DNA from: Bradymonadia bacterium
GTDB taxonomy: Bacteria > Myxococcota_A > Bradymonadia > UBA7976 > UBA1532
Direction of reading: 5' to 3'
NCBI GenBank assembly: GCA_046290225.1
Contig: JBKAGE010000071.1
Location: 1 to 64,000 of the forward strand
Length of the DNA: 64,000 bases
Made by a program: the position numbers and the translations under genes
Shown: piece by piece, positions 1 to 64,000 of the stretch
Position numbering within the stretch: position 1 is the stretch's first letter
Layout of the letters: each line of letters begins with the position of its first letter
Notes under the pieces: model-generated
The model's input: only the letters and a program-made list of their open reading frames with translations
The model's database searches: none
What the model was told of the DNA's origin: nothing

Positions 1-390
1 ACAGGTTCTTTGGCTCTGTGACTCTTTATGTTTTTTGTCAAAAATAATGACTTCTTCTTCAGGGCATGGAGCGTTGGCGATTGCTCTAATCATGGATTGT
101 AGTATTTGGTACAGTGAAAGGAGAGTGTTTGCTGGAAACCTCAATGGTTTGAATCGTCTTCTCTACGAAAGCATTGTGTGTGGGAGAAAAGGCATATGCT
201 TCTCTCCAGATATTGAACAGCCTCCTAGCACTATTGTCTGTATAATGAAACCCATGAACGTAGCCTTGTTCCATTTTGTCTGTTAGCCCTCTTGGGTTAT
301 TGGTGCGAGTACGAAAGTCACTTCCCTGAGTTCGGCAGCGGTGGTTGTTATCACACTACGGCATTCGCAATCAACAGTAATGATAACTAG
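1..390. other. AT-rich segment, probably horizontally acquired, running off the window edge
   Basis: Hand count of bases 1-180 gives about 40% GC, against a visibly GC-rich remainder; lies next to IS remnants. Confidence 0.7.
86..274 (-). CDS. hypothetical protein or gene fragment (62 aa)
   Basis: ORF only, no recognisable motif; an overlapping frame (MIRAIANAPCPEEE...) continues to the window edge. Confidence 0.25.
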   Translation of the reverse strand: MEQGYVHGFHYTDNSARRLFNIWREAYAFSPTHNAFVEKTIQTIEVSSKHSPFTVPNTTIHD

Positions 391-595
391 TACTTGGTTG
401 CCGCCCCGCGTGAATGCTGAAGTTCAACCCCAGGCCGACTGCCAGGAGACAACGGGCGATCCTGGCAGATGACACCAGCGAAGATGTTGGTGAGTGATGT
501 GGCGGCCTGACGGCAGTGAAGGCTAAGAATATGAGGGCCTGATCGTGCTTTGCGAGCGGGTTGACCTCGAGTGTAGAGGGTGATTTGATAGGTGC

Positions 596-766
596 ATGCC
601 AAGACCATATTCGACAGATTTGAGAGACCGTGTTGTAGCAGCGGCTGATGGTGGAATGAGCTACGACGAGATTGCGGAGCGGTTCGACATTGGGCGGTCG
701 CTAGGAATGACAACCAAAAGTGGCCCCACCCTGCTCTCGAATTCTGGCCCCACCTTCGGCAGCTGA
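596..766 (+). pseudogene. IS630-family transposase N-terminal HTH remnant
   Basis: My translation MPRPYSTDLRDRVVAAADGGMSYDEIAERFDIGRS matches the typical IS630 start (PYSxDLRxRVVxA...AxRF); similarity stops near 700. Confidence 0.75.
708..754. mobile_element. IS21-like terminal sequence truncating the IS630 remnant
   Basis: TGACAACCAAAAGTGGCCCCACC followed by a second TGGCCCCACC (721-730 and 745-754), resembling the tandem transposase-binding sites of IS21 ends. Confidence 0.45.
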
Positions 767-834
767 AAAATTGGTGTTCCGCCCCGCCATCGTGGTGATG
801 AGTTTCCGAATGCTGGAGAGACTCGAGCGGAGTG

Positions 835-862
835 ATGCCAGGGGCTGCGCCCCCGGACCCCC
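835..862 (+). repeat. 28-bp repeat, copy 1 (ATGCCAGGGGCTGCGCCCCCGGACCCCC)
   Basis: Inverted match, 1 mismatch, to 1546-1573; internal hairpin GGGGC-TGC-GCCCC. Confidence 0.9.
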
Positions 863-877
863 CCCTACGCGACAACA

Positions 878-1177
878 TTAGGCTGCCGACGCCAAGTTTT
901 CCCGAATCATCGAGGGGTGCCGGGCGGCGATGCGCAGCAAAGCCAGTGCAGGTCCCTCTGGACGACGTCGACCTTGCTCCCAGTTTTGCAGCGTGCGCAC
1001 GCTGATGCCCAAGGCGGTGGCAAACTGAGCCTGTGTGAGCCCCACAAAAGCCCTGAGGGCGGCGATGTCCTCACCGGACCGGATATCACCGGCGATGATG
1101 CGCTGCCGTTGGCTGCGGAGGAGTGAGCGAGCAAAGCTCTGCTCTGTCAGTTCCGGCATCTCGTCTGTCATTGCCAT
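878..1177 (-). CDS. XRE/HTH_3 antitoxin with a BrnA-like N-terminus
   Basis: GLTQAQFATALGISVRTLQNWEQGRRRP HTH; overlaps the toxin stop; N-terminal DEMPELTEQSFAR. Confidence 0.85.
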   Translation of the reverse strand: MAMTDEMPELTEQSFARSLLRSQRQRIIAGDIRSGEDIAALRAFVGLTQAQFATALGISVRTLQNWEQGRRRPEGPALALLRIAARHPSMIRENLASAA

Positions 1178-1458
1178 TGCTCCAAGTGACGGTGGTACAT
1201 GTCGATTTCACGGGCGGTGGCCCATCGGGCAGAGATGATGCGGATGGTGTCGTGGGCCCTCTCCGTCCACACCACCATGACTACGCTATCTTTGATGGGG
1301 CCAATGGTGATGAATCGATCTTCATAGTCGGAGTGGTACTCGTCGTAAATCTCGAGTGCCTTGTCGTCGTTCTCGAAGACGCTTGAGGCCTGCTCGAAGC
1401 TCACCCCATGCTTTCGCTGGTTGGATGCGTCCTTCTCCAGGTCCCAATCAAACTTCAT
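1168..1458 (-). CDS. brnT: BrnT-family toxin (RelE-fold ribonuclease)
   Basis: MKFDWDxxKxxSNxRKHGVSFE, EDRFITIG and IRIISARxAT signature motifs. Confidence 0.92.
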   Translation of the reverse strand: MKFDWDLEKDASNQRKHGVSFEQASSVFENDDKALEIYDEYHSDYEDRFITIGPIKDSVVMVVWTERAHDTIRIISARWATAREIDMYHRHLEQWQ

Positions 1459-1545
1459 GACTTCGCAGGATAATGGCGGGCGGTGTGTACGTCAATGGCG
1501 TATCTGTTGCGTTGGGCAAGCGTTCAGTGCCCAGCAAACCCACTT

Positions 1546-1573
1546 GGGGGTTCGGGGGCGCAGCCCCTGGCAT
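1546..1573 (-). repeat. 28-bp repeat, copy 2 (inverted)
   Basis: Reverse complement ATGCCAGGGGCTGCGCCCCCGAACCCCC. Confidence 0.9.
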
Positions 1574-1637
1574 GTATTCACCTCGATTGAGAACGGAAGT
1601 GTCTCAGGCCTTGAAGGCTCAAACCAGTGGTGGAGTC

Positions 1638-1976
1638 TCAGTTCTCGTCTTCGCCAAGCAGTTCCACCAGGGTTGTGGCCACGAAGAAGCGATCGACCAC
1701 AGCCTTGAGCTGGTTCATTGTGGCGCGCCCAGCCCACTCCCGAGCAACATCAATGTCTTGAGGGAACCTCTGCCGCACCACCTTCATGATCGTCTCGGTC
1801 AGAGCCTTGGCCTCTCCACGAGCCTCTCCACGACTTTCGAGGGCTTCGAGGTACTGATTGGCGTAGGGCATGATCTCCTCTCCTGCGAGGTCGTTGACCA
1901 CGGTCTTGAGTGCGTGGACAAGGGTGGTGTCCCTCAAGTCGCCGTGGGTGAGCAGAGTATAGCGGAAGAACGAAAC
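1638..1976 (-). pseudogene. C-terminal part of an Rpn/YhgA-like (DUF4351-type tail) protein; internal ATG at 1871 could give a 77-aa product
   Basis: FFRYTL...EEIMPYANQYLEALESRGEARGEAKAL...RQRF...; no N-terminal nuclease domain; AGGAGAGGAG directly upstream of the internal ATG. Confidence 0.65.
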
Positions 1977-2155
1977 TCGCCGTCGTGGATGAGCAGCGGC
2001 AGGCGCCCCGCACAATCCGACTTTTACGTGACCAAGGGGCAACGAACAGGTTGAGCACTTTATCTGATTGAAAACGACCATTATGGTCATCGGAAAAGCC
2101 TTCTTGGAAAGGCACCACACTCACTCTCTACTCTCGAAGATCAAGGAGAAGTGAC

Positions 2156-2578
2156 ATGGGTAAAGTCTGTCCCAACTGCGGGACGCCGGGGATGGTGCAC
2201 GAGACCCGGGTCGATGTCGTCGAGTACGTGCACGACGGTGAGACCTACAGGCGCTCCATCAATCAGCCCGCGTGGTGGTGTGATGCGTGCGGTGAGGGTG
2301 TCATGCAGGGCGACGAGCTGCTCATCGGGGAGCAGGCATTGTTCGAGCTTCGTGCCCAGGCACACGGCGTGCTGACGCCCGGCGAGGTGAAGCGCATTCG
2401 AAAGAAGCTCGACCTCACTCAGACCGAGGCCGGCGCGATCTTGGGTGGTGGGGTGAAGGCGTTCTACAAATACGAGTCGGGTCGTATTCTGCCCAGTGTG
2501 GCCATCTCCAACTTGTTGCGGCTGCTGGACCACCAACCCAGCTTGCTCGACCATTTGAAGAGTGATGAAGCCGCGTAG
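2156..2578 (+). CDS. mqsA: MqsA-family antitoxin (Zn-binding domain + XRE HTH)
   Basis: CPNC...CDAC zinc pair and IRKKLDLTQTEAGAILGGGVKAFYKYESG; SD AAGGAG. Confidence 0.92.
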   Translation: MGKVCPNCGTPGMVHETRVDVVEYVHDGETYRRSINQPAWWCDACGEGVMQGDELLIGEQALFELRAQAHGVLTPGEVKRIRKKLDLTQTEAGAILGGGVKAFYKYESGRILPSVAISNLLRLLDHQPSLLDHLKSDEAA

Positions 2579-2587
2579 GGCGAGTGC

Positions 2588-4171
2588 TCACGCCCGCAAC
2601 ACGGTGACCGGGCGCCCGCTGGGGGTCACGTGCGATTCGAAGCGAGTGCGGTCGAATACATCCGCCGCATCGTCGCGCATATCGAAGATGACCAGCCAGC
2701 CTGAGTCGAGCTGCACCCGGCCCAGGTACTCATCCAGCTGGGCCAAACCGCGCGCCAATGGATCACCCTGGCGATCACCTGTGGCCCAGCGTTTGAGCTC
2801 GATGGCTTCACGCTGCACCTGGCGGCCGTCCGGAGCGTCGTAGGGCCAGCGGAGCAGCAGATCGATGCGGCCTCGGCCGATGCCGTACTCGCGGTCGATG
2901 GTGCCGCCGCCGTTCACCACACGCTGCAGGAACGCCATCATCACGATTTGCGCTGTGGCCTCGGGGTATGTTTGCCCTGGTCTAGCCATAGCTTCGCCAT
3001 GCTCCATCCAGAAGTCGGCAAAGGCCTGCATGGCGGCGGGCATGTCGAAGCGCCCGTCGCTCAGCACAAAGCGCGCAGGCTCGGCCTGGATTCGGGGGGT
3101 ATAGTTCGACGCCAGGGCCCGGACCATGACCTCACGATAGATGGGGTTCGCGGGTCGCACTGGTGGATCACGGGTGATGAGACCCAGATCTGCCACATAG
3201 CCCACGTCATCGTTGTATGTCATGTCCGAGGTCGTCTGTGTGTGTCTGCCAGAGATGAGCGGCTCGAGCACACGCCGCACCGGAGGCTCGTTGAGCTTCG
3301 ACACCAGCGAGTCGAGGTGGGTGGCCCTCGCCAGAATCAGCCGCTCTTTCGCGCGCTCGATGTGCTCCACAGTGATCGCCTCGGTGACCTGCATCTGGTC
3401 GATCACTTCGGCGGCGAGGCTGTTGACCAGCCACGGCTGACCTTGCGTCAGCTCGAAGGCCCGCAGCTTGGCGTCGTCAGTGAAGACTTGCCCGGTGGCT
3501 TCAGTGTGCTGTGTGTAGAGAGTGGCCACCTCTTCGGTGGTGAAATTGCCCATGGTGAGCGACCCGACCTTGATGTTGAACGGGCTCGCCGTGCCCATTC
3601 GCTCGCTGCCTCCGCTCGTCTTTTTGTAATCGCGTACGTCTCGCAGTCCGCACAGGACCACCGACCACGGCGCGTGCCCTGGCCGGTTCGAAAACCCCGC
3701 CCGCAACTGCCGCAGAATCCCGTTCAGCGCCTGCCCCATGAGCGCGTCTATCTCGTCAAAGAACAGCACCAGCGGCTTCGGGCAGGCCTCAGCCCATCGC
3801 TCCAGCGCGCTCTGCAGCAGCAGCGTCGAGCTGTCAGCGAAGCCCTCGGGGGGCCTCAACTCTGGCGCCAACTCGCGTCGCGCCTCCAGCAACATGCTCT
3901 TGAGCACATGACGCTGCGCCTCCGTGGGATCATCAGGCCACGCCGCTGCCGCCTCACAGGAGAAGTAGAGCGCCGCATATTCACCTGCGGCGGTCATCTC
4001 CCGCGCCACCGCTTTGAGGCTCGTGGTTTTACCGCACTGTCTCGGGGCGTGCACCACCATGTACTGGCCACGCCTCACGTAAGGGTGAATCCCCGCCAGC
4101 CTCGGCGCCGGCGGCAGCGTGTAGTGCATTGATTCTACGCAGGGCCCCGTCGTATTGAAGAATCGCTCCAT
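2588..4171 (-). CDS. AAA-like ATPase with a C-terminal PD-(D/E)XK-like domain, paralogue 1
   Basis: Start MERFFNTTGPC; Walker A HAPRQCGKTT; Walker B LFFDEID; C-terminal EYGIGRGRIDL...IELKRW...QLDEY. Confidence 0.88.
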   Translation of the reverse strand: MERFFNTTGPCVESMHYTLPPAPRLAGIHPYVRRGQYMVVHAPRQCGKTTSLKAVAREMTAAGEYAALYFSCEAAAAWPDDPTEAQRHVLKSMLLEARRELAPELRPPEGFADSSTLLLQSALERWAEACPKPLVLFFDEIDALMGQALNGILRQLRAGFSNRPGHAPWSVVLCGLRDVRDYKKTSGGSERMGTASPFNIKVGSLTMGNFTTEEVATLYTQHTEATGQVFTDDAKLRAFELTQGQPWLVNSLAAEVIDQMQVTEAITVEHIERAKERLILARATHLDSLVSKLNEPPVRRVLEPLISGRHTQTTSDMTYNDDVGYVADLGLITRDPPVRPANPIYREVMVRALASNYTPRIQAEPARFVLSDGRFDMPAAMQAFADFWMEHGEAMARPGQTYPEATAQIVMMAFLQRVVNGGGTIDREYGIGRGRIDLLLRWPYDAPDGRQVQREAIELKRWATGDRQGDPLARGLAQLDEYLGRVQLDSGWLVIFDMRDDAADVFDRTRFESHVTPSGRPVTVLRA

Positions 4172-4262
4172 CTCTTCGCACTCCACAGCGGTCGCTGGCG
4201 CACACTACCATGGCGCTCGGGGTGTGTGATGGGGCAGGTACGCGTCAGCGTAAGTGGGGGAA

Positions 4263-4288
4263 GCCAGGGGCTGCGCCCCCGGATCCCC
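4263..4288 (+). repeat. 28-bp repeat family, copy 3
   Basis: GCCAGGGGCTGCGCCCCCGGATCCCC between the divergent ATPase genes. Confidence 0.85.
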
Positions 4289-4381
4289 ACTCATGCGAGA
4301 TCGGCTGCCCTCGCCTGGACGCCCGGACCATCTCAGCTGTAGGGTCAAGGCCATGAACCTTCGACGAGAGCCCACACCGCA

Positions 4382-5959
4382 ATGAAGAAGCGCTTCAACA
4401 CAGCGGGGCCATGCAATGGCCAGCGTCACTACATGCTGCCCGCCGTGCCGCGTCTGCCGCAGCTGCCCGAGCTGATCGAGACTGGGGCTTACTTCGTCGT
4501 GCACGCCCCTCGCCAGACCGGCAAGACCACTCTGCTCAAACACATCGCTCGACAGGTGAACGCAGAGGGCGAGATGACAGCCGTCCACTTCTCGTGTGAG
4601 GCCGGCGAGGCCGCAGGCGACGACTACGTGGCTGCACAGCGATCTGTCATCTACGCCATGGTCACTGCGAGTCAAATGACCCTGCCGGAGGCTGAGCGAC
4701 CCCCCAGCGAGTTCGAGGAAGGGCCGGAGACGGACCTCTTGGCCGCCTTCTTGAGGGCATGGTCGGCCAGCTGTCCAAAGCCACTGGTGTTGCTCTTCGA
4801 CGAGATCGACGCACTGCGAGGTCAGAGTCTCATCTCAGTGCTGCGCCAGCTTCGGGCGGGGTACGATCATCGGCCCGACCATGCGCCCTGGTCAGTGGCG
4901 TTGTGTGGGCTCAGAGATGTGCGTGACTACAAAGCTGCCAGCGGGGGCGATGCTTCACGACTGGGCACATCAAGCCCATTCAATGTCAAAGTCGAGTCAT
5001 TGGCGCTCGGTAACTTCACCGCTGAGCAGGTCGCGACGCTCTACACACAGCACACTGAGGCCTCTGGACAGGCCTTCGAAGAAGCCGCGATCGAACGGGC
5101 CTTCGAGTTGACTCAAGGCCAACCATGGTTGGTGAACAGCCTCGCTGCCGAAGTGCTCTACAAAATGAAGGTGGTCGACACCATCACGACCAAACACATC
5201 GAGCAGGCGAAAGAGCAGCTCATTCTGGCCAGAGCCACCCATCTCGATTCGCTGATCGCCCGGCTGCATGAGCCGGCGGTTCGGCGGATTCTAGCGCCTC
5301 TGCTCGCAGAGAAAGATGACGGGGTCCCCAACGACCTGACCTACAACGACGACTTCAGCTATGTGCGTGATCTGGGCCTCGTCGCCCGAGATTATCCCGT
5401 GCGGCCGGCGAACCCGATCTATCGCGAGGTCATCGTGCGTGGCCTCACAGCGAACTACGAGCCCCAGATCGTGGTGGAGCCGGCGCGCTTCGTGATGGGT
5501 GACGGGCGCTTCGACATGCCCGCGGCGATGCAGGCCTTCGGTGACTTCTGGCGCCGGCATGGCAGAGGGCTCACTCAACGTGGGGTGACCTACCCTGAAG
5601 CGACGCCGCATATCGTGCTTATGGCGTTTCTACACCGTGTGGTGAACGGTGGCGGCTTCATCGATCGCGAATATGGCCTCGATCGTGGCGCCATCGATCT
5701 CTACATCCGCTGGCCGATTGATGGTGACAGCCGAGACCTGCAGCACGAGGTGGTGGAGATCAAACGCTGGGCCACTCGGGGCAACCCACTGAACGAAGGC
5801 CTCGAGCAAATCGAGCGCTATCTGACAGCCCTGGGCCTCGATTCCGGTTGGTTGGTCATCTTCGACCAGCGCCAGTCTGCCCTCGCCGACATCCCTCAAA
5901 TTCGCTTCGAAGAGCACACCACGCCCAATGGGCTCACCGCACATCTCATGTGGGCGTGA
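4382..5959 (+). CDS. AAA-like ATPase with a C-terminal PD-(D/E)XK-like domain, paralogue 2
   Basis: HAPRQTGKTT, LLFDEID, EYGLDRGAIDL...VEIKRW...QIERY; colinear with paralogue 1. Confidence 0.88.
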   Translation: MKKRFNTAGPCNGQRHYMLPAVPRLPQLPELIETGAYFVVHAPRQTGKTTLLKHIARQVNAEGEMTAVHFSCEAGEAAGDDYVAAQRSVIYAMVTASQMTLPEAERPPSEFEEGPETDLLAAFLRAWSASCPKPLVLLFDEIDALRGQSLISVLRQLRAGYDHRPDHAPWSVALCGLRDVRDYKAASGGDASRLGTSSPFNVKVESLALGNFTAEQVATLYTQHTEASGQAFEEAAIERAFELTQGQPWLVNSLAAEVLYKMKVVDTITTKHIEQAKEQLILARATHLDSLIARLHEPAVRRILAPLLAEKDDGVPNDLTYNDDFSYVRDLGLVARDYPVRPANPIYREVIVRGLTANYEPQIVVEPARFVMGDGRFDMPAAMQAFGDFWRRHGRGLTQRGVTYPEATPHIVLMAFLHRVVNGGGFIDREYGLDRGAIDLYIRWPIDGDSRDLQHEVVEIKRWATRGNPLNEGLEQIERYLTALGLDSGWLVIFDQRQSALADIPQIRFEEHTTPNGLTAHLMWA

Positions 5960-6081
5960 TGTGGCCTCTGGTGATCCGTCAAGCGAGCGCACTGGGTGCT
6001 GATCGGACGAGATTGTCCAAATGACCTGAATTGAGGGTATGGTGGCCACCTACCTCAGTTGGCCCCTGACCGGAGAACTCG

Positions 6082-6579
6082 ATGTCCGCCAGCCACAGCG
6101 CCCCCGTCAGCTCGCCTGTGAACGCCCCGCGCAAGAGCATCCCCACCTACTGCTTCGCCCTCGTGGTGGTGCGCCTCGGCCACCGGTTCCTCGTGGTGCA
6201 GGAGACGAAGAAGCAGCAGTGGTACCTGCCCGCTGGTCGGGTGGAGCCCGGGGAGAGCTTCGCCGAGGCGGCGATCCGGGAGACGATGGAAGAGGCGGGG
6301 ATTCAGATCGCCATCGAGGGGATCCTGCGCATCGAGCACACGCCCCGAAAGAGCGGCACGGCCCGCTGCCGGGTGATCTTCCTGGCCCGGCCGGTGGACG
6401 ACACACGGCCGAAGTCGGTGCCCGATCAGGAGTCGCTCCGGGCGGCGTGGGTGACGATGGACGATTTGGCGCGCATCCCCAACCGGGGTCAGGAGATGCG
6501 GCGCATGTTCGAGTACGTGCTCAATGGAGGGCAGGTGTTCCCGCTGGCAATGTTGCAGCAGGAGGGCGCGCCATTCTGA
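6082..6579 (+). CDS. Nudix hydrolase
   Basis: Nudix box GRVEPGESFAEAAIRETMEEAGI. Confidence 0.92.
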   Translation: MSASHSAPVSSPVNAPRKSIPTYCFALVVVRLGHRFLVVQETKKQQWYLPAGRVEPGESFAEAAIRETMEEAGIQIAIEGILRIEHTPRKSGTARCRVIFLARPVDDTRPKSVPDQESLRAAWVTMDDLARIPNRGQEMRRMFEYVLNGGQVFPLAMLQQEGAPF

Positions 6580-6585
6580 CGAGCC

Positions 6586-7257
6586 TCAGTGCCCCGCGGA
6601 CTCACCCCACAGCTCCTTGAGTCGAGCATCACGACCACACCCGCGGCGGTAGCGCTGATAGTGGGTGGGGTTCTTCTTGTAGAAATCCTGGTGATAGTCC
6701 TCGGCGGCATAGAAGGGGTTCGCCGCCTTCACCGGCGTCACCACGGCGCCGGGCAGTGTCTTCGCCGCCACGAGCTTCGCCTTCGAGGCCTCGGCGATGC
6801 GCTTCTGCTCTGCGGAGTGATAGTAGATACCAGTGCGATACTGCGTGCCTGCGTCGCAGAACTGTCGGTTCTCCGTCGTAGGGTCGATGTTGTGCCAGAA
6901 GATCTCCACCAATTGGGCGTAGGTCACCTTCTTGGGGTCGAAGATCACCCGAATGGCCTCGGTGTGGCCGGTATAGCCTGCTGAGACTTCTTTATAGGTC
7001 GGGTTGAGCTTGTGGCCATCGGTGTACCCCGAGAGCGTCTCCTGCACGCCCTCGATGGCGTCGAAGGGGCCTTCCATGCACCAGAAGCAACCGCCGGCGA
7101 AAGTTGCGATCTCCATACCCGCTGGTGGGGTATCGGAGAGGGCCTTCGAGGGGGCGCTCCCCACGCCGGGCTGTGAGCTCGGGGCCGCCTCGGTCGATGT
7201 GGAGCAGCCGGTGAACACGAGGGCGGCGAAGGCGGTGAGCAGAAGGGTGGAACGCAT
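6586..7257 (-). CDS. msrA: peptide-methionine (S)-S-oxide reductase, lipoprotein
   Basis: GGCFWC active site, GHTEAI, QYRTGIY, AEDYHQDFY; lipobox FTGC. Confidence 0.96.
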   Translation of the reverse strand: MRSTLLLTAFAALVFTGCSTSTEAAPSSQPGVGSAPSKALSDTPPAGMEIATFAGGCFWCMEGPFDAIEGVQETLSGYTDGHKLNPTYKEVSAGYTGHTEAIRVIFDPKKVTYAQLVEIFWHNIDPTTENRQFCDAGTQYRTGIYYHSAEQKRIAEASKAKLVAAKTLPGAVVTPVKAANPFYAAEDYHQDFYKKNPTHYQRYRRGCGRDARLKELWGESAGH

Positions 7258-7291
7258 GCTTTTCTCCTGGTGTTGTGCGGATGCCTGACTC

Positions 7292-7318
7292 TACGGGGGG
7301 TTGGGAGAAGTCGTTACA
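7292..7318 (-). promoter_or_regulatory. putative ECF-type promoter for msrA (TGTAAC-N17-CGTA)
   Basis: AAC/CGT pair with ECF-like spacing about 35 nt upstream of the ATG. Confidence 0.35.
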
Positions 7319-7330
7319 GATATCTCTTCT

Positions 7331-7680
7331 TGAGAGGTTGGGGGGCGCTCCGCGGGTAAGAGAGTTTTTCGGGCACGGGCACGGGCACGGGCACGGGCAC
7401 GAGTTGATACGTACCTGGACCCGTGGCCCTGCATGGCTCCGCTCGTGGGTTTTGACGGTGGGTGCTCTACTTGGCCCTGTGCTCCTCTCAGCGAAGGCTC
7501 TTGACCTCCATACACCCCAAGACTTGAAACCTCAGGTCGTTCTGAAGCGCACCATCTCAGCCTCAATGACAACCATCGCCCTGAATCCAGGATAGGCCAT
7601 GGGTCCGCGTATGTATCAACTCGTGCCCGTGCCCGTGCCCGAAAAACTCTCTTACCCGCGGAGCGCCCCCCAGCCTCTCA
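7331..7680. repeat. long inverted-repeat element with GGGCAC tandem repeats (MITE/REPIN-like)
   Basis: Arms 7331-7427 and 7596-7680 are near-perfect reverse complements; 5 versus 3 GGGCAC units. Confidence 0.9.
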
Positions 7681-10173
7681 GAGATCGACAGCCCGACTCA
7701 AACGCCGCACCATCCGATCAAGATCAGTCAAATCACCAGGACCACCATCACCCACGAGGGCGTCGAAGTCGACCCCTTCGGTGAGATCCAGCCCCTCGAC
7801 ACGGACCTGATCACCGGCGGCGAGATCTGCAGCGCCATCAGGAGGGAAGGGCAGGGTGAAGGCCACATCGGCGCCAGGCGCGAAGTACACCGTCCAGCGG
7901 CCCTCGCCGCCACGGAAGACCGCGCGGTGGAAGCCAGCACCATCAGCGGGCAGCGCCTCGAGCGTACGCAGGGCCGGCGCCCACTCCACAGCAGAGGGCA
8001 GATCGAGGAACCCATCGCCCTCGAAGCTCACCTCGCCGGGGATGCGATCTTCGAACTGGGCGAAGAGCATCGAGATGTTTTCTGGGAGCAGCCCGCCCTG
8101 GTCCTGACCGAAGGCTGCGGAGAGGGCCAGCACCACCGGCTCACCAGCCTCGAGGCCGCCGTAGGGAGGCGCCATGCGCATGGCCACCGCCTCGGCCTCG
8201 GTGGTGGAAGACAGACCCAGGGGCACGAAGCCCACAGACTGCAGCGACACACCAGCGAGGAGCAGGGCGATGGGCGTACCCTCGCCAGCGCTCGGTGGGG
8301 GCACCTGCACCGTCAGGCGGAGACCTTGATCCTGGGCAGGCTGCGTGTTGAGCACCGGGAAGCGATCGTAATCGGGTACCAGCTCCTCGAGATCACCGTC
8401 ACGATCGATGTCGGTCTCGTCAGGGCGCTGGGGCAGGGCTACGAGATCGTCCACCACCCGCAGACCGTGCTGGAAACGGTCGAAGAAGGGCAGCACCGTG
8501 GCGAGCACGGTGCCCACGTCGGTGCCACCGCCGCCCTGCACCAGCTGAATGATCTGGCCCAGGTCGAGGCGGCCGGCGAAGGACCACGCCATGCGGAAGC
8601 CCGGATCGGAGATCGTGCGGTAGCCGTCTTTGATCTCCACCCGGCCGAGCAGAGGTACCTCGGCGGTGAGGGTGAGGCCTCCGGGGAGAGGCAGGTCGAA
8701 GGCGGTGATGCCCACGTCGACCTCGACGTTGAAGAGCTGGCCGAGCAGGGTACCGAGATCGAGGCCCGTGAGCACCTCACCGCCGGCGCCGCCGATGGAG
8801 CCGCCGGCGAGGCCCACGTCGACGCCGCCCTCGCTGGTGATGCGGGCGAAGTCGATGGCCCCGGTGAAGCCTGCCACCACGCTGTCGTCGCGGCGAGGCG
8901 TGAGCGGGATGTGCAGATCGGAGCGGTTGGCGCCCACCACCGTCACATAGTCGTGATCCGGACTGAAGACCGTCACCGTGATGGGCGGCTCCACATCGCC
9001 GAGCAGGACGATGCCCGTGGCGTCGGTGACCGTCGTCTCGTCGCCCACGCGCACCGAGGCGCCTTCCACGGGCAGGCCAGTGGCGGCGTCGGTGACGCGG
9101 ACCTGCCCGATCTCGGGATCGGCAGCCTCCACCACGGTGAAGTCCACCTGGTTGCTCAACACAAGATCGGCGCCCTCGCCCAGCTGTGCGGTGACACCCA
9201 CGGTGCCCAGCGTGGCGCCTGCGATGGCGACGCCCGTCTCGCGATCCACCTGAAGCACGGAAGCACGGTCGCTGAACCAGGTGAAGCCGCGGACCTGCAC
9301 GATGTCGCCACGCAGGTCGAGGCCCACGGCCTGCAGCGTGATGCTCTGACCGGTGACGAGGGTACGGGGTGGGGTGAGGATGACGATGCGCTCCACCTCT
9401 GCCATGGCGGGGGCTTCGCAGGCCCCTGCGTTGCAGACCTGGGCCTCGGGGCAGTCGGCGTCGCCGCGGCAGATGAAGGGCACACAGCGGCCGCCGATGC
9501 AGTCCTCGTTTTCGAGGCAGGCGTCGCGGCTCTCGCACTCTGCTTGGGGCCGACACAAGCCCGCCTCACAGATCTCGTTGGGGGCGCAGTTGCGATCGCC
9601 ACCGCACGGGGGCAGGGGCTCGCAGTTGCCGTCGAGGCACTGGGTGTCCTCAGGGCACTGATCGTTGTCCTCGCAGGGCTGGGCGGGGATGCACTGCTGA
9701 TCGCGGCAGACCTCGCCGACGTCGCAGTCCTTGTCCTCTTCGCACTGAGGGGGCTCGCAGGCGCCGTCGATGCAGATGCCGCCGCGGAAGCAGGTGCCGG
9801 GGCCGAGGCAGCGATCGAGGCACAGGCCGAAGCGACACAGCTGCAGCTGGTTGCCGCAGTCGCCGTCCATACGGCACTCGGGCTCGGTGCAGAAGCCATC
9901 GTCACCGCAAACGGCGCCCTCCTCGCACTCGCTGTCTTCGGTGCAGGGCGCGCCCATGGGCTCGGCGTCCGGGACGATCTCCGCGTCGGGGACCGCGGCG
10001 TCGGGGACCTCAGCGTCAGGGACTTCGGTGTCGGGGATGATCTCCGCGTCGAGCAGGGCGTCGCCCTCGACGTCGGTGGTGGGGCTGCTGTCCTCGACGC
10101 ACCCGGAGAGTCCGGCGGACAACGCGAAGGATGTGAAGATCAGCAGAGCTGTGGGGGCGAAGCGACGTAGCAT
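7678..10173 (-). CDS. lipoprotein with Cys-rich repeats, an Ig-like domain and a carboxypeptidase-regulatory-like domain
   Basis: Start MLRRFAPT...LSGC; tandem CxxDxDC repeats; VRVTDAATGLPVEGASV...TDATG. Confidence 0.8.
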   Translation of the reverse strand: MLRRFAPTALLIFTSFALSAGLSGCVEDSSPTTDVEGDALLDAEIIPDTEVPDAEVPDAAVPDAEIVPDAEPMGAPCTEDSECEEGAVCGDDGFCTEPECRMDGDCGNQLQLCRFGLCLDRCLGPGTCFRGGICIDGACEPPQCEEDKDCDVGEVCRDQQCIPAQPCEDNDQCPEDTQCLDGNCEPLPPCGGDRNCAPNEICEAGLCRPQAECESRDACLENEDCIGGRCVPFICRGDADCPEAQVCNAGACEAPAMAEVERIVILTPPRTLVTGQSITLQAVGLDLRGDIVQVRGFTWFSDRASVLQVDRETGVAIAGATLGTVGVTAQLGEGADLVLSNQVDFTVVEAADPEIGQVRVTDAATGLPVEGASVRVGDETTVTDATGIVLLGDVEPPITVTVFSPDHDYVTVVGANRSDLHIPLTPRRDDSVVAGFTGAIDFARITSEGGVDVGLAGGSIGGAGGEVLTGLDLGTLLGQLFNVEVDVGITAFDLPLPGGLTLTAEVPLLGRVEIKDGYRTISDPGFRMAWSFAGRLDLGQIIQLVQGGGGTDVGTVLATVLPFFDRFQHGLRVVDDLVALPQRPDETDIDRDGDLEELVPDYDRFPVLNTQPAQDQGLRLTVQVPPPSAGEGTPIALLLAGVSLQSVGFVPLGLSSTTEAEAVAMRMAPPYGGLEAGEPVVLALSAAFGQDQGGLLPENISMLFAQFEDRIPGEVSFEGDGFLDLPSAVEWAPALRTLEALPADGAGFHRAVFRGGEGRWTVYFAPGADVAFTLPFPPDGAADLAAGDQVRVEGLDLTEGVDFDALVGDGGPGDLTDLDRMVRRLSRAVDL

Positions 10174-10418
10174 GCACTCTCCATGGCCGACGGGAGGTCG
10201 GGGAATCACTGTGGACGGGGAGCGTACCCGAAGAGGACGCCTTCCTGGAAGCGGACCCCTCGGAGCGTTATGATGCGGACAGGTGCACGTGTGCGCCTGG
10301 CAATCGAACTTGCAACTGCGGAGTTGTCCGAGTAAACACCGCATCCTTTTTCATCTCCTGCTTATAGCGAGGAAAAAGGATCTTGGGCACATACACAGAA
10401 CCATCAATCGAAGGTTTT

Positions 10419-10703
10419 ATGTCCGGGGGCAACGACCACGGCAGGTATGGGGGTGAGGGTCGATCCTCTGGACCACACGTCGAGGTGATGCACGACGCTG
10501 AAGGACTACCGCCCATGGAGACCCCGGAGGCGTGGTCCGGGTGGCCCCTCGAGGGCGGCGGGGCGTTCAAACGCAGCCGCCCGCCGGAGCCCGAGGTCTT
10601 CGAAGACGAAGTCGAGATTGTTCAGAGCCGATGGCCCATCATCTTTCTCCTGAGTTTTCTTGCCCTTGCAGGAGGACTTGGGGCCTTCTACGCGATGAAG
10701 TAG
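10419..10703 (+). CDS. small C-terminally anchored membrane protein
   Basis: Acidic/Pro-rich body followed by one hydrophobic helix WPIIFLLSFLALAGGLGAFYAM. Confidence 0.5.
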   Translation: MSGGNDHGRYGGEGRSSGPHVEVMHDAEGLPPMETPEAWSGWPLEGGGAFKRSRPPEPEVFEDEVEIVQSRWPIIFLLSFLALAGGLGAFYAMK

Positions 10704-10865
10704 CCCGTTCTGGGTCAAGAACACCGAAAGTGATCGTCGACGCCTGCCGATGAGGAGGGCGTGCTCGTTGTTGAGACATCTGATCAGACGGCGGGGTCAG
10801 AGCAGATGGAGCGCCACTCATGGCTGAGCGGCCCGACGGCACAACTGGTATCCTGGAGGCCCGCT

Positions 10866-11009
10866 ATGAGCGTCATTGAACACCGCGAAGAAAACACCAC
10901 TTCATCTGCAGAAGCGCGCCCAGCTCTGAGCCGCTACCTGATCGTCGGGGGCGTCTCCCTCGGTGTGTGGCTCACCATCATGCTGGCGTGGATGTCCCGC
11001 ACTGCCTGA
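10866..11009 (+). CDS. 47-aa single-TM protein
   Basis: GGAGG SD before the ATG; TM YLIVGGVSLGVWLTIMLAW. Confidence 0.55.
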   Translation: MSVIEHREENTTSSAEARPALSRYLIVGGVSLGVWLTIMLAWMSRTA

Positions 11010-11044
11010 GCTCGATGCCCCCTGGACGCTGCCGCCGCGGCGCG

Positions 11045-12115
11045 TCAGCGCCCTTCCACAGCCCTCAAGTCCTTTAGCATTTCGTCTCCTGAACGCATGA
11101 AGTCCTCTGCCTCTTCGGGCAATGGGGGAGCCGTCGATGGCTTTGGCTCGGGCTGCGCTGTCGAGGCGCTGACGGATTGAGGTGATGGGACTCTAGGGGG
11201 CGCCGTGCGAGGTCTCTTGCGCACCTTGCGGCCAGGGCGTTTCCTGGGCGGCTTGGGGGCTCGAGCGGCAGGCAAGCCCAGACCTTCGAGCATGGATGCG
11301 CCTTCTGACTCAGGCATCGCCCGAGGTGCTCTGGCACTAGGCGGAAGCATCTGCCCGGTGCCGACATCGATGGTTCCGTGGGGGCCCGAGACTTCCACCA
11401 GGCCACGGGCCACCTTCACTGTAGTCCCTGTGTCGTCGTGCACGATCTCGAAGACCGTGCCCTTCACGGTGATCGTGGCATCGGGCGTGCGCACCGCAAA
11501 GGGAGTCTCATCGGTGAAAACACCAGGCTGGACGTGCATCAGCACGCGTCCGCGATGAAGCTTCAACGTCGGGCCGGCGGCGACTGGTCCCAGGATCTCT
11601 GCTTCGCTCTCGCCGAGCACGTGACCACGCGCTGATTGATTGGGCCAGCGCAGGTCAAGGCGAGCCTTTGGGCCGGGCAGAGTTATGCGTTGCCCCGTGG
11701 AGACCACCGAGCCTTCGAGGCTCACCCCCTCAGCTTCGATGACGATGGCCACCGCTGCTGGTGCCTGTGGCCAGCGGGCGGCTTCAGGCCACACCATCCA
11801 GAGCAGAGTCACTGCGGCGAGGGCACCGGCAAAGGCCAGCCCCCAGCGCCACCGGGGCGCATCGCCTTCGGTGAACGTCTCTGACCACACGCGGGCCATG
11901 ATCTCCGACTCGAGCCGCTCGACGTGGCTGCTCGGGGGCAGATCGTCCACCATCGGGTGCCTGAGCGCGGCGCCCAGGGCGCCGATGGCCGCAGCCCGGG
12001 CCCTGCAGGTCTCGCACGCACTCAGATGCTCGAGCAGTGCCTCTTGCTGTGCGTCGTCGAGCAGGCCATCGCGCAGATCGGAAAGCCGGTCGACGTGGGG
12101 ATGCTGATCAGCCAT
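11045..12115 (-). CDS. anti-sigma factor (zf-HC2 + TM + FecR domain)
   Basis: EHLSACETC zinc motif; TM helix; FAVRTPDATITVKGTVF...VKVARGLVEV FecR motif. Confidence 0.88.
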   Translation of the reverse strand: MADQHPHVDRLSDLRDGLLDDAQQEALLEHLSACETCRARAAAIGALGAALRHPMVDDLPPSSHVERLESEIMARVWSETFTEGDAPRWRWGLAFAGALAAVTLLWMVWPEAARWPQAPAAVAIVIEAEGVSLEGSVVSTGQRITLPGPKARLDLRWPNQSARGHVLGESEAEILGPVAAGPTLKLHRGRVLMHVQPGVFTDETPFAVRTPDATITVKGTVFEIVHDDTGTTVKVARGLVEVSGPHGTIDVGTGQMLPPSARAPRAMPESEGASMLEGLGLPAARAPKPPRKRPGRKVRKRPRTAPPRVPSPQSVSASTAQPEPKPSTAPPLPEEAEDFMRSGDEMLKDLRAVEGR

Positions 12116-12678
12116 CGGGGCCCTCCAAGAGCGACAGAAAGGCCTCGTCTCGCGCGGCGAGCCGCAGCAAGTCGCGCCGCGCCTGATGCAGGCGGGTGCG
12201 CACTGTGATCCGGGGGATCCCCAGGGCCTGGGCGATCTCACCGGGATCGAGGCCCTCGACCTCTCTCAAGATGATCACCAGCCGGCGTTTGGGGGTGAGC
12301 TGGCTCAGCATGGCCCTGACTTTGGCGTCTCGATCTCGATCGCACATCACCCCCTCAGGGGTGCGGATGGATGCGCACAGTCTCGGCGTAGGCATCTTCT
12401 CGCTCGCGCTGACGGCCAACCTGGCGCTTGTACGCGAGGGCTGTGTGAGCGGTGACGCGGTAGATCCAGGTGCTCAGGCGGCTGCGCCCCTTGAATCGGG
12501 GCAGGCCCTTGAAGATCGAGACAAAGGTCTCTTGTACGAGATCGTCGAGTTCGTCCTCTGTGGCGCCGAAGCGGGCGAGCACTCGACGCACACGGGGCTG
12601 GTGCTGTCGAAACAGGGTGCTGCACGCCGCAGGCTCCCCGGCGACACAGCGTCGTACTAGGGCCTGCTCCTCGGCCAT
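12108..12678 (-). pseudogene. ECF sigma-70 factor split by a frameshift near 12365-12372
   Basis: Sigma2 (DDLVQETF...STWIYRV) is in one frame ending at a TGA at 12355; sigma4 (LREVEGLDPGEIAQALGIPRITVRTRLHQAR) is in another frame. Confidence 0.88.
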
Positions 12679-12703
12679 GATCTCCGGGGCGTTCAAGTGT
12701 TTC

Positions 12704-13630
12704 TCAGTCCACCTCGCACGGGCAGTCGTCCTCGCCCTCGTCAGGCTCGGGCGCTGGCTCAGAGTCTGCCTCTGGAGGATCTGCCTCAGGGGGCGCCTCT
12801 GGCGTCTCTGTTGCCTCGGGCGCCTCGTGCTCGTCGGGGCAGGGGTCCTCTTCAGGAGGCTCATCTTGAGCCCCATCGGGGGTGGGATCAACGACCTCGT
12901 CGGTGCACGGATCGTCATCTGCCCCTGGTGGCGGGGCCTCTGCAGGTGGCGCTTCGGGATCGCAGCCGCAGGCGCTCACCCGCAGCAGGTGGAACGTGCC
13001 CTCGACCCGGCGATCGCCCAGGGCGATCTCGATGCGGCCTTCGATCTCGCTGCCCGAGACGAGGGTGGCGTCGAAGAGGCCTTGAAAGGCTGCCGGATCG
13101 TGGGCGGTGACGTCGGCCATCTGCCCACTCATGGCTGCGCCCTCCCGGTTGCCGCCCACGGCGAGGGGGATCCACTCTCCCCACTCTGTGAGCAGGTGGG
13201 CGGTGCCCACGAGGGCATCGGGGAAGAAGGTCACGTCGAGGACGAGCTGACCCGAGAGTCCGCGGGCCCACAGCGGGCCCACATATCGCGGGTCGAGACC
13301 GCCGAGGCCGTACTCAGCCCCCCCGGCAGGATCACCGAGACACGCATCAGTGGCGGGGCAGTGCAGGACTGGAGGCACACAGCTCACCTGCGGATCACAG
13401 ACGTCGCCCGAGGCACAATCTCCGTCGCCTTCACAGGCCTCGCCTCCCCAGGGCTCTTCGTCCCAGTGCCCTCCGTCGTCCCAGGGCTCGTCGGGGTTGC
13501 CGCCCCAGGCGTGCTGACCCTCGGTGTGGTGTCGGTGATGGTTCTCCTTCTCTTCGACGTACTCGCAGCCCACGGTCAGCCACAACATCGCCACCGCGCC
13601 AAAGCGCACGGTCACCTGCTTCATCGTCAT
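12704..13630 (-). CDS. hypothetical lipoprotein with an acidic Pro-rich tail, first gene of the ECF operon
   Basis: Lipobox LTVGC; ends 25 nt upstream of the sigma start. Confidence 0.7.
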   Translation of the reverse strand: MTMKQVTVRFGAVAMLWLTVGCEYVEEKENHHRHHTEGQHAWGGNPDEPWDDGGHWDEEPWGGEACEGDGDCASGDVCDPQVSCVPPVLHCPATDACLGDPAGGAEYGLGGLDPRYVGPLWARGLSGQLVLDVTFFPDALVGTAHLLTEWGEWIPLAVGGNREGAAMSGQMADVTAHDPAAFQGLFDATLVSGSEIEGRIEIALGDRRVEGTFHLLRVSACGCDPEAPPAEAPPPGADDDPCTDEVVDPTPDGAQDEPPEEDPCPDEHEAPEATETPEAPPEADPPEADSEPAPEPDEGEDDCPCEVD

Positions 13631-13660
13631 CTTCGACTCCCTTGATGGTCACATGAGGTG

Positions 13661-13689
13661 AGTTGCCGCCGAGGGGCCGAGCGTTCGAA
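13661..13689 (-). promoter_or_regulatory. putative ECF promoter (CGAAC-N16-GCAACT)
   Basis: ECF-like -35/-10 pair about 30 nt upstream of the operon's first ATG. Confidence 0.35.
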
Positions 13690-13765
13690 GGGGGGCGCTT
13701 TTTTTTTGCTCTTCGGTTAAAAACAGGGGCTTACGCCCATCAGATGTCGAACCCGAGGAGCCTCA

Positions 13766-14950
13766 TTGATCGCGTACGCCATGGAATGGATCGAGTTGTT
13801 GGTGCGCTGGATACACGTCATCACCGGCGTGTCGTGGATCGGCGCCTCGTTCTACTTCAACTGGCTCAACCACCACATGCGGCCACCAGAAGAGCCCCGT
13901 GAGGGTGTCGGGGGGGATCTCTGGGCCGTACACGGTGGCGCCTTTTACCAGGTGACCAAGTACACGGTGGCGCCAGAGCGTTTGCCGAAGGTGCTGCACT
14001 GGTTCAAATACGAGGCGTACTTCACTTGGATCTCTGGCTTCACGTTGTTGCTGCTGGTGTACCACCTCGGCGCCGGAGGCCTGCTCATCGACCCCTCGGT
14101 GGCTGAGCTGAGCCAGGGCGCCGCCACGGCCATCGGCCTGGGCACCCTCGCCGTGGGCTGGGTGATCTACGATCTGATGTGCAAGTCCCCTCTGGGGAAG
14201 AGCAACCTCGGGCTGTTCTTCGTGGGCTTTGGCCTCGTCGCAGGGGCCGCCGTGGGGCTTTGTCAGGTCTTCAGCGGTCGCGGGGCCTACATTCACGTGG
14301 GGGCCCTCATCGGCACCATCATGGCGGCGAACGTCTTCTTCGTGATCATCCCCGGTCAGAAGAAGATGGTCGATGCGATGATCAAGGGCGAAGAGCCTGA
14401 TCCTGCCTATGGCAAGGCTGGGGCACAGCGCTCGCTGCACAACAACTACTTCACGCTGCCGGTGTTGTTCATCATGGTGAGCAATCACTACCCGATGACC
14501 TTCGGCCACGCCTACAACTGGGCGGTGCTCATCGCGCTGTCGCTCATCTCTGCCGGCGTGCGTCACTGGTTCAATCTGCGTGGCCAGGGGCACAAGAACG
14601 TGTGGATCCTCCCCGTGGCCGCCGGCGCCATGGTGGCTTTGGCCCTCGTGAGCGCGCCGAAGGCCGCCGACGATGGTCCTCCGGTGAGCTTTGCCGAGGC
14701 GAAGCTCATCATCAACACGCGCTGCTCCCCGTGTCACTCGGCCCAGCCCACACAGCCGGGCTTCGTCTCACCGCCGGGGGGGATCGTCTACGACACCCCG
14801 GAGCAGATTCAGCGTATGGCAGGTCGCATTCACGCGCAGGCGGTGTCGGCGAAGGTGATGCCTCCGGGCAACCTCACAGGCATCACCGACGCGGAGCGCG
14901 CCGCCCTCGGCCGCTGGATCAGGGCCGGGGCCAACATCGACGAGCAATGA
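13766..14950 (+). CDS. puuD: membrane urate hydroxylase with a C-terminal cytochrome c domain
   Basis: RWIHVITGVSWIGASFYF, LHWFKYEAYFTWISG, RSLHNNYFTLPV, CSPCH; GAGGAG SD before TTG. Confidence 0.92.
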   Translation: MIAYAMEWIELLVRWIHVITGVSWIGASFYFNWLNHHMRPPEEPREGVGGDLWAVHGGAFYQVTKYTVAPERLPKVLHWFKYEAYFTWISGFTLLLLVYHLGAGGLLIDPSVAELSQGAATAIGLGTLAVGWVIYDLMCKSPLGKSNLGLFFVGFGLVAGAAVGLCQVFSGRGAYIHVGALIGTIMAANVFFVIIPGQKKMVDAMIKGEEPDPAYGKAGAQRSLHNNYFTLPVLFIMVSNHYPMTFGHAYNWAVLIALSLISAGVRHWFNLRGQGHKNVWILPVAAGAMVALALVSAPKAADDGPPVSFAEAKLIINTRCSPCHSAQPTQPGFVSPPGGIVYDTPEQIQRMAGRIHAQAVSAKVMPPGNLTGITDAERAALGRWIRAGANIDEQ

Positions 14951-15149
14951 GCAATACGGGCAGCGACTGACCACTCTTGTCGCCACCGATCTGGCTGATC
15001 GATCAGCCGCTTGATACAGCCAAACCCCACCCGTTGCACCATAACCCCTGCATGCGACCCCCCACTTCATCCTGGCGCACATTTTGCTGAAGAGGTCTTC
15101 ATCTCACATCTGACTTGAGGGCCTGAGGCACAGGCACGGGGAGAGTGAC

Positions 15150-17144
15150 ATGAGCGCAGCATGGATGCGGCATCTGAGTTTCGGGGTGATGATGGCGGCG
15201 ACGATGGCCGCCTGTGGCGCCGAGGAGACCACCTCGGGCCCGGCACCCGATCCCGCCGAGAGCGAGGCCCCGCTCTCCAACCTCGATGCCATCCTCGAGG
15301 GCACCCCTGATCCCGACAAGCTCCCCGACGAGCCCAAGTCCGACCAGATCATGCCCGCCCAGTTCGACCTGCGGGCCACTCAGTCTTCGGTGAAGAGCCA
15401 GGGCAGCCGCGGTGTGTGCTCGATCTTCTCCACCGTGGCCCTCATGGAGCACCTCTACATCAAAGAGGGCACCATCACCGAGCCCGACTTCAGCGAGCAG
15501 TTCCTGCAGTGGTCCACCAAGGTGGAGCTCGGCGCCTTCCGGAACACCGGTGGCTCCAGCGCCGGCCGCAACCTCGACGCCATCAACCGCTACGGCGTCG
15601 TCGACGAGGCCACGCTGCCCTACGAGTCGAAGCCCTGGACCGCCGCCAACAACCCCGACTGCGGCAAAGACGAGGCCGAGCGCCCCGTGGAGTGCCACAC
15701 CAACGGCACCCCCGACCAGGAGATCGTCGACAACGGCCGCCGCTGGTTCCTGCCCCGCAGTCGTTGGGTGAGCAGCCGGGTGAACAACATCAAGGCCTAC
15801 ATGCTCAACAACGAGCTCGCTGTGGTCGCCGGCATGACCTTCTTCTACCAGAGCTGGAACCACCGCCGGTCCCAGCTGCCCACGAACCGCACCTACTGGT
15901 CCGAGGGCTACGTGCTCTACCCCAACGCCAAGGACAAAGAGATCAGCCTCGAGAAGCGGGCCGGTCACAGCATCCTGCTCGTGGGCTGGGATGACGAGCT
16001 CGAGGTGCCCATGGTGGACGAAGAGGGCGAGCAGATCCTCGACGCCGAGGGCAACCCCCAGATGGAGAAGGGCTTCTTCCTGTTCAAGAACAGCTGGGGC
16101 ACCTCGGGCTTCGGCATCAACAACCCCTTCGGCGCGGGCTACGGCTGGCTGTCCTACCGCTACGTCTCCGAGTACGCCCGAGTGGTGGGTGCCGATATCC
16201 CCGAGCTCGATCTCAAGGAAGACTGCTCCAACGGCATCGACGACGACTTCGACGGCCTCGCTGACTGCGCCGACGACGCCTGCGGTGCCGACTTCGCCTG
16301 CCGGGTCCCCGCGCAGCAGATCGGTGGCGAGAACACCGACGCTGTGGCGATCCCCGACAACACCCCCGCCGGCATCACCAGCACCATCAAGCTCGAGGGC
16401 GAGGGTGTGGTCTCCGAGCTCGCCGTCGAACTCTTCATCGAGCACAGCTACATCGGCGATCTGCACGTGACCCTCACCAGCCCCGACGGCATCGAGGTCC
16501 TGCTCCACAGCCGTGACGGTGGCTCCAGCCGCAACCTCGAAGAGACCTACGTGCCCTCGGGCATCAACGGCGCCACCATCAACGGCGACTGGGTCCTCGG
16601 TGTCTCTGATCTCGCCGGCAGCGATGTAGGCCGCCTCGTGAAGTGGTCCCTCCTCGTGATCCCCGGCGAGGCCGGCGCTGAGGAGATCTGTGACGACGGC
16701 ATGGACAACACTGGCAACGGCCTGGTGGACTGCGCGGATCCTGTCTGCGCCGCCGCCGAGGTCTGCGACGTGACGGGTGAGCCCAGCCTCATCGAGGTGA
16801 GCAGCGAGCAGGCCATCGACGTGCCCGACCGTGACCTCGCCGGCGTGAACAGCACCATCGACGTCGCCGAGTCCGGCGTCATCAGCGAGCTCAGCGTCAC
16901 CGTCGACATCAGCCACAGCTACCGTGGCGATCTCAAGCTCACCCTGGTGCACCCCGACGGCACCGAGGTGGTGCTCAAGGAGAACGACAACGACAACAGC
17001 GCCGACGTGAACGAGACCTACACGGTGCTCGACTTCAACGGGAAGCTCTCCGACGGCACCTGGAGCCTCGAGGTGGTGGACACGGCCCGCGGCGACGAGG
17101 GCACCCTCAACGGCTGGGACATGGCCATCAAGATCAACCAGTAA
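15150..17144 (+). CDS. C1 (papain-like) peptidase lipoprotein with two proprotein-convertase P-domains
   Basis: QGSRGVC, GHSILLVGW, FKNSWG; two IxHSYxGDLxxxLxxPDG repeats; lipobox MAAC. Confidence 0.88.
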   Translation: MSAAWMRHLSFGVMMAATMAACGAEETTSGPAPDPAESEAPLSNLDAILEGTPDPDKLPDEPKSDQIMPAQFDLRATQSSVKSQGSRGVCSIFSTVALMEHLYIKEGTITEPDFSEQFLQWSTKVELGAFRNTGGSSAGRNLDAINRYGVVDEATLPYESKPWTAANNPDCGKDEAERPVECHTNGTPDQEIVDNGRRWFLPRSRWVSSRVNNIKAYMLNNELAVVAGMTFFYQSWNHRRSQLPTNRTYWSEGYVLYPNAKDKEISLEKRAGHSILLVGWDDELEVPMVDEEGEQILDAEGNPQMEKGFFLFKNSWGTSGFGINNPFGAGYGWLSYRYVSEYARVVGADIPELDLKEDCSNGIDDDFDGLADCADDACGADFACRVPAQQIGGENTDAVAIPDNTPAGITSTIKLEGEGVVSELAVELFIEHSYIGDLHVTLTSPDGIEVLLHSRDGGSSRNLEETYVPSGINGATINGDWVLGVSDLAGSDVGRLVKWSLLVIPGEAGAEEICDDGMDNTGNGLVDCADPVCAAAEVCDVTGEPSLIEVSSEQAIDVPDRDLAGVNSTIDVAESGVISELSVTVDISHSYRGDLKLTLVHPDGTEVVLKENDNDNSADVNETYTVLDFNGKLSDGTWSLEVVDTARGDEGTLNGWDMAIKINQ

Positions 17145-18522
17145 CAAGCACGCCTGGCTCGATCCCCACCCTCCGGGCCACCTCAGGCCCCGAATCTCCT
17201 GCCAACATCACCGTGACGGTGTGGGTCTCCGGACCCACGGGGGTGGTCAACACCGCCCCATGAGCCAGTCCGTCATTCATCTGAGCTGGATGCTCAGCCT
17301 CCAGCCAGCGGACCAGATCGAGCAGCCCATCGAAGCCACGCTTCTGAACCGACCGGTCGTTCAGGTGCAACCACACGCCGTCGACGCCTGGCTCAAGGTG
17401 TTTTTCGAGAGCGAGGGCCACTCGACCCATGGTGAAGCGGGCGTTGATCTCCACCAACGGGCGCAGCCGTAGCCGCCCCAGAGCGCCACGGTGTACCAGA
17501 CCGTCGATGCCAGCGGGGCCCCGGTGTCCTGCTGCAGAGAGCTTCTCTCCCACCAGCCGAGCGTGGTGTATGAGGGCGCTGGGCACGTCGTGTGCGTGCC
17601 ACCACGTGGCCACCTCGTAGGGCAGCCCGGAGGTGGGATCTCCGAGGAGCGCCCCCTGATATTGCCCCCGAATGTCGGTGAGGAACCGTCCGAGGCCAAT
17701 GACCCGTACAGACCCGTCGCCCTGGATCTCGATCTGCACCCCGACGTCGATCACCTTGCTCAGCCAGGGCTCCACGACGACTGCGCCGTGCCGCCTGAGT
17801 ACCCGATCGAGCCAGCGCCCGCGGACCTCGGCGTGCTCACGGAGCTCGCGGGCGTCGACGCGGATCATGTCTCTGCCCGAAGAGCCGAAGGCCCCTTTGA
17901 CGACGGCCCTTGGCCAGCGTTCGAGCACGTCGGCAAGGGCGGCCTCGGCGTCGTGGGCTTCGGTGAAGGGGCGGCCGAGCACATCAGGTGTGTCGTCGAT
18001 CCAGGGCGCTCGAGGCCCACTGGCGGCGATCTCGTGGGCCCACTGTGCGCTCTGGGCCTTACTGCTCAGCGTGCGCAGCCCCGGGTGCCAGGGGAGATGT
18101 TGATGTTCATCGGTCCAGGGTGGTGGGAGGCTGATATCACCCCCATGGGCTGGTCTGATGACGCCGCTCAGCGCATAGAGCGCGTCCGGTCCCCAGCCCC
18201 AGGGCTTGAGGGCGCCGAGCCTCTCACCTTGCAGTCGCATCGGGTTGCTCCAGTACGCGAGGCTGCCGCGGGCGTTCTTCGGTGATCGCACACATCTCCA
18301 GTTTGGAACAGAGACACCGAGCTGACGCAGACGCTCCAGGTGAGGCTTCGGCGGTGGCTCGCTGAGCAGGACGATGTCGTCGGCGCTCGCGAGCAACATG
18401 GGGATCGTCTGCAGATCTCGGGTGAGCTGCACGACGCCCTGTGGCGGTTGATAGATCTCCGGAAAGAACCCGATGTGGGCCTCGACGGCGGGGTTGAACC
18501 AGTAGATGTCGCTCAGAGGCAT
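17134..18522 (-). CDS. ATP-grasp-like protein of unknown function
   Basis: VVKGAFGSSGR, VVVEPW, GPAGIDG, LVEINARFTMG. Confidence 0.7.
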   Translation of the reverse strand: MPLSDIYWFNPAVEAHIGFFPEIYQPPQGVVQLTRDLQTIPMLLASADDIVLLSEPPPKPHLERLRQLGVSVPNWRCVRSPKNARGSLAYWSNPMRLQGERLGALKPWGWGPDALYALSGVIRPAHGGDISLPPPWTDEHQHLPWHPGLRTLSSKAQSAQWAHEIAASGPRAPWIDDTPDVLGRPFTEAHDAEAALADVLERWPRAVVKGAFGSSGRDMIRVDARELREHAEVRGRWLDRVLRRHGAVVVEPWLSKVIDVGVQIEIQGDGSVRVIGLGRFLTDIRGQYQGALLGDPTSGLPYEVATWWHAHDVPSALIHHARLVGEKLSAAGHRGPAGIDGLVHRGALGRLRLRPLVEINARFTMGRVALALEKHLEPGVDGVWLHLNDRSVQKRGFDGLLDLVRWLEAEHPAQMNDGLAHGAVLTTPVGPETHTVTVMLAGDSGPEVARRVGIEPGVLVTG

Positions 18523-18548
18523 GAGGGGCCCTCGCAATGCTCGCGAGG

Positions 18549-18585
18549 GAGTTTCGGGCACGGACACGGACACGGGCAAGGGCAC
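18549..18585 (+). repeat. degenerate solo copy of the GGGCAC-repeat arm
   Basis: GAGTTTCGGGCACGGACACGGACACGGGCAAGGGCAC versus GAGTTTTTCGGGCACGGGCAC... at about 7362. Confidence 0.65.
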
Positions 18586-18636
18586 ATGTCGAGCGCACGC
18601 TGGATCCATGATCCTTCGAGCGAGCTGACTGCGTGA

Positions 18637-18660
18637 GATCCATGGCTGAGACGCTGCGTA
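18637..18660 (+). promoter_or_regulatory. conserved upstream motif GATCC-N15-CGTA, copy 1
   Basis: Same motif and spacing at 19627-19650, at nearly the same distance from the paralogue ATG. Confidence 0.5.
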
Positions 18661-18707
18661 TTGGGTGAGACCGGTCAATGTGCCCACCCCGAGCTCGAGG
18701 CAAGCCC

Positions 18708-19565
18708 ATGAAGAAGCGTACCCACAGCCATTTGGAAGATCTCCCCATCGTCGGACCATGCCACCTGCCCCGCGGCACTCTGGACACGACGGTGAAGGCG
18801 GTCCACTGCGATGCGTGTGAGAAGACCGTGCACAATCTGTCGCAGATGAGCCGGGCAGAGGCGGCAGAGTTGCTCAATGGCGAGGGGCCTGCCCCCTGCG
18901 TGTCGTACGAGGCTGATCCCGAGACGGGCCTCATCGTGTACGCCGACGAAGATCCACGAAGAGGAGGCCCGAGCCGGCTGCGCTGGATCGTCATGGCAGC
19001 CACCCTCGGGATTGCCAGCGCCGGGGTGGCGAATATGGCAGAGCGCCCCGATGCAGAGGTGAAGGCGGCCATGAGCGCCATCAAGGCACGGCTGGCCCAG
19101 ATACAGAGTCAGGCACAGAGCCAGAGCACGACGTCAGAGGGATCACTGCCCGGTGGCGGCTTCATCGCCCCGAGTAGAGGTGTGGCTGGCGATGAGGTGC
19201 ACAATGGCGTCAGCCTCGCCGAGAGCATCGAGTCAGCCTTGTCTCCTGAGCGCGACGCCCACAACTCTGCCAGGCGTGCAGACACTCCACCTCAGACCAC
19301 CGAGAGGGTCGGTGAGCACATACCGGCAAAGCCTGTCGAGGATGACCGCGCTGTCGAGCTGGTCGCTCTCGCCGAGCAGGCGCCCGAGCCCACCACACAT
19401 GCGGCCACCCCGGCGTCTGACAGGCCTCTGTATTTCGGTTGGATATTCGACCTTGAACCGTTCGAGCCAGTGGCGGAGGCACACCCGGAAGTGGCCAGCT
19501 ACCCGGAGGTTGACGATGGCTGCAATGAGGGAGATGTGGTGGGCGGCAAGGTCTGCAAGAGATAG
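18708..19565 (+). CDS. membrane protein with an N-terminal 4-Cys domain, paralogue 1
   Basis: PC...HCDACEKTVHNLSQMSRAEA...CV, followed by a TM helix and a low-complexity tail. Confidence 0.75.
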   Translation: MKKRTHSHLEDLPIVGPCHLPRGTLDTTVKAVHCDACEKTVHNLSQMSRAEAAELLNGEGPAPCVSYEADPETGLIVYADEDPRRGGPSRLRWIVMAATLGIASAGVANMAERPDAEVKAAMSAIKARLAQIQSQAQSQSTTSEGSLPGGGFIAPSRGVAGDEVHNGVSLAESIESALSPERDAHNSARRADTPPQTTERVGEHIPAKPVEDDRAVELVALAEQAPEPTTHAATPASDRPLYFGWIFDLEPFEPVAEAHPEVASYPEVDDGCNEGDVVGGKVCKR

Positions 19566-19626
19566 ACACGACTGGACATCCACAGGGCCATCGACCTGAA
19601 AAATCGGCCTACGAGCAAAGAGTTTA

Positions 19627-19650
19627 GATCCCCACTGAGAGGCCTGCGTA
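19627..19650 (+). promoter_or_regulatory. conserved upstream motif GATCC-N15-CGTA, copy 2
   Basis: Matches the motif at 18637-18660. Confidence 0.5.
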
Positions 19651-19698
19651 TCGGGGCATATCGGCCACATCGCCCACCCCGGATTCAGAGGCAGACCC

Positions 19699-20586
19699 AT
19701 GAAGAAGCAGACCCCCAGCCATTTGGAAGATCTCCCCATCGTCGGCCCCTGCCACCTGCCTCGCGAGGGCCTGGACGAAACCCCCAAGACCGTGCACTGC
19801 GGCCACTGTGACAAGCCTGTGCACAACCTCTCCCGCATGACCCGGGCCGAGGCCGGCGAGCTGCTCAACGGTGAAGGGCCCAGCCCCTGTGTTTCATACG
19901 AGGCTGACCCGGAGACCGGGCTCATCGTGTATGCCGACGAGGATCCGCAGAAGCCGGGCCCCAGCCGGCTGCGGTGGGTGATCATGGCGGCCGCTGTGGG
20001 GGCAGTGGGGGCTGGCGTCGCGCATCAGGTGCCCCATGCCAACGCCGAGGCGAAGGTCAGCTCGGTCATGCACACCGTCAAGAGCCAGCTGGCCCAGATG
20101 CAGAGCGCAAAGAGCGCCGGTGAGGCCCAGCTGCCCGGAGGTGGGCTGGTGTCGCCAAGCATGATGGGGTTGAGCGGTCAGAGCGCTGGGGGAGAGACCC
20201 TCGGAGAGAGCATCGAGTCGGCCCTCGCATCCCTCGAGCTCTACAACAATGGCCTCAACGGCTCAGGGACGGGGACTGAGGCTGTGCCCACGCCCTCCGA
20301 GATCGAGACGCCCTCGCATCTCACCGCGCCCCTCGTGCCAGCGCCCGAGCACATCAACCTGGCCGTGCCTGCAGAGCCCGAGCGGATGTTCTTGCGCGGT
20401 GATGTGGCCTATGTACCACCGGTTTCGGCGGATCCCACCGCGCACACCGCTGGGCCTGCCGAGCCAGAGGCCAAAGATCCGGCCTGTGTCGAGACTGAAG
20501 AGTTCAGGTCGTGTGATCACAACCCCAACGCTGAGCAGGAGCAGAAGCGCCCCCTGCGTCGCGGAAAGATCAAGCGCCCCCACTGA
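19699..20586 (+). CDS. membrane protein with an N-terminal 4-Cys domain, paralogue 2
   Basis: First ~95 aa are closely similar to paralogue 1; the tails diverge. Confidence 0.75.
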   Translation: MKKQTPSHLEDLPIVGPCHLPREGLDETPKTVHCGHCDKPVHNLSRMTRAEAGELLNGEGPSPCVSYEADPETGLIVYADEDPQKPGPSRLRWVIMAAAVGAVGAGVAHQVPHANAEAKVSSVMHTVKSQLAQMQSAKSAGEAQLPGGGLVSPSMMGLSGQSAGGETLGESIESALASLELYNNGLNGSGTGTEAVPTPSEIETPSHLTAPLVPAPEHINLAVPAEPERMFLRGDVAYVPPVSADPTAHTAGPAEPEAKDPACVETEEFRSCDHNPNAEQEQKRPLRRGKIKRPH

Positions 20587-21139
20587 GAGGTCCTCTGAGC
20601 CGGGTGAACCACAACAGCGTCTCGTCAGTGTCTTGAAAGTGGCGCATGCCGCCGGCGACGAAGCCCACCTTCTCCAACACGCGGGCTGATGCCGAGTTGC
20701 CTGGATGCACACCAGCGACGAAGCCTGCAGGGCGCAGATGCGTCTCAGCGTACTTCAAAGCACCGAGCGCTGCCTCTGTGGCCAGCCCCTGCCCCCACAC
20801 CGTCTTGGAGAGGTGAAAAACCATCTCGAGACGGGGCCCGCCCTCACAGAACTCTCCTCCAGGGGACTCCTCTTCAAAGACATTGAAACCACAGGCCCCC
20901 ACTGGCGTATCTGATGTGTGGGGCACCATGGCCCAGTGCTGGCAGCGATGCCGCTCGAAGTGTCGCCGCCCGGCTTCGATGCTCCGGAGTACGGTCTCGG
21001 CATCCAAGGGCGGCTCGACGAAGCGCATCACATCCGGGTCACCCCAGATGGAGAGCCCTGCGTCGAGATCGGCTGTGGACCAGCATCGAAAACGCAGACG
21101 CTCGGTATGAAACAAGAATACGGAGCTCTGGTCGTGCAT
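20570..21139 (-). CDS. GNAT acetyltransferase, RimJ/RimL type
   Basis: TERLRFR, WGQGLATEAA, NSASARVLEKVGF. Confidence 0.9.
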   Translation of the reverse strand: MHDQSSVFLFHTERLRFRCWSTADLDAGLSIWGDPDVMRFVEPPLDAETVLRSIEAGRRHFERHRCQHWAMVPHTSDTPVGACGFNVFEEESPGGEFCEGGPRLEMVFHLSKTVWGQGLATEAALGALKYAETHLRPAGFVAGVHPGNSASARVLEKVGFVAGGMRHFQDTDETLLWFTRLRGPLSGGA

Positions 21140-21271
21140 CTACATGGCCTCGTGGGGTCAACTGAAGGGGTGCATACACCGATGTAGAGGGCATCGATCC
21201 GGAGGCCGACGACGTGAAGATGATGTCGCTGTCTCCGTGGAGCGGAGCCCATTTCTCAGGAACGCGAGCAT

Positions 21272-21640
21272 ATGAAAGAGCGCAGACAATCACCACGACA
21301 GCCTGTGAGCCTAGTGCGGCTCACCACCACGGACAGCGCCTTTGCCGTGGCCGATCTCTCCATGGCCGGTGCCCTGGTGCACGATGACGGGGCCCTCGGC
21401 GAGACCGGCACACAACACGTGGGCGCCCTCGTCGTGCCCCTCGATGAGGGGACCCGGCCGTTGCCCATGGCGTTTGAGGTCGTGCACCGCGCCGAGGGTC
21501 GATGCGGTGTGAAGTTCATCATCCAGAGCGTCGGGGCGCCGGCGATGGGATCATCGATGACAGGTGGGGGGGGGAGCAGCCTCGCCCCTCTGGCCCGCTA
21601 TCTCGAAGGCCTGGGTGAGGGCGTCGAAGCCGCCGGTTGA
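21272..21640 (+). CDS. PilZ-domain protein
   Basis: ERRQSPR (RxxxR) and DLSMAG (DxSxxG). Confidence 0.78.
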   Translation: MKERRQSPRQPVSLVRLTTTDSAFAVADLSMAGALVHDDGALGETGTQHVGALVVPLDEGTRPLPMAFEVVHRAEGRCGVKFIIQSVGAPAMGSSMTGGGGSSLAPLARYLEGLGEGVEAAG

Positions 21641-21663
21641 AGCGCTGTCGCTGCCCGAAGGGC

Positions 21664-22407
21664 TCAGCCCAGCGACTCCATGAGGGCGTCGGTGATCTCG
21701 GCGTTGTGGTAGACCTTCTGCACATCGTCATCGTCCTCGAGGGTGTCGATGAGCTTCATGAAGGTGGAGAAGTGCTTCTCGCTGATCGCCTTGCTGGTGG
21801 TGGGCACCCGCTGCAAGCCACCTTCCTTGGGCTCGATGCCCATCTCCTGCAGCTTCACCTGGATGGTGTTGAAGTCGGTGCGCTCGCCGTAGACGGTGAT
21901 GAACTCGTCATCGATCTCGAAGTCCTCGGCGCCGGCGTCGATGAGCTCCATCTGCAGCTCTTCTTCGTCGATGCCCTCTTTGCCGAGGAGGAACACGGCC
22001 TTGTGGTTGAAGATGAACTGCAGGCAGCCATCCTTGCCCAGTGAGCCGTTGTTCTTGTTGAAGTAGCTGCGCACGTTGGCCACCGTGCGGGTGTTGTTGT
22101 CGGTGGCGCACTCCACGAAGATGGCCACGCCATCGGGGCCATAGCCCTCGAAGGTGGTCTCGATGAGATCGTCGGCCCCGGCGCCGCTGCCCTTGTTGAT
22201 CGCGGTCTCGATCTTGTCTTTGGGCATGTTCTGGGCGCGGGCGTTCTGAATGGCAGCCCGCAGGCGGGGGTTGGCATCCGGATCCGGACCACCCACCTTC
22301 ACCGCGACGGTGACCTCTTTGATGAGCTTGGTGAAGATCTTGCCCCGCTTGGCATCCTGTGCCCCTTTGCGGTGCCTGATGTTGGCCCATTTACTGTGAC
22401 CGGCCAC
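21664..22407 (-). CDS. yebC: YebC/PmpR-family protein
   Basis: GTG start AGHSKWANIRHRKG; EGYGPDG; DDDDVQKVYHN. Confidence 0.96.
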   Translation of the reverse strand: MAGHSKWANIRHRKGAQDAKRGKIFTKLIKEVTVAVKVGGPDPDANPRLRAAIQNARAQNMPKDKIETAINKGSGAGADDLIETTFEGYGPDGVAIFVECATDNNTRTVANVRSYFNKNNGSLGKDGCLQFIFNHKAVFLLGKEGIDEEELQMELIDAGAEDFEIDDEFITVYGERTDFNTIQVKLQEMGIEPKEGGLQRVPTTSKAISEKHFSTFMKLIDTLEDDDDVQKVYHNAEITDALMESLG

Positions 22408-22512
22408 AGCGCTCTCCTTCTCTGCACGTTCGGGCAGGTTGCTTACCACGGCAGAGACCACGCACGCTACAGTCTGGGCGTGGTCTCTGAGGGTATCCGT
22501 AGAGTTGGGGGG

Positions 22513-24168
22513 TTACTCTCGAGGCTGGAGGGCGATGCCAAAGCCGTCGATGCTGTCGAAGTCTCCGCGGACCTGAAGGGCCCGGAACTGACCATCACCG
22601 CCCGTGCTCGCGCAGCGCACCTCGGGATCGGTGTTGTCGACCTGAGTCTCGGCATCACAGAGTCCCCAACGGGGCACGCCCTCACCCCAGGGGAGGCGCT
22701 CGTCGGCGCCAGGATCTCTGGCTGGATCCCCGCCGAAGCGATACCAGCCCAAGGTGAAGATGACGTTTTCCGTGAGGGCTGTCGCCCGCACAGGATCTGT
22801 ATCGCTCTCGCAGATGAAGGCGACCCCAAAGGCGTCGCGGCTGATGACGTCGTTGATGAGCTGCATGGGCCGGAAGAGGCCGTCGCCACCACTCGAGGTG
22901 CATCGGAGCGCTTCACCGTCGCCCTGGAGGACTTCAGGGCATGTGCCCCAGTTCGGTGACTGCTCACCTTGTACGTCACGCTCGGCATACCCGAGGTAGA
23001 GCTGACAGTGACGTTGGATCCAGCTGGCCACTTCGGGCTGCTGGTCGTCTTCGCACAGGAAGTTCACGGCAAAGCGATCGTCGCCGTTGACGTCACCCCG
23101 AGGCACGAACAGGTGGAACAGGCCGTCTCCACGGGTGGAGATACAACGCTGGCGCCCATCATTGTCCACATCTGCCTCCGGGCAGTTGCCGAAGATCTCG
23201 CTGGGTGCCTCGGGACCGCGGTTCTCGTCCCCTTGAGCCAGCCACACCTTGCAGTGGCTGGCCACATAGGGTCCGCAGGCGCGGCCCTCGTCGATTTGCC
23301 CGTCACAGTCGTCGTCGACGCCGTTGCATTGCTCCGGCTCTGGTGGGGCGGCTTCGGCGGCGCACGTCGAGCCGCCGTTGCCATCACAGGCGAAGTTACC
23401 TGCCTGCCGACACGCGCCGACGCCGGCATAGCAGATCTCGTCGAGGCCCAGATCTTCGTCTATGACCCCGTCACAGTCGTCGTCGAGCTCATTGCAGGTC
23501 TCCGGCTCGGGGAGTTGCGGTTCGGCGTCACAGACGAGGCCTCGATCACCGCAGATGTAGCTGCCCTGAACCCGGCACTGATCCACCCCGGCGATGCAGG
23601 CGTCGCCCACAGGGAAGTTCTCATCGGCGGTGCCGTCGCAGTCGTCGTCGATGCCGTTGCACTCTTCTCCCCCTGGGAGCGGGTTGCCGGGGGCGATGTC
23701 ACAGCCCACGCCGCCTTGATCGTCGCAGATCTGAACGCCGCGGCGCGCGCAGGCGCCCACGCCGACCGTGCACCCGTTGCCGAGGCCCAGCCCCTCGTCG
23801 ATGTTGCCGTCGCAGTCGTCGTCGAGTCGGTTGCACGACTCCGCCAGCGGGCGGCAGCCCGCGTCGACCATGGGGCCCGCGTCCGGCAGGGCTGCGTCGG
23901 GCATGCCCTGATCAGCCACGACGCTTCCATCAGCGAGATCGGCATCCACCAGCGCAGCGTCAGGTGATTCCGCATCTCCGGACAGCGCTGCGTCAGGTGG
24001 AAAGGCGTCATGAACTGGCCCGCGAAGCTCGTCACCGCCATCGGAAGAGGGGCTGATCACACGTGCGTCGGGGCCCTCGTCGGGGAACTGCGAGAGGCAC
24101 CCGGGCAGGGCGAAGAGCGACAGGCCGAGCCCGAGCACCGGGGCAACTGATCTGAGGAGCGTACGCAT
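22513..24168 (-). CDS. lipoprotein with MopE-like CNxxDDDCDG repeats and three C-terminal Cys repeats
   Basis: Lipobox LPGC; four CNxxDDDCDG units; three CxS(T/S)xGDGxF units. Confidence 0.8.
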   Translation of the reverse strand: MRTLLRSVAPVLGLGLSLFALPGCLSQFPDEGPDARVISPSSDGGDELRGPVHDAFPPDAALSGDAESPDAALVDADLADGSVVADQGMPDAALPDAGPMVDAGCRPLAESCNRLDDDCDGNIDEGLGLGNGCTVGVGACARRGVQICDDQGGVGCDIAPGNPLPGGEECNGIDDDCDGTADENFPVGDACIAGVDQCRVQGSYICGDRGLVCDAEPQLPEPETCNELDDDCDGVIDEDLGLDEICYAGVGACRQAGNFACDGNGGSTCAAEAAPPEPEQCNGVDDDCDGQIDEGRACGPYVASHCKVWLAQGDENRGPEAPSEIFGNCPEADVDNDGRQRCISTRGDGLFHLFVPRGDVNGDDRFAVNFLCEDDQQPEVASWIQRHCQLYLGYAERDVQGEQSPNWGTCPEVLQGDGEALRCTSSGGDGLFRPMQLINDVISRDAFGVAFICESDTDPVRATALTENVIFTLGWYRFGGDPARDPGADERLPWGEGVPRWGLCDAETQVDNTDPEVRCASTGGDGQFRALQVRGDFDSIDGFGIALQPRE

Positions 24169-24213
24169 GGGGCGCAGTATAGCGCCAAGTTTGATGTAAG
24201 TAGAGGACCTACC

Positions 24214-27200
24214 TTAGGGGCGGGCTGGATTGGCGGCTCCGAGGCGCCCCAGGCCTCTCACTCGCCAGAGCAGGGAGAAGACCGCCGGTACCAGGAACAG
24301 CGTGAGCAGGGTGGACAACGCCAGACCGCCGAGGACCACGGCGCCCACCCCGCGATACAGCTCCGAGCCCGAGCCTGGAAACAACACCAGGGGGAGCAGG
24401 CCCGCGAGAGAGGTGAGGGCGCTCATGGCGATGGGGCGCACGCGGCGTCGGACGGCATCGGCGATGGCGTCGGCGAGGGGTACGCCCTGACGCATGCGGG
24501 CCAGGGCGCCGTCCACCACGAGGATGGCGTTGTTCACCACCACCCCGATCAAGATCACGAAGCCCAGGGCGGTCATCATGTCGAGGGGCTGACGCCCGAG
24601 CCACGTGTTCACGGCCCAGAGCGCCAGCACCCCGCCAGCGCCGGCGAGGGGCACGCTCACCAGAATCGCCAGGGGGGCCAGAAAATCCTCGAAGAGGGCG
24701 GCGAGGAGCAGGAAGCAGATGATCACCGCCAACAACAGCACGTTGGTGAAGCGACTCTGAGCTGCCTGGAGGTTGCCCGCCGAGCCGGCGTACTCCACCT
24801 GAAGATCCGGAGGCCCGCCACCGGCCTTGAGCGCCTTGTCGACGGCCTCCTGCACTTGCTCGAGGGCCGTCTCCAGGGCCACATCCTTCGGCGGGGAGAT
24901 CTGGAACTTCAGCGCCCTCCGCCGCTCGATGTGTTGAATGACTGTGGGCCCGAGTCGCTCTTCCACCGCGGCGAGAGAGTGCAGGGGCACCACTTGACCC
25001 ATGGGTGTGGCCACCGGCGCCGCTTTGAGGGCTGCTGGATCGTCCATGGAGATGCCCCGGGCCCTCAAGACGACATCGCGCTTGGGCTCGCCCTCGGCGC
25101 CGAGCTCGCCGATGAAGGCGCCGTCGACATAGGCGTCGACGACGAGAGCCAGCTCTGCTGGGGAGAGCCCCTGGCGGCTGGCCTCCGCTCGGCGAGGGAG
25201 CACCCGGAACTCCGGGGCGCCATAGTCCAGGCCGGGGATCGGCCGGATCTGCGCCCCGGGCACCGCCCCCCTCAGCGCGCCGAAGAGACCCGCACCGAAG
25301 GTGATGGTGCCCTCGATGTCGGCGCTGAGCAGGTCGACCTCGATGCTGCGACCGCCGCCGAGGCGTCTGCCGAAGAGGCTGGCCTGGTTGGCGAAGGCAA
25401 AGACCCCGGGCACCTGACTCTGGGCCTCTCGAACGAGGGCTGCCACCTCACCGGCGCGCTTGGGATCCTGGGCCACGGCCCCCATGAAGGCAGAGTCGGG
25501 GGTGCCCACGTAGAAAGTGCGATCCAGCGCAGGCTTGCCGTCGACCTCCACGCCCACGTACTGCACGAGGTGGTGCTGGATCTTCTCGCCGATGGCGTTC
25601 ATCTCGCTGATGTCGTACCCCGGCGGTGGGATCACCACCCCGAAGACTACATTGCGGTTCCCCGTGGGCAGATACTCCAGCGGAGGCAACAGACTGAGGC
25701 CCAGCCATCCGGTGCCGCCGAGGCCGATGACGGCCACCACCAGGGCCCGCCACGGAGAGGCCACGAGCCCCCGCACGCCACGGCCTACCCGAGCAGAGGG
25801 GCCCTTCGCCGTCTGCAAGTCTTCTGGGGCTGCGGTGAGATCTTCCGCTGTGGCGCCCTTGCGTTGCCTCAACAGCCGCGCCGAGAAGCTGGGGATCACC
25901 ATGACGCTCACCGCCAGGGAGGCGAAGACCGAGACCGAGATGGCCACCGCCACGTCTCGGAGCAGCTCACCCACTTCGTCTTGCCAGCTGATGATGGGCA
26001 GGAACACCGCCGCCGTGGTGAGGGTGCTCGCGAGGATCGCCCCCCAGACCTCCCGGGTGCCCTTGAGGGCAGCTAGGCGGACCGAGCCGGTGCGTTGTCG
26101 CCAGGTGTCGATGCTCTCGAGGACCACGATGGAGTTGTCCACCACCATGCCCACGGCGAAGGCCATGCCCGCGAGAGAGACGATGTTGAGGGTACGCCCC
26201 AGAAGGGCCATGCCCAAGGCGGTGCCCACGATGCTCACGGGGATCGACAGCGCCACCACCATCGAGGCCCCGATCGATCGCAAGAACAACAGCAGCACCA
26301 CCACCGCCAGCAGCCCGCCGAGCAGCAAGTTCTGCCCCACGAGATCGAGGGCGCCCTCGATGTAGCCCGTCTGGTCGCTCACGATGCGCATGCCCAGGCC
26401 CTCGGGGGCCAGGAGCTCGTCGTTGATCGCGTCGACCTCCTGGCGGATCTCCCGGGTCACCTCGAGCACGTTGAAGCCCGCCTCGCGGAAGAACAGCATC
26501 GCCATGGAGGGGGCACCGTTCACCATGCCCATGGCCGTGGCCTTGCGCAGGCCAAGCTGCACGGTGGCCACCTCTTCGAGCCGGATCGGATCACCATCGG
26601 GGCCGGTGCCCACCACGAGCAGGGCCAGATCTCGGGGATCAGAGGGGGCCACGTCGGTGCGGACGATGTAGCGGCGTTTGCCGATGGGCATATCGCCGGC
26701 AGAGACGTCTCGGAGGGCGCCGCGGATCACCGTGGAGATGCCCCCCACCGTGAGGCCGCGGGCGGCGAGGGCCCTGGGATCGAAATCTACCTGCACCTCG
26801 GTCTCTCGACCACCGATGAGACGGATGCTCGCCACCCCGGGGATCCGCTCCAGGCGTGGGAGGATCACATCTTCCACCCAGGTGCGATACGCCTCGACTT
26901 GCCCGCCGCGGATCTCCGCCTGAATCACCGTCACTGCCAGAGGGGGCCCGGTGCTGTTCGCCGTGGAGATCACGGGCCGATCCACCCCCTCGGGATAGGC
27001 AGGCACCCGAGACAGCAGGTTGTTCACCCGGACCAGGGCCTCTTCGAGATCAGCCCCAACCTCCAACTCCAGGGTGATGCTCGCTGAGCCACTCCGGCTC
27101 GAGCTGTCCATCTGCACCAGCCCCGGCAGGCTCTTGAGCACCTCTTCCTGGGGCTCGATCACGTCGGATTCGAGCTCTGCAGGGGTGGCACCGGGCCAGA

Positions 27201-27384
27201 ACGTGGAGACCGAGAGTGTGGGCACGGAGATGTCGGGGGTGAGCTGGATCGGGAGGTCGGCCACGGAGAGCAGCCCGAACAAGATCACCAGGATCACGCC
27301 CACGGTGATCGAGACCGGGCGGGAGACGGCCCAACCGACGATGCCACCCTCAGAGGGTCCACCCGAAGGTGCCGAGGCGTTCAC
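24214..27384 (-). CDS. RND efflux permease (AcrB/AcrD/AcrF family)
   Basis: 1056 aa; GMVVDNSIVVLE, GVVVNNAIL, RVRPIAM. Confidence 0.95.
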   Translation of the reverse strand: MNASAPSGGPSEGGIVGWAVSRPVSITVGVILVILFGLLSVADLPIQLTPDISVPTLSVSTFWPGATPAELESDVIEPQEEVLKSLPGLVQMDSSSRSGSASITLELEVGADLEEALVRVNNLLSRVPAYPEGVDRPVISTANSTGPPLAVTVIQAEIRGGQVEAYRTWVEDVILPRLERIPGVASIRLIGGRETEVQVDFDPRALAARGLTVGGISTVIRGALRDVSAGDMPIGKRRYIVRTDVAPSDPRDLALLVVGTGPDGDPIRLEEVATVQLGLRKATAMGMVNGAPSMAMLFFREAGFNVLEVTREIRQEVDAINDELLAPEGLGMRIVSDQTGYIEGALDLVGQNLLLGGLLAVVVLLLFLRSIGASMVVALSIPVSIVGTALGMALLGRTLNIVSLAGMAFAVGMVVDNSIVVLESIDTWRQRTGSVRLAALKGTREVWGAILASTLTTAAVFLPIISWQDEVGELLRDVAVAISVSVFASLAVSVMVIPSFSARLLRQRKGATAEDLTAAPEDLQTAKGPSARVGRGVRGLVASPWRALVVAVIGLGGTGWLGLSLLPPLEYLPTGNRNVVFGVVIPPPGYDISEMNAIGEKIQHHLVQYVGVEVDGKPALDRTFYVGTPDSAFMGAVAQDPKRAGEVAALVREAQSQVPGVFAFANQASLFGRRLGGGRSIEVDLLSADIEGTITFGAGLFGALRGAVPGAQIRPIPGLDYGAPEFRVLPRRAEASRQGLSPAELALVVDAYVDGAFIGELGAEGEPKRDVVLRARGISMDDPAALKAAPVATPMGQVVPLHSLAAVEERLGPTVIQHIERRRALKFQISPPKDVALETALEQVQEAVDKALKAGGGPPDLQVEYAGSAGNLQAAQSRFTNVLLLAVIICFLLLAALFEDFLAPLAILVSVPLAGAGGVLALWAVNTWLGRQPLDMMTALGFVILIGVVVNNAILVVDGALARMRQGVPLADAIADAVRRRVRPIAMSALTSLAGLLPLVLFPGSGSELYRGVGAVVLGGLALSTLLTLFLVPAVFSLLWRVRGLGRLGAANPARP

Positions 27385-28571
27385 TGCTCTGGCCCCCCTG
27401 CGGCCTGAATCTCGCTCATGATCTTGAGCGCCTGCCCGGGCCTCAATCGCTCGTTGCCTCGAATCACCACCTGATCGCCCACGGCGAGGCTCGGCGCTTC
27501 GGGCGGCGCCGCCGACGCCTGATTGGGCAACGGCGGTGCAGAGGGCGGCGTGAGCCCCTCGGGAACCTTCACCAGCACCGTGTCGTCGGCATCAGCGAGC
27601 ACGTGCACGGGGATCGGCACACCTTTGCCATCGATGACCTTCATCACCCGCACGCCTGTGGGGCCACGGACCAGAGCATCGCGGGGCAGGAGCACGCCAC
27701 CCACACTCTCTGAGGTGCCCATCTGCACCGAGAACCGGACCCCCACGGCCATGCCCGGGAGCAGCCACTGCGGGCGCTCGCCCACCGGCTGCAGGCGCAG
27801 GCGCTGAGCCCGGGTGGCGGACTCGAGGGCGGGGATCACGCCGGCGATGGTGGCTTCGGCGGTGCTGCCATCGTGGTGCAGAGTGGCCCCGGCACCTTGC
27901 TTCACCGGTAGATCAGGGGCGACCTCAACGATGATCTCCACCTCGTCGGCAGAGACGAGCTGAAAGGCGGGGCTGCCTGCGGCGATCCATGCCCCCGGCT
28001 CCACCATCCGGGCCCTGATCACCCCGGAGAAGGGGGCCACGAGTTGATGTCGGTCGCGGCTCGCCTGCAATCGACGCCGAGTGGCCTTGGCACCGTCGAG
28101 GCGAGCGGACAGTCGCTCCACTGCGGCCTGATAGCGTTCGCGCTCGGCGTCGGTGACGATGGGGTGCGCCCGTTTGCGGGCCCGCCGCAGGTCCCGACGG
28201 GCCTGAGCGAGATCGGCGGTCACCTCGGACTCCGTGGCTCGAGCGGCGGCGATCTCGGGCACGATCAGGTCGGTGTCGAGGCGCACGAGCACTTGATCGG
28301 CCTTCACCTGATCGCCAGGGCGCCCCACAACCTCGGAGACCGTGCCGGCTACGGCAGGGGCCAGGGTGACGGCGTGTACCGGTTGCACTTGCCCCAGGTA
28401 GCTGCGGGTGTCGGTGAGGGTGCCTGCCCGAGTGGTGGTGACCTCCACTCGGGCAGGTGGCGGACCTTTGCCTTTGGCCTTCGAGGCCGCTTTGTCAGGG
28501 TCCTTCGAAGCGCATCCAGAGGCCAGACAGGTGAGGGCGAAGAGCGCACAGAGCAGAGGTGCAGTGGCCAT
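27381..28571 (-). CDS. RND periplasmic adaptor (membrane fusion protein), lipoprotein
   Basis: Lipobox ASGC; LVAPFSGVI; 4-nt overlap with the permease. Confidence 0.92.
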   Translation of the reverse strand: MATAPLLCALFALTCLASGCASKDPDKAASKAKGKGPPPARVEVTTTRAGTLTDTRSYLGQVQPVHAVTLAPAVAGTVSEVVGRPGDQVKADQVLVRLDTDLIVPEIAAARATESEVTADLAQARRDLRRARKRAHPIVTDAERERYQAAVERLSARLDGAKATRRRLQASRDRHQLVAPFSGVIRARMVEPGAWIAAGSPAFQLVSADEVEIIVEVAPDLPVKQGAGATLHHDGSTAEATIAGVIPALESATRAQRLRLQPVGERPQWLLPGMAVGVRFSVQMGTSESVGGVLLPRDALVRGPTGVRVMKVIDGKGVPIPVHVLADADDTVLVKVPEGLTPPSAPPLPNQASAAPPEAPSLAVGDQVVIRGNERLRPGQALKIMSEIQAAGGPEQ

Positions 28572-28827
28572 GAGAGGGCGAGTCCTGCGTAAAGGTGAGG
28601 TTCGAGTGATGCCGGATCATGGCCCGAGGTTGACCAGAACACGGGGGTTTCTGCGGTTTTTCTCGATTTATAGATGATCTGACCCCTTTTTTCGTGACAC
28701 CTTGCCGAGGTTGGGACTTCTACGGATACGGACACCGAGTTCGAGCCGACCGATCAGCGCACGTGCGGGCATCTCTGCCCGGGCAGTGTCATCTGCGGGT
28801 GGTCGGCCGAGACAACGGGGGAACGTG

Positions 28828-31476
28828 ATGATGATGAAGCGAGTCCAGCTCGCCCTTGCCGCCCTGACTCTGGGTGGCTTCGCCAGCCAAGCCCAGGCAC
28901 AGGAGTGTCAGGCGACGCCCTTCGCTTGCGCCGTCGACGACTCCATCAACCAGGGTTTGCAGTTCCTGCGCAACGCAGAGCGAGGCACCGGGAGCTTCCG
29001 GGGCGCCGCCGGCGACGTGCGGCACAACTTCCTCGGCGTGCTCTCGTTCCTCGAGAAGCGTCAGGGCGTCGGCTGGCTCGGCCGCGCTCAGGGCTTCGAC
29101 GGCATGGATCCCAACGATCAGCAGATGGTGCTCCGCGCCGTCCAGGGCATGATCGGCGGTGACGTGGCGCTGCAGAACCCCAACGGGCGTCCGTACACCT
29201 ACGTCACCGGCGGCAACTTGATGGCCCTCTCGGCCTACCTCGCCACCGGCGGCCCCGACGACGTCGGCGCCCAGGTCACCGTGAGCACCGCCGTGGCCAA
29301 CGGCGTCGCCGCCCTGACCCGCACCCAGGGCAACCAGCCCCCGCTGAACGAAGGTGGCTGGAACTACAATGATCCCGGCGCCTCGGGCGACCTCTCCACG
29401 ACGCAGTTCGCCGTGGCCGGCCTCAGCGCCGCCGAGAACGTCATCGAGGGCGCCAGCGCGCCGCTGATGATCACCCCCAACTATCTGCAGGCCACGCAGC
29501 AGGCCGACGGCGGCCTCACCTACCGGCCCAATGGTCAGTCGAGCTCCTCGATGACCGCCACGGGTCTCTGGTGCTACCGGCTCTCCGACGTGCCCGCTGG
29601 TGATCCTCGAGCGCAGCAGGCCCTGAGCTGGATGCGCCAGAACTGGACCTACGACCGCATGGTGGGTCCCTGGGATCCCACCAGCACCTATTACTACTTC
29701 TGGGCCATCGAGAAGGCCCTCACCGTCTCCGGTGACGATGGCCTCGGCGGCCAAGTCTACGACGAGAACTTCGGTGACCGCATCCCCGGCATGCTGGGCT
29801 ACCCCGAGGAGCCCCCGGGCTCCTACTTCGACCTCGCCTACACCCTCGTCGACTGGCAGAACCCCGCCAACGGCGCCTGGGCCGACGCTGGCGCTGGCGG
29901 TGTGAACAACGGCTGGGACCAGCTCTCCAGCCACGGCTTCTCCCTGCTCACCCTGCTGCGCTCCCTCGGTGGTGTCTGCGTCGACGCCGATGAAGATGGC
30001 TTCTGCGGCCTCGACGACAACTGCCCCGACATCCCGAACCCCGATCAGGCCGACGAAGAGGGCGACGGCATCGGTGACGCCTGCGACAACTGCCCCAAGG
30101 TGGTGAACTCCAACCAGGACGACACCGACATGGACGGCGCCGGCGACGCCTGTGACAACTACATCTGCACCCCCGACGGCAACCCCGAGGTGTGTGACGG
30201 TGTGGACAACGACTGCGACGGTCTCGTCGACGCCGTGCCCAGCGGTGATCCCATCGTGTCCCCCGACGTCTGCGCCACCGGCCTCGCCGGTCAGTGCGCC
30301 GCTGGCGTTCAGGTCTGTGGCGCGGGTGGCCGAGTGGTCTGCCGCGCCGAGGTGAGCCCCGATCCCGACGAGGCTTGCGATCTCATCGACAACGACTGCG
30401 ACGGTCGCATCGACGAGGGCGTGCGCAACGCCTGCGGTACCTGCGGCGGCGACGCTGCCGACGTGTGCAACGGTGAGGACGACGACTGCGACGGCACCAT
30501 CGACGAGTCCGCCAGCTGTGGTGGCGGCGACCTCTGCATCCTCGGCGCCTGCGTGGAGCCTTGTGACGGCGGCACCTGCCCCGATGGTCAGTTCTGTGTC
30601 GACGGTGGCTGCGTCGACGCCTGCGCCGGCGTCGACTGCGCTCAGGGCGAGACCTGCAACCCCAGCACTGGCCTCTGCGAGGACCTCTGCGCCGGCGTCG
30701 AGTGCGACGGTGACCAGGTCTGCTTCGCTGGCGAGTGCGTGGACGACACCTGCTACAACGTGCCTTGCCCCACGGGTGAGGTCTGCGACGGCGGTGAGTG
30801 CACCGCGGACCCCTGCCTGGGCATCGCCTGTGGCGAAGACTCCTTCTGCCGCAGCGGCCAGTGCGTCTTCAGCTGCGCCGAGGTGAGCTGCCCTCTCGGT
30901 CAGCAGTGCATCGACGGTCAGTGTGAAGACACCCGCTGCGGTGGGGTCATCTGCGAGGCCGGCGAGGTCTGCGTCGACGACCAGTGTGTCGAGTCTACCT
31001 GCAACGACGAGGACTGCGGCCCTGGTCGCACCTGCATCGCCAACGAGTGCGCTGACGATCCGTGTGCCTACGTCACGTGTCCGACTCAGGAGACCTGCGA
31101 GGTCGTCGACGGTACCGCGCAGTGCGTGGCCGACTGGACGCCCGACGATGGCATGGGCGGCATGGGCGGCGAAGGCGGTATGGGTGGCGAAGGTGGCATG
31201 GGCGGCGAGGCCGGCATGGGCGGTGAGCCTGTGGCCGGTGCCGGTGGCATGGGCGGTGAGCCCGCAGCCGGCGCAGGCGGTGCTGGCGGCGACACCATGG
31301 ATCCCGACGGTGGCGTCGGCGGTGGCATGGTGGGCGGCTCCGGCGGTAACGGTGAGGGCGGCGACAACGAGGACGAGGGCTGCTCGTGCTCCGCAGGCGG
31401 CTCCAGCACGCCTTCCCCTAGCTTCCTGCTCGCGCTGATGGCTCTGGTGGGCTTCCGGCTGCGTCGCCGGCGGTGA
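28828..31476 (+). CDS. MYXO-CTERM surface protein: prenyltransferase-like alpha/alpha domain, TSP type-3 repeats, MopE-like and Cys-rich repeats
   Basis: Signal peptide; EGGWNY / QQADGGLTY / WQNPANGAW; DNCPxxxNxDQxD; GCSC...LLALMALVGFRLRRRR. Confidence 0.85.
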   Translation: MMMKRVQLALAALTLGGFASQAQAQECQATPFACAVDDSINQGLQFLRNAERGTGSFRGAAGDVRHNFLGVLSFLEKRQGVGWLGRAQGFDGMDPNDQQMVLRAVQGMIGGDVALQNPNGRPYTYVTGGNLMALSAYLATGGPDDVGAQVTVSTAVANGVAALTRTQGNQPPLNEGGWNYNDPGASGDLSTTQFAVAGLSAAENVIEGASAPLMITPNYLQATQQADGGLTYRPNGQSSSSMTATGLWCYRLSDVPAGDPRAQQALSWMRQNWTYDRMVGPWDPTSTYYYFWAIEKALTVSGDDGLGGQVYDENFGDRIPGMLGYPEEPPGSYFDLAYTLVDWQNPANGAWADAGAGGVNNGWDQLSSHGFSLLTLLRSLGGVCVDADEDGFCGLDDNCPDIPNPDQADEEGDGIGDACDNCPKVVNSNQDDTDMDGAGDACDNYICTPDGNPEVCDGVDNDCDGLVDAVPSGDPIVSPDVCATGLAGQCAAGVQVCGAGGRVVCRAEVSPDPDEACDLIDNDCDGRIDEGVRNACGTCGGDAADVCNGEDDDCDGTIDESASCGGGDLCILGACVEPCDGGTCPDGQFCVDGGCVDACAGVDCAQGETCNPSTGLCEDLCAGVECDGDQVCFAGECVDDTCYNVPCPTGEVCDGGECTADPCLGIACGEDSFCRSGQCVFSCAEVSCPLGQQCIDGQCEDTRCGGVICEAGEVCVDDQCVESTCNDEDCGPGRTCIANECADDPCAYVTCPTQETCEVVDGTAQCVADWTPDDGMGGMGGEGGMGGEGGMGGEAGMGGEPVAGAGGMGGEPAAGAGGAGGDTMDPDGGVGGGMVGGSGGNGEGGDNEDEGCSCSAGGSSTPSPSFLLALMALVGFRLRRRR

Positions 31477-31488
31477 GGTTCGCTGGGC

Positions 31489-31942
31489 CTGAGCGGACGG
31501 CCGTGCTCGCGCCTGTGGCGGACGACCCAGCAAAAGCTTTCGCTTCGCTGCGTCTGTAGCGGACGGTCATCGCCTTTGGCGACAGCCTGTAGCGGACGCC
31601 TCGCCTTTGGCGAGAGCTGTAGCGGACGCTCATTTGCCTTCGGCAAATTCCCTGTAGCTTTTTTGAAGATCAGTTGAGGGGGGTGTGTGTGGGTTCATCT
31701 ACCGCAAACACGGTTGGCCCCTGACGCACCAGTTCTGGCGTAAGCCCCTACCTGGATCGAGAAACCCACCAGGCACACCAAAAGTCTCTTAGAAAGCTAC
31801 AGCTCAGGCTGCCGAAGGCAGACTCGGCGTCCGCTACAGCTCTGGACCAGCGCAGCTGGTTCAGGCGTCCGCTACAGGCGGTGCGCAGCACGGCCGTCCG
31901 CAACAGACGCAGCGAAGCGAAAGCTTTTGCTGGGTCGTCCGC
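31489..31942. repeat. inverted pair of arrays of CTGTAGCGGACG units separated by variable mini-hairpins (REP/BIME-like)
   Basis: Arms 31518-31661 and 31793-31942; about 47-bp outer inverted repeat with 1 mismatch; lies between convergent genes. Confidence 0.9.
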
Positions 31943-31948
31943 TCCCAT

Positions 31949-32920
31949 TCAGACAAAGCGGTTCATCTCTTTGACCCCGTCAGAAGACTGGTCATCCGAG
32001 AACTGGTACTCCGGATCGAGCAGATCGTTGATGCGATCCATCATCAGATCAGTGAGGCCACGGAACTTGTCGCCATGCTTCTCCTTCGCCGCGGGGCTGA
32101 AGGGGACGAAGGGCTCGTGCACGCGGAACTGAGCGAGATCTTCCGAGTCGAGCTTCATGGGCTCACCGATGCGGTAGTGCACCGTGCCCCCCTTGGAGAA
32201 GGGCGAGTTCCCCGGGTACAGCTTGTCGCTGCCGTTACAGCCCACAGGTACAATGTCGGCATTGAGATGCTGGGCCATCTGAACGAGGCCGATCTGACCC
32301 CGCGACAGCCTGATCGAGCGGGTGCCCTGAGGAAACACGAGCAGGTAGAGCCCCAGCTGGAAAGCCCGCTGGTTGAGGCGGGTCACCTCCTCGATCATCC
32401 GCGACCACAGATCCTCGAACCACACCTTGAAGGCTTCTGGCCCACCGTGAGCGTTGACGAAGCGCCTCGCCATGGAGGTGAAGTCGCCGTCCCAGGCGCC
32501 CTCGTCGACGAGGGTGCGCAGCGAGCGATACTCATCGCTCTCCGGCGGGCGCTCGGCGATCCGGCGAAATTCGGTGGTGATCACATAGCCACGCGAGGGC
32601 AGGGGAATCCCGTTACAGGCGCTCAGGAACGACGCCATGACCTTGTTCTCGTAGTACTTGCCCTTCACCCAGGTGGCGGTGAGCCCTTTCTTCTGCATGT
32701 GCAGCCCGAGCTGAAGTGGCCAGTAGTTGAAGCGGTCGGTGTGGTTCATCGCCAGGATGATCGGGCGCCCTGGAGGCGGCAGACGCTCCAGGTGTTCGAA
32801 CGTTACCTTGGTCTTCTTGGGGATCCTGTGGTCGACGTGGCGCAGGAAGCGCCCCACGAGCCGCATGAACTTGGCGTCTCCAGTGAGCTTCACTGTGCGC
32901 AGGTAGTCAGGATCGATCAT
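31949..32920 (-). CDS. PlsC-like lysophospholipid acyltransferase
   Basis: ILAMNHTDRFN, LVFPQGTRS, IVPVGCNG. Confidence 0.8.
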   Translation of the reverse strand: MIDPDYLRTVKLTGDAKFMRLVGRFLRHVDHRIPKKTKVTFEHLERLPPPGRPIILAMNHTDRFNYWPLQLGLHMQKKGLTATWVKGKYYENKVMASFLSACNGIPLPSRGYVITTEFRRIAERPPESDEYRSLRTLVDEGAWDGDFTSMARRFVNAHGGPEAFKVWFEDLWSRMIEEVTRLNQRAFQLGLYLLVFPQGTRSIRLSRGQIGLVQMAQHLNADIVPVGCNGSDKLYPGNSPFSKGGTVHYRIGEPMKLDSEDLAQFRVHEPFVPFSPAAKEKHGDKFRGLTDLMMDRINDLLDPEYQFSDDQSSDGVKEMNRFV

Positions 32921-33001
32921 GGAGGCTCTCCGCGTGTCGGTGAGGTGGCATAAGGGTGGGGCTGTTGCTCGCCAGAGACAAGCAGAGTAGAAGGCTTCAC
33001 C

Positions 33002-34093
33002 ATGACTGGCTCTTCGAAAACTGTGGTGAACCTGTGGTGGCTCGCGCCTGCGGCGGTGATCGTCGTCGCCCTCCTCACCATGTGGCAACGCAGCCAGGTC
33101 CCCGAGCGGTCCGACTGGCAAGATGCTGCAGCGCACATCAAAGCGAACGTGCAGCCTAGTGACGGGGTGACGTGGGTGCCCTATCACGCCGGTGAGGGGC
33201 GGCTGTTCTTTCACGATCTCCCGGCCTTTCATCTGCCCGAGCCCGAGCAGGCCGATCTCTCTCGATATCGACGTGTCTGGTTGCTCGGTGCCTTTGGGGC
33301 CGACAGCGACGATCTCGAACATCGAAAGCTGAGCGAGGAAGACGAGACACCTGTGAGCGGCCACACCGTGGTGGAGCAGCTCAACTTCGGTCCGTTGTCT
33401 CTCGAACTCCTCGAGATCAAAGGTCCTGCGGTGACCTTCGACATGCGGAAGCAGCTCGAGCAGACCACTGTGAACCGAGGGAAGAAGTCATGTGACTTCT
33501 GGAGTGGCACCGGTTGGCACTGCGACCTGCGCAAGAGCCCTGAGCAGACCCGTCAATGCTTGGGGAAGCCCATCGCAGAGCGCGCCCGCATGAAGGGGCG
33601 TCGGCGGCAACATCATCACCTCGTGGACTTCACGTTGAGAGATTGTGGGCTCGACCCCTGGTTGCACGTGAGCCGGGACGCCCACGTCATCGGTGACTGG
33701 CCTCGACGGTGTGTGTGGATGCACCCCGCGCGGAAGATGCCCGTACGCGTCACCTGGCCAGAGGGCGTCGGTGAGCGTGGGGGCACTGTGGTGGTGGACT
33801 ACGGCTTCGTCGACAAGATCATCGCCGACAACTACAGCCGTGACATTACCAAGGCGCCGCCGAAGTCCGAGCCGGATGCACCGCGGACGCTGCGTGCACA
33901 GCCTCTCCTGTTGAGGGTGTTGCGACGCAGCAGCACCTTGAGCAAGCGCACCGTCTCCAACGAGAAGGGGTGGCGGCGACTCACTGTGCCAGTCAAGCCA
34001 GGCAAGGGCCCCATCGCCCTCGAGGTGCAGAGCGAAGACCATCACAACGCATACTTCTGCGTCGATGCCACCTTCAGGGAGTCAGCAGAATGA
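33002..34093 (+). CDS. hypothetical membrane-anchored protein
   Basis: N-terminal TM; ATGA-coupled to the downstream glycosyltransferase. Confidence 0.7.
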   Translation: MTGSSKTVVNLWWLAPAAVIVVALLTMWQRSQVPERSDWQDAAAHIKANVQPSDGVTWVPYHAGEGRLFFHDLPAFHLPEPEQADLSRYRRVWLLGAFGADSDDLEHRKLSEEDETPVSGHTVVEQLNFGPLSLELLEIKGPAVTFDMRKQLEQTTVNRGKKSCDFWSGTGWHCDLRKSPEQTRQCLGKPIAERARMKGRRRQHHHLVDFTLRDCGLDPWLHVSRDAHVIGDWPRRCVWMHPARKMPVRVTWPEGVGERGGTVVVDYGFVDKIIADNYSRDITKAPPKSEPDAPRTLRAQPLLLRVLRRSSTLSKRTVSNEKGWRRLTVPVKPGKGPIALEVQSEDHHNAYFCVDATFRESAE

Positions 34094-35826
34094 GTGAGAG
34101 ACCCCTCGAAGGGCTCACCCTGCCCCGGTGGCTCGATCACGGCGTAGGCGGCGTTTTGGCGCTGCTGCACTTCGTGCTGGTGTGGGTCACCCTCGCCGGG
34201 ACCGGGGTGCCCCGGGACGAGAGCTTCTACTTCTACGCCGCCGACAAGGCCGCGGACTGGGTCGAGGTTGCCCTCGACGACGATCCGCAGACCAGCGCCT
34301 TCGACCGCAAACACATCGATCACGGCTTCAAGTTCAACCACGAGCACCCGGTGCTCATGAAGACCCTCTTCGGGGTGAGCCATCGCTGGCTGCACGAGAA
34401 ATGGGGCTGGGTGGACGATCACCGCTCGGCGTATCGCCTGCCCACGGTGATGATGGCTTCGCTGGCGGTGTGGCTCACCTATCTATTGGGCATGATGGTC
34501 GCTGGCCGAGGGGCCGGGGTGGTGGCAGGGCTGGCCCTCATCGCCATGCCCAGGGTGTTCTTTCATAGCCACCTGGCGTGCTTCGACGCCCCGGTGACCT
34601 TCATGTGGCTCGCCGTGGTCTACACCTTCGTTCGAGGGGCCCGAAGCAGGCGCTGGGGGGTCGCCAGCGGGGTGGTGCTGGGCTTGGGGCTCGCCACCAA
34701 GCTCAACATCTTCTTCCTGCCCTTCGTGCTGCTCGGCGTGGCTTTCGTCGACACGTGGAGCCATCGAAAGCGGACCGGGGCATGGCGTACCCCCAAGGGC
34801 ACTCGAGGGCCGCTGACCTACTACAGCTGGATCGCCGTCTCGATGTTGATCCTCGGCCCCCTGGTGTTCCTCGCCCACTGGCCCTGGCTCTACTACGACA
34901 CCATCAAGCACCTGGGCTTCTACATTGGCTTCCACGCCAAACACGTGAACTACCCTGTCGACTACTTCGGCACGCTGTACTTCGACAACCAGCCGTACCC
35001 GATGTCGCTGCCCTTCGTGCTCAGCCTGTTCACGCTGCCCGTGGTCACGTTGATCCTGGCGAAAATCGGCGGGCTCGTGGTCTTCAAGCGCGCCTGGGCT
35101 CAATGGCGACGGCCGGCAGAGTCCTTCGCGCAGTGGGGGGATCGTCGGGCTCTGGAGCTGTGTGTGCTGGTGAACCTGATGGTGCCCTTTGCCATCATCG
35201 CTTTGCCGAACACGCCCATCTTCGGCGGCATCAAGCACTGGATGCCGGCGATGCCTTTTCTGGCGGTGTGCGCCGGGGCAGGGGCCATCCGGCTGGGGCG
35301 GGGCATGTTCGCTGGCCGGCAGGCAGCCCAACAGCGTCTGCTCGGCGCTGTGGTCGGGGGCCTGATGTTGATCCCTGGCTTCTGGGCCACTCTGGCGTAT
35401 CACCCCAACGGAGAGGCGTACTACAACGCCCTCGTGGGCGGCCCGCCCGGGGCCGCGAGCCTGCGGCTGTCGAGGAACTTCTGGGGGTACAGCACCATCG
35501 ACGTGCTCCCGTACCTCAACGCCCACGCCGACAAGGGCGGGCTGGCCTTCTGGCACAACGCCACCGGTTGGGCCGTCGACGCCTACAAGCGTGATGGGTT
35601 GCTGAGGCAGGACATCCGCAACACAGGGGACTGGAGCCCGCCCTACAGTGACTGGGGTGTGTACCACGACGCTCGGGAGAAGCTGCCCGAGGAGCTCGAT
35701 TTGTGGCGCGCTTACGGCACGGACTGGCCGGTGGAGGGGTCCTTTGTCGACGGGGTACAGGTCATGGGGCTGTATCACCGCTCCGAGCCTCCGAAGGTGC
35801 CTCCGGTGCCCGAAGGGGGCCGCTGA
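34090..35826 (+). CDS. GT-C glycosyltransferase (ArnT/PMT family 39-like)
   Basis: DE in the first loop (PRDESFY), EHPVLMK, GLGLATK; multiple TM helices. Confidence 0.85.
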   Translation: MSERPLEGLTLPRWLDHGVGGVLALLHFVLVWVTLAGTGVPRDESFYFYAADKAADWVEVALDDDPQTSAFDRKHIDHGFKFNHEHPVLMKTLFGVSHRWLHEKWGWVDDHRSAYRLPTVMMASLAVWLTYLLGMMVAGRGAGVVAGLALIAMPRVFFHSHLACFDAPVTFMWLAVVYTFVRGARSRRWGVASGVVLGLGLATKLNIFFLPFVLLGVAFVDTWSHRKRTGAWRTPKGTRGPLTYYSWIAVSMLILGPLVFLAHWPWLYYDTIKHLGFYIGFHAKHVNYPVDYFGTLYFDNQPYPMSLPFVLSLFTLPVVTLILAKIGGLVVFKRAWAQWRRPAESFAQWGDRRALELCVLVNLMVPFAIIALPNTPIFGGIKHWMPAMPFLAVCAGAGAIRLGRGMFAGRQAAQQRLLGAVVGGLMLIPGFWATLAYHPNGEAYYNALVGGPPGAASLRLSRNFWGYSTIDVLPYLNAHADKGGLAFWHNATGWAVDAYKRDGLLRQDIRNTGDWSPPYSDWGVYHDAREKLPEELDLWRAYGTDWPVEGSFVDGVQVMGLYHRSEPPKVPPVPEGGR

Positions 35827-35848
35827 GCCGGAGGCGGCTCAGTATCTC

Positions 35849-36586
35849 TCAGGCACGACGGCGGCGCAGCAGCAAACCGCCGAGACCCACGAGGAGCAGC
35901 AGGCCCCCAGCGCCGGTGCGGCCAGCGGCGGTCTGACAGCCGCTGTCGTCGTCATCGCTGCCACCACCATCGACACCGCCGTCAGCACCTGTGGCGCCAC
36001 CACCGACGGGCTCACCACCGGCACCGCCCTCGCCGCCACCTGCACCTGCTTCACCACCGCCACCTGCGCCGCCTTCACCTGCACCACCCACCACGAGCTC
36101 GGCGGTGGTGGTGGTCCAGTTGTCACCGGTGATGGTGCGATCGCCGTTGGCGTTGTTCCCGGCAACGAAGAGGGTGTAGGTGCCCTCGGCGTCGGGGGCG
36201 GTCCAACGCATGGTGAAGGTGGCCTGACCCCCAGCGAACTCTTGAGCCATGGCGTTTTGGGTCACTGTGCCCAATAGGTCACGGGTGGTCTCGCCATCAC
36301 CTGCGAGCGTGCCGTCAGAGGCCGCGGCGGTGATGCCGGCCACAGCGCCGTCACCCTCGACGGTCACGGTGATGTCGATGGTCTCACCGGGGGCGATGGG
36401 ATCGGCGGTGAGGGCCAGCTCCACCAGAGGGCTGGTGCCCTCGCCGTCGTGACAGCCGAGGCCCGTGGCACAGCCCATCTCGGCGACGTCGGCGCCGGGG
36501 CGGCCGGCGCTGTTGGCCTGGGCGGTGAGGGGCAGCAGGGTGCCGGCGAGGCCGGCGAGGGCGAGGGTGCGAAGCGTCGAAGGCAT
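35849..36586 (-). CDS. MYXO-CTERM protein with a Reeler-like domain
   Basis: Signal peptide; GCATGLGCH; FTMRWTAP...LFVAGNNANGDxxxxGD; SGC...LLLRRRRA. Confidence 0.8.
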   Translation of the reverse strand: MPSTLRTLALAGLAGTLLPLTAQANSAGRPGADVAEMGCATGLGCHDGEGTSPLVELALTADPIAPGETIDITVTVEGDGAVAGITAAASDGTLAGDGETTRDLLGTVTQNAMAQEFAGGQATFTMRWTAPDAEGTYTLFVAGNNANGDRTITGDNWTTTTAELVVGGAGEGGAGGGGEAGAGGGEGGAGGEPVGGGATGADGGVDGGGSDDDDSGCQTAAGRTGAGGLLLLVGLGGLLLRRRRA

Positions 36587-36635
36587 GGGCTGAGAGTCTC
36601 CCGAGCGTGTGGAAAAAGAGATGGGCTCCGACCCA

Positions 36636-36876
36636 TAGAGCGTTATGCGGAAGAAACTGACGGAGCAGGCGAAGAACATCGGCGAGAGGTCGAAGGAAGA
36701 AAGCGCAGGGAGCCTGTCTGGTCTGAGGCCAGACGCTTCGGAGCCGACAGAGGCGAAGCCGGCGGAGCGCAGAAGCGCCCGCAGGGCAGGCTCTGAAGAA
36801 GCACTGAGCATTTCTGAGTTTGAGATCTCGTCGATGGGCAAGTCTGGTGTGGCAGTTTCTTCCTTATAACGCTCTA
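36636..36876. mobile_element. 241-bp MITE-like element with 24-bp terminal inverted repeats
   Basis: TAGAGCGTTATGCGGAAGAAACTG / CAGTTTCTTCCTTATAACGCTCTA (2 mismatches); TA at both ends. Confidence 0.7.
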
Positions 36877-36975
36877 ACGGGCGGGCGGATGATCAACTTG
36901 ATGATGGCGAAGATAGGGAAGAGGGGGCAGGCGTCGCCATTTTTATGGCGAATTGTAAGCGGCTTTAAGGCGGGC

Positions 36976-37839
36976 TCAGCGCCGGCGAGCGCCGTCGCGA
37001 CCGCCGCTGCGGCCACCACGACCGCCGTCACGGCCTCCGCGGCCACCGTCACGACCACCGCGGCCACCATCACGACCGCCGCGACCACCGTCACGACCTC
37101 CGCGGCGATCTCGACCGCCACCGCGACGATCGTCGTCACGGCTGCGACGGGGGCGACGATCGTCACCGCCCTCTTCGCGGCGGGCCCGGGCGCGCTCGAG
37201 GCCGCGCTCACGGGGGTGACGCTCCTCGGCGGACTGGAAGGTCACAGGGAGGGTGTTCCGCTCTCGCAGCGCAGCCACGAGCTCAGCCTGGGTGAGGCTC
37301 TCGCCGGGGATCACCGTCACGCCGTGGCCGAGGCGGTCCAGATCACCGCCGCTGCTGCCGGCGGTGGCGGCCTTCAGGTGGGCCGCAGCGGTGTCGGCGA
37401 GGCCGTTCCAGACGTGGTGCCCCTGACCGATGCGGGTCTCGATGGCGTCGATGCGGGGCAGGGCGTACACCTGGTCCACGAGAGCCGACTCCAGATCGCG
37501 GTGGTAGGGGTGACCCGCCATCACGATGCCCTTGAAGTCCTTGATGCGCTCCGCCACGGCGTCAAAAGACCAGAGGCGGGGCCCGGGGGACCACTTGGCA
37601 CCGAAGAAGTCGGCGTCGGCCACCTCGGGGATCAAGATCAAAGAGCCCTTCTCCAGTGCGAGCTCCACACCGGCGAAGGCCCACAGATCCTGAGCCTCGA
37701 CGGCCTTGATGTAGGCCTCGGTGCGATCGGTGCGGTTACCGTCGGTGATCACCACGCCCTCGAGCTGGGCGTCGTCGATGCGCTGAGCGAGGGCTTCGGG
37801 GCTCAGGTCTCCGGGGTTGACGTGGGGATCGATCAGCAA
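36976..37839 (-). CDS. PHP-fold protein with degenerate metal ligands and an RGG-rich tail
   Basis: TTG start with GGAGG SD; IDPHVN, ITDGN, AGVEL, AGHPYH; tail of GGRGGRD repeats. Confidence 0.75.
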   Translation of the reverse strand: MLIDPHVNPGDLSPEALAQRIDDAQLEGVVITDGNRTDRTEAYIKAVEAQDLWAFAGVELALEKGSLILIPEVADADFFGAKWSPGPRLWSFDAVAERIKDFKGIVMAGHPYHRDLESALVDQVYALPRIDAIETRIGQGHHVWNGLADTAAAHLKAATAGSSGGDLDRLGHGVTVIPGESLTQAELVAALRERNTLPVTFQSAEERHPRERGLERARARREEGGDDRRPRRSRDDDRRGGGRDRRGGRDGGRGGRDGGRGGRDGGRGGRDGGRGGRSGGRDGARRR

Positions 37840-37954
37840 AGGGGGCCTCCAGAGGGGTCGTGGGCCTCGGGTGCGCGGTCCTGAGGACACCGATAGGGGT
37901 ACAAAATTCGCCGCAGGCTAGCAGAAAAGATGTCCGGGCGCACCACAGCTGGAT

Positions 37955-38761
37955 ATGCTCCTGTGTATGCAGCATCTCAAGCGCATCGGGGTGTTCACCC
38001 GAGACAACGACGATGACGTGGACTACCGGCTCGGGAGCATGAGCCGTCTCTTTGCTCGAGCGAGCATCGAAACGGTGGTCCTCGCAGAGACTACAGAGCC
38101 CGGTGAACTCGATCTGATCATCGCCCTCGGGGGGGATGGCACTGTGCTCCGGGCCCTGGCCACGTACCCTGGGATTCCGGTCCTCGCGGTGAACTTCGGA
38201 TCCCTGGGGTTCCTCACGGCGAGCGATCGCAACGATCTCGATCAGGTGCTCGTGCGGCTGCTCAGCGACGATGACTGGGTGGAAGAGCGGCTCACTCTTG
38301 AGGTGAACTACCGCGGTGAGGCCCATCGCTGCGTCAACGAGCTGGTCATCAAGGGCCCCACTCAGATGATCGACGTGGCCATCACCATCAACGGCCAGAC
38401 GATCCACACCGCTCGGGGAGATGGGATCATCGTGGGCACGCCCACGGGGAGTACGGGCTACCTGTTGAGCACCGGTGCCCCCATCATCAGCCCCGACATG
38501 GACTCGATCATCCTCAAGCCCCTCAACGAGTACAGCTTCTCCAGTCGCTCTATCCTGCTGCCAGGATCGGCGCAGATCGAGCTGAAGATCCTTGAGCAGA
38601 CCCGGGCCCGGGACATCATCATGGTCATCGATGGTGGCCCCGCCGAGGCCGTGAGCCCCGGCGAGACGTTCCAAATCAGCAAGTCGCCTGTGCCCGCCCG
38701 GCTGGTCTACTTCGAGTCGGACTACTTCTTCAGGAACCTGAAATCCCGCCTGCGCTGGTAG
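37955..38761 (+). CDS. nadK: NAD kinase
   Basis: LGGDGTVL, GSLGFLT, NE, GDGIIVGTPTGSTGY. Confidence 0.95.
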   Translation: MLLCMQHLKRIGVFTRDNDDDVDYRLGSMSRLFARASIETVVLAETTEPGELDLIIALGGDGTVLRALATYPGIPVLAVNFGSLGFLTASDRNDLDQVLVRLLSDDDWVEERLTLEVNYRGEAHRCVNELVIKGPTQMIDVAITINGQTIHTARGDGIIVGTPTGSTGYLLSTGAPIISPDMDSIILKPLNEYSFSSRSILLPGSAQIELKILEQTRARDIIMVIDGGPAEAVSPGETFQISKSPVPARLVYFESDYFFRNLKSRLRW

Positions 38762-38779
38762 CCCCGCCGAGGTCCATCT

Positions 38780-40648
38780 TTGTCCAGATCCCCTGAGTTG
38801 CATCAGCGTCAGGCTGAGCGTTACGCCCGCCGTCGCGCTGCGGTGGAGCGCCAGATCTCCATCATCGCCGCGGTGCGCCTGATCGCCTTCCTCGTCGCCG
38901 CGGCCTTCGGCTTTGCTGCGGTGTACGACCGTGAGCCCTGGCTCTATGGCCCTGTAGCCGCAGCAGGGCTGGCGGCCTTCGCTGTCGCGGTGTGGATGCA
39001 CCGACGCCCATATGCCCTCAAGCCACGCCTTGTGGCCCTGGAGAAGGTGCACCGCGCCGCCGCCGCCCGCCTCGACGGACGCTGGGCCGAGCTCGACGAC
39101 ACGGGGGCAGAGTTTCTCGACGAGGGCCGGCCCGATCTCGGGGAGCTGCAGGTCTTCGGCGTGGGATCGCTTTATCAGCTCATCGGTCGGGTGCGGACCC
39201 CCCTGGCACGGCGGCGTCTCGCCAGGGCCCTGAGCGAGGGAGAATCGCTCGACGACATCGCTGCTCGCCAGCAGGCCGCCGCGGAGCTGGCCCCCCTCAC
39301 CACCTTTCGGCATCGGCTCGAAGCAGAGGCGTTGAGCGTCGGGGTAGACGAAGCGCAGCTCGATCGGTTCCTCACCTGGGCCGAGGCCTCGCCGGCGCCA
39401 TCGTGGCTCGACAAGGTGCGGTGGCTGCCCTGGGTGACCGTGCCGGCGACTTGGGTACTGCTCACGCTGGCGCTGAGCTTCGATCTGCAGGTGCCGTGGC
39501 AGGTGCCTGTGGTCCTGCAGTGCATCATCTATGGCGCCACCACCCTCAAGCTCGGGGGCTGGTACGGCGATCTGGTGGCCGACGAGAAGTACCAGCCCTT
39601 CGTGGCCCTCGGGCGCCTCTTCAGGCTCGTGGAGCGCCGCCGATTCACCGATCCGCAGCTGGTGGATCTTCAACGCCGGCTGGCGAACACTGAAGGCGGC
39701 AAGGCGGTGCAGCCCTCACAGGCTGTGGCCCGTCTCGAAGGCATCATCGCTGGTCTCGCCAGCCGTCAGAACGCCCTGATGTTCTTCGTCTTCAACGTGC
39801 TCGGGCTGTGGGAGATCATCTACGCCCATCGGCTGGAGCGCTGGCGCTCGGAGCACGGCCGCATGCTGCGCGGGCGCCTGGAGGTGCTCGCCGATCTCGA
39901 GGCCATCGCCGCCCTCGGCGGGTTCGCCTGGGATCACCCCGAGTATTGTCGACCCACGGTGAAGGCTGAAGGTACTCCGGTCTTCGAGGCCACGGCCATG
40001 GGGCACCCGCTCATCCCGGCGAAGGTACGCCGCTGCAATGACTTTACGATGCCCTCTGGTGGCCGGCTGGTGCTCATCACTGGCAGCAACATGAGCGGCA
40101 AGAGCTCTTTCCTGCGCACTGTGGGTGTGAACGCCCTGCTGGCCAGAGCCGCTGCGGTCTGCTGTGCCGAGTCATTGCAGGTGGTGGCCCCCTCGGCGAG
40201 TACCAGCATCCAGGTCACCGATGCTCCAGAGCTGGGCCTGAGCCTGTTCTATGCCGAGGTGAAGCGCATCAAGCGCATCCTCGACGAGGTGCAAGGCGCT
40301 CAAGAAGACGGGGCGCGGGCGCCGAGGCTTTATCTCGTGGACGAGATGCTCCGGGGCACCAACAGCAAGGAGCGCAACCTCGCCACCCTCGCCGTGGCCC
40401 GCTCGCTGCTCGCCGCCACCCGCAGCTACGGTCTCATCACCACCCACGATCTCTCGTTGGTACGACTCGCGGAGCAGTTCCCCGATCGCGTGGAGGTGTA
40501 TCACTTCACCGATCGTGTGGAGGGCAAGGCTCTGCAGTTCGACTACCGGTTGCGTCGAGGGGTCTCCACCACCACCAACGCCCTCGATCTGTTGCGGGCA
40601 GAAGGCATCGACGTCGCCGAGGACGATCCGCTCGCCGGTGAGGGCTGA
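38780..40648 (+). CDS. MutS domain-V ATPase with N-terminal TM helices
   Basis: ITGSNMSGKSSFLR, SLFYAEV, DEMLRGTN, TTHDL; lacks mismatch-binding domains. Confidence 0.9.
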   Translation: MSRSPELHQRQAERYARRRAAVERQISIIAAVRLIAFLVAAAFGFAAVYDREPWLYGPVAAAGLAAFAVAVWMHRRPYALKPRLVALEKVHRAAAARLDGRWAELDDTGAEFLDEGRPDLGELQVFGVGSLYQLIGRVRTPLARRRLARALSEGESLDDIAARQQAAAELAPLTTFRHRLEAEALSVGVDEAQLDRFLTWAEASPAPSWLDKVRWLPWVTVPATWVLLTLALSFDLQVPWQVPVVLQCIIYGATTLKLGGWYGDLVADEKYQPFVALGRLFRLVERRRFTDPQLVDLQRRLANTEGGKAVQPSQAVARLEGIIAGLASRQNALMFFVFNVLGLWEIIYAHRLERWRSEHGRMLRGRLEVLADLEAIAALGGFAWDHPEYCRPTVKAEGTPVFEATAMGHPLIPAKVRRCNDFTMPSGGRLVLITGSNMSGKSSFLRTVGVNALLARAAAVCCAESLQVVAPSASTSIQVTDAPELGLSLFYAEVKRIKRILDEVQGAQEDGARAPRLYLVDEMLRGTNSKERNLATLAVARSLLAATRSYGLITTHDLSLVRLAEQFPDRVEVYHFTDRVEGKALQFDYRLRRGVSTTTNALDLLRAEGIDVAEDDPLAGEG

Positions 40649-40662
40649 GCGTTGAGATCACC

Positions 40663-41283
40663 TCAGCCTGTGGCGCCGCTGGCCCGCTCCCGGAACTGAA
40701 TCCGCTCTTCTTTGGTGAGTATGCGTGGCTCAGCCACGAGGCTGCCGTCGGCGTTGCGGATCGGCGACGGCTTCGCCCGGCCAGCGAGCTTGTGCCGGGC
40801 GAGCATCATGGCCGACTTGAAGAGGACCCCCTTGGGCATGCCGGGGTGTGCGTCTTCAGGGCAGCCTCCCCGGGCCTTGCTCGCGTTCACCTTGCCCAGG
40901 ATCGGGCCCGTCTTGGCGTGGGCGTCAGGGTCGTCGATGATGCTGTGGATCAGCCCCAGGAAAGGCATCCCGGGCTTGTCCAGCGCGTTGCCGACGGGGG
41001 TGTGGCAGCTGCTGCAGTACCACCGCAGGGGCCCCTTGGGTGAGAGCCGCATGCAGGCGAGCTTGTCTTCACCTTGGGTGAACTTCACCTGAGCGGGCGA
41101 CACCTGCAGTACCTCGGTGCCTCCACGCTCGTCGAGCACGTCTGGGCGCTCCAGGGCATAAGCGTAGGTCTGGCAGTCGATGCAGTAGCAGACGAGGCGG
41201 CCGGCGGTCTTGGGGGTGATGAGCTCCGCGGTGCCTTCGATGGCGCCGCACTTGCATTTCAGAGACAGGGTGTGGGCGGTCAT
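40663..41283 (-). CDS. DUF6151 / GFA-like Zn-binding protein
   Basis: CKCG, CYCIDCQ, LRWYCSSCHTP. Confidence 0.8.
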   Translation of the reverse strand: MTAHTLSLKCKCGAIEGTAELITPKTAGRLVCYCIDCQTYAYALERPDVLDERGGTEVLQVSPAQVKFTQGEDKLACMRLSPKGPLRWYCSSCHTPVGNALDKPGMPFLGLIHSIIDDPDAHAKTGPILGKVNASKARGGCPEDAHPGMPKGVLFKSAMMLARHKLAGRAKPSPIRNADGSLVAEPRILTKEERIQFRERASGATG

Positions 41284-41322
41284 GCTTTGCCTGATGGGGT
41301 GAGTGTTTCGAAACTGTAGGGA

Positions 41323-42984
41323 TCAGCGCGTTTCAACGAGGGCGCGCTGCAGAATTGCGCCAGTGTCGGTGCCCGCTGGCAGGTTGCCGAAGGCGCCTCC
41401 GCGCTGCCCGCCCAGGCGAGCACCACAGAAAGCTTCGGCCACTGCCGTGGGCCCGAGCCGCGTCAACAACGCCCCCTGATACGCGAGAACCAGCTGCTCT
41501 GCTACATGGCGTGCACGGAACTCGAGGCTCGCAGGATCTGCAAAGTGTCCTTTGAGCCCATCAAGGGCCATGTCGAGCCGAGCGTCTCCGCCGCGGGCTT
41601 TCTCCAGCTCTGCGAAGATCAGCCCCAGGGCATCGGGTGTGCGTTGAATTGCCCGGAGCACGTCGAGGCACATCACATTGCCCGAGCCTTCCCAAATCGA
41701 GTTGAGCGGCATCTCTCGATACAACGCCGCCATGGGGCCGTCTTCCACGTAACCGTTCCCGCCGAAGACCTCCATGGCCTCCGCGGCCACCATGGGTCCG
41801 CGCTTGCAGATCCAGTACTTCGCAGCGGGGGTCATCACGCGACACAGCGCGCCGGCGAGGCCATCGTCGCCCTCGCGGGTGCGGGCGTCGAATGCCGCGG
41901 CGAGGTGCAGAGCGAGCATCTGCGCCGCCTCGGCCTCTACAGCGAGATCGGCGAGCACGTTGGCCATGAGCGGCTGATCGATGAGGGCCTTGCCAAAGGC
42001 ATGGCGATGGCGTGCATGGTGCACTGCACGTGTCACCGCCTGCCGTGTGGCCCCTGCGGAGCCCAGGCAGCAGTCGAGGCGGGTGTAGGTTGCCATCTCG
42101 ATGATGGTGCGTACCCCCTTGCCCTCGGGGCCCACGGGCCAGGCCAGGGCGTTGTGGAACTCCACCTCGCTCGAGGCGTTCGAGCGGTTGCCCAGCTTGT
42201 TCTTGAGGCGCTGGAACCTGAGCGCGTTGGGCTGGCCGTCGGGGGTGAAGCGGGGGAGCAGGAAGCAGCTGATGCCCTTGGGGGCTTGAGCCAGGATCAG
42301 CCACGCGTCGCACTGGGGCGCCGAGAAGAACCACTTGTGCCCCACGATGGTGTAGCTGCCGTCGGCGTTGGGCGTGGCCCGCGTGCTGTTGGCGCGCACG
42401 TCGGAGCCGCCCTGCTTTTCTGTCATGCCCATGCCCATGATCACGCCTGCCTTGCCTTCGGCGGGCATGAACCGAGGATCGTAATCGGTGCTCAGCAACT
42501 TGGGCATCCAGGCTTCGGCCACCTCCGGGTGGTTCTGAAGAACCGGTACGACGCCATAGGTCATGGTGATGGGGCACTGATGACCAGGCTCCACCTGAGA
42601 GAGCATCATGGCCTTCGCCGCACGGGCCACGTGAGCTCCGGGCTTTGGATCGGCCCATGGCCCGGTGTGCACCCCCTCGCTGACGCTGAGACCCATGAAG
42701 GTGTGCCAGGCAGGGTGGAACTCCACCTGATCGCGTCTGCGCCCCTGAGCGTCGAATGTGTGAAGCACCGGTGGATAGAGGTGGGCGAGGTGACCCTGGT
42801 GGAACATCTCGGCGGTGCCCGCCCGGGCGCCGAGGGCGGTGAGGTCTTCCAGCGCCCACTCGGCACCGTTGAGCTTCACCGCTTCGACGAGGCCAGGATC
42901 GTTGGTGAACAGATTGTAGTCCCCGAGAGCCGGAGGCTGATTCTGAACTTCATGGGTCGAAAAAGGGTGCAAGGGGGACGACAT
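41323..42984 (-). CDS. aidB: AidB-type acyl-CoA dehydrogenase
   Basis: THEVQNQPP, GMGMTEKQGGSDV, GHKWFFSAP, KLGNRSNASSEVEF, SIWEGSGN. Confidence 0.9.
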   Translation of the reverse strand: MSSPLHPFSTHEVQNQPPALGDYNLFTNDPGLVEAVKLNGAEWALEDLTALGARAGTAEMFHQGHLAHLYPPVLHTFDAQGRRRDQVEFHPAWHTFMGLSVSEGVHTGPWADPKPGAHVARAAKAMMLSQVEPGHQCPITMTYGVVPVLQNHPEVAEAWMPKLLSTDYDPRFMPAEGKAGVIMGMGMTEKQGGSDVRANSTRATPNADGSYTIVGHKWFFSAPQCDAWLILAQAPKGISCFLLPRFTPDGQPNALRFQRLKNKLGNRSNASSEVEFHNALAWPVGPEGKGVRTIIEMATYTRLDCCLGSAGATRQAVTRAVHHARHRHAFGKALIDQPLMANVLADLAVEAEAAQMLALHLAAAFDARTREGDDGLAGALCRVMTPAAKYWICKRGPMVAAEAMEVFGGNGYVEDGPMAALYREMPLNSIWEGSGNVMCLDVLRAIQRTPDALGLIFAELEKARGGDARLDMALDGLKGHFADPASLEFRARHVAEQLVLAYQGALLTRLGPTAVAEAFCGARLGGQRGGAFGNLPAGTDTGAILQRALVETR

Positions 42985-43263
42985 GAAACACCTCGATTCT
43001 CACTCGATGGCAAGACGTTGGGCTGTTTCGGGTTCCATGGCAAGGGGCGATTACTCAGGAAGGACTTCCGCGCCGCGGTGGAGCAGATGTGGTGATGCGC
43101 CACACTGTAGAGATGCCCTACAGCGAGGGTGTGGAGAAACACAACAGACCCACACCTGATGATGTGTATGTAGTACTGCAAGGTGCTGAAAATATTAGAT
43201 GCCAGGTTCAGGCACGCCCCCTGCTCAAGGGCATGGCCGACTCTTCAACCCAAGGAGCCTGCC

Positions 43264-46200
43264 ATGTCTCGCCAGCGTCCACGCCTCTGTCGTCCCCGTC
43301 GAGTTCACCTCGCCTTGAGTGCCTGCCTGCTCTCTGCCGGCTGTGGGGCCGATGTCACTTCTTCAGAAGTGCCCTTGGAAGCCCCTGAGCCCGAGCACGA
43401 GGCTTCGGGGGCGGAACAGGCAGACGCCTCGAATCGCCCCACTGAGACCCCGGCAACGATGCCCGAAGACAGCACTGATGATCCCCTCGAAGTCCGAGGT
43501 GGCCCCCGCCTAGTCGAGGTGAGCCCGGCTGCAGGTGCCGCCATCGAGGGCTCGACCCAGGTGACCGTCGTGGTGGCCCCTGAAGCCTCTCCCATCGTGC
43601 GCCTCGCCGCTGTGCACATCGACGCCAACGGACAACCCCTCGGTGAGCTGGCCGCCTCGGAAGAGGCCCGCCTCGACTTCGACGTCGATCCCCAGATGGC
43701 CAGCGCAGACGACGCGGTGCACATCGTGGTTACGGCCATCGACGCCGAGAACGAGATGATGCATCTGCGGTTGCGGTATCCCGTCTCCAGCGCCAACCGG
43801 ATTCTTGGTCGCCTCACCGTCCGCCCTGTGAAGGATGTGTTCGTCACCGCCCTCGACGCGGAGGGGCAGACCCTGGCCCGTGGCCCAGTCTCCGAGGACG
43901 GCCGATTCGAACTCACCCTGGAGCAGGGGGCGCGGGGCCCGGTCACGCTGGAGGCAGCCCCGGACATCATCGGCGGTGAGATTTTCGATCCTGGCACCGA
44001 GCAGTGGCAGCGGTGGACCCTGGAATCACCCTGGCGCACGCGGGCTCTCGTGGGAGACGCCTCTGTGGCTGTCGGCCCCCTCACCACCCTCGCCGAGGGT
44101 CGTTGGCGGGCCATGGGAGGCGCCTTTGACGATGCTGTTGAGGCTGTGGGTGATCACTTTGGTCTCTCTGGAGAAGCCCTGCGCAGCGCCGAGCCTGGCG
44201 AAGACGACTTCAAGGCCATGCTCATGGGCTGCCTCGGTGAGCAGGCACATCATCTCGGCGTCAATGTCGGGGAGCCCGTCACCTTCACACATTGGGTGCA
44301 GGCGCTTTATGCAGATGCCCTCGAGGACGGCCGGGTGAACTACGGGGCCTTCGCCTGGGCCCCCGATGATGCCCTGCGTCATACCTTTGCTGTGTCGTGC
44401 GCCCGTTGGGGAGAAGGTCCTCATGGCGTGGGTGGGTGGCACCTTGAGAACGATGACTACGTCACATGGCTCGAGCATCTCTCCACTGACGAGAGCGCAC
44501 TCTCCTTCGCGGAGGATGGCCTGTCGCTGTGGTCCGCCCCGGAGACCACACTCATTCTCACCGAGCAGGGGGCCCAACAGAGGGGGGCGCAGCCAGGGGG
44601 CAGCATCTTCATCAACGTCGAGGCTCGTAACTCTGCAGTGGGTGTCGCGGCGCTGTTGCTTCAGAGCGGCGACACCTGGATCGACACGTGGCCCGACGAC
44701 GTCGACCCCCGGATCGACGTCCGCGACGGCGAGGTCCGCGTGGCTCAGGCCGACTACCCCGAAGGCAGCTCGGTGACCATCAGGGCCGAGGCGATCGATC
44801 TGCTCGGCCGCTCGGTGTCCGATGACCTCACGTTCATCGTGGACACCGAGGCGCCCCGGGTGAGCGTGGGCCTGCCCGTAGGGGGCGTAAAGGCTGAGGG
44901 GGTGGTGTACTGCCCGTTCGAGGTGTGTGAGCTGTCGTTCTCCGTAGAAGACGCCACGCTCAGCGAGCTCGAAGTGCGCCTCGACGGCTCGCTGGTCGAG
45001 AGCTGGGAAAGGGCCGAGGCCGATCAGTACGCGGTGCTGTTGCCCTTCGATGGAGAAGGGGCCCACACAGTGACCATCACCGCCACCGACGTCATCGGCC
45101 ACGTCACCGAGGTCGAGCAGCGTGTCGTCGCCAGCCTTTCACCTCCGGCGATTCACCTCGAAGAGAGCGAGTATTTCGACGAGATGGGCATGCTGGTCGA
45201 TCGTGAAGGCCGACGCGTGCATCCTCAAGACGCCGATCTTGTCCCTGTCGTCGATGGAGGATTGCTGCGTCGGTGGCAGAGCAGTTGGGCCCTTGAGGCT
45301 GATCCGCTGAACCCGGTGGCTCTGCGGATCGCTTTGGATGAGCATCCCGACATGCCCCTCATCTCCCCTGTGGTCACGGCCCGGTTCGACCAGGGGCCCG
45401 CCCGACGGCTCCCGGTCACCCGCCGTCCGGGAGGCCTCTGGCGTGCAGAGATCACCGGGCCCGCGGTGGGGCTCGATCTCAGCGACGCCCCCCTCGGCCG
45501 TGGTGTGCCCCTGGAGATCGAGATCGAGGCCCTCGACATCTTCGGCCGGCGCACAGTGGAGCAGATGCGGTTCATCGTGGAGGTGATGGCGCCTCCGGTC
45601 GTCGTCCGTCAGCTGGACCAGAGCGCCATCGGGCAATTCACCGTGGAAGATCTCAGCTTCGAGAGCGAGGCGTTGCAGGCGCTGCTGTCGCCCCGGAGTG
45701 CATATGCCCAGGGCGTCGTCCTCGGCGCCATGGAGATCACCAACCCGCACACCGTGCCCCTCTGGATCACCCTCGATGCCCCCAACAGTCTGGATGTCTC
45801 CGTGACCCAGCAAACCCGTATCTCGGGTCTACATCTGCCGTCATTGGCTCGGAGCAACCCGAGCTATCGCGCCTGGGACATCGAGGTGGACTGTCTGGAG
45901 CCGGTGTTGGGGGGCCTGTGGATCAACCGAGCTGACCGCTTCGCCACTCGAGTGCGTGGGCAGCTGGACGCCCACGGTGTGCAGACTTTCACCGGTGGCG
46001 CCTGTGAGCCCCTCGAGGCCGAGCGGGCTGGCGAGCACTCGATGATGATGCCCACAGGGTGGGCACTGGCGGGGGAGGCGCGCCCGGAGATGGCCGTTCG
46101 AGAGACCCCGGAGGGGGCACTGCAGGTCCGTCTGGCACCCTTTGAGCGGGTGGTGGCGTATCGGATTCTACAGCCCACCCGGGAGATGCTGGCCCCGGTG

Positions 46201-46524
46201 GTGAGTCAGCTCGAGGGCGTTGGCGGCGTCACCTTCAGCGCGGCGCTTCAGGATGGCGAGACCGGGCTGTTCAACCACGTGCCTGATCGCCACTGCGCCC
46301 CTGGGGCGGAAGGGTGTCCGGAGGCGGGGCCCTGGCTGGGCAAGCGCTTTGTAGATCTCACCGACGTGCGTCTCACCGAGCGTCGTGACTGGGACAGCTG
46401 GGCCTATGTGAGAAGCTGGGGGACCTGCAACGTGGGCGATGCGCCGGGTTGCGGGATCGGTGGCCGCAGCTCAGGGCGACTGGGCCCCATCGCCGACGTC
46501 GCCCTCAGCCGAGGGCAGCCCTGA
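43264..46524 (+). CDS. large lipoprotein with Ig-like domains
   Basis: Lipobox SAGC; VDTEAPRV, EGAHTVTITATDVIGH. Confidence 0.7.
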   Translation: MSRQRPRLCRPRRVHLALSACLLSAGCGADVTSSEVPLEAPEPEHEASGAEQADASNRPTETPATMPEDSTDDPLEVRGGPRLVEVSPAAGAAIEGSTQVTVVVAPEASPIVRLAAVHIDANGQPLGELAASEEARLDFDVDPQMASADDAVHIVVTAIDAENEMMHLRLRYPVSSANRILGRLTVRPVKDVFVTALDAEGQTLARGPVSEDGRFELTLEQGARGPVTLEAAPDIIGGEIFDPGTEQWQRWTLESPWRTRALVGDASVAVGPLTTLAEGRWRAMGGAFDDAVEAVGDHFGLSGEALRSAEPGEDDFKAMLMGCLGEQAHHLGVNVGEPVTFTHWVQALYADALEDGRVNYGAFAWAPDDALRHTFAVSCARWGEGPHGVGGWHLENDDYVTWLEHLSTDESALSFAEDGLSLWSAPETTLILTEQGAQQRGAQPGGSIFINVEARNSAVGVAALLLQSGDTWIDTWPDDVDPRIDVRDGEVRVAQADYPEGSSVTIRAEAIDLLGRSVSDDLTFIVDTEAPRVSVGLPVGGVKAEGVVYCPFEVCELSFSVEDATLSELEVRLDGSLVESWERAEADQYAVLLPFDGEGAHTVTITATDVIGHVTEVEQRVVASLSPPAIHLEESEYFDEMGMLVDREGRRVHPQDADLVPVVDGGLLRRWQSSWALEADPLNPVALRIALDEHPDMPLISPVVTARFDQGPARRLPVTRRPGGLWRAEITGPAVGLDLSDAPLGRGVPLEIEIEALDIFGRRTVEQMRFIVEVMAPPVVVRQLDQSAIGQFTVEDLSFESEALQALLSPRSAYAQGVVLGAMEITNPHTVPLWITLDAPNSLDVSVTQQTRISGLHLPSLARSNPSYRAWDIEVDCLEPVLGGLWINRADRFATRVRGQLDAHGVQTFTGGACEPLEAERAGEHSMMMPTGWALAGEARPEMAVRETPEGALQVRLAPFERVVAYRILQPTREMLAPVVSQLEGVGGVTFSAALQDGETGLFNHVPDRHCAPGAEGCPEAGPWLGKRFVDLTDVRLTERRDWDSWAYVRSWGTCNVGDAPGCGIGGRSSGRLGPIADVALSRGQP

Positions 46525-47940
46525 GCTGCACTTGATGCTGCCCGCCGCCTCTTTACTGTCTGCCGAAGCCTTGCCCACGAGGTACCCTGGCAGGTAGAGC
46601 CACCATCCGTCGTCACCCCGCCTTTCGGCCTCGAGGAAGACCCCCGCGTCTTTCACCAGCCCGACACCCTCGAGAAGCTCGACCCCTACGGTTTCAGGGC
46701 ACCGGCCAAAGCCACCGGCGACTCGATGGGCTTCTGCCTGAGCCTTGAGCGCTCTCAACGTCGCCTCTCGCATGGCCAGTCTACGGAGCAACTGGCCGGG
46801 ATCAGGTTGAGCGACTCCGTGCAGAATGCGCAGCTGCTCTCGACGCATCTTGCGCATCATCAAAGGCATCGCCGCTTCGCCCTCACCAGCAGCTGTGTCA
46901 CGTCGCTCGACCAGAGCCTCATACCGCCGATCCCGCTCTTGCAACCCTGAGAGACACGTGAGGACCCCAGCGCCCTGGGGGCACATCTCGTCTCGCAGCT
47001 CGACGGTCTCGTCGAAGCTCATCAAGGACAGCCAGATCTGCTCTCGTTCATCATCAGTGAGCATGAGACGGTCGCGCCTGTCGGGCAGGGGTCCTTCCGG
47101 GTGGGTCCAGCCTGGGGGCATGACGTCGAGCAGGGCCCCGCGATACGCCGACTCGAGCATGTCGTAGCTGAGCATCCCACCCACGGGCGGCTGTGTGCCG
47201 ATGAGGATATCGAGCATCTCGATGACCTCTTCGAGCTGGCGCACGGTGAGGCGGGGATCGTCGAGGATGATCGTCGCTGCGGCGCCCAGGCGGCTGATGC
47301 TGAGGGCAGAGATCGTGGCGGTGAAGATGTTGCGGCCCCCACGCTCAAGGTCGTGCTGCAGCCGCATCCCGTCGAAGGCGAGCCGGAGCGCCGCCATGGG
47401 ATCCCTGGTGGCCATATCGAGGCTGTGCAGCGCCGTGGCCAGGGCCAAAGGCTGGCTGTTCATCAACGACTTGGAGGCCCTGCGACCGAACAGGCTGGGG
47501 CTGCACATGGCCTCATGGGCTGCGAGCGACGACACCTTTTCGGGGATCAATGCACAGGCTGTCAGAGCAGTCTCGCGCGCTTGAGGTGTGGCCCGGACTT
47601 CGAGCTGTTTGGGATCGAGGCCTAGATAGAGGTCAGGCAGTATTCGGCCGATGCGCTCGACCTCGGTATAGCAGCGCGCATGAGGCCCTTCGTCGTCGAT
47701 GAGCTCGAGCAGAGCCACCTCGCCGTCGCCGATGGTGGCTGTACCGTGAAGTACGGGGCGGGGGCATTGGCGTTGTCGGTTGTCTTCTGCGGCGTGCTCC
47801 AGGCGTGACACCAGAGTCTGCTTCTCTGTCTCGGTCAAGCTGGGTACGGCGACATCTGCGTTGTCTTCACAGCCCACGGGCATACACGCTGAGAGCGTGA
47901 GACAGACAGCATGGCAGAGCAACGAACGTATCAACGGCAA
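46471..47940 (-). CDS. hypothetical helical lipoprotein
   Basis: Long ORF; lipobox-like LSAC; start overlaps the upstream gene stop. Confidence 0.65.
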   Translation of the reverse strand: MPLIRSLLCHAVCLTLSACMPVGCEDNADVAVPSLTETEKQTLVSRLEHAAEDNRQRQCPRPVLHGTATIGDGEVALLELIDDEGPHARCYTEVERIGRILPDLYLGLDPKQLEVRATPQARETALTACALIPEKVSSLAAHEAMCSPSLFGRRASKSLMNSQPLALATALHSLDMATRDPMAALRLAFDGMRLQHDLERGGRNIFTATISALSISRLGAAATIILDDPRLTVRQLEEVIEMLDILIGTQPPVGGMLSYDMLESAYRGALLDVMPPGWTHPEGPLPDRRDRLMLTDDEREQIWLSLMSFDETVELRDEMCPQGAGVLTCLSGLQERDRRYEALVERRDTAAGEGEAAMPLMMRKMRREQLRILHGVAQPDPGQLLRRLAMREATLRALKAQAEAHRVAGGFGRCPETVGVELLEGVGLVKDAGVFLEAERRGDDGWWLYLPGYLVGKASADSKEAAGSIKCSSGLPSAEGDVGDGAQSP

Positions 47941-50900
47941 TCCTCACACACAGGGTTGTCTTCACAGAGCACCCACTGGGGCTCTCCGAAGTAACCGAAC
48001 CGCTCTTCGAAAGTCTCCCGCAAGCCCTCACATATGCGCGCCCGGGACATGTTGGCGCCGTTGAAGTTGGCGTTGACCACCTGACACGCTCCCGTGAGAT
48101 CTGCCTGTACGAAAGAGCCGCCAGAGAAGTCGCTGAAGACCATAGAGACATTGTCGAAGGTTGCTTGATTGAAGGTGCTCCTCTGAAAGTCGGCGCCGCG
48201 CATGCAGGCGTCGGTGAACTCCGATTCGTCGAAGGACGACTCGGTGATCTGCGCCTGGTAGAAGTTGATCCCGTGCATCGTGGACCGTTCGAATGTGCTG
48301 CCGCTGAGTTCGACCTCTCTGAAGCTCGCACCGGTGAGATCGCTGTACCGGGTGTGCAGCTGCTGGCCGGCGCTGTGGTCGAAGACTGTCCCCAGCGCGG
48401 ACACGCCGGAGTTCTGCGAGGGCAGGTTGGTGCGCTCTCCAAGGGCGAGATCGTCTAAGCGGGCGCGGACGAACGAGGTGCCATCGAGATTGCCCCGCAG
48501 CCGAACGTCAGTGAAGCGAACCTGGTCGAAGATACACCCAGTACAGCTGGCATTGCGTTGGAAATGGCCGCGGCGGATTTCAGCGCGGGTGAAGTTGCTC
48601 CCGTCCAGGGGCCCGATGATGTTGAGGCTTTGTAGCGTTGCGCTCTCAAAGTTCATGCCGACGAGCGCGTCGCTCGTGTCGAAGTAGGTCTCCACAATGC
48701 GCGCCCGGCGCATCGACGCAGGCGGCACCACGCTGCTGAGGTTGGCCTCGGTGAGATCGGCGCTGTCGAGCAGCACCGCGCTCAGATCTGCGTTCATGAG
48801 CGACGCCCCCCGCAATGAAGCCCCGGAGAGGTCAGCCCCGGCGAATGTCTCGTCTGCGAGATCGAGATCATCCATACGGGCATCTCGGAGATCGGCGCCG
48901 GTGAAGTCCACGCCCTCAAGCGTGGCGTCGAAGAATGACGCGCCGGCGAGGTTGATGTTGATCGCCGAGACATTGTTGAGGGTGATGGCATCGAAAACGG
49001 CGCCGGGCATGACCACCCCATCGAGGCGGACGTCGTCGAGGGTGGTGGGGGCCACGAGGCAGGCCGGGTGCAACCTGATCTCACCCTGAAAGCTGCAGTC
49101 GCCCTCGCCGGGGATGCCATCGCCCTCTCGGATGTTCGTCCACTCGCATGTATTTACGAAGGGGTTTTCGGGCTCAGGCAGCACCTCACCTTCTTCATCT
49201 GAGAAGCACGGTGACTCGTCGGGACAGGCACCACCGTTCCACAGCCCCAAGATGCATTCCTGAGCCACGAGGCGAGTGCCGCCATCCCTCGGGCTTTTGT
49301 AGAAGTTGCCCACATCACCGAGCGGGCTGTCGTTGCAGAACGCCAGCCACTCTTGGAGCGTCTGGTTTTCCCGCCCGGGGCATGCCTGCCTGTATTCGGC
49401 GAAGCGACGGCAGGTGAAGTAGGCCTCGGGGAAGCACGCCGCGGGTTGCAGGAAGGACAGCCGCGGCGCCTGCCCGATGGTGGCGCCGCGGAGCGTGGCG
49501 CCGAACAGATCGACGCCGCCGAGGCTGGCGCCTACGAGGTTGGCCCCGTCGAGGGCGGCCCCGTCGAGCCGAGTACGGCAGCGACAGTCCTCAGGGATAG
49601 GCTCCACGTTGCAGCGGGCGCCCGGATCGTAGTCCGACCAGGGCGGCAGGGTGTCGCAGGTGGGCGAGGGGCGGATGTCGGTCTCGTCGATGACCGCGTT
49701 GATGAGCGAGGCCTGGCTGAGCCGCGTGCCCCGAACAGAGGTGCGGCGCAGCAAGGTGGCGCTCATCTGAGCCTCGCGAAGATCGGCCCCGTCGAGGGTG
49801 GCGCCAGAGAGGTCGAGCTGGTTGAGTCGCGCCCGGAACATGCACGCGAAGCGCAAATCAGCCAGTGCGAGACTGCTGCGGCCCAGATCGGCACCGGCGA
49901 GGTTCACTCCCGGCATGAAAGTGCGGGTGAGATCGGCGCGGGCAAAGAGCGCGCCCTCGAGCTTGACCGTGGGCCCATCAGGGCCACATGGGGCCTCGGG
50001 CCAGGGCTCGAGAGGCGCGCCGAGGTCGGGCCAGGGGCTCTCGGCGTCGGCGAGTGGTAGCCCCTCTTCGTCTCGCTCGGCTTCGACGAAGAGAGCGAGG
50101 CCGAGACGGGCCGCGGTGAAGTCGGCCCCACGCAGATCGGCGCCGGCGAGGCTCACCCGCTCCATCTCGGCGTTGGCGAAGCTCGCATCTCGGGCCACTA
50201 CGCCCTTGAGATCGACCCCTGTGAGCGTCGCCCCCGAGAGCCGAGCGCCGATCAGGATCGCCGCAGCGCCTTCACCAGAGCCCAAGATCGCCCCTGTCAG
50301 GTCAGCCTGACTGAGATCGGCCCCGAGGAGGTTGATCGGCCCCTCGGTGACGCCCTCGGGGCAGCCCACCGCCTCCCCGAAGTGCCCCGTGAGGTTCGCC
50401 CCCGCGAGATCTGCGCCGGCCACCGTGATGCCCGCCCGCAAATCACAGGCGTCGATGGTCTGCCCTCGCAGGTCGAGGCGTGCTTGAGCGAGGTTCTGCA
50501 GCGTGATGGTGATCGCCTCGAGATCTGCCCGAGGTTGAGCCTGCGTCAGAGTCACGGGGCGCTGGACCAGAGAGAAACCGGGTCGGGTGACCTGAACGGT
50601 ATAGTTGCCCTCGGGCAAATCGCTGAAGACGACGGGCTCTCCGTTGTCGAAGACGGGCTCCTCTGTACCCGGGGCGGGGCCGATGAGGGTGACCCGTGCG
50701 TAGCGCTCCCCGAGGGGCAGCCACTCTGGTGTGATGTGGACGCGCAGCCTGATCTCACCTTCGATGGGATCTCGGGCGAGGGTGGTCTCCACAGGGTTGC
50801 CGGCCTCGTCGACGAAGCGATCCTCTGCCCACTGCAGTGGTCCGATCTCCCCTGGAGCAGTGTAGCCCTCGCGGCTCACCGAGAGGGTGTATCGCTCGTC

Positions 50901-51965
50901 GGGGGCGGCGGGGAGGGTGAACCGGCCGTCGGCATCGGTGATGGCCTCGGCGAAGGCGAGATCATCGGGGCTCAGACGGGCCTGCACCCGCGTGCCGCTG
51001 TGATCAGGACGATCGATGAGGAGGATGCGTCCCGAGAGAGAGACCGCCTGGGGTGAGCGTGAGGTGTGCTGAAGCTCGAACAGACCCGCAAAGGCATCAC
51101 CGCCAGGATACGTAGTGATGTCACGGCGATCAGCGACATAGCCTGGGCGACTCACCTCCACGGTGTACTCCGAGGCGAGGACGTCATCGAAGGTCACCTC
51201 GCCATCTTCATTGGGGCTGCCTTGTTGAACGGTCACGCCCTCCGAGACCAGGCTCACAGAGACGGTGGAGAGTCGCTCGGGGGTCTGGAACTGTTCGAGG
51301 CGGACGATGGCTTGAACACGTCCGGGTTCGCCTGTGACGATCACAGGCTCGAGGGAGAGGGTCTGCCCGGCAACGACGTCGACTGTGCGCTCCTCGACGC
51401 CATGACCCTCGGCCGAGAAGCGCAAGATCGCCCGCCCCGGTGGCAACTCCAATCGGAACTGTCCGTCATCACCGGTGACGGTGAGGTAGGGGGTGCCTTG
51501 GGCTTGCACGGTGATGCCCGCGTGGCCTGCAGCCCCCCCGCCACTCCGCCTCGCCGTGCCCTCTACTGCGCTGTCCACCTCTGCGGCTCTTGGGGCCTCC
51601 AAGGCGACGTCGCCCACGTCGAGATCCCGGCCGATGATCACACTGATGCCTGCAGGCGGGGCTCTGAAGCCCTGAGACTCGACGGACAGCAAGTACCCTC
51701 CGGCGAGCACACCACTGAAGATGAAGTCGCCCTCGGCGTTCGGCTGTGCTTCACGGGGATCTGTGTCCACACCCACAGGTGACAACCGCACGCGCACCTC
51801 GGCAAAGCTGTCCGTGGCGAAGCCCTCGGGCAGGCGCAGGCGCCCGGTCACGGTGGACGTGGCCTGAACGCTCTCCGGCGCAGCAGGATCATAGGGGTTG
51901 TCGGCGGGCACGTCGGTGCACGCGAAGAGCACCAGAGGCAGCAGGGTGAGCAGGGCGGCGCGCAT
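47931..51965 (-). CDS. lipoprotein with several carboxypeptidase-regulatory-like beta-sandwiches and extensive pentapeptide repeats
   Basis: MRAALLTLLPLVLFAC; repeated DGxFxL/F...GxYxL/V units; long A(D/N)Lxx runs with Cys-rich inserts. Confidence 0.88.
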   Translation of the reverse strand: MRAALLTLLPLVLFACTDVPADNPYDPAAPESVQATSTVTGRLRLPEGFATDSFAEVRVRLSPVGVDTDPREAQPNAEGDFIFSGVLAGGYLLSVESQGFRAPPAGISVIIGRDLDVGDVALEAPRAAEVDSAVEGTARRSGGGAAGHAGITVQAQGTPYLTVTGDDGQFRLELPPGRAILRFSAEGHGVEERTVDVVAGQTLSLEPVIVTGEPGRVQAIVRLEQFQTPERLSTVSVSLVSEGVTVQQGSPNEDGEVTFDDVLASEYTVEVSRPGYVADRRDITTYPGGDAFAGLFELQHTSRSPQAVSLSGRILLIDRPDHSGTRVQARLSPDDLAFAEAITDADGRFTLPAAPDERYTLSVSREGYTAPGEIGPLQWAEDRFVDEAGNPVETTLARDPIEGEIRLRVHITPEWLPLGERYARVTLIGPAPGTEEPVFDNGEPVVFSDLPEGNYTVQVTRPGFSLVQRPVTLTQAQPRADLEAITITLQNLAQARLDLRGQTIDACDLRAGITVAGADLAGANLTGHFGEAVGCPEGVTEGPINLLGADLSQADLTGAILGSGEGAAAILIGARLSGATLTGVDLKGVVARDASFANAEMERVSLAGADLRGADFTAARLGLALFVEAERDEEGLPLADAESPWPDLGAPLEPWPEAPCGPDGPTVKLEGALFARADLTRTFMPGVNLAGADLGRSSLALADLRFACMFRARLNQLDLSGATLDGADLREAQMSATLLRRTSVRGTRLSQASLINAVIDETDIRPSPTCDTLPPWSDYDPGARCNVEPIPEDCRCRTRLDGAALDGANLVGASLGGVDLFGATLRGATIGQAPRLSFLQPAACFPEAYFTCRRFAEYRQACPGRENQTLQEWLAFCNDSPLGDVGNFYKSPRDGGTRLVAQECILGLWNGGACPDESPCFSDEEGEVLPEPENPFVNTCEWTNIREGDGIPGEGDCSFQGEIRLHPACLVAPTTLDDVRLDGVVMPGAVFDAITLNNVSAININLAGASFFDATLEGVDFTGADLRDARMDDLDLADETFAGADLSGASLRGASLMNADLSAVLLDSADLTEANLSSVVPPASMRRARIVETYFDTSDALVGMNFESATLQSLNIIGPLDGSNFTRAEIRRGHFQRNASCTGCIFDQVRFTDVRLRGNLDGTSFVRARLDDLALGERTNLPSQNSGVSALGTVFDHSAGQQLHTRYSDLTGASFREVELSGSTFERSTMHGINFYQAQITESSFDESEFTDACMRGADFQRSTFNQATFDNVSMVFSDFSGGSFVQADLTGACQVVNANFNGANMSRARICEGLRETFEERFGYFGEPQWVLCEDNPVCEDCR

Positions 51966-52112
51966 GGCGTCTCTCCAGCTGTGAAGAAGGGTCACTCAGG
52001 GCGGGAGCATCTTGCCTCGAACGTACTCGGAAGTCAGGGGGGAACAGTCTGATGAGGGCGACGGCGTTGTGGCATATTCCGCGCCCCGTCGTTGTGCTGA
52101 GGAGACCGCTCG

Positions 52113-52899
52113 ATGTGGATCCAGCCGACTCGCTTGAATCTATTCGCTTTGTTGTGGGTGGCATCATGTTGTGCCACGGCACATGGACAGATCCAGGTGG
52201 TGGGGGCGATCAACGCCGAAACCACCTGGAATACCGCCGGCAGCGCCTACCAGATCGATGACACCCTCACGATCCAGGCAGGGCCCATCCTCACGATCGA
52301 AGCTGGGGTACGTGTGCAGGTGGGCGACAACAACAGCGCATCGGTGCAGGTGCTCGGGGCCGTCGATGTGACCTCGCCCCAGGTGCGCATCGCCGAGAAC
52401 TGCGACCCAGAGCCCGCCGTGGCTGGCGCGCCGCTCACAGTCACCGTGAAGTTGCCCCCCGACGTCGCGGGCAACTCTGCCCTCACTGATCCGCTCGAAG
52501 GTCGCTGTGGTGCTGCCTCCGGACGTGACGCCCCCTGTGGTGGAGCTCGGCCCGGTGGCCGACGGTCAGCAGCTTGGCACCCAGGTGACGATCACTGCCA
52601 CTGTGACGGACGATCGAGGGCTGGATAAGGTGACGCTGCGTCATCGCGTCGTAGGTGCTCAGGCCTTCGCAGAGATTGTCATGGAGGCTGGAGAGGATCC
52701 CTCGAGCTTCTCAGCCACTCTCCCCGAGGATGGTGCTGATGATCCCTATGCCCTCGTGGTCGAGCTGCCCGACGAGGCGGGTCCGATCATCGAGGTGGCC
52801 CCTCTGCCGCGGCATTTGGGGCGTGGGCAGATGTCGCCGCCGTTGAATCAGGTCGAGCCCTTGTCGATGAGGGCGATGGCCGCCTTCAGCGGCTTCTGA
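52113..52899 (+). pseudogene. fragmented remnant of a large secreted protein
   Basis: Signal peptide, TTWNTAGSAYQI...LTIEAGVRV start; frame change near 52505 into DVTPPVV...VTITATVTDDRGL Ig-like segment. Confidence 0.6.
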
Positions 52900-53894
52900 T
52901 GGCTCGCCTTTGACCAGGTCGGGGCGGCGAGGATGAACTCCAGAACTGGCTTTGCCGCCGCCCCCATCGACTCCACCATGTCGAAGGCGTGCACATCGAG
53001 AGAGGTGAGCAACGAGCCTCGAGCCACCTTCGCGAGAGCCATCGCCTGCTCGGGATCCGTCACCCCTGCCATGATCAGCTCGGCGCGGCCGTATGTCGCC
53101 GCAGCATTGCCTTCCACCACGGATAGATACCGGGCCACATCCTCACTCACCCAGTCGTCTTCGCGAGAAAACAGCAGGCCCAGTCGCTGTGCCCAGACCA
53201 TCGAGTCGGTCTCGCTCGCGGTCTTCAGCGCTTCGGCACGAGCCTCGGCGGCCACCGCTCGGGCTGCTGCATAGTCCGCCTCGGGCAGCGCGAGCACCCA
53301 GCGGTGGAGAGGGGGCCACATCCTCCACTCGAAGTAGGTGCCTCGCAGGCGCGAGTGCCACACCCCGTTGGGATTGCTCGACGCCGCGGTGAACTTCGTG
53401 TGGCTCGTGTCCTTGCCCGCGGTGCTGGTGGAGTGGCCGCCGTTCCCGAAAGGGGCCTTCGACAGATAGATGTGTTGTACGAGCGGCCAGCCCCCCTGAT
53501 GAAACCAGAGCGCCATGAGCGCCCCGGAGAGGGTGGTCATCACCTTCTGATTGCTCGTCTCCACGCCGGGGCCCTCCGTGAGGGCGATGTGGGCCCGCAT
53601 CAACTCTTTCTCCGCGCTGCCCGGCACAGGCGGCGTGTCGTGTTGATACTCGGCGAGCACCTCGGCGAGGAGATCGGCGTAATCCGCTGTCGCTTCGTAG
53701 GTACACCCGTCATCGACACAGCGCAGATGGCGCTCTCGCAGAATCTTCCAGCCCGCCTCGGCTGTGGGGAGGGGATCTTTCGGATCGGCCTTGTGAGGGA
53801 ACCGGAGCGCGCCCAGCTTCTTGCGCTGTGCCTTCGTCCAGGGGATCTCGGGGTGGGGGTAGGGCGGGATGGGCTCACGCTTCGTCCGGGCCAT
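52848..53894 (-). CDS. hypothetical protein, possibly related to the region N-terminal of DUF4132 domains
   Basis: LPEADYAAARAVAAEAR...LLFSREDDWV resembles that region from memory; not verified. Confidence 0.55.
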   Translation of the reverse strand: MARTKREPIPPYPHPEIPWTKAQRKKLGALRFPHKADPKDPLPTAEAGWKILRERHLRCVDDGCTYEATADYADLLAEVLAEYQHDTPPVPGSAEKELMRAHIALTEGPGVETSNQKVMTTLSGALMALWFHQGGWPLVQHIYLSKAPFGNGGHSTSTAGKDTSHTKFTAASSNPNGVWHSRLRGTYFEWRMWPPLHRWVLALPEADYAAARAVAAEARAEALKTASETDSMVWAQRLGLLFSREDDWVSEDVARYLSVVEGNAAATYGRAELIMAGVTDPEQAMALAKVARGSLLTSLDVHAFDMVESMGAAAKPVLEFILAAPTWSKASHQKPLKAAIALIDKGST

Positions 53895-53958
53895 GGGCAC
53901 CTCTTCACAACATAGAGGCACGTACGATAAGCCCGGTGCGCATCATCTCAAAGGAACA

Positions 53959-54417
53959 CTACTTCTTGCGCACCTTCACCTTGATGCGTCGGCAGCCATT
54001 GTCGGCGGGACGACCCTTGTTGATGAGCATCTCGTAGGGGCTGTCGTCGTTGTTGCGTACGGTGAGGGTCTTCCACTTGCATTTGGGAGATCCCAACATG
54101 TCTTTGGAAACCTCGACCTCGCCAAAGATGGTGCCCACGGGGGTGTCCTTACCATTGAAGGGCTCCACATAGAGGATCACCTGCTCACTCTGGCCCTTGA
54201 GCCCTCGAGCGGCGACGTCCACATGGAGCTTCTTCGTCTTGCCGTTCGACACCGTAGTAAAGGTCTTGGGCTTGTCGATGCTCTTCGAGGGCTTGTAGAT
54301 GCCAGCATTCACCCACTTGTCGGTGTTGTTGTTGACCTTGAACTGCACCTTGATGGCGTGGGCCATCGAGGGCGCGCACAGGGTGCAGGCGAAGAGGAAA
54401 AGCAGGGCGCGCTTCAT
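53959..54417 (-). CDS. secreted Lys-rich hypothetical protein
   Basis: Signal peptide ending AHA; 4-nt overlap with the SDR stop. Confidence 0.7.
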   Translation of the reverse strand: MKRALLFLFACTLCAPSMAHAIKVQFKVNNNTDKWVNAGIYKPSKSIDKPKTFTTVSNGKTKKLHVDVAARGLKGQSEQVILYVEPFNGKDTPVGTIFGEVEVSKDMLGSPKCKWKTLTVRNNDDSPYEMLINKGRPADNGCRRIKVKVRKK

Positions 54418-55259
54418 GGCAGATCTCCCTTTGAGTCCGTCTGTGGTTGCTCAACGAGCAAGGCGCGATGATCATGCAAAGCTCTACGATAGAGATTGCT
54501 TAAAAGCCAAGGGGCATATCGGTCGAGCCAGCGATAGAGCTTCACCGACCATGGAAAGATCACCTCTCGACGCCCACGCGCGACGCCGTCGACGATCTTC
54601 TGCACCGCCACATCGAGGGGCACAGTGGGCGGATCTCCTCGTCGCTTCAGCTGTGCCCGATCCACCCCGGCATATCGCGCGTTGTCGAAGAAGCCCGTGT
54701 CGATGAAGCCCGGGCAGACCAGAGTGACCTGCACACCAGAGGCTGCCGCTTCGTGTTGCAAGGCGCGGGTGAAGCCCACCACTGCATGCTTGCTGGCCAC
54801 ATAGGGGGCGGCGAGGGGGGCGCTCACCAGGCCGAAGATCGAGGCGATGTTCACGATGTGGCCGCCGCCTTGTTCGAGCATGTGGGCATACGCCGCCTGG
54901 CTGCCATACACGACGCCGAGGGTGTTCACCGCGAAGATGCGTTGCCAGTCTTCGGTGGGGATGTGCCTGATCTCGCCGTTCACCGAGAAGCCTGCGTTGT
55001 TCACCATGAGGTCGAGCCGACCGAACTCGGAGACGACGCGTCCGATCGCCTGAGTGACCGAAGATGGATCCGAGACGTCGAGGGTGATCGCTTGCGCCGC
55101 GCCGATGCTCGACGCGGTCTCGGCGCAGCGCACGTCATCGATGTCTGCGATGATGACTTTGGCGCCACGGTCGATCCAGGCTTGAGCGAGCCCGCGGCCG
55201 AGGCCTGAGGCGCCGCCTGTGATCAGCACCACAGATGACGCGACCCTGCCCTGGTTCAT
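54414..55259 (-). CDS. short-chain dehydrogenase/reductase
   Basis: ITGGASGLG, NNAG, YVASK. Confidence 0.93.
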   Translation of the reverse strand: MNQGRVASSVVLITGGASGLGRGLAQAWIDRGAKVIIADIDDVRCAETASSIGAAQAITLDVSDPSSVTQAIGRVVSEFGRLDLMVNNAGFSVNGEIRHIPTEDWQRIFAVNTLGVVYGSQAAYAHMLEQGGGHIVNIASIFGLVSAPLAAPYVASKHAVVGFTRALQHEAAASGVQVTLVCPGFIDTGFFDNARYAGVDRAQLKRRGDPPTVPLDVAVQKIVDGVARGRREVIFPWSVKLYRWLDRYAPWLLSNLYRRALHDHRALLVEQPQTDSKGDLP

Positions 55260-55328
55260 AGATTGAAGTCCTTTTGGTCTCGGAGGCCATGTAGTATATC
55301 CCCCCATCCCCATACGAAGGAGCGCATC

Positions 55329-56753
55329 ATGCGTCGAGTCGATCTCGCCCTCCTCGGGCTGCTGTCGGTGGCCGGCTGTGGCACCGCCGAAGAGACCCAG
55401 GCCCCCGACGAAACGAGCGATGTCGACGAGCGACGCGACTCCGAGTCCGGGCAGTTCCTTCGTGATGGCAAGACCGACAGCAACGGCGTCGAGGAGCGCA
55501 GCTGGTCTGCTCAGTGCGTGCTCAACGTGGCCAACGAGGCCACCCTCGAGCAGCTCGATGACGACATGTCGCTCTGGAGCTTCGCCGCACAAAACATCGT
55601 CGACGGTCGTCCCTACGGCACCATCGAAGAGGTGGACGATGTGAGCTGGGTCGGCCCCTACGCCTTCTGGCAGATGGAAGCCTTCGCCGAGAAGAACGAG
55701 CTCTGCCCCGGTCTTGGTGAAGAGTACCCCCCTGCAGGAGAGGTCGACGCCATTCTGGCTGTGACCCAGGCCAGCGTCGATCACGTGAACAAGAAGTGGG
55801 GCGAAGGCGAGCGCCCCTCGCGGCGTGACGCCCACCCCAAGGCCCACGGCTGCGTGAAGGCTTTCTTCGAGGTGGAGCACGAGGCCGACGTGCCCGAGAG
55901 CATGAAGGTGGGCGTCTTCGCCGAAGAAGGCACCCGCTACCCTGCCTGGATCCGCTTCAGCAACGGCTCCTTCACCATCTCGCCTGATCCCGAGGGCGAC
56001 ATCCGGGGCATGGCCATCAAGCTCATGCAGGTCCCCGGCGACAAGGTGCTCGAAGCAGAGAAGGACGCGCCGACTCAGGACTTCCTGCTCATCAACACCC
56101 CGGTGTTGATGGTGCGCAACGCCATCGATTACGTCGAGTTCTCCCAGAAGGCGTTCGACGGCAACCCGGTGAGCTTCTTCTTCGATCTCAACCCCCTCGA
56201 GTGGAACATGAGGGAGCTGTGGATCACCATCTCGACCCTGGGCAAAGACATCGCCAGCCCGCTGCTCTCGCGCTACTGGAGCACCACCCCCTACCAGCTC
56301 GGTGACGCCCACGCGGTGAAGTACAGCGCCCGACCCTGTGGTGGTGAATCCGACGAAGAGCCGAAGGATGCCGGTGACAACTACCTGTCCGAGGTCCTCG
56401 CTGATCACCTCGCCGAGAACGAGGCCTGCTTCGAGTTCCTGGTCCAGGTGCAGACCGACGCTGAAGAGATGCCCATCGAGGATCCGAGCTTGGAGTGGGA
56501 CGACGATGACTCGCCCTACCTGAAGGTGGCCACGATCAAGATCCCCAGCCAGACCTTCCTGGGAGATGCTCAGAAAGACTTCTGCGAGCACCTGTCGTAC
56601 AACCCCTGGCACACCCTGCCGGAGCACACCCCCCTCGGTGGTATCAACCGCACCCGCAAGGTGGTGTACGATGCCATCTCGGCCCTGCGTCACGGGTACA
56701 ACGAGCAGCCCCGCATCGAGCCCAACAGCCACGAGATCCCCGCGCTCGACTGA
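55329..56753 (+). CDS. catalase-like haem protein, lipoprotein, with an N-terminal HhH-like domain
   Basis: RRDAHPKAHG, RFSNG, RGMAIKL, QDFLLIN, PLGGINRTRKVVY; lipobox VAGC. Confidence 0.88.
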   Translation: MRRVDLALLGLLSVAGCGTAEETQAPDETSDVDERRDSESGQFLRDGKTDSNGVEERSWSAQCVLNVANEATLEQLDDDMSLWSFAAQNIVDGRPYGTIEEVDDVSWVGPYAFWQMEAFAEKNELCPGLGEEYPPAGEVDAILAVTQASVDHVNKKWGEGERPSRRDAHPKAHGCVKAFFEVEHEADVPESMKVGVFAEEGTRYPAWIRFSNGSFTISPDPEGDIRGMAIKLMQVPGDKVLEAEKDAPTQDFLLINTPVLMVRNAIDYVEFSQKAFDGNPVSFFFDLNPLEWNMRELWITISTLGKDIASPLLSRYWSTTPYQLGDAHAVKYSARPCGGESDEEPKDAGDNYLSEVLADHLAENEACFEFLVQVQTDAEEMPIEDPSLEWDDDDSPYLKVATIKIPSQTFLGDAQKDFCEHLSYNPWHTLPEHTPLGGINRTRKVVYDAISALRHGYNEQPRIEPNSHEIPALD

Positions 56754-56782
56754 ACTCTTCCTCCTGCACATTTCGATGGACC

Positions 56783-57304
56783 CTCTGAGCGTTGTGGCTA
56801 GGCCCTTGTAGGCAGTCATCGCTTCGCTCTGCCTGCGTAGGCGCCACGCCTTCGGCACATCTTCGATGCGCCTCGTCGGTCGCGTACACGTCGGCGTACT
56901 CGCTGGCGCGAGCAGGCCTCCGGGTAGGCAGGGTCGCTCAATGCTGACGCATTGGTTGCTCGCTCCCCTGCGTAAAGAGCCAGTTCTGGTGTGGCTCTGT
57001 GCTGCTGCCAACGCTGTTGGGGCTTACGCTTGGCGTTGAGACTCAGAGGCCTGCACGTTCGCGGTAGGTCGAATCCCGGTGGGGTTCAGCAACAAGATAC
57101 AGAAGAAGCTCTTTACGCAGGGGAGCGAGCAAACAAGGCGAAGCCTTGAGCGACCCTGCCTACCCGGGAAGGTGCCTGCCTCAGCAGGTGCCTGAACGTG
57201 TACGCGACCGACGAGGCGGCCCGAAGGGCTGCCGAAGGCCGGACGCCTACGCAGGCGGAGCGAAGCGACGGCTGCCTACCAGGGCCCAGCCACAACGCTC
57301 AGAG
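56783..57304. repeat. ~200-bp inverted repeat pair with structure-conserving variable hairpins
   Basis: Arms 56783-56980 and 57108-57304; lies between convergent genes. Confidence 0.92.
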
Positions 57305-57336
57305 AGCAAACTCTCACAAGAGCCCAGCCAAGTACG

Positions 57337-60222
57337 TCAGCGGCAGCAGACAACCGGCAGATCCCGGTTGCATGCCTGGTTCAGCAGGAAGGTGTGATAG
57401 TCACCCGACAACATGTTCCCGCTGAGGACGATGTTGCTGAATCGGACAGCGCTGCCTCGCGCGACATCTGCGCTGCTGTAGCGGAGGTTCCAGCAGTTGC
57501 TCGAGCCCGTAAGGTTGGCGTTGTTGCCACTGGAGCTGTGGAAGACCGTCCACATGTCCTGACCGATGAGCGCGTTGCTGTCGTAGTTCCCGCTGGCCAT
57601 GGCCCGCTCGATCTCCCCCTGAGTGCACAGGTGGGCCGTGGGCTCGTTGCCATAGGTAGACCGGCACATGGCGTCTGCACCAGCAGTCCCGAGTTGACCG
57701 CCAAAGTTGATCGCGCCTCTGGTGGTCGTCGCCGAGGCGCCAAGGATGACACCAGTCAAGCCGGCCGCTGAGCCATCCGCACCGTCTGCCCCATCCGCGC
57801 CGTCAGCCCCATCGGCCACCTCGACGGCGTTGTTGCCACACGTGATGACCGCGCCGTCGTCGTTGGCGTTGCGGGCCACCGTGCAGTTCACACCATCGGT
57901 GATGTTCACCGTGTCGTTGCCACAGGTGAGGGTGGTGACGTTGCCGTTCTTGGACACCGAGCACGAGTTGATGTTGTCCACCCGACCCTCGAGCAGGCTG
58001 AGGCGGTTCGCGAGGTTGTTGACGTCGATACGAGACGCGTAGTTCTCGTCCACCAGATCCATCAGGGCGATGAGATCATCCTGCGTGGCCATGTTGTTCT
58101 CGATGGCTGTTACGCGGGCATCGATGGCCGTCACGTTGTTGTTTACCCCCGTGATGAGCGTGTTCAGCTCGTTCTTGGTGGCGTAGGTCTCGTCCACCAG
58201 ATCGATCACCGCGTCGAGATCACCATTGGTGGCCGAGGTGTTCTCCAGATTGCTCAGGCGGTTGTTGATGGTGTTGATTTGGTTGTTGATGGCCGTGATC
58301 TGGGTGTTGAACTGGTCGAGATCGTTCTGGGTCAGGAAGCCAGCGTTCTCGAGGCCCTCAATCCGGGTGGTCAAGTCTGCCACGGCGTTGTTGAGGCCCG
58401 CGAGATCGGCATCAGTGAGGAAGCCAGCGTTCTCGAGGGCGCCCACGCGATCGGTGAGGGTGTCCACGGCGCCGCTCAGTGCGCTCAGGGCGTCTGCATC
58501 AGCAAAGTTGGCGTTCTCGATGACCGAGACACGGGCCGAGACGGCGTCGACGGCGGTGCTCAAGCCTTCGAGATCGTCCCGGGTCGCAAAGAAGCTCGAG
58601 TCGAGCCCATCCAGACGATCTGCGTCGAGCCCGGAGTTGGTCCCGTCGACTGTGATCAACTTGGCCAGCACCTGAGCAGGCGTGTCGGAGCCACCCTGGC
58701 CGTTGAGCACTGTGGCAGAGCTGCCGTCGGTGCAGTTGATGGTGGCGAAGCCGTCACCCTGCACCACAGAGCAGGAGTTGCCGTTGGAGCCGGGGGCGCC
58801 AGGGGCACCGTTGGTCAGGCGGGCCGTGGTACCGTCGGTGCAGTTGATGGTGGCAAAGCCGTCACCCTGAGCCACCGAGCAGCTGGAGCCATCAGTGCCC
58901 CGGAGTTGCTCGGCGTAATCTTCCACCAGCAAGGCGACCAGATCGTTGCGGAAAGAAGGGCTGTTGGCGAGGCGCGAGGCCACGTCGGCAGGATCAGCGT
59001 CGACGCCATCACGACCGTTGGTGCCGTTCACACCAGGCTGCCCGTCCCGGCCGTTGGTGCCGTTGAACACCTGGGCCGTGGTGCCATCCTCGCAGGAGAC
59101 AGTGGCGAAGCCATTGCCCTGAGCCACCGTACAGTCAGTGCCGTTGGTACCATCCGCACCATCCGCGCCATTCTGGCCGGCAGGGCCAGTGGGGCCCACC
59201 TCACCGCGGAGCACGTCGGAGAACTGATCCACCAGCTGGTTGGCGATCTCGTCCCGGAAGTTCTCGTTCACCACCAGCAGGCCCGCGACCAGATCGGGAT
59301 CTGCGTCCTCACCAGAGGGGCCCTGGGGACCCTGGGGGCCTTGGATGCCAGCGATGCCCTGGGGACCCTGGAGGCCTTGAGGGCCTTGCAGACCCTGAGG
59401 GCCAACCTCACCCTGTGGGCCCACGAGACCCTGGGGTCCGATGTTGCCTTGAGGGCCTGCAAGACCCTGGAGGCCCTGAGGACCCTGCTCACCTTGAGGG
59501 CCGACATCACCTTGAGGACCCTGAAGGCCCTGCTCACCACGGGGGCCCGCAGAGCCCTGGATGCCCTGCTCACCCTGAGGGCCAGCCTCACCCTGTGGGC
59601 CCTGCTCACCCTGAGGGCCTTGGTCGCCCTTGAGGGCGTCACCGTAATTCTCGGCGAGCAGCTGGACCACAGCGTTGCGGAAGGTCTCGTTGTCGAGCAA
59701 CGAGTCGGCCACATCGTTCACCGAAGGCGCCAGGTCGAGGGCGTCGCCCACCCACTTGCCGTCCTCGTCGATGACCAGCTGCCCGTTCACCGAGATGGTG
59801 CGGGGGGTCAGATCACCGGTGGCGTTGTCGGACTCCGCCGCTTTGAAGGCGTAGGGCACGCTGTTGATGGTCAGACGGGGCTCGAGCTCCTCGTCATCAC
59901 CTACGGTGACGCCCAGGGACATGCCTTCTCCACCGAAGACCTGCGGAGGCAGCTCGCTCTTCTCCCCGAGGGTGACCGCGTAGTAGCCGTTGTCGAACTC
60001 CACGGGGAACGTCTCCGACCAGACCGGCTCCCCAGCGCTGTCGTAAAGGGTGAAGGTCATCTCCTGAGCCCCTTCGATGGGCTTGAGAGAATCAGTGTCG
60101 AGGATACGCCCTTGCTGAGACAGGTAGCGGGGTACCTCTGCGCTCACCGATGTGGCCGTCAGAGACATCAGAGCAGCGGCGAGCCAGGCCATGGGCCGGC
60201 GGCTGAGGCGTGTACGGTACAT
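57337..60222 (-). CDS. secreted collagen-like trimeric fibre protein (alternative GTG start at 60303)
   Basis: Signal peptide; QGRI...FTLYD...W.E...GYYAVTLG N-domain; Gly-X-Y runs; coiled coil; C-terminal GADAMC...LPVVCC head. Confidence 0.88.
59305..59628 (-). repeat. 36 uninterrupted Gly-X-Y triplets, GPQ-rich
   Basis: Counted from GDQ to GED in the translation. Confidence 0.95.
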
Positions 60223-60299
60223 GTCGGAGGCTCCCCTCGTCTTCGAATGAGCGGTCGATTGGTCTGTGGTGTTCTGGGTCTTGGATGCGCGGGAGAAGA

Positions 60300-60746
60300 T
60301 CACTGCTGACCTCCTCGCACGACGCTGAGGGTGCCCGTCTGGAGCACGTGGCGATCAGAGGTGGCCGTGGCGCCGCTCACGCTCACCGGCGAGAGCACGC
60401 CGATGGCGGTGTGTCGGGGGGAGGCCATGGCTGCGCAGCCAGAGCAGAGCCCGTGCACACTCAACGGACCCGCTGCGACACACGTCTGTGCTTCTTCGTC
60501 GCAGACCTCGCCGTCACCACAGGGACCGCAGCCTTCTCTCACCAGGCAGTCCTCACTGCACCGGCCTTCTTCCTCTGCATCGCAGACGCCGTCGCCGCAG
60601 ATCACCAGATCACTGCCGCCAGCGCCGCTGCTGCCGCCGCCTCCGTTCGCAGCGTCGTCACAGGCGGCGAGCGCTGCGGCGAGGCAAAACATCGTCAGCC
60701 ATGACCCGCTGGTCGTGAGCAGACGAAGACTTCCAGGCTGTCTCAT
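60300..60746 (-). CDS. small Cys-rich lipoprotein upstream of the fibre gene
   Basis: GGAGG SD; lipobox LAAC; CGDGVC...CSEDC. Confidence 0.7.
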
Positions 60747-60913
60747 GACACCTCCCCAGGCGTCCACAGGTCTGCACGTGCACCTCGATGTGAGCGCATT
60801 CGAACCCGTGGATGTACGTCATTGTAGTTATATGATCCGAGGGGGAGGTACAAGGAGGCTGTGACCCAAAGTGAGGGGGCTCGCGCTCACCTGGCGGGTC
60901 GAGCCAGGCGGGC

Positions 60914-62278
60914 TCAGCGGATGATGAAGCGGGTGGGCTCTTCGGCGGTGACGAAGCCGCCCCGACACACGCCGTCGGCGTCGGTGAGCAGCCAGCCATG
61001 GGTGGCGAAGCTGTTGAGCGTGATGGTGTTTCGGGGGCCGAGATCATACGCCTGAGCGCGAGCACCTTCGAAGTCGATCCAGTGCAGCGTCATTGGCTGA
61101 AGCGTCTGGTTGACCACCATCACCGAGGCAGAGAGCTCTGATGACTGTGAGCGCAACACCTGAACGTCACAGCCTGTGTTCTCGGCGAGCCGTACTCTCT
61201 GAGGACAGGCCAGATCAGGGATGGGCGGGGGGACCCAGGCCGGCGACGGACCTTCGACATTACAATAGGCTGGCCAACGGCGCGTACCCATGTGCTCGGC
61301 GATGAAGTCTGCGAAATCAGGATCGTAATCAGTGAGCTCTTCACGGGTGTCGACGAAGTTGTGCACACCATTCGGCGGATCAGCAGAGAGATTGTTGTCG
61401 AAGTGGTTTTGTACGCCTTCTGCCCAGTATTCGTTGGCGTTGGTGGCTGCATAGGTGTCGCGCCACAGGCCCTGAGTCATGGCGCCCTGGTACAGCGCCT
61501 CGAGCCGGTCGCGCTGTTCGAGGCCGTCAGGCGCGCCTTCGACGCCGAATTCGAAGACCGAGTGGGCCACTTCGTGCAGGAAGATGTTCTCGCCCACCCA
61601 CGGATCCGTTGGATCCTGGAGCAGGTTTTCGACGGCACCTGTGGTGAGGGGCCGGGTGAGGGTGGCGCCGAAGCCACGGCCGCGGTTGTCCCAGTCGGTG
61701 CCGGGGAAGGCCTCATAGAAGTCGCTGTACTCCGGCATGTCGGTGGTGACGTCATCGGGGCCCATGATGCCGAAGCGCACATGTGCTTCGGCAAGGCCCA
61801 CTCGGGCACAGGGCTGGTCGACGAGCATCTGCTCCAGGGTGTAGGCCGCCACTCGAAAAGCGTCCTCGGGCACTCCGGGGCCACCGACCAGCGGCAAACC
61901 GCGGACGTCGACATATTGCGTATAGAAAGGATCCAGGCCGAGAGACTCGGGTGGGGGCTCGATCACCACAGCTGGGCACGTGGGTGGCCCCTCATGAACA
62001 GGAGGCTCCGCATCGGTGGGCACCCCAGTATCTTCAGCAGGCCGGTCCGCGTCAGCCCGTGTGCCAGAGTCGGCGAGAGATGCATCGGTCGGAGAGCTGG
62101 CATCTGGAGCGCTGGGATCCGGAACACTGGCATCCAGAGCGCCTGTGTCCGTTTCGGCGGAGCCGTCAAGCACCTCGCCTGTGAGGGCATCCACATCACA
62201 GCTCGAGACGAAGAGCGGCAGGGTGAGGCCCAGGGCGACAGCAAAGGGGCGGGTGTATCTCATGGTGGGCCTCGTCAC
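60914..62278 (-). CDS. zincin metallopeptidase lipoprotein with a C-terminal VHL-beta-like domain
   Basis: HEVAH, YAATNANEYWAEG; LRS...N...HWIDFEG...SFATHGWL. Confidence 0.8.
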   Translation of the reverse strand: MTRPTMRYTRPFAVALGLTLPLFVSSCDVDALTGEVLDGSAETDTGALDASVPDPSAPDASSPTDASLADSGTRADADRPAEDTGVPTDAEPPVHEGPPTCPAVVIEPPPESLGLDPFYTQYVDVRGLPLVGGPGVPEDAFRVAAYTLEQMLVDQPCARVGLAEAHVRFGIMGPDDVTTDMPEYSDFYEAFPGTDWDNRGRGFGATLTRPLTTGAVENLLQDPTDPWVGENIFLHEVAHSVFEFGVEGAPDGLEQRDRLEALYQGAMTQGLWRDTYAATNANEYWAEGVQNHFDNNLSADPPNGVHNFVDTREELTDYDPDFADFIAEHMGTRRWPAYCNVEGPSPAWVPPPIPDLACPQRVRLAENTGCDVQVLRSQSSELSASVMVVNQTLQPMTLHWIDFEGARAQAYDLGPRNTITLNSFATHGWLLTDADGVCRGGFVTAEEPTRFIIR

Positions 62279-62279
62279 A

Positions 62280-64000
62280 TCATCTGGGCGTATAGACCTT
62301 CTTGATTGTATCGGGCACCAAGGGGCTCTGCAGCAAGACCGCTCGCCCTGCCTCGGTGAAGTGGACGGACATGCGACTCACATTGGAGATGAAGGGTGAG
62401 TTCACCAGCGCCTCAGCACCGCGGGCACCGAGCTGAGCGCCCCAGATCGTCAGCGAGCTCAGCGCAGGCATGTGGGTGCGCTCGAAGAACGCGTCGAGGG
62501 TTTCAGTCGAGATTGCGCAGTCGCTCAAGTCGAGGGATCGCAAGCATTGCAAGTGCGCTGTCTCTTCGAACGACACATCTTCGAGCCCGCCCTTGTTGCC
62601 ATAGAGGCTCAATCGCTCGAGCCGTGAGAGGTGAGGCGAGCGCGTGACCGCCTGCAGCGCCCGCCCCACTGAAAGGTCACACGACGACAGGTCGAGGCCC
62701 TTCAGGTGAGTCATGTGGGGCGCCGAAGCGAGGGCGTCGATGTCACCCAGTGTGTTTCTCGACAGGTTGAGCTGTTCGAGGGTGTCCAGGTGCTCACTCT
62801 GTATCAGGGCGGTGAACGCCTCTGCTGTCAGCTCGCAGTTGTAGCAAGAGAGCGAGCGGAGATCGGTGAGGTGGGTGCTCTGGACGAGGGCGTCGAAGTC
62901 GCCGAGGGGGTCGAAATTGAGGTCGAGCGTTTGCAGGCCTGGAGCGAAGCTGGCCTTGAGCAGTCGGCTCAGGTCCTCGGAGCGCAGCCCGGACTGTGCG
63001 AGTGTGAGGTGCCTGAGCGACGTGAGTCGCGTGCTTTCGGCGAGGGCACCACAAAGCGTGGAGCCGTTGTTCTTTGTCAGATTCAGTGACTCGAGCGAAG
63101 AGAAGTGCTCGGCGCGGTCGAGCAGGTCGATGTGCATCGTGCCCAGCTTGCAATTCTCCAGTGTGAGGTTTTCGAGCTGCAGATATGAGGCGTTGCACAG
63201 TGGGAAGACCACCCGATTATCCACCGCCTCGAACTTGAGTGTCTTCAGACTGCTCAGATGATGTGCGCGCTCGAAGGCCTGACCCCACGACTGCACATCG
63301 AAGTCACATTGGCCGAGGTGCAAGTTTCTGAGCTCGGTGAAAGGTACCTGCATCAGGGTGATGAGGCTGTCACCGAGGTTCGCCTCGCCATGGATGCCCA
63401 GCTTCTCCAGGCTCTTGAGCCAGCTGGACTGTTTGATGAAGCGTTCGAGATCTGCCGCGCGTAGCTTCAGATTGTTGAGGAACAGACGTCGAAGCTGAAT
63501 GCGCTCTCCGTGATCACTCAAGAGCCCCAGGCACGACTTGGGAGAGCTGTAGACGTACACTTCGCTGAGGCGGTCGAGATCAGGCGAGGTCAGGATCGCC
63601 CGCAGCTGAGCTGGCCTGCCCTTGAATCGCAGGTTGCGGGCCAGAGACAACAGGGGCTCGCCTCGGCCGTCGATACAGCGGTCGTACCATGTCGCGTGTA
63701 CCTGACGGTCGAACTCGGGCCACGTCGACAGCATGTCTTTGGCGTATGCGAAGCCCTCGGCGCGCCCCTCTTGCTCTGGCCACTCGGCGAACAGATCGCA
63801 GATCCCGTTCCACATGGGGAGTGAAGGCTCTCCCCCAACCCACCACTGCAGGTCGATCATCCTCGAGCTCAGGCTGCGACCTTCGGGGACCTCGGCGTGC
63901 CATTGCCACAAGAACAGCTGGGGCTTTCCAGCGGTGCACACCCATGTCTGATCTGGCAACTGAGCCAGAAGCTGAGCTTTGGGCACTGGAAGAGTGGCTG
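62280..64000 (-). CDS. leucine-rich repeat protein, 5' end probably outside the window
   Basis: Repeated HLxxLxxLxLxxN/C units; frame stays open from 63986 to the window end. Confidence 0.85.
   Translation of the reverse strand, partial: ATLPVPKAQLLAQLPDQTWVCTAGKPQLFLWQWHAEVPEGRSLSSRMIDLQWWVGGEPSLPMWNGICDLFAEWPEQEGRAEGFAYAKDMLSTWPEFDRQVHATWYDRCIDGRGEPLLSLARNLRFKGRPAQLRAILTSPDLDRLSEVYVYSSPKSCLGLLSDHGERIQLRRLFLNNLKLRAADLERFIKQSSWLKSLEKLGIHGEANLGDSLITLMQVPFTELRNLHLGQCDFDVQSWGQAFERAHHLSSLKTLKFEAVDNRVVFPLCNASYLQLENLTLENCKLGTMHIDLLDRAEHFSSLESLNLTKNNGSTLCGALAESTRLTSLRHLTLAQSGLRSEDLSRLLKASFAPGLQTLDLNFDPLGDFDALVQSTHLTDLRSLSCYNCELTAEAFTALIQSEHLDTLEQLNLSRNTLGDIDALASAPHMTHLKGLDLSSCDLSVGRALQAVTRSPHLSRLERLSLYGNKGGLEDVSFEETAHLQCLRSLDLSDCAISTETLDAFFERTHMPALSSLTIWGAQLGARGAEALVNSPFISNVSRMSVHFTEAGRAVLLQSPLVPDTIKKVYTPR

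Follow-up and report, generated by a model that had tools for sequence, protein, structure and literature searches.

A dispersed population of large fold-back elements with conserved hairpins and a REPIN/BIME-like organisation in a Bradymonadia genome

The 522-bp fold-back element at positions 56783-57304 of the window (the whole stretch of 64,000 nucleotides analysed here, from the genome assembly of a Bradymonadia bacterium) belongs to a dispersed, structured and recombining repeat population. It had been put forward as a single new system; instead, it is one of 36 full copies, organised in the manner of REP dimers, REPINs and BIMEs. The reading that we prefer, and to which we give an even chance of being right, is that of a large, REPIN/BIME-like element that is not autonomous and acts in the form of single-stranded DNA; its RAYT-type transposase would have been lost or left unassembled and its copies would be reshuffled by conversion. 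Its unusual points are the missing RAYT, a centre shared with another repeat family and a link to genes for four-helix-bundle proteins.

Each arm of the element is composed of a terminal segment followed by hairpin units headed by GTAG or a variant of it, and the two arms enclose an asymmetric core. The parts of the window copy, its neighbouring genes and the sister element discussed below are as follows.

56783-57304, no strand assigned: whole fold-back element, 1 of 36 full-length copies; family-like sequence may extend to about 57332 on the right
56783-56980, + strand: left arm, with the TTC-loop reading on +; a terminal segment, then four GTAN-headed hairpin units and a closing GTAA
56783-56807, + strand: terminal segment of the left arm, which varies among copies yet is matched between both arms of one copy
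56808-56836, + strand: unit 1, with GTAG at the foot of an imperfect hairpin, a GC-GNA-GC mini-hairpin cap (other strand) and a covarying A-T/G-C pair
56837-56883, + strand: unit 2, with GTAG, a basal stem and two hairpins, at 56848-56856 and at 56858-56868 (block A2); alternative basal stems in the alignment
56884-56923, + strand: unit 3, with a GTAC head and the block B hairpin at 56899-56912
56924-56971, + strand: unit 4, with GTAG, a six-pair basal stem and the block C hairpin at 56939-56954
56978-57111, - strand: asymmetric non-coding core, common to the 31.5-kb family, with one GNNA-type hairpin at 57020-57029 and an internal GTAG at 57064
57107-57304, - strand: right arm, inverted, with different alleles at blocks C (57134-57148), B (57175-57188) and A2 (57219-57229)
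55263-56753, + strand: left neighbour gene (context), for a catalase-related protein (PF00199, E 1e-6); its stop codon lies 30 bases before the element
57337-60303, - strand: right neighbour gene (context), for a collagen-repeat protein (PF01391); convergent, its stop codon 33 bases after the element
31479-31950, no strand assigned: sister element, with unrelated GTAG-headed hairpin arms around a homologous core (31653-31801)

The original prediction described two nearly identical inverted arms of about 198 nucleotides, and both proved to be 198 nucleotides long, with matches in 166/201 aligned columns (83%). Equally accurate were its three blocks in which the sequence is replaced and a hairpin kept (56858-56868 opposite 57219-57229, 56899-56912 opposite 57175-57188, and 56939-56954 opposite 57134-57148) and its count of three GTAGGC per arm (56808, 56837 and 56924; complement at 57158, 57245 and 57274). 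A stem follows each of the heads, namely GTAG at 56808, 56837 and 56924, GTAC at 56884 and GTAA at 56972, and, as deduced from the alignment, the basal stem of unit 1 has about 4 pairs, that of unit 2 has 6-7 with a mismatch, and that of unit 4 has 6, followed by tandem mismatches. Folded as DNA, the whole element reaches -236.7 kcal/mol (z = -23.7), a value that none of 100 shuffles equalled or bettered. The long stem with three four-way junctions, as first proposed, is reproduced for blocks A2 and B, which are predicted to be extruded as four-way junctions, but not for block C, which is paired across the stem. Taken singly, the arms did not exceed shuffled sequences in predicted stability under the nearest-neighbour model (z -0.8 and -0.9), which counts against a REPIN/BIME-like reading; to our knowledge, however, that model takes no account of GNA loops or sheared G.A pairs, and single-arm folding therefore speaks neither for nor against the unit hairpins.

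BLAST of the window's genome retrieved 57 loci of the 522-bp family, 36 of them full-length, at 79-88% identity, and copies compared with one another had a median pairwise identity of 85% and a maximum of 97%. Searching with an arm profile gave 95 matches, that is 41 inverted pairs and 13 single arms, several of the latter at contig ends; the assembly, with a completeness of 99.4%, is divided into 83 contigs, and several contig ends fall within copies. A core is enclosed by 36 of the 41 pairs, with a gap of 103-107 bases between the profile matches, the others being 3 collapsed pairs, 1 with a small-repeat insert and 1 with a four-helix-bundle gene. None of the 53 loci that could be placed (4/57 at contig ends could not) overlaps a called gene, many copies lie 30-60 bases behind stop codons, and 21/46 longer loci are found between convergent genes versus 960/5832 gene gaps genome-wide (16%), counts that derive from our own crude gene caller and include one locus twice. 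The outer limits at 56783 and 57304 are particular to the window copy, since the ends are ragged across the family. A genome-wide scan for local inverted repeats yielded 192, of which 153 fall in three families (522-bp, 31.5-kb and 7.3-kb types), with some elements counted repeatedly.

Collecting homologues, one of the checks recommended at the outset, led to the 57 loci inside the genome and to none outside it in the sets searched. In 40 relatives there was no real match (one 35-base hit, E 7e-4); a plasmid search gave none and a metagenome search with a 32-base pattern gave 0. A loose pattern in genome contigs returned 85 matches, mostly chance, with one 29-base hit among the 80 fetched, and a viral search returned 84, among which the 80 fetched had no convincing score beyond the pattern itself. 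The core pattern had 2 single matches in 400 phylum genomes, the level of the reversed control, and a core model had 0 in 112 class genomes. The recommended comparison with Rfam gave 0 matches at gathering score in the window, and a tRNA search of the 64-kb window found none.

Selection on secondary structure, which had been suspected from the window copy, is borne out by an alignment of 68 arms from 34/36 full copies (the 2 copies without an anchor were dropped), in which stem and allele counts are counts of sequences rather than independent events and shared descent is ignored. Block A2 occurs as 4 alternative stems, fully paired in 66/68 arms; block B as 3, fully paired in 66/67 arms (one arm with the block deleted was dropped); and block C as 3, fully paired in 65/68 arms. 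Re-dealing the 3' halves left a mean of only 18 (A2), 27 (B) and 22 (C) intact stems. Hairpin breaks were not as frequent as compensation: each block has 3-4 alternative stems that remain intact, against changes that break a stem in 6/203 block observations. Unit 1 contains a covarying pair of positions, 12 bases apart, that reads A-T or G-C in 64/68 arms, with free assortment of the loop base lying between; judging from these sequences, shared descent alone would explain this combination poorly.

The loops point to the kind of nucleic acid in which these stems would be selected. Read on the purine-rich strand, the triloops are GNA in 173/180 cases and the tetraloops GNNA in 78/91 and GNRA in only 17/91; in most alleles, moreover, G.T wobbles extend the stems on the purine-rich strand and not on the other. 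GCGNAGC and GCGNNAGC are described in passages of PMC13037366 as very stable DNA mini-hairpins that are much weaker as RNA. Since GNA/GNNA loops, G.A mismatches and G.T wobbles all occur on one reading, the sequences suggest that the structure is selected in single-stranded DNA and that selection would act on that form of the element. The initial description of a structured ssDNA/RNA element is thereby upheld in its first half and made improbable, by the predominance of GNA/GNNA over GNRA loops, in its second.

The arms are mosaics. We found 48 haplotypes among the 68 arms; A2 and B are linked, most pairs of blocks being at equilibrium. Left and right ends agree throughout the terminal 21 columns in 10/34 copies versus 0.3 expected, and in unit 1 in 12/34 versus 5.0 expected, and non-consensus bases common to both ends number 122 versus 54 in permutations, whereas inner blocks within one copy are no more alike than by chance, block C even somewhat less (p 0.002, six blocks tested). 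The long stem first envisaged is thus matched in sequence at the outer end of a copy and not in its inner blocks. End matching together with inner-block independence indicates that ends are copied from arm to arm and that inner cassettes are exchanged among copies, with template switching and conversion as the probable mechanisms. The profile fades outward over a wide range with no fixed termini, the most conserved parts of the family are internal, and direct repeats in the flanks were no longer than in shuffled pairs. No target duplications are expected from HUH enzymes. Substitutions are ordinary transitions, with A as the least changed base, and the invariant columns carry about 1% private changes.

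The centre of about 130 nucleotides is common to the 522-bp family and to the 31.5-kb family, for which there are 44 loci in the genome and whose arms consist of GTAG-headed units with GNA cassettes of a sequence unlike that of the 522-bp family arms. The original prediction of the same design with a different sequence at 31.5-31.9 kb therefore holds for the design and for the arms, but not for the centres, which are homologous. A profile built from the 522-bp family centre alone had 65 matches (E up to 1), 44 beside its own arms, 1 in a hybrid and 20 between 31.5-kb-family arms (6 of these 20 at E below 0.01), and none elsewhere; a joint core profile recovers 27. The hybrid, at C82:48340-48793, joins one 522-bp-family arm, the core and one 31.5-kb-family arm. 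Consensus structure of the core is weak or none, its orientation to neighbouring genes is indifferent (13 sense, 17 antisense), and comparison with four-helix-bundle and RAYT genes, of which it might have been a remnant, gave no significant match. It is tempting to guess that the core is where both families are recognised or primed. A small repeat (6 loci) is inserted into cores of both families, at C34:360960-361090 and also in C78 and C47.

In the REPIN/BIME-like mechanism that we propose, the structure would be selected in single-stranded DNA, as at the replication fork, and the element would owe its spread to a RAYT-like HUH tyrosine transposase reading GTAG at the hairpin foot, an enzyme that may since have been lost from the lineage or may not have been assembled. 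Recombination between copies would now swap cassettes, fold-back template switching would match the termini, and unlike alleles in opposite arms would keep the palindrome imperfect and may shield the element from palindrome removal. The four-helix-bundle gene would be a lodger in place of the core in one arm pair. BIMEs are mosaic in make-up. The organisation of the element recalls the BIMEs of Escherichia coli, compound extragenic elements made from few REP variants and linkers according to passages of PMC6006769, although the mosaic here is one of single hairpin cassettes in a fixed 500-base frame and the likeness drawn here is one of organisation. It also shares with REPINs and GTAG REP dimers, as far as these are portrayed in parts of PMC3116915, PMC3733652 and PMC6006769, the GTAG-footed imperfect hairpins with heads outward in inverted pairs, the conserved spacer, the extragenic and often convergent sites, the unlike halves, the compensatory changes and the species-specific sequence. 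GTAG at the hairpin foot is the REP/RAYT guide arrangement (PMC6006769, PMC3733652, in part), unlike partners in REP dimers have been described and shielding from palindrome removal suggested for such heterodimers (both in passages of PMC3733652), and compensatory changes are on record for REPINs (PMC3116915, in part).

The REPIN/BIME-like reading rests on copy number and identity together with extragenic and convergent sites; on GTAG at the foot of each unit in the 522-bp and sister families; on loops (GNA and GNNA at the frequencies given) that match the DNA mini-hairpins described in part of PMC13037366; on the lack of an excess of target duplications, as HUH enzymes would give; and on the occurrence of RAYT-like genes in 77/112 class relatives, one of which, G053, has two Y1/RAYT genes with upstream tandem arrays of the same kind of mini-hairpin, one of them GTAG-headed. 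Also in favour of this reading is the precedent, outlined in part of 10.1101/2021.07.10.451892, that REPINs decay over millions of years after losing their RAYT, the copies here having a median identity of 85% and about 1% private changes; the 97% identity of some copies, which may mean recent activity, counts against it. Also against the REPIN/BIME-like reading is the failure to find any RAYT or remnant in an assembly that is 99% complete. Neither PF01797 nor NF047646 matched RAYT/IS200 proteins in the genome (0 matches, with positive controls matching), four profiles built from 60 relatives' proteins found 0 genes or remnants, and none of 64 RAYT loci of relatives carries 522-bp-family arms or core. 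Neither an empty site nor a product of excision came to light. Furthermore, with about 500 bases and four units per arm instead of a doublet, the element is some 4 times the size of a typical REPIN, its basal stems appear short (4-7 pairs, mostly under the fully paired stem of 7-20 pairs reported for REP in passages of PMC6006769; parts of PMC3733652 give 5-13), and two families with unrelated arms have the 130-nt core in common. As a cognate RAYT flanked by the same repeats was not found, we do not file the element as a member of REPIN/BIME.

Three other explanations account for part of these features. The structure might be selected as RNA, in the form of a co-transcribed long stem at 3' ends that would end or stabilise the message or be cut from it by RNase III, as in rRNA intervening sequences (IVSs). 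That many copies stand behind stop codons agrees with this, and C(UUCG)G, an RNA hairpin motif, can be read in some TTC-arm hairpins; PMC4990558 also places four-helix-bundle genes in RNase III-excised IVSs bounded by inverted repeats. The loops, however, fit GNA/GNNA and neither GNRA nor a fixed UUCG, the core is not oriented to genes, Rfam holds no match and the spread would be left unexplained, so that we consider selection as RNA improbable. The dispersed, fixed-length, non-coding, multi-copy units with inverted ends are also what bacterial MITEs look like, here ones with long terminal inverted repeats that a DDE transposase would move, and an IS4-like gene does lie inside one element of the 7.3-kb family. 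This origin is very improbable in our judgement, given that the element has ragged rather than fixed ends, no excess of flanking direct repeats that would signal target duplication and its most conserved parts in the interior, and that no matching DDE transposase goes with it, the IS4-like element being single-copy, with its own ends, and inside another repeat. Retro-copying by a retron reverse transcriptase (RT), for which the proposal made for msDNA-like repeats in Nannocystis (cited in PMC6868368) sets a precedent, deserves hardly any credence. The genome does have two convergent RT genes (L048 and L049) that end two mirror-image gene clusters at C79:171027-192945 and score best with retron models, and a 49-base 522-bp-family remnant lies between them. 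That remnant, though, sits in a convergent gap like many copies, and the strongly folding, msr-msd-type non-coding region that precedes the first RT gene is single-copy and matches neither arm nor core. The substitutions, moreover, are not adenine-biased. A diversity-generating retroelement was also considered and rejected, as there is no adenine-biased mutagenesis (A is the least changed base) and both RTs are retron-like. These were the only two RT genes found, despite a translation at C72:111661-112047 that we take to resemble the 3' end of a group II intron.

A further, RAYT-independent system is possible and yet unlikely: the four-helix-bundle protein would be the cognate partner of the arms, with one gene per repeat family as in RAYT and REP. 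The gene-bearing cassette would then be the parent and the 36 core-bearing copies its gene-less satellites, and a pentamer of the protein would bind the folded strand and recruit a host enzyme for copying or insertion. The genome's only two genes of this kind (PF05635, TIGR02436), whose proteins we take to be akin to Avd, both stand between arms of large repeat families. At C77:107005-107859, two full 522-bp-family arms enclose, in the place of the core, a gene that is broken into two frames; this pair carries alleles of the common pool and is the 1 of 41 with a gene. At C72:82266-83361 an intact gene (82597-82943) lies between arms of the 7.3-kb family. Inspection of enclosed and linked genes, another check named in the original prediction, left this gene as the only ORF between arms, with no RAYT found and the two retron-like RTs elsewhere in the genome; likewise, self-BLAST of 157 gap ORFs beside 327 repeat loci, run without a Pfam scan, gave the two four-helix-bundle genes as the only repeated ORF families. 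These 2/2 cases tell against the REPIN/BIME-like reading, which can explain them only as lodgers. Searches for other candidate enzymes gave 0 DUF559 and GxxExxY nucleases in the genome, 0 IS91 Y2 proteins, with no control genome matching either, and a single GIY-YIG match, at C35:413481; it falls in a frame of 625 residues, and the closest 522-bp-family copy is about 6 kb away. Inverted arms surround 28/48 metagenomic homologues versus 4/48 mismatched pairs (32/80 loci were dropped for short flanks) and, at a loose threshold and without a control, 17/28 four-helix-bundle loci from relatives. Relative G059 has 10 such genes with differing arrays, 7 of them two-sided by BLAST and most, by eye, with GNA hairpin cassettes in the same core-plus-mini-hairpin grammar, and the arms of the 2/10 genes tested both recur at many gene-less places. 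Class-wide, the hairpin-pattern count set against the presence of these genes singled out G059 (67 versus 3), with only 2 in the window genome and 1 in G064 despite its 10 genes. Against a partnership stand the split gene in the 522-bp-family arms, the sister 31.5-kb family, in which no gene-bearing member was found, and the core, which is no recognisable remnant of the gene. The Y1/RAYT genes of G053, moreover, show the same array-promoter-gene layout, so the arms may house any small gene. The nearest solved structure is that of Xcc0516 (2GSC), a pentamer from a family for which passages of PMC4990558 report neither catalytic activity nor function. In the same source, the ORF-bearing 23S rRNA IVS (S23p, PF05635, TIGR02436) has this protein family between inverted repeats, as at C77:107005-107859 only and not in the window copy; the present copies differ in lying between protein genes and not in rRNA, in having 200-base hairpin-array arms with DNA-type loops instead of the 28-pair stem of the IVS, and in that there are 36 gene-less copies for the single gene-bearing one. 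That the four-helix-bundle proteins do for these repeats what RAYT does for REPINs, each gene maintaining its own ssDNA fold-back family with gene-less satellites sharing the 130-nt core and with swaps of cassettes and whole arms (as in the C82 hybrid), is in sum doubtful. Among the papers surveyed, titles and abstract openings made no link of four-helix-bundle genes to dispersed palindromic repeats.

By eye, a T-tract followed by GCAAC or GGAAC, 16-17 bases and CGA or CGT precedes four-helix-bundle and Y1/RAYT genes (loci L027, L041 and L050-L057 of G059, L116 and L120 of G053, and L017), a motif that presumably resembles an ECF-sigma promoter.

A RAYT is generally regarded as necessary to REP-like repeat populations, which would otherwise decay; in the present genome, where no RAYT was found, two GTAG families have kept intact, reshuffled hairpins. 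Were the RAYT merely lost, the family would be a large and well-resolved REPIN variant, its 68 arms offering a natural mutagenesis series for the rules of ssDNA hairpins. If four-helix-bundle proteins did maintain such families, REP-like repeats could arise in a second way that needs no transposase, and a widespread family of orphan proteins would acquire its first function; as a partner, a protein with a solved structure could be tested on defined substrates, namely arm, core and cassette alleles.

Other repeats accompany the family in the window and beyond. A third fold-back family, of about 90-100 loci with tandem six-base arms, is represented at 7331-7680, and a copy of it at C50:55530-57157 has received the single-copy IS4-like element. 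The fourth repeat family, at 36628-36884, has 41-base arms and about 30 loci, and several of the adjoining gaps look tRNA-rich from their translations. A dispersed palindromic family of about 87 loci (C81:47840-47940 and C46:55004-55627) sometimes adjoins truncated 522-bp-family copies. A gene for a BrnT-type toxin (1168-1458, PF04365) and one resembling an HTH antitoxin (878-1177) stand at 835-1573 between 28-base inverted repeats, whose arm occurs at 4 loci in the genome. At 2781-5775, a stretch of about 380 bases and a paralogous one of about 340 lie in inverted orientation and are 73-75% complementary.
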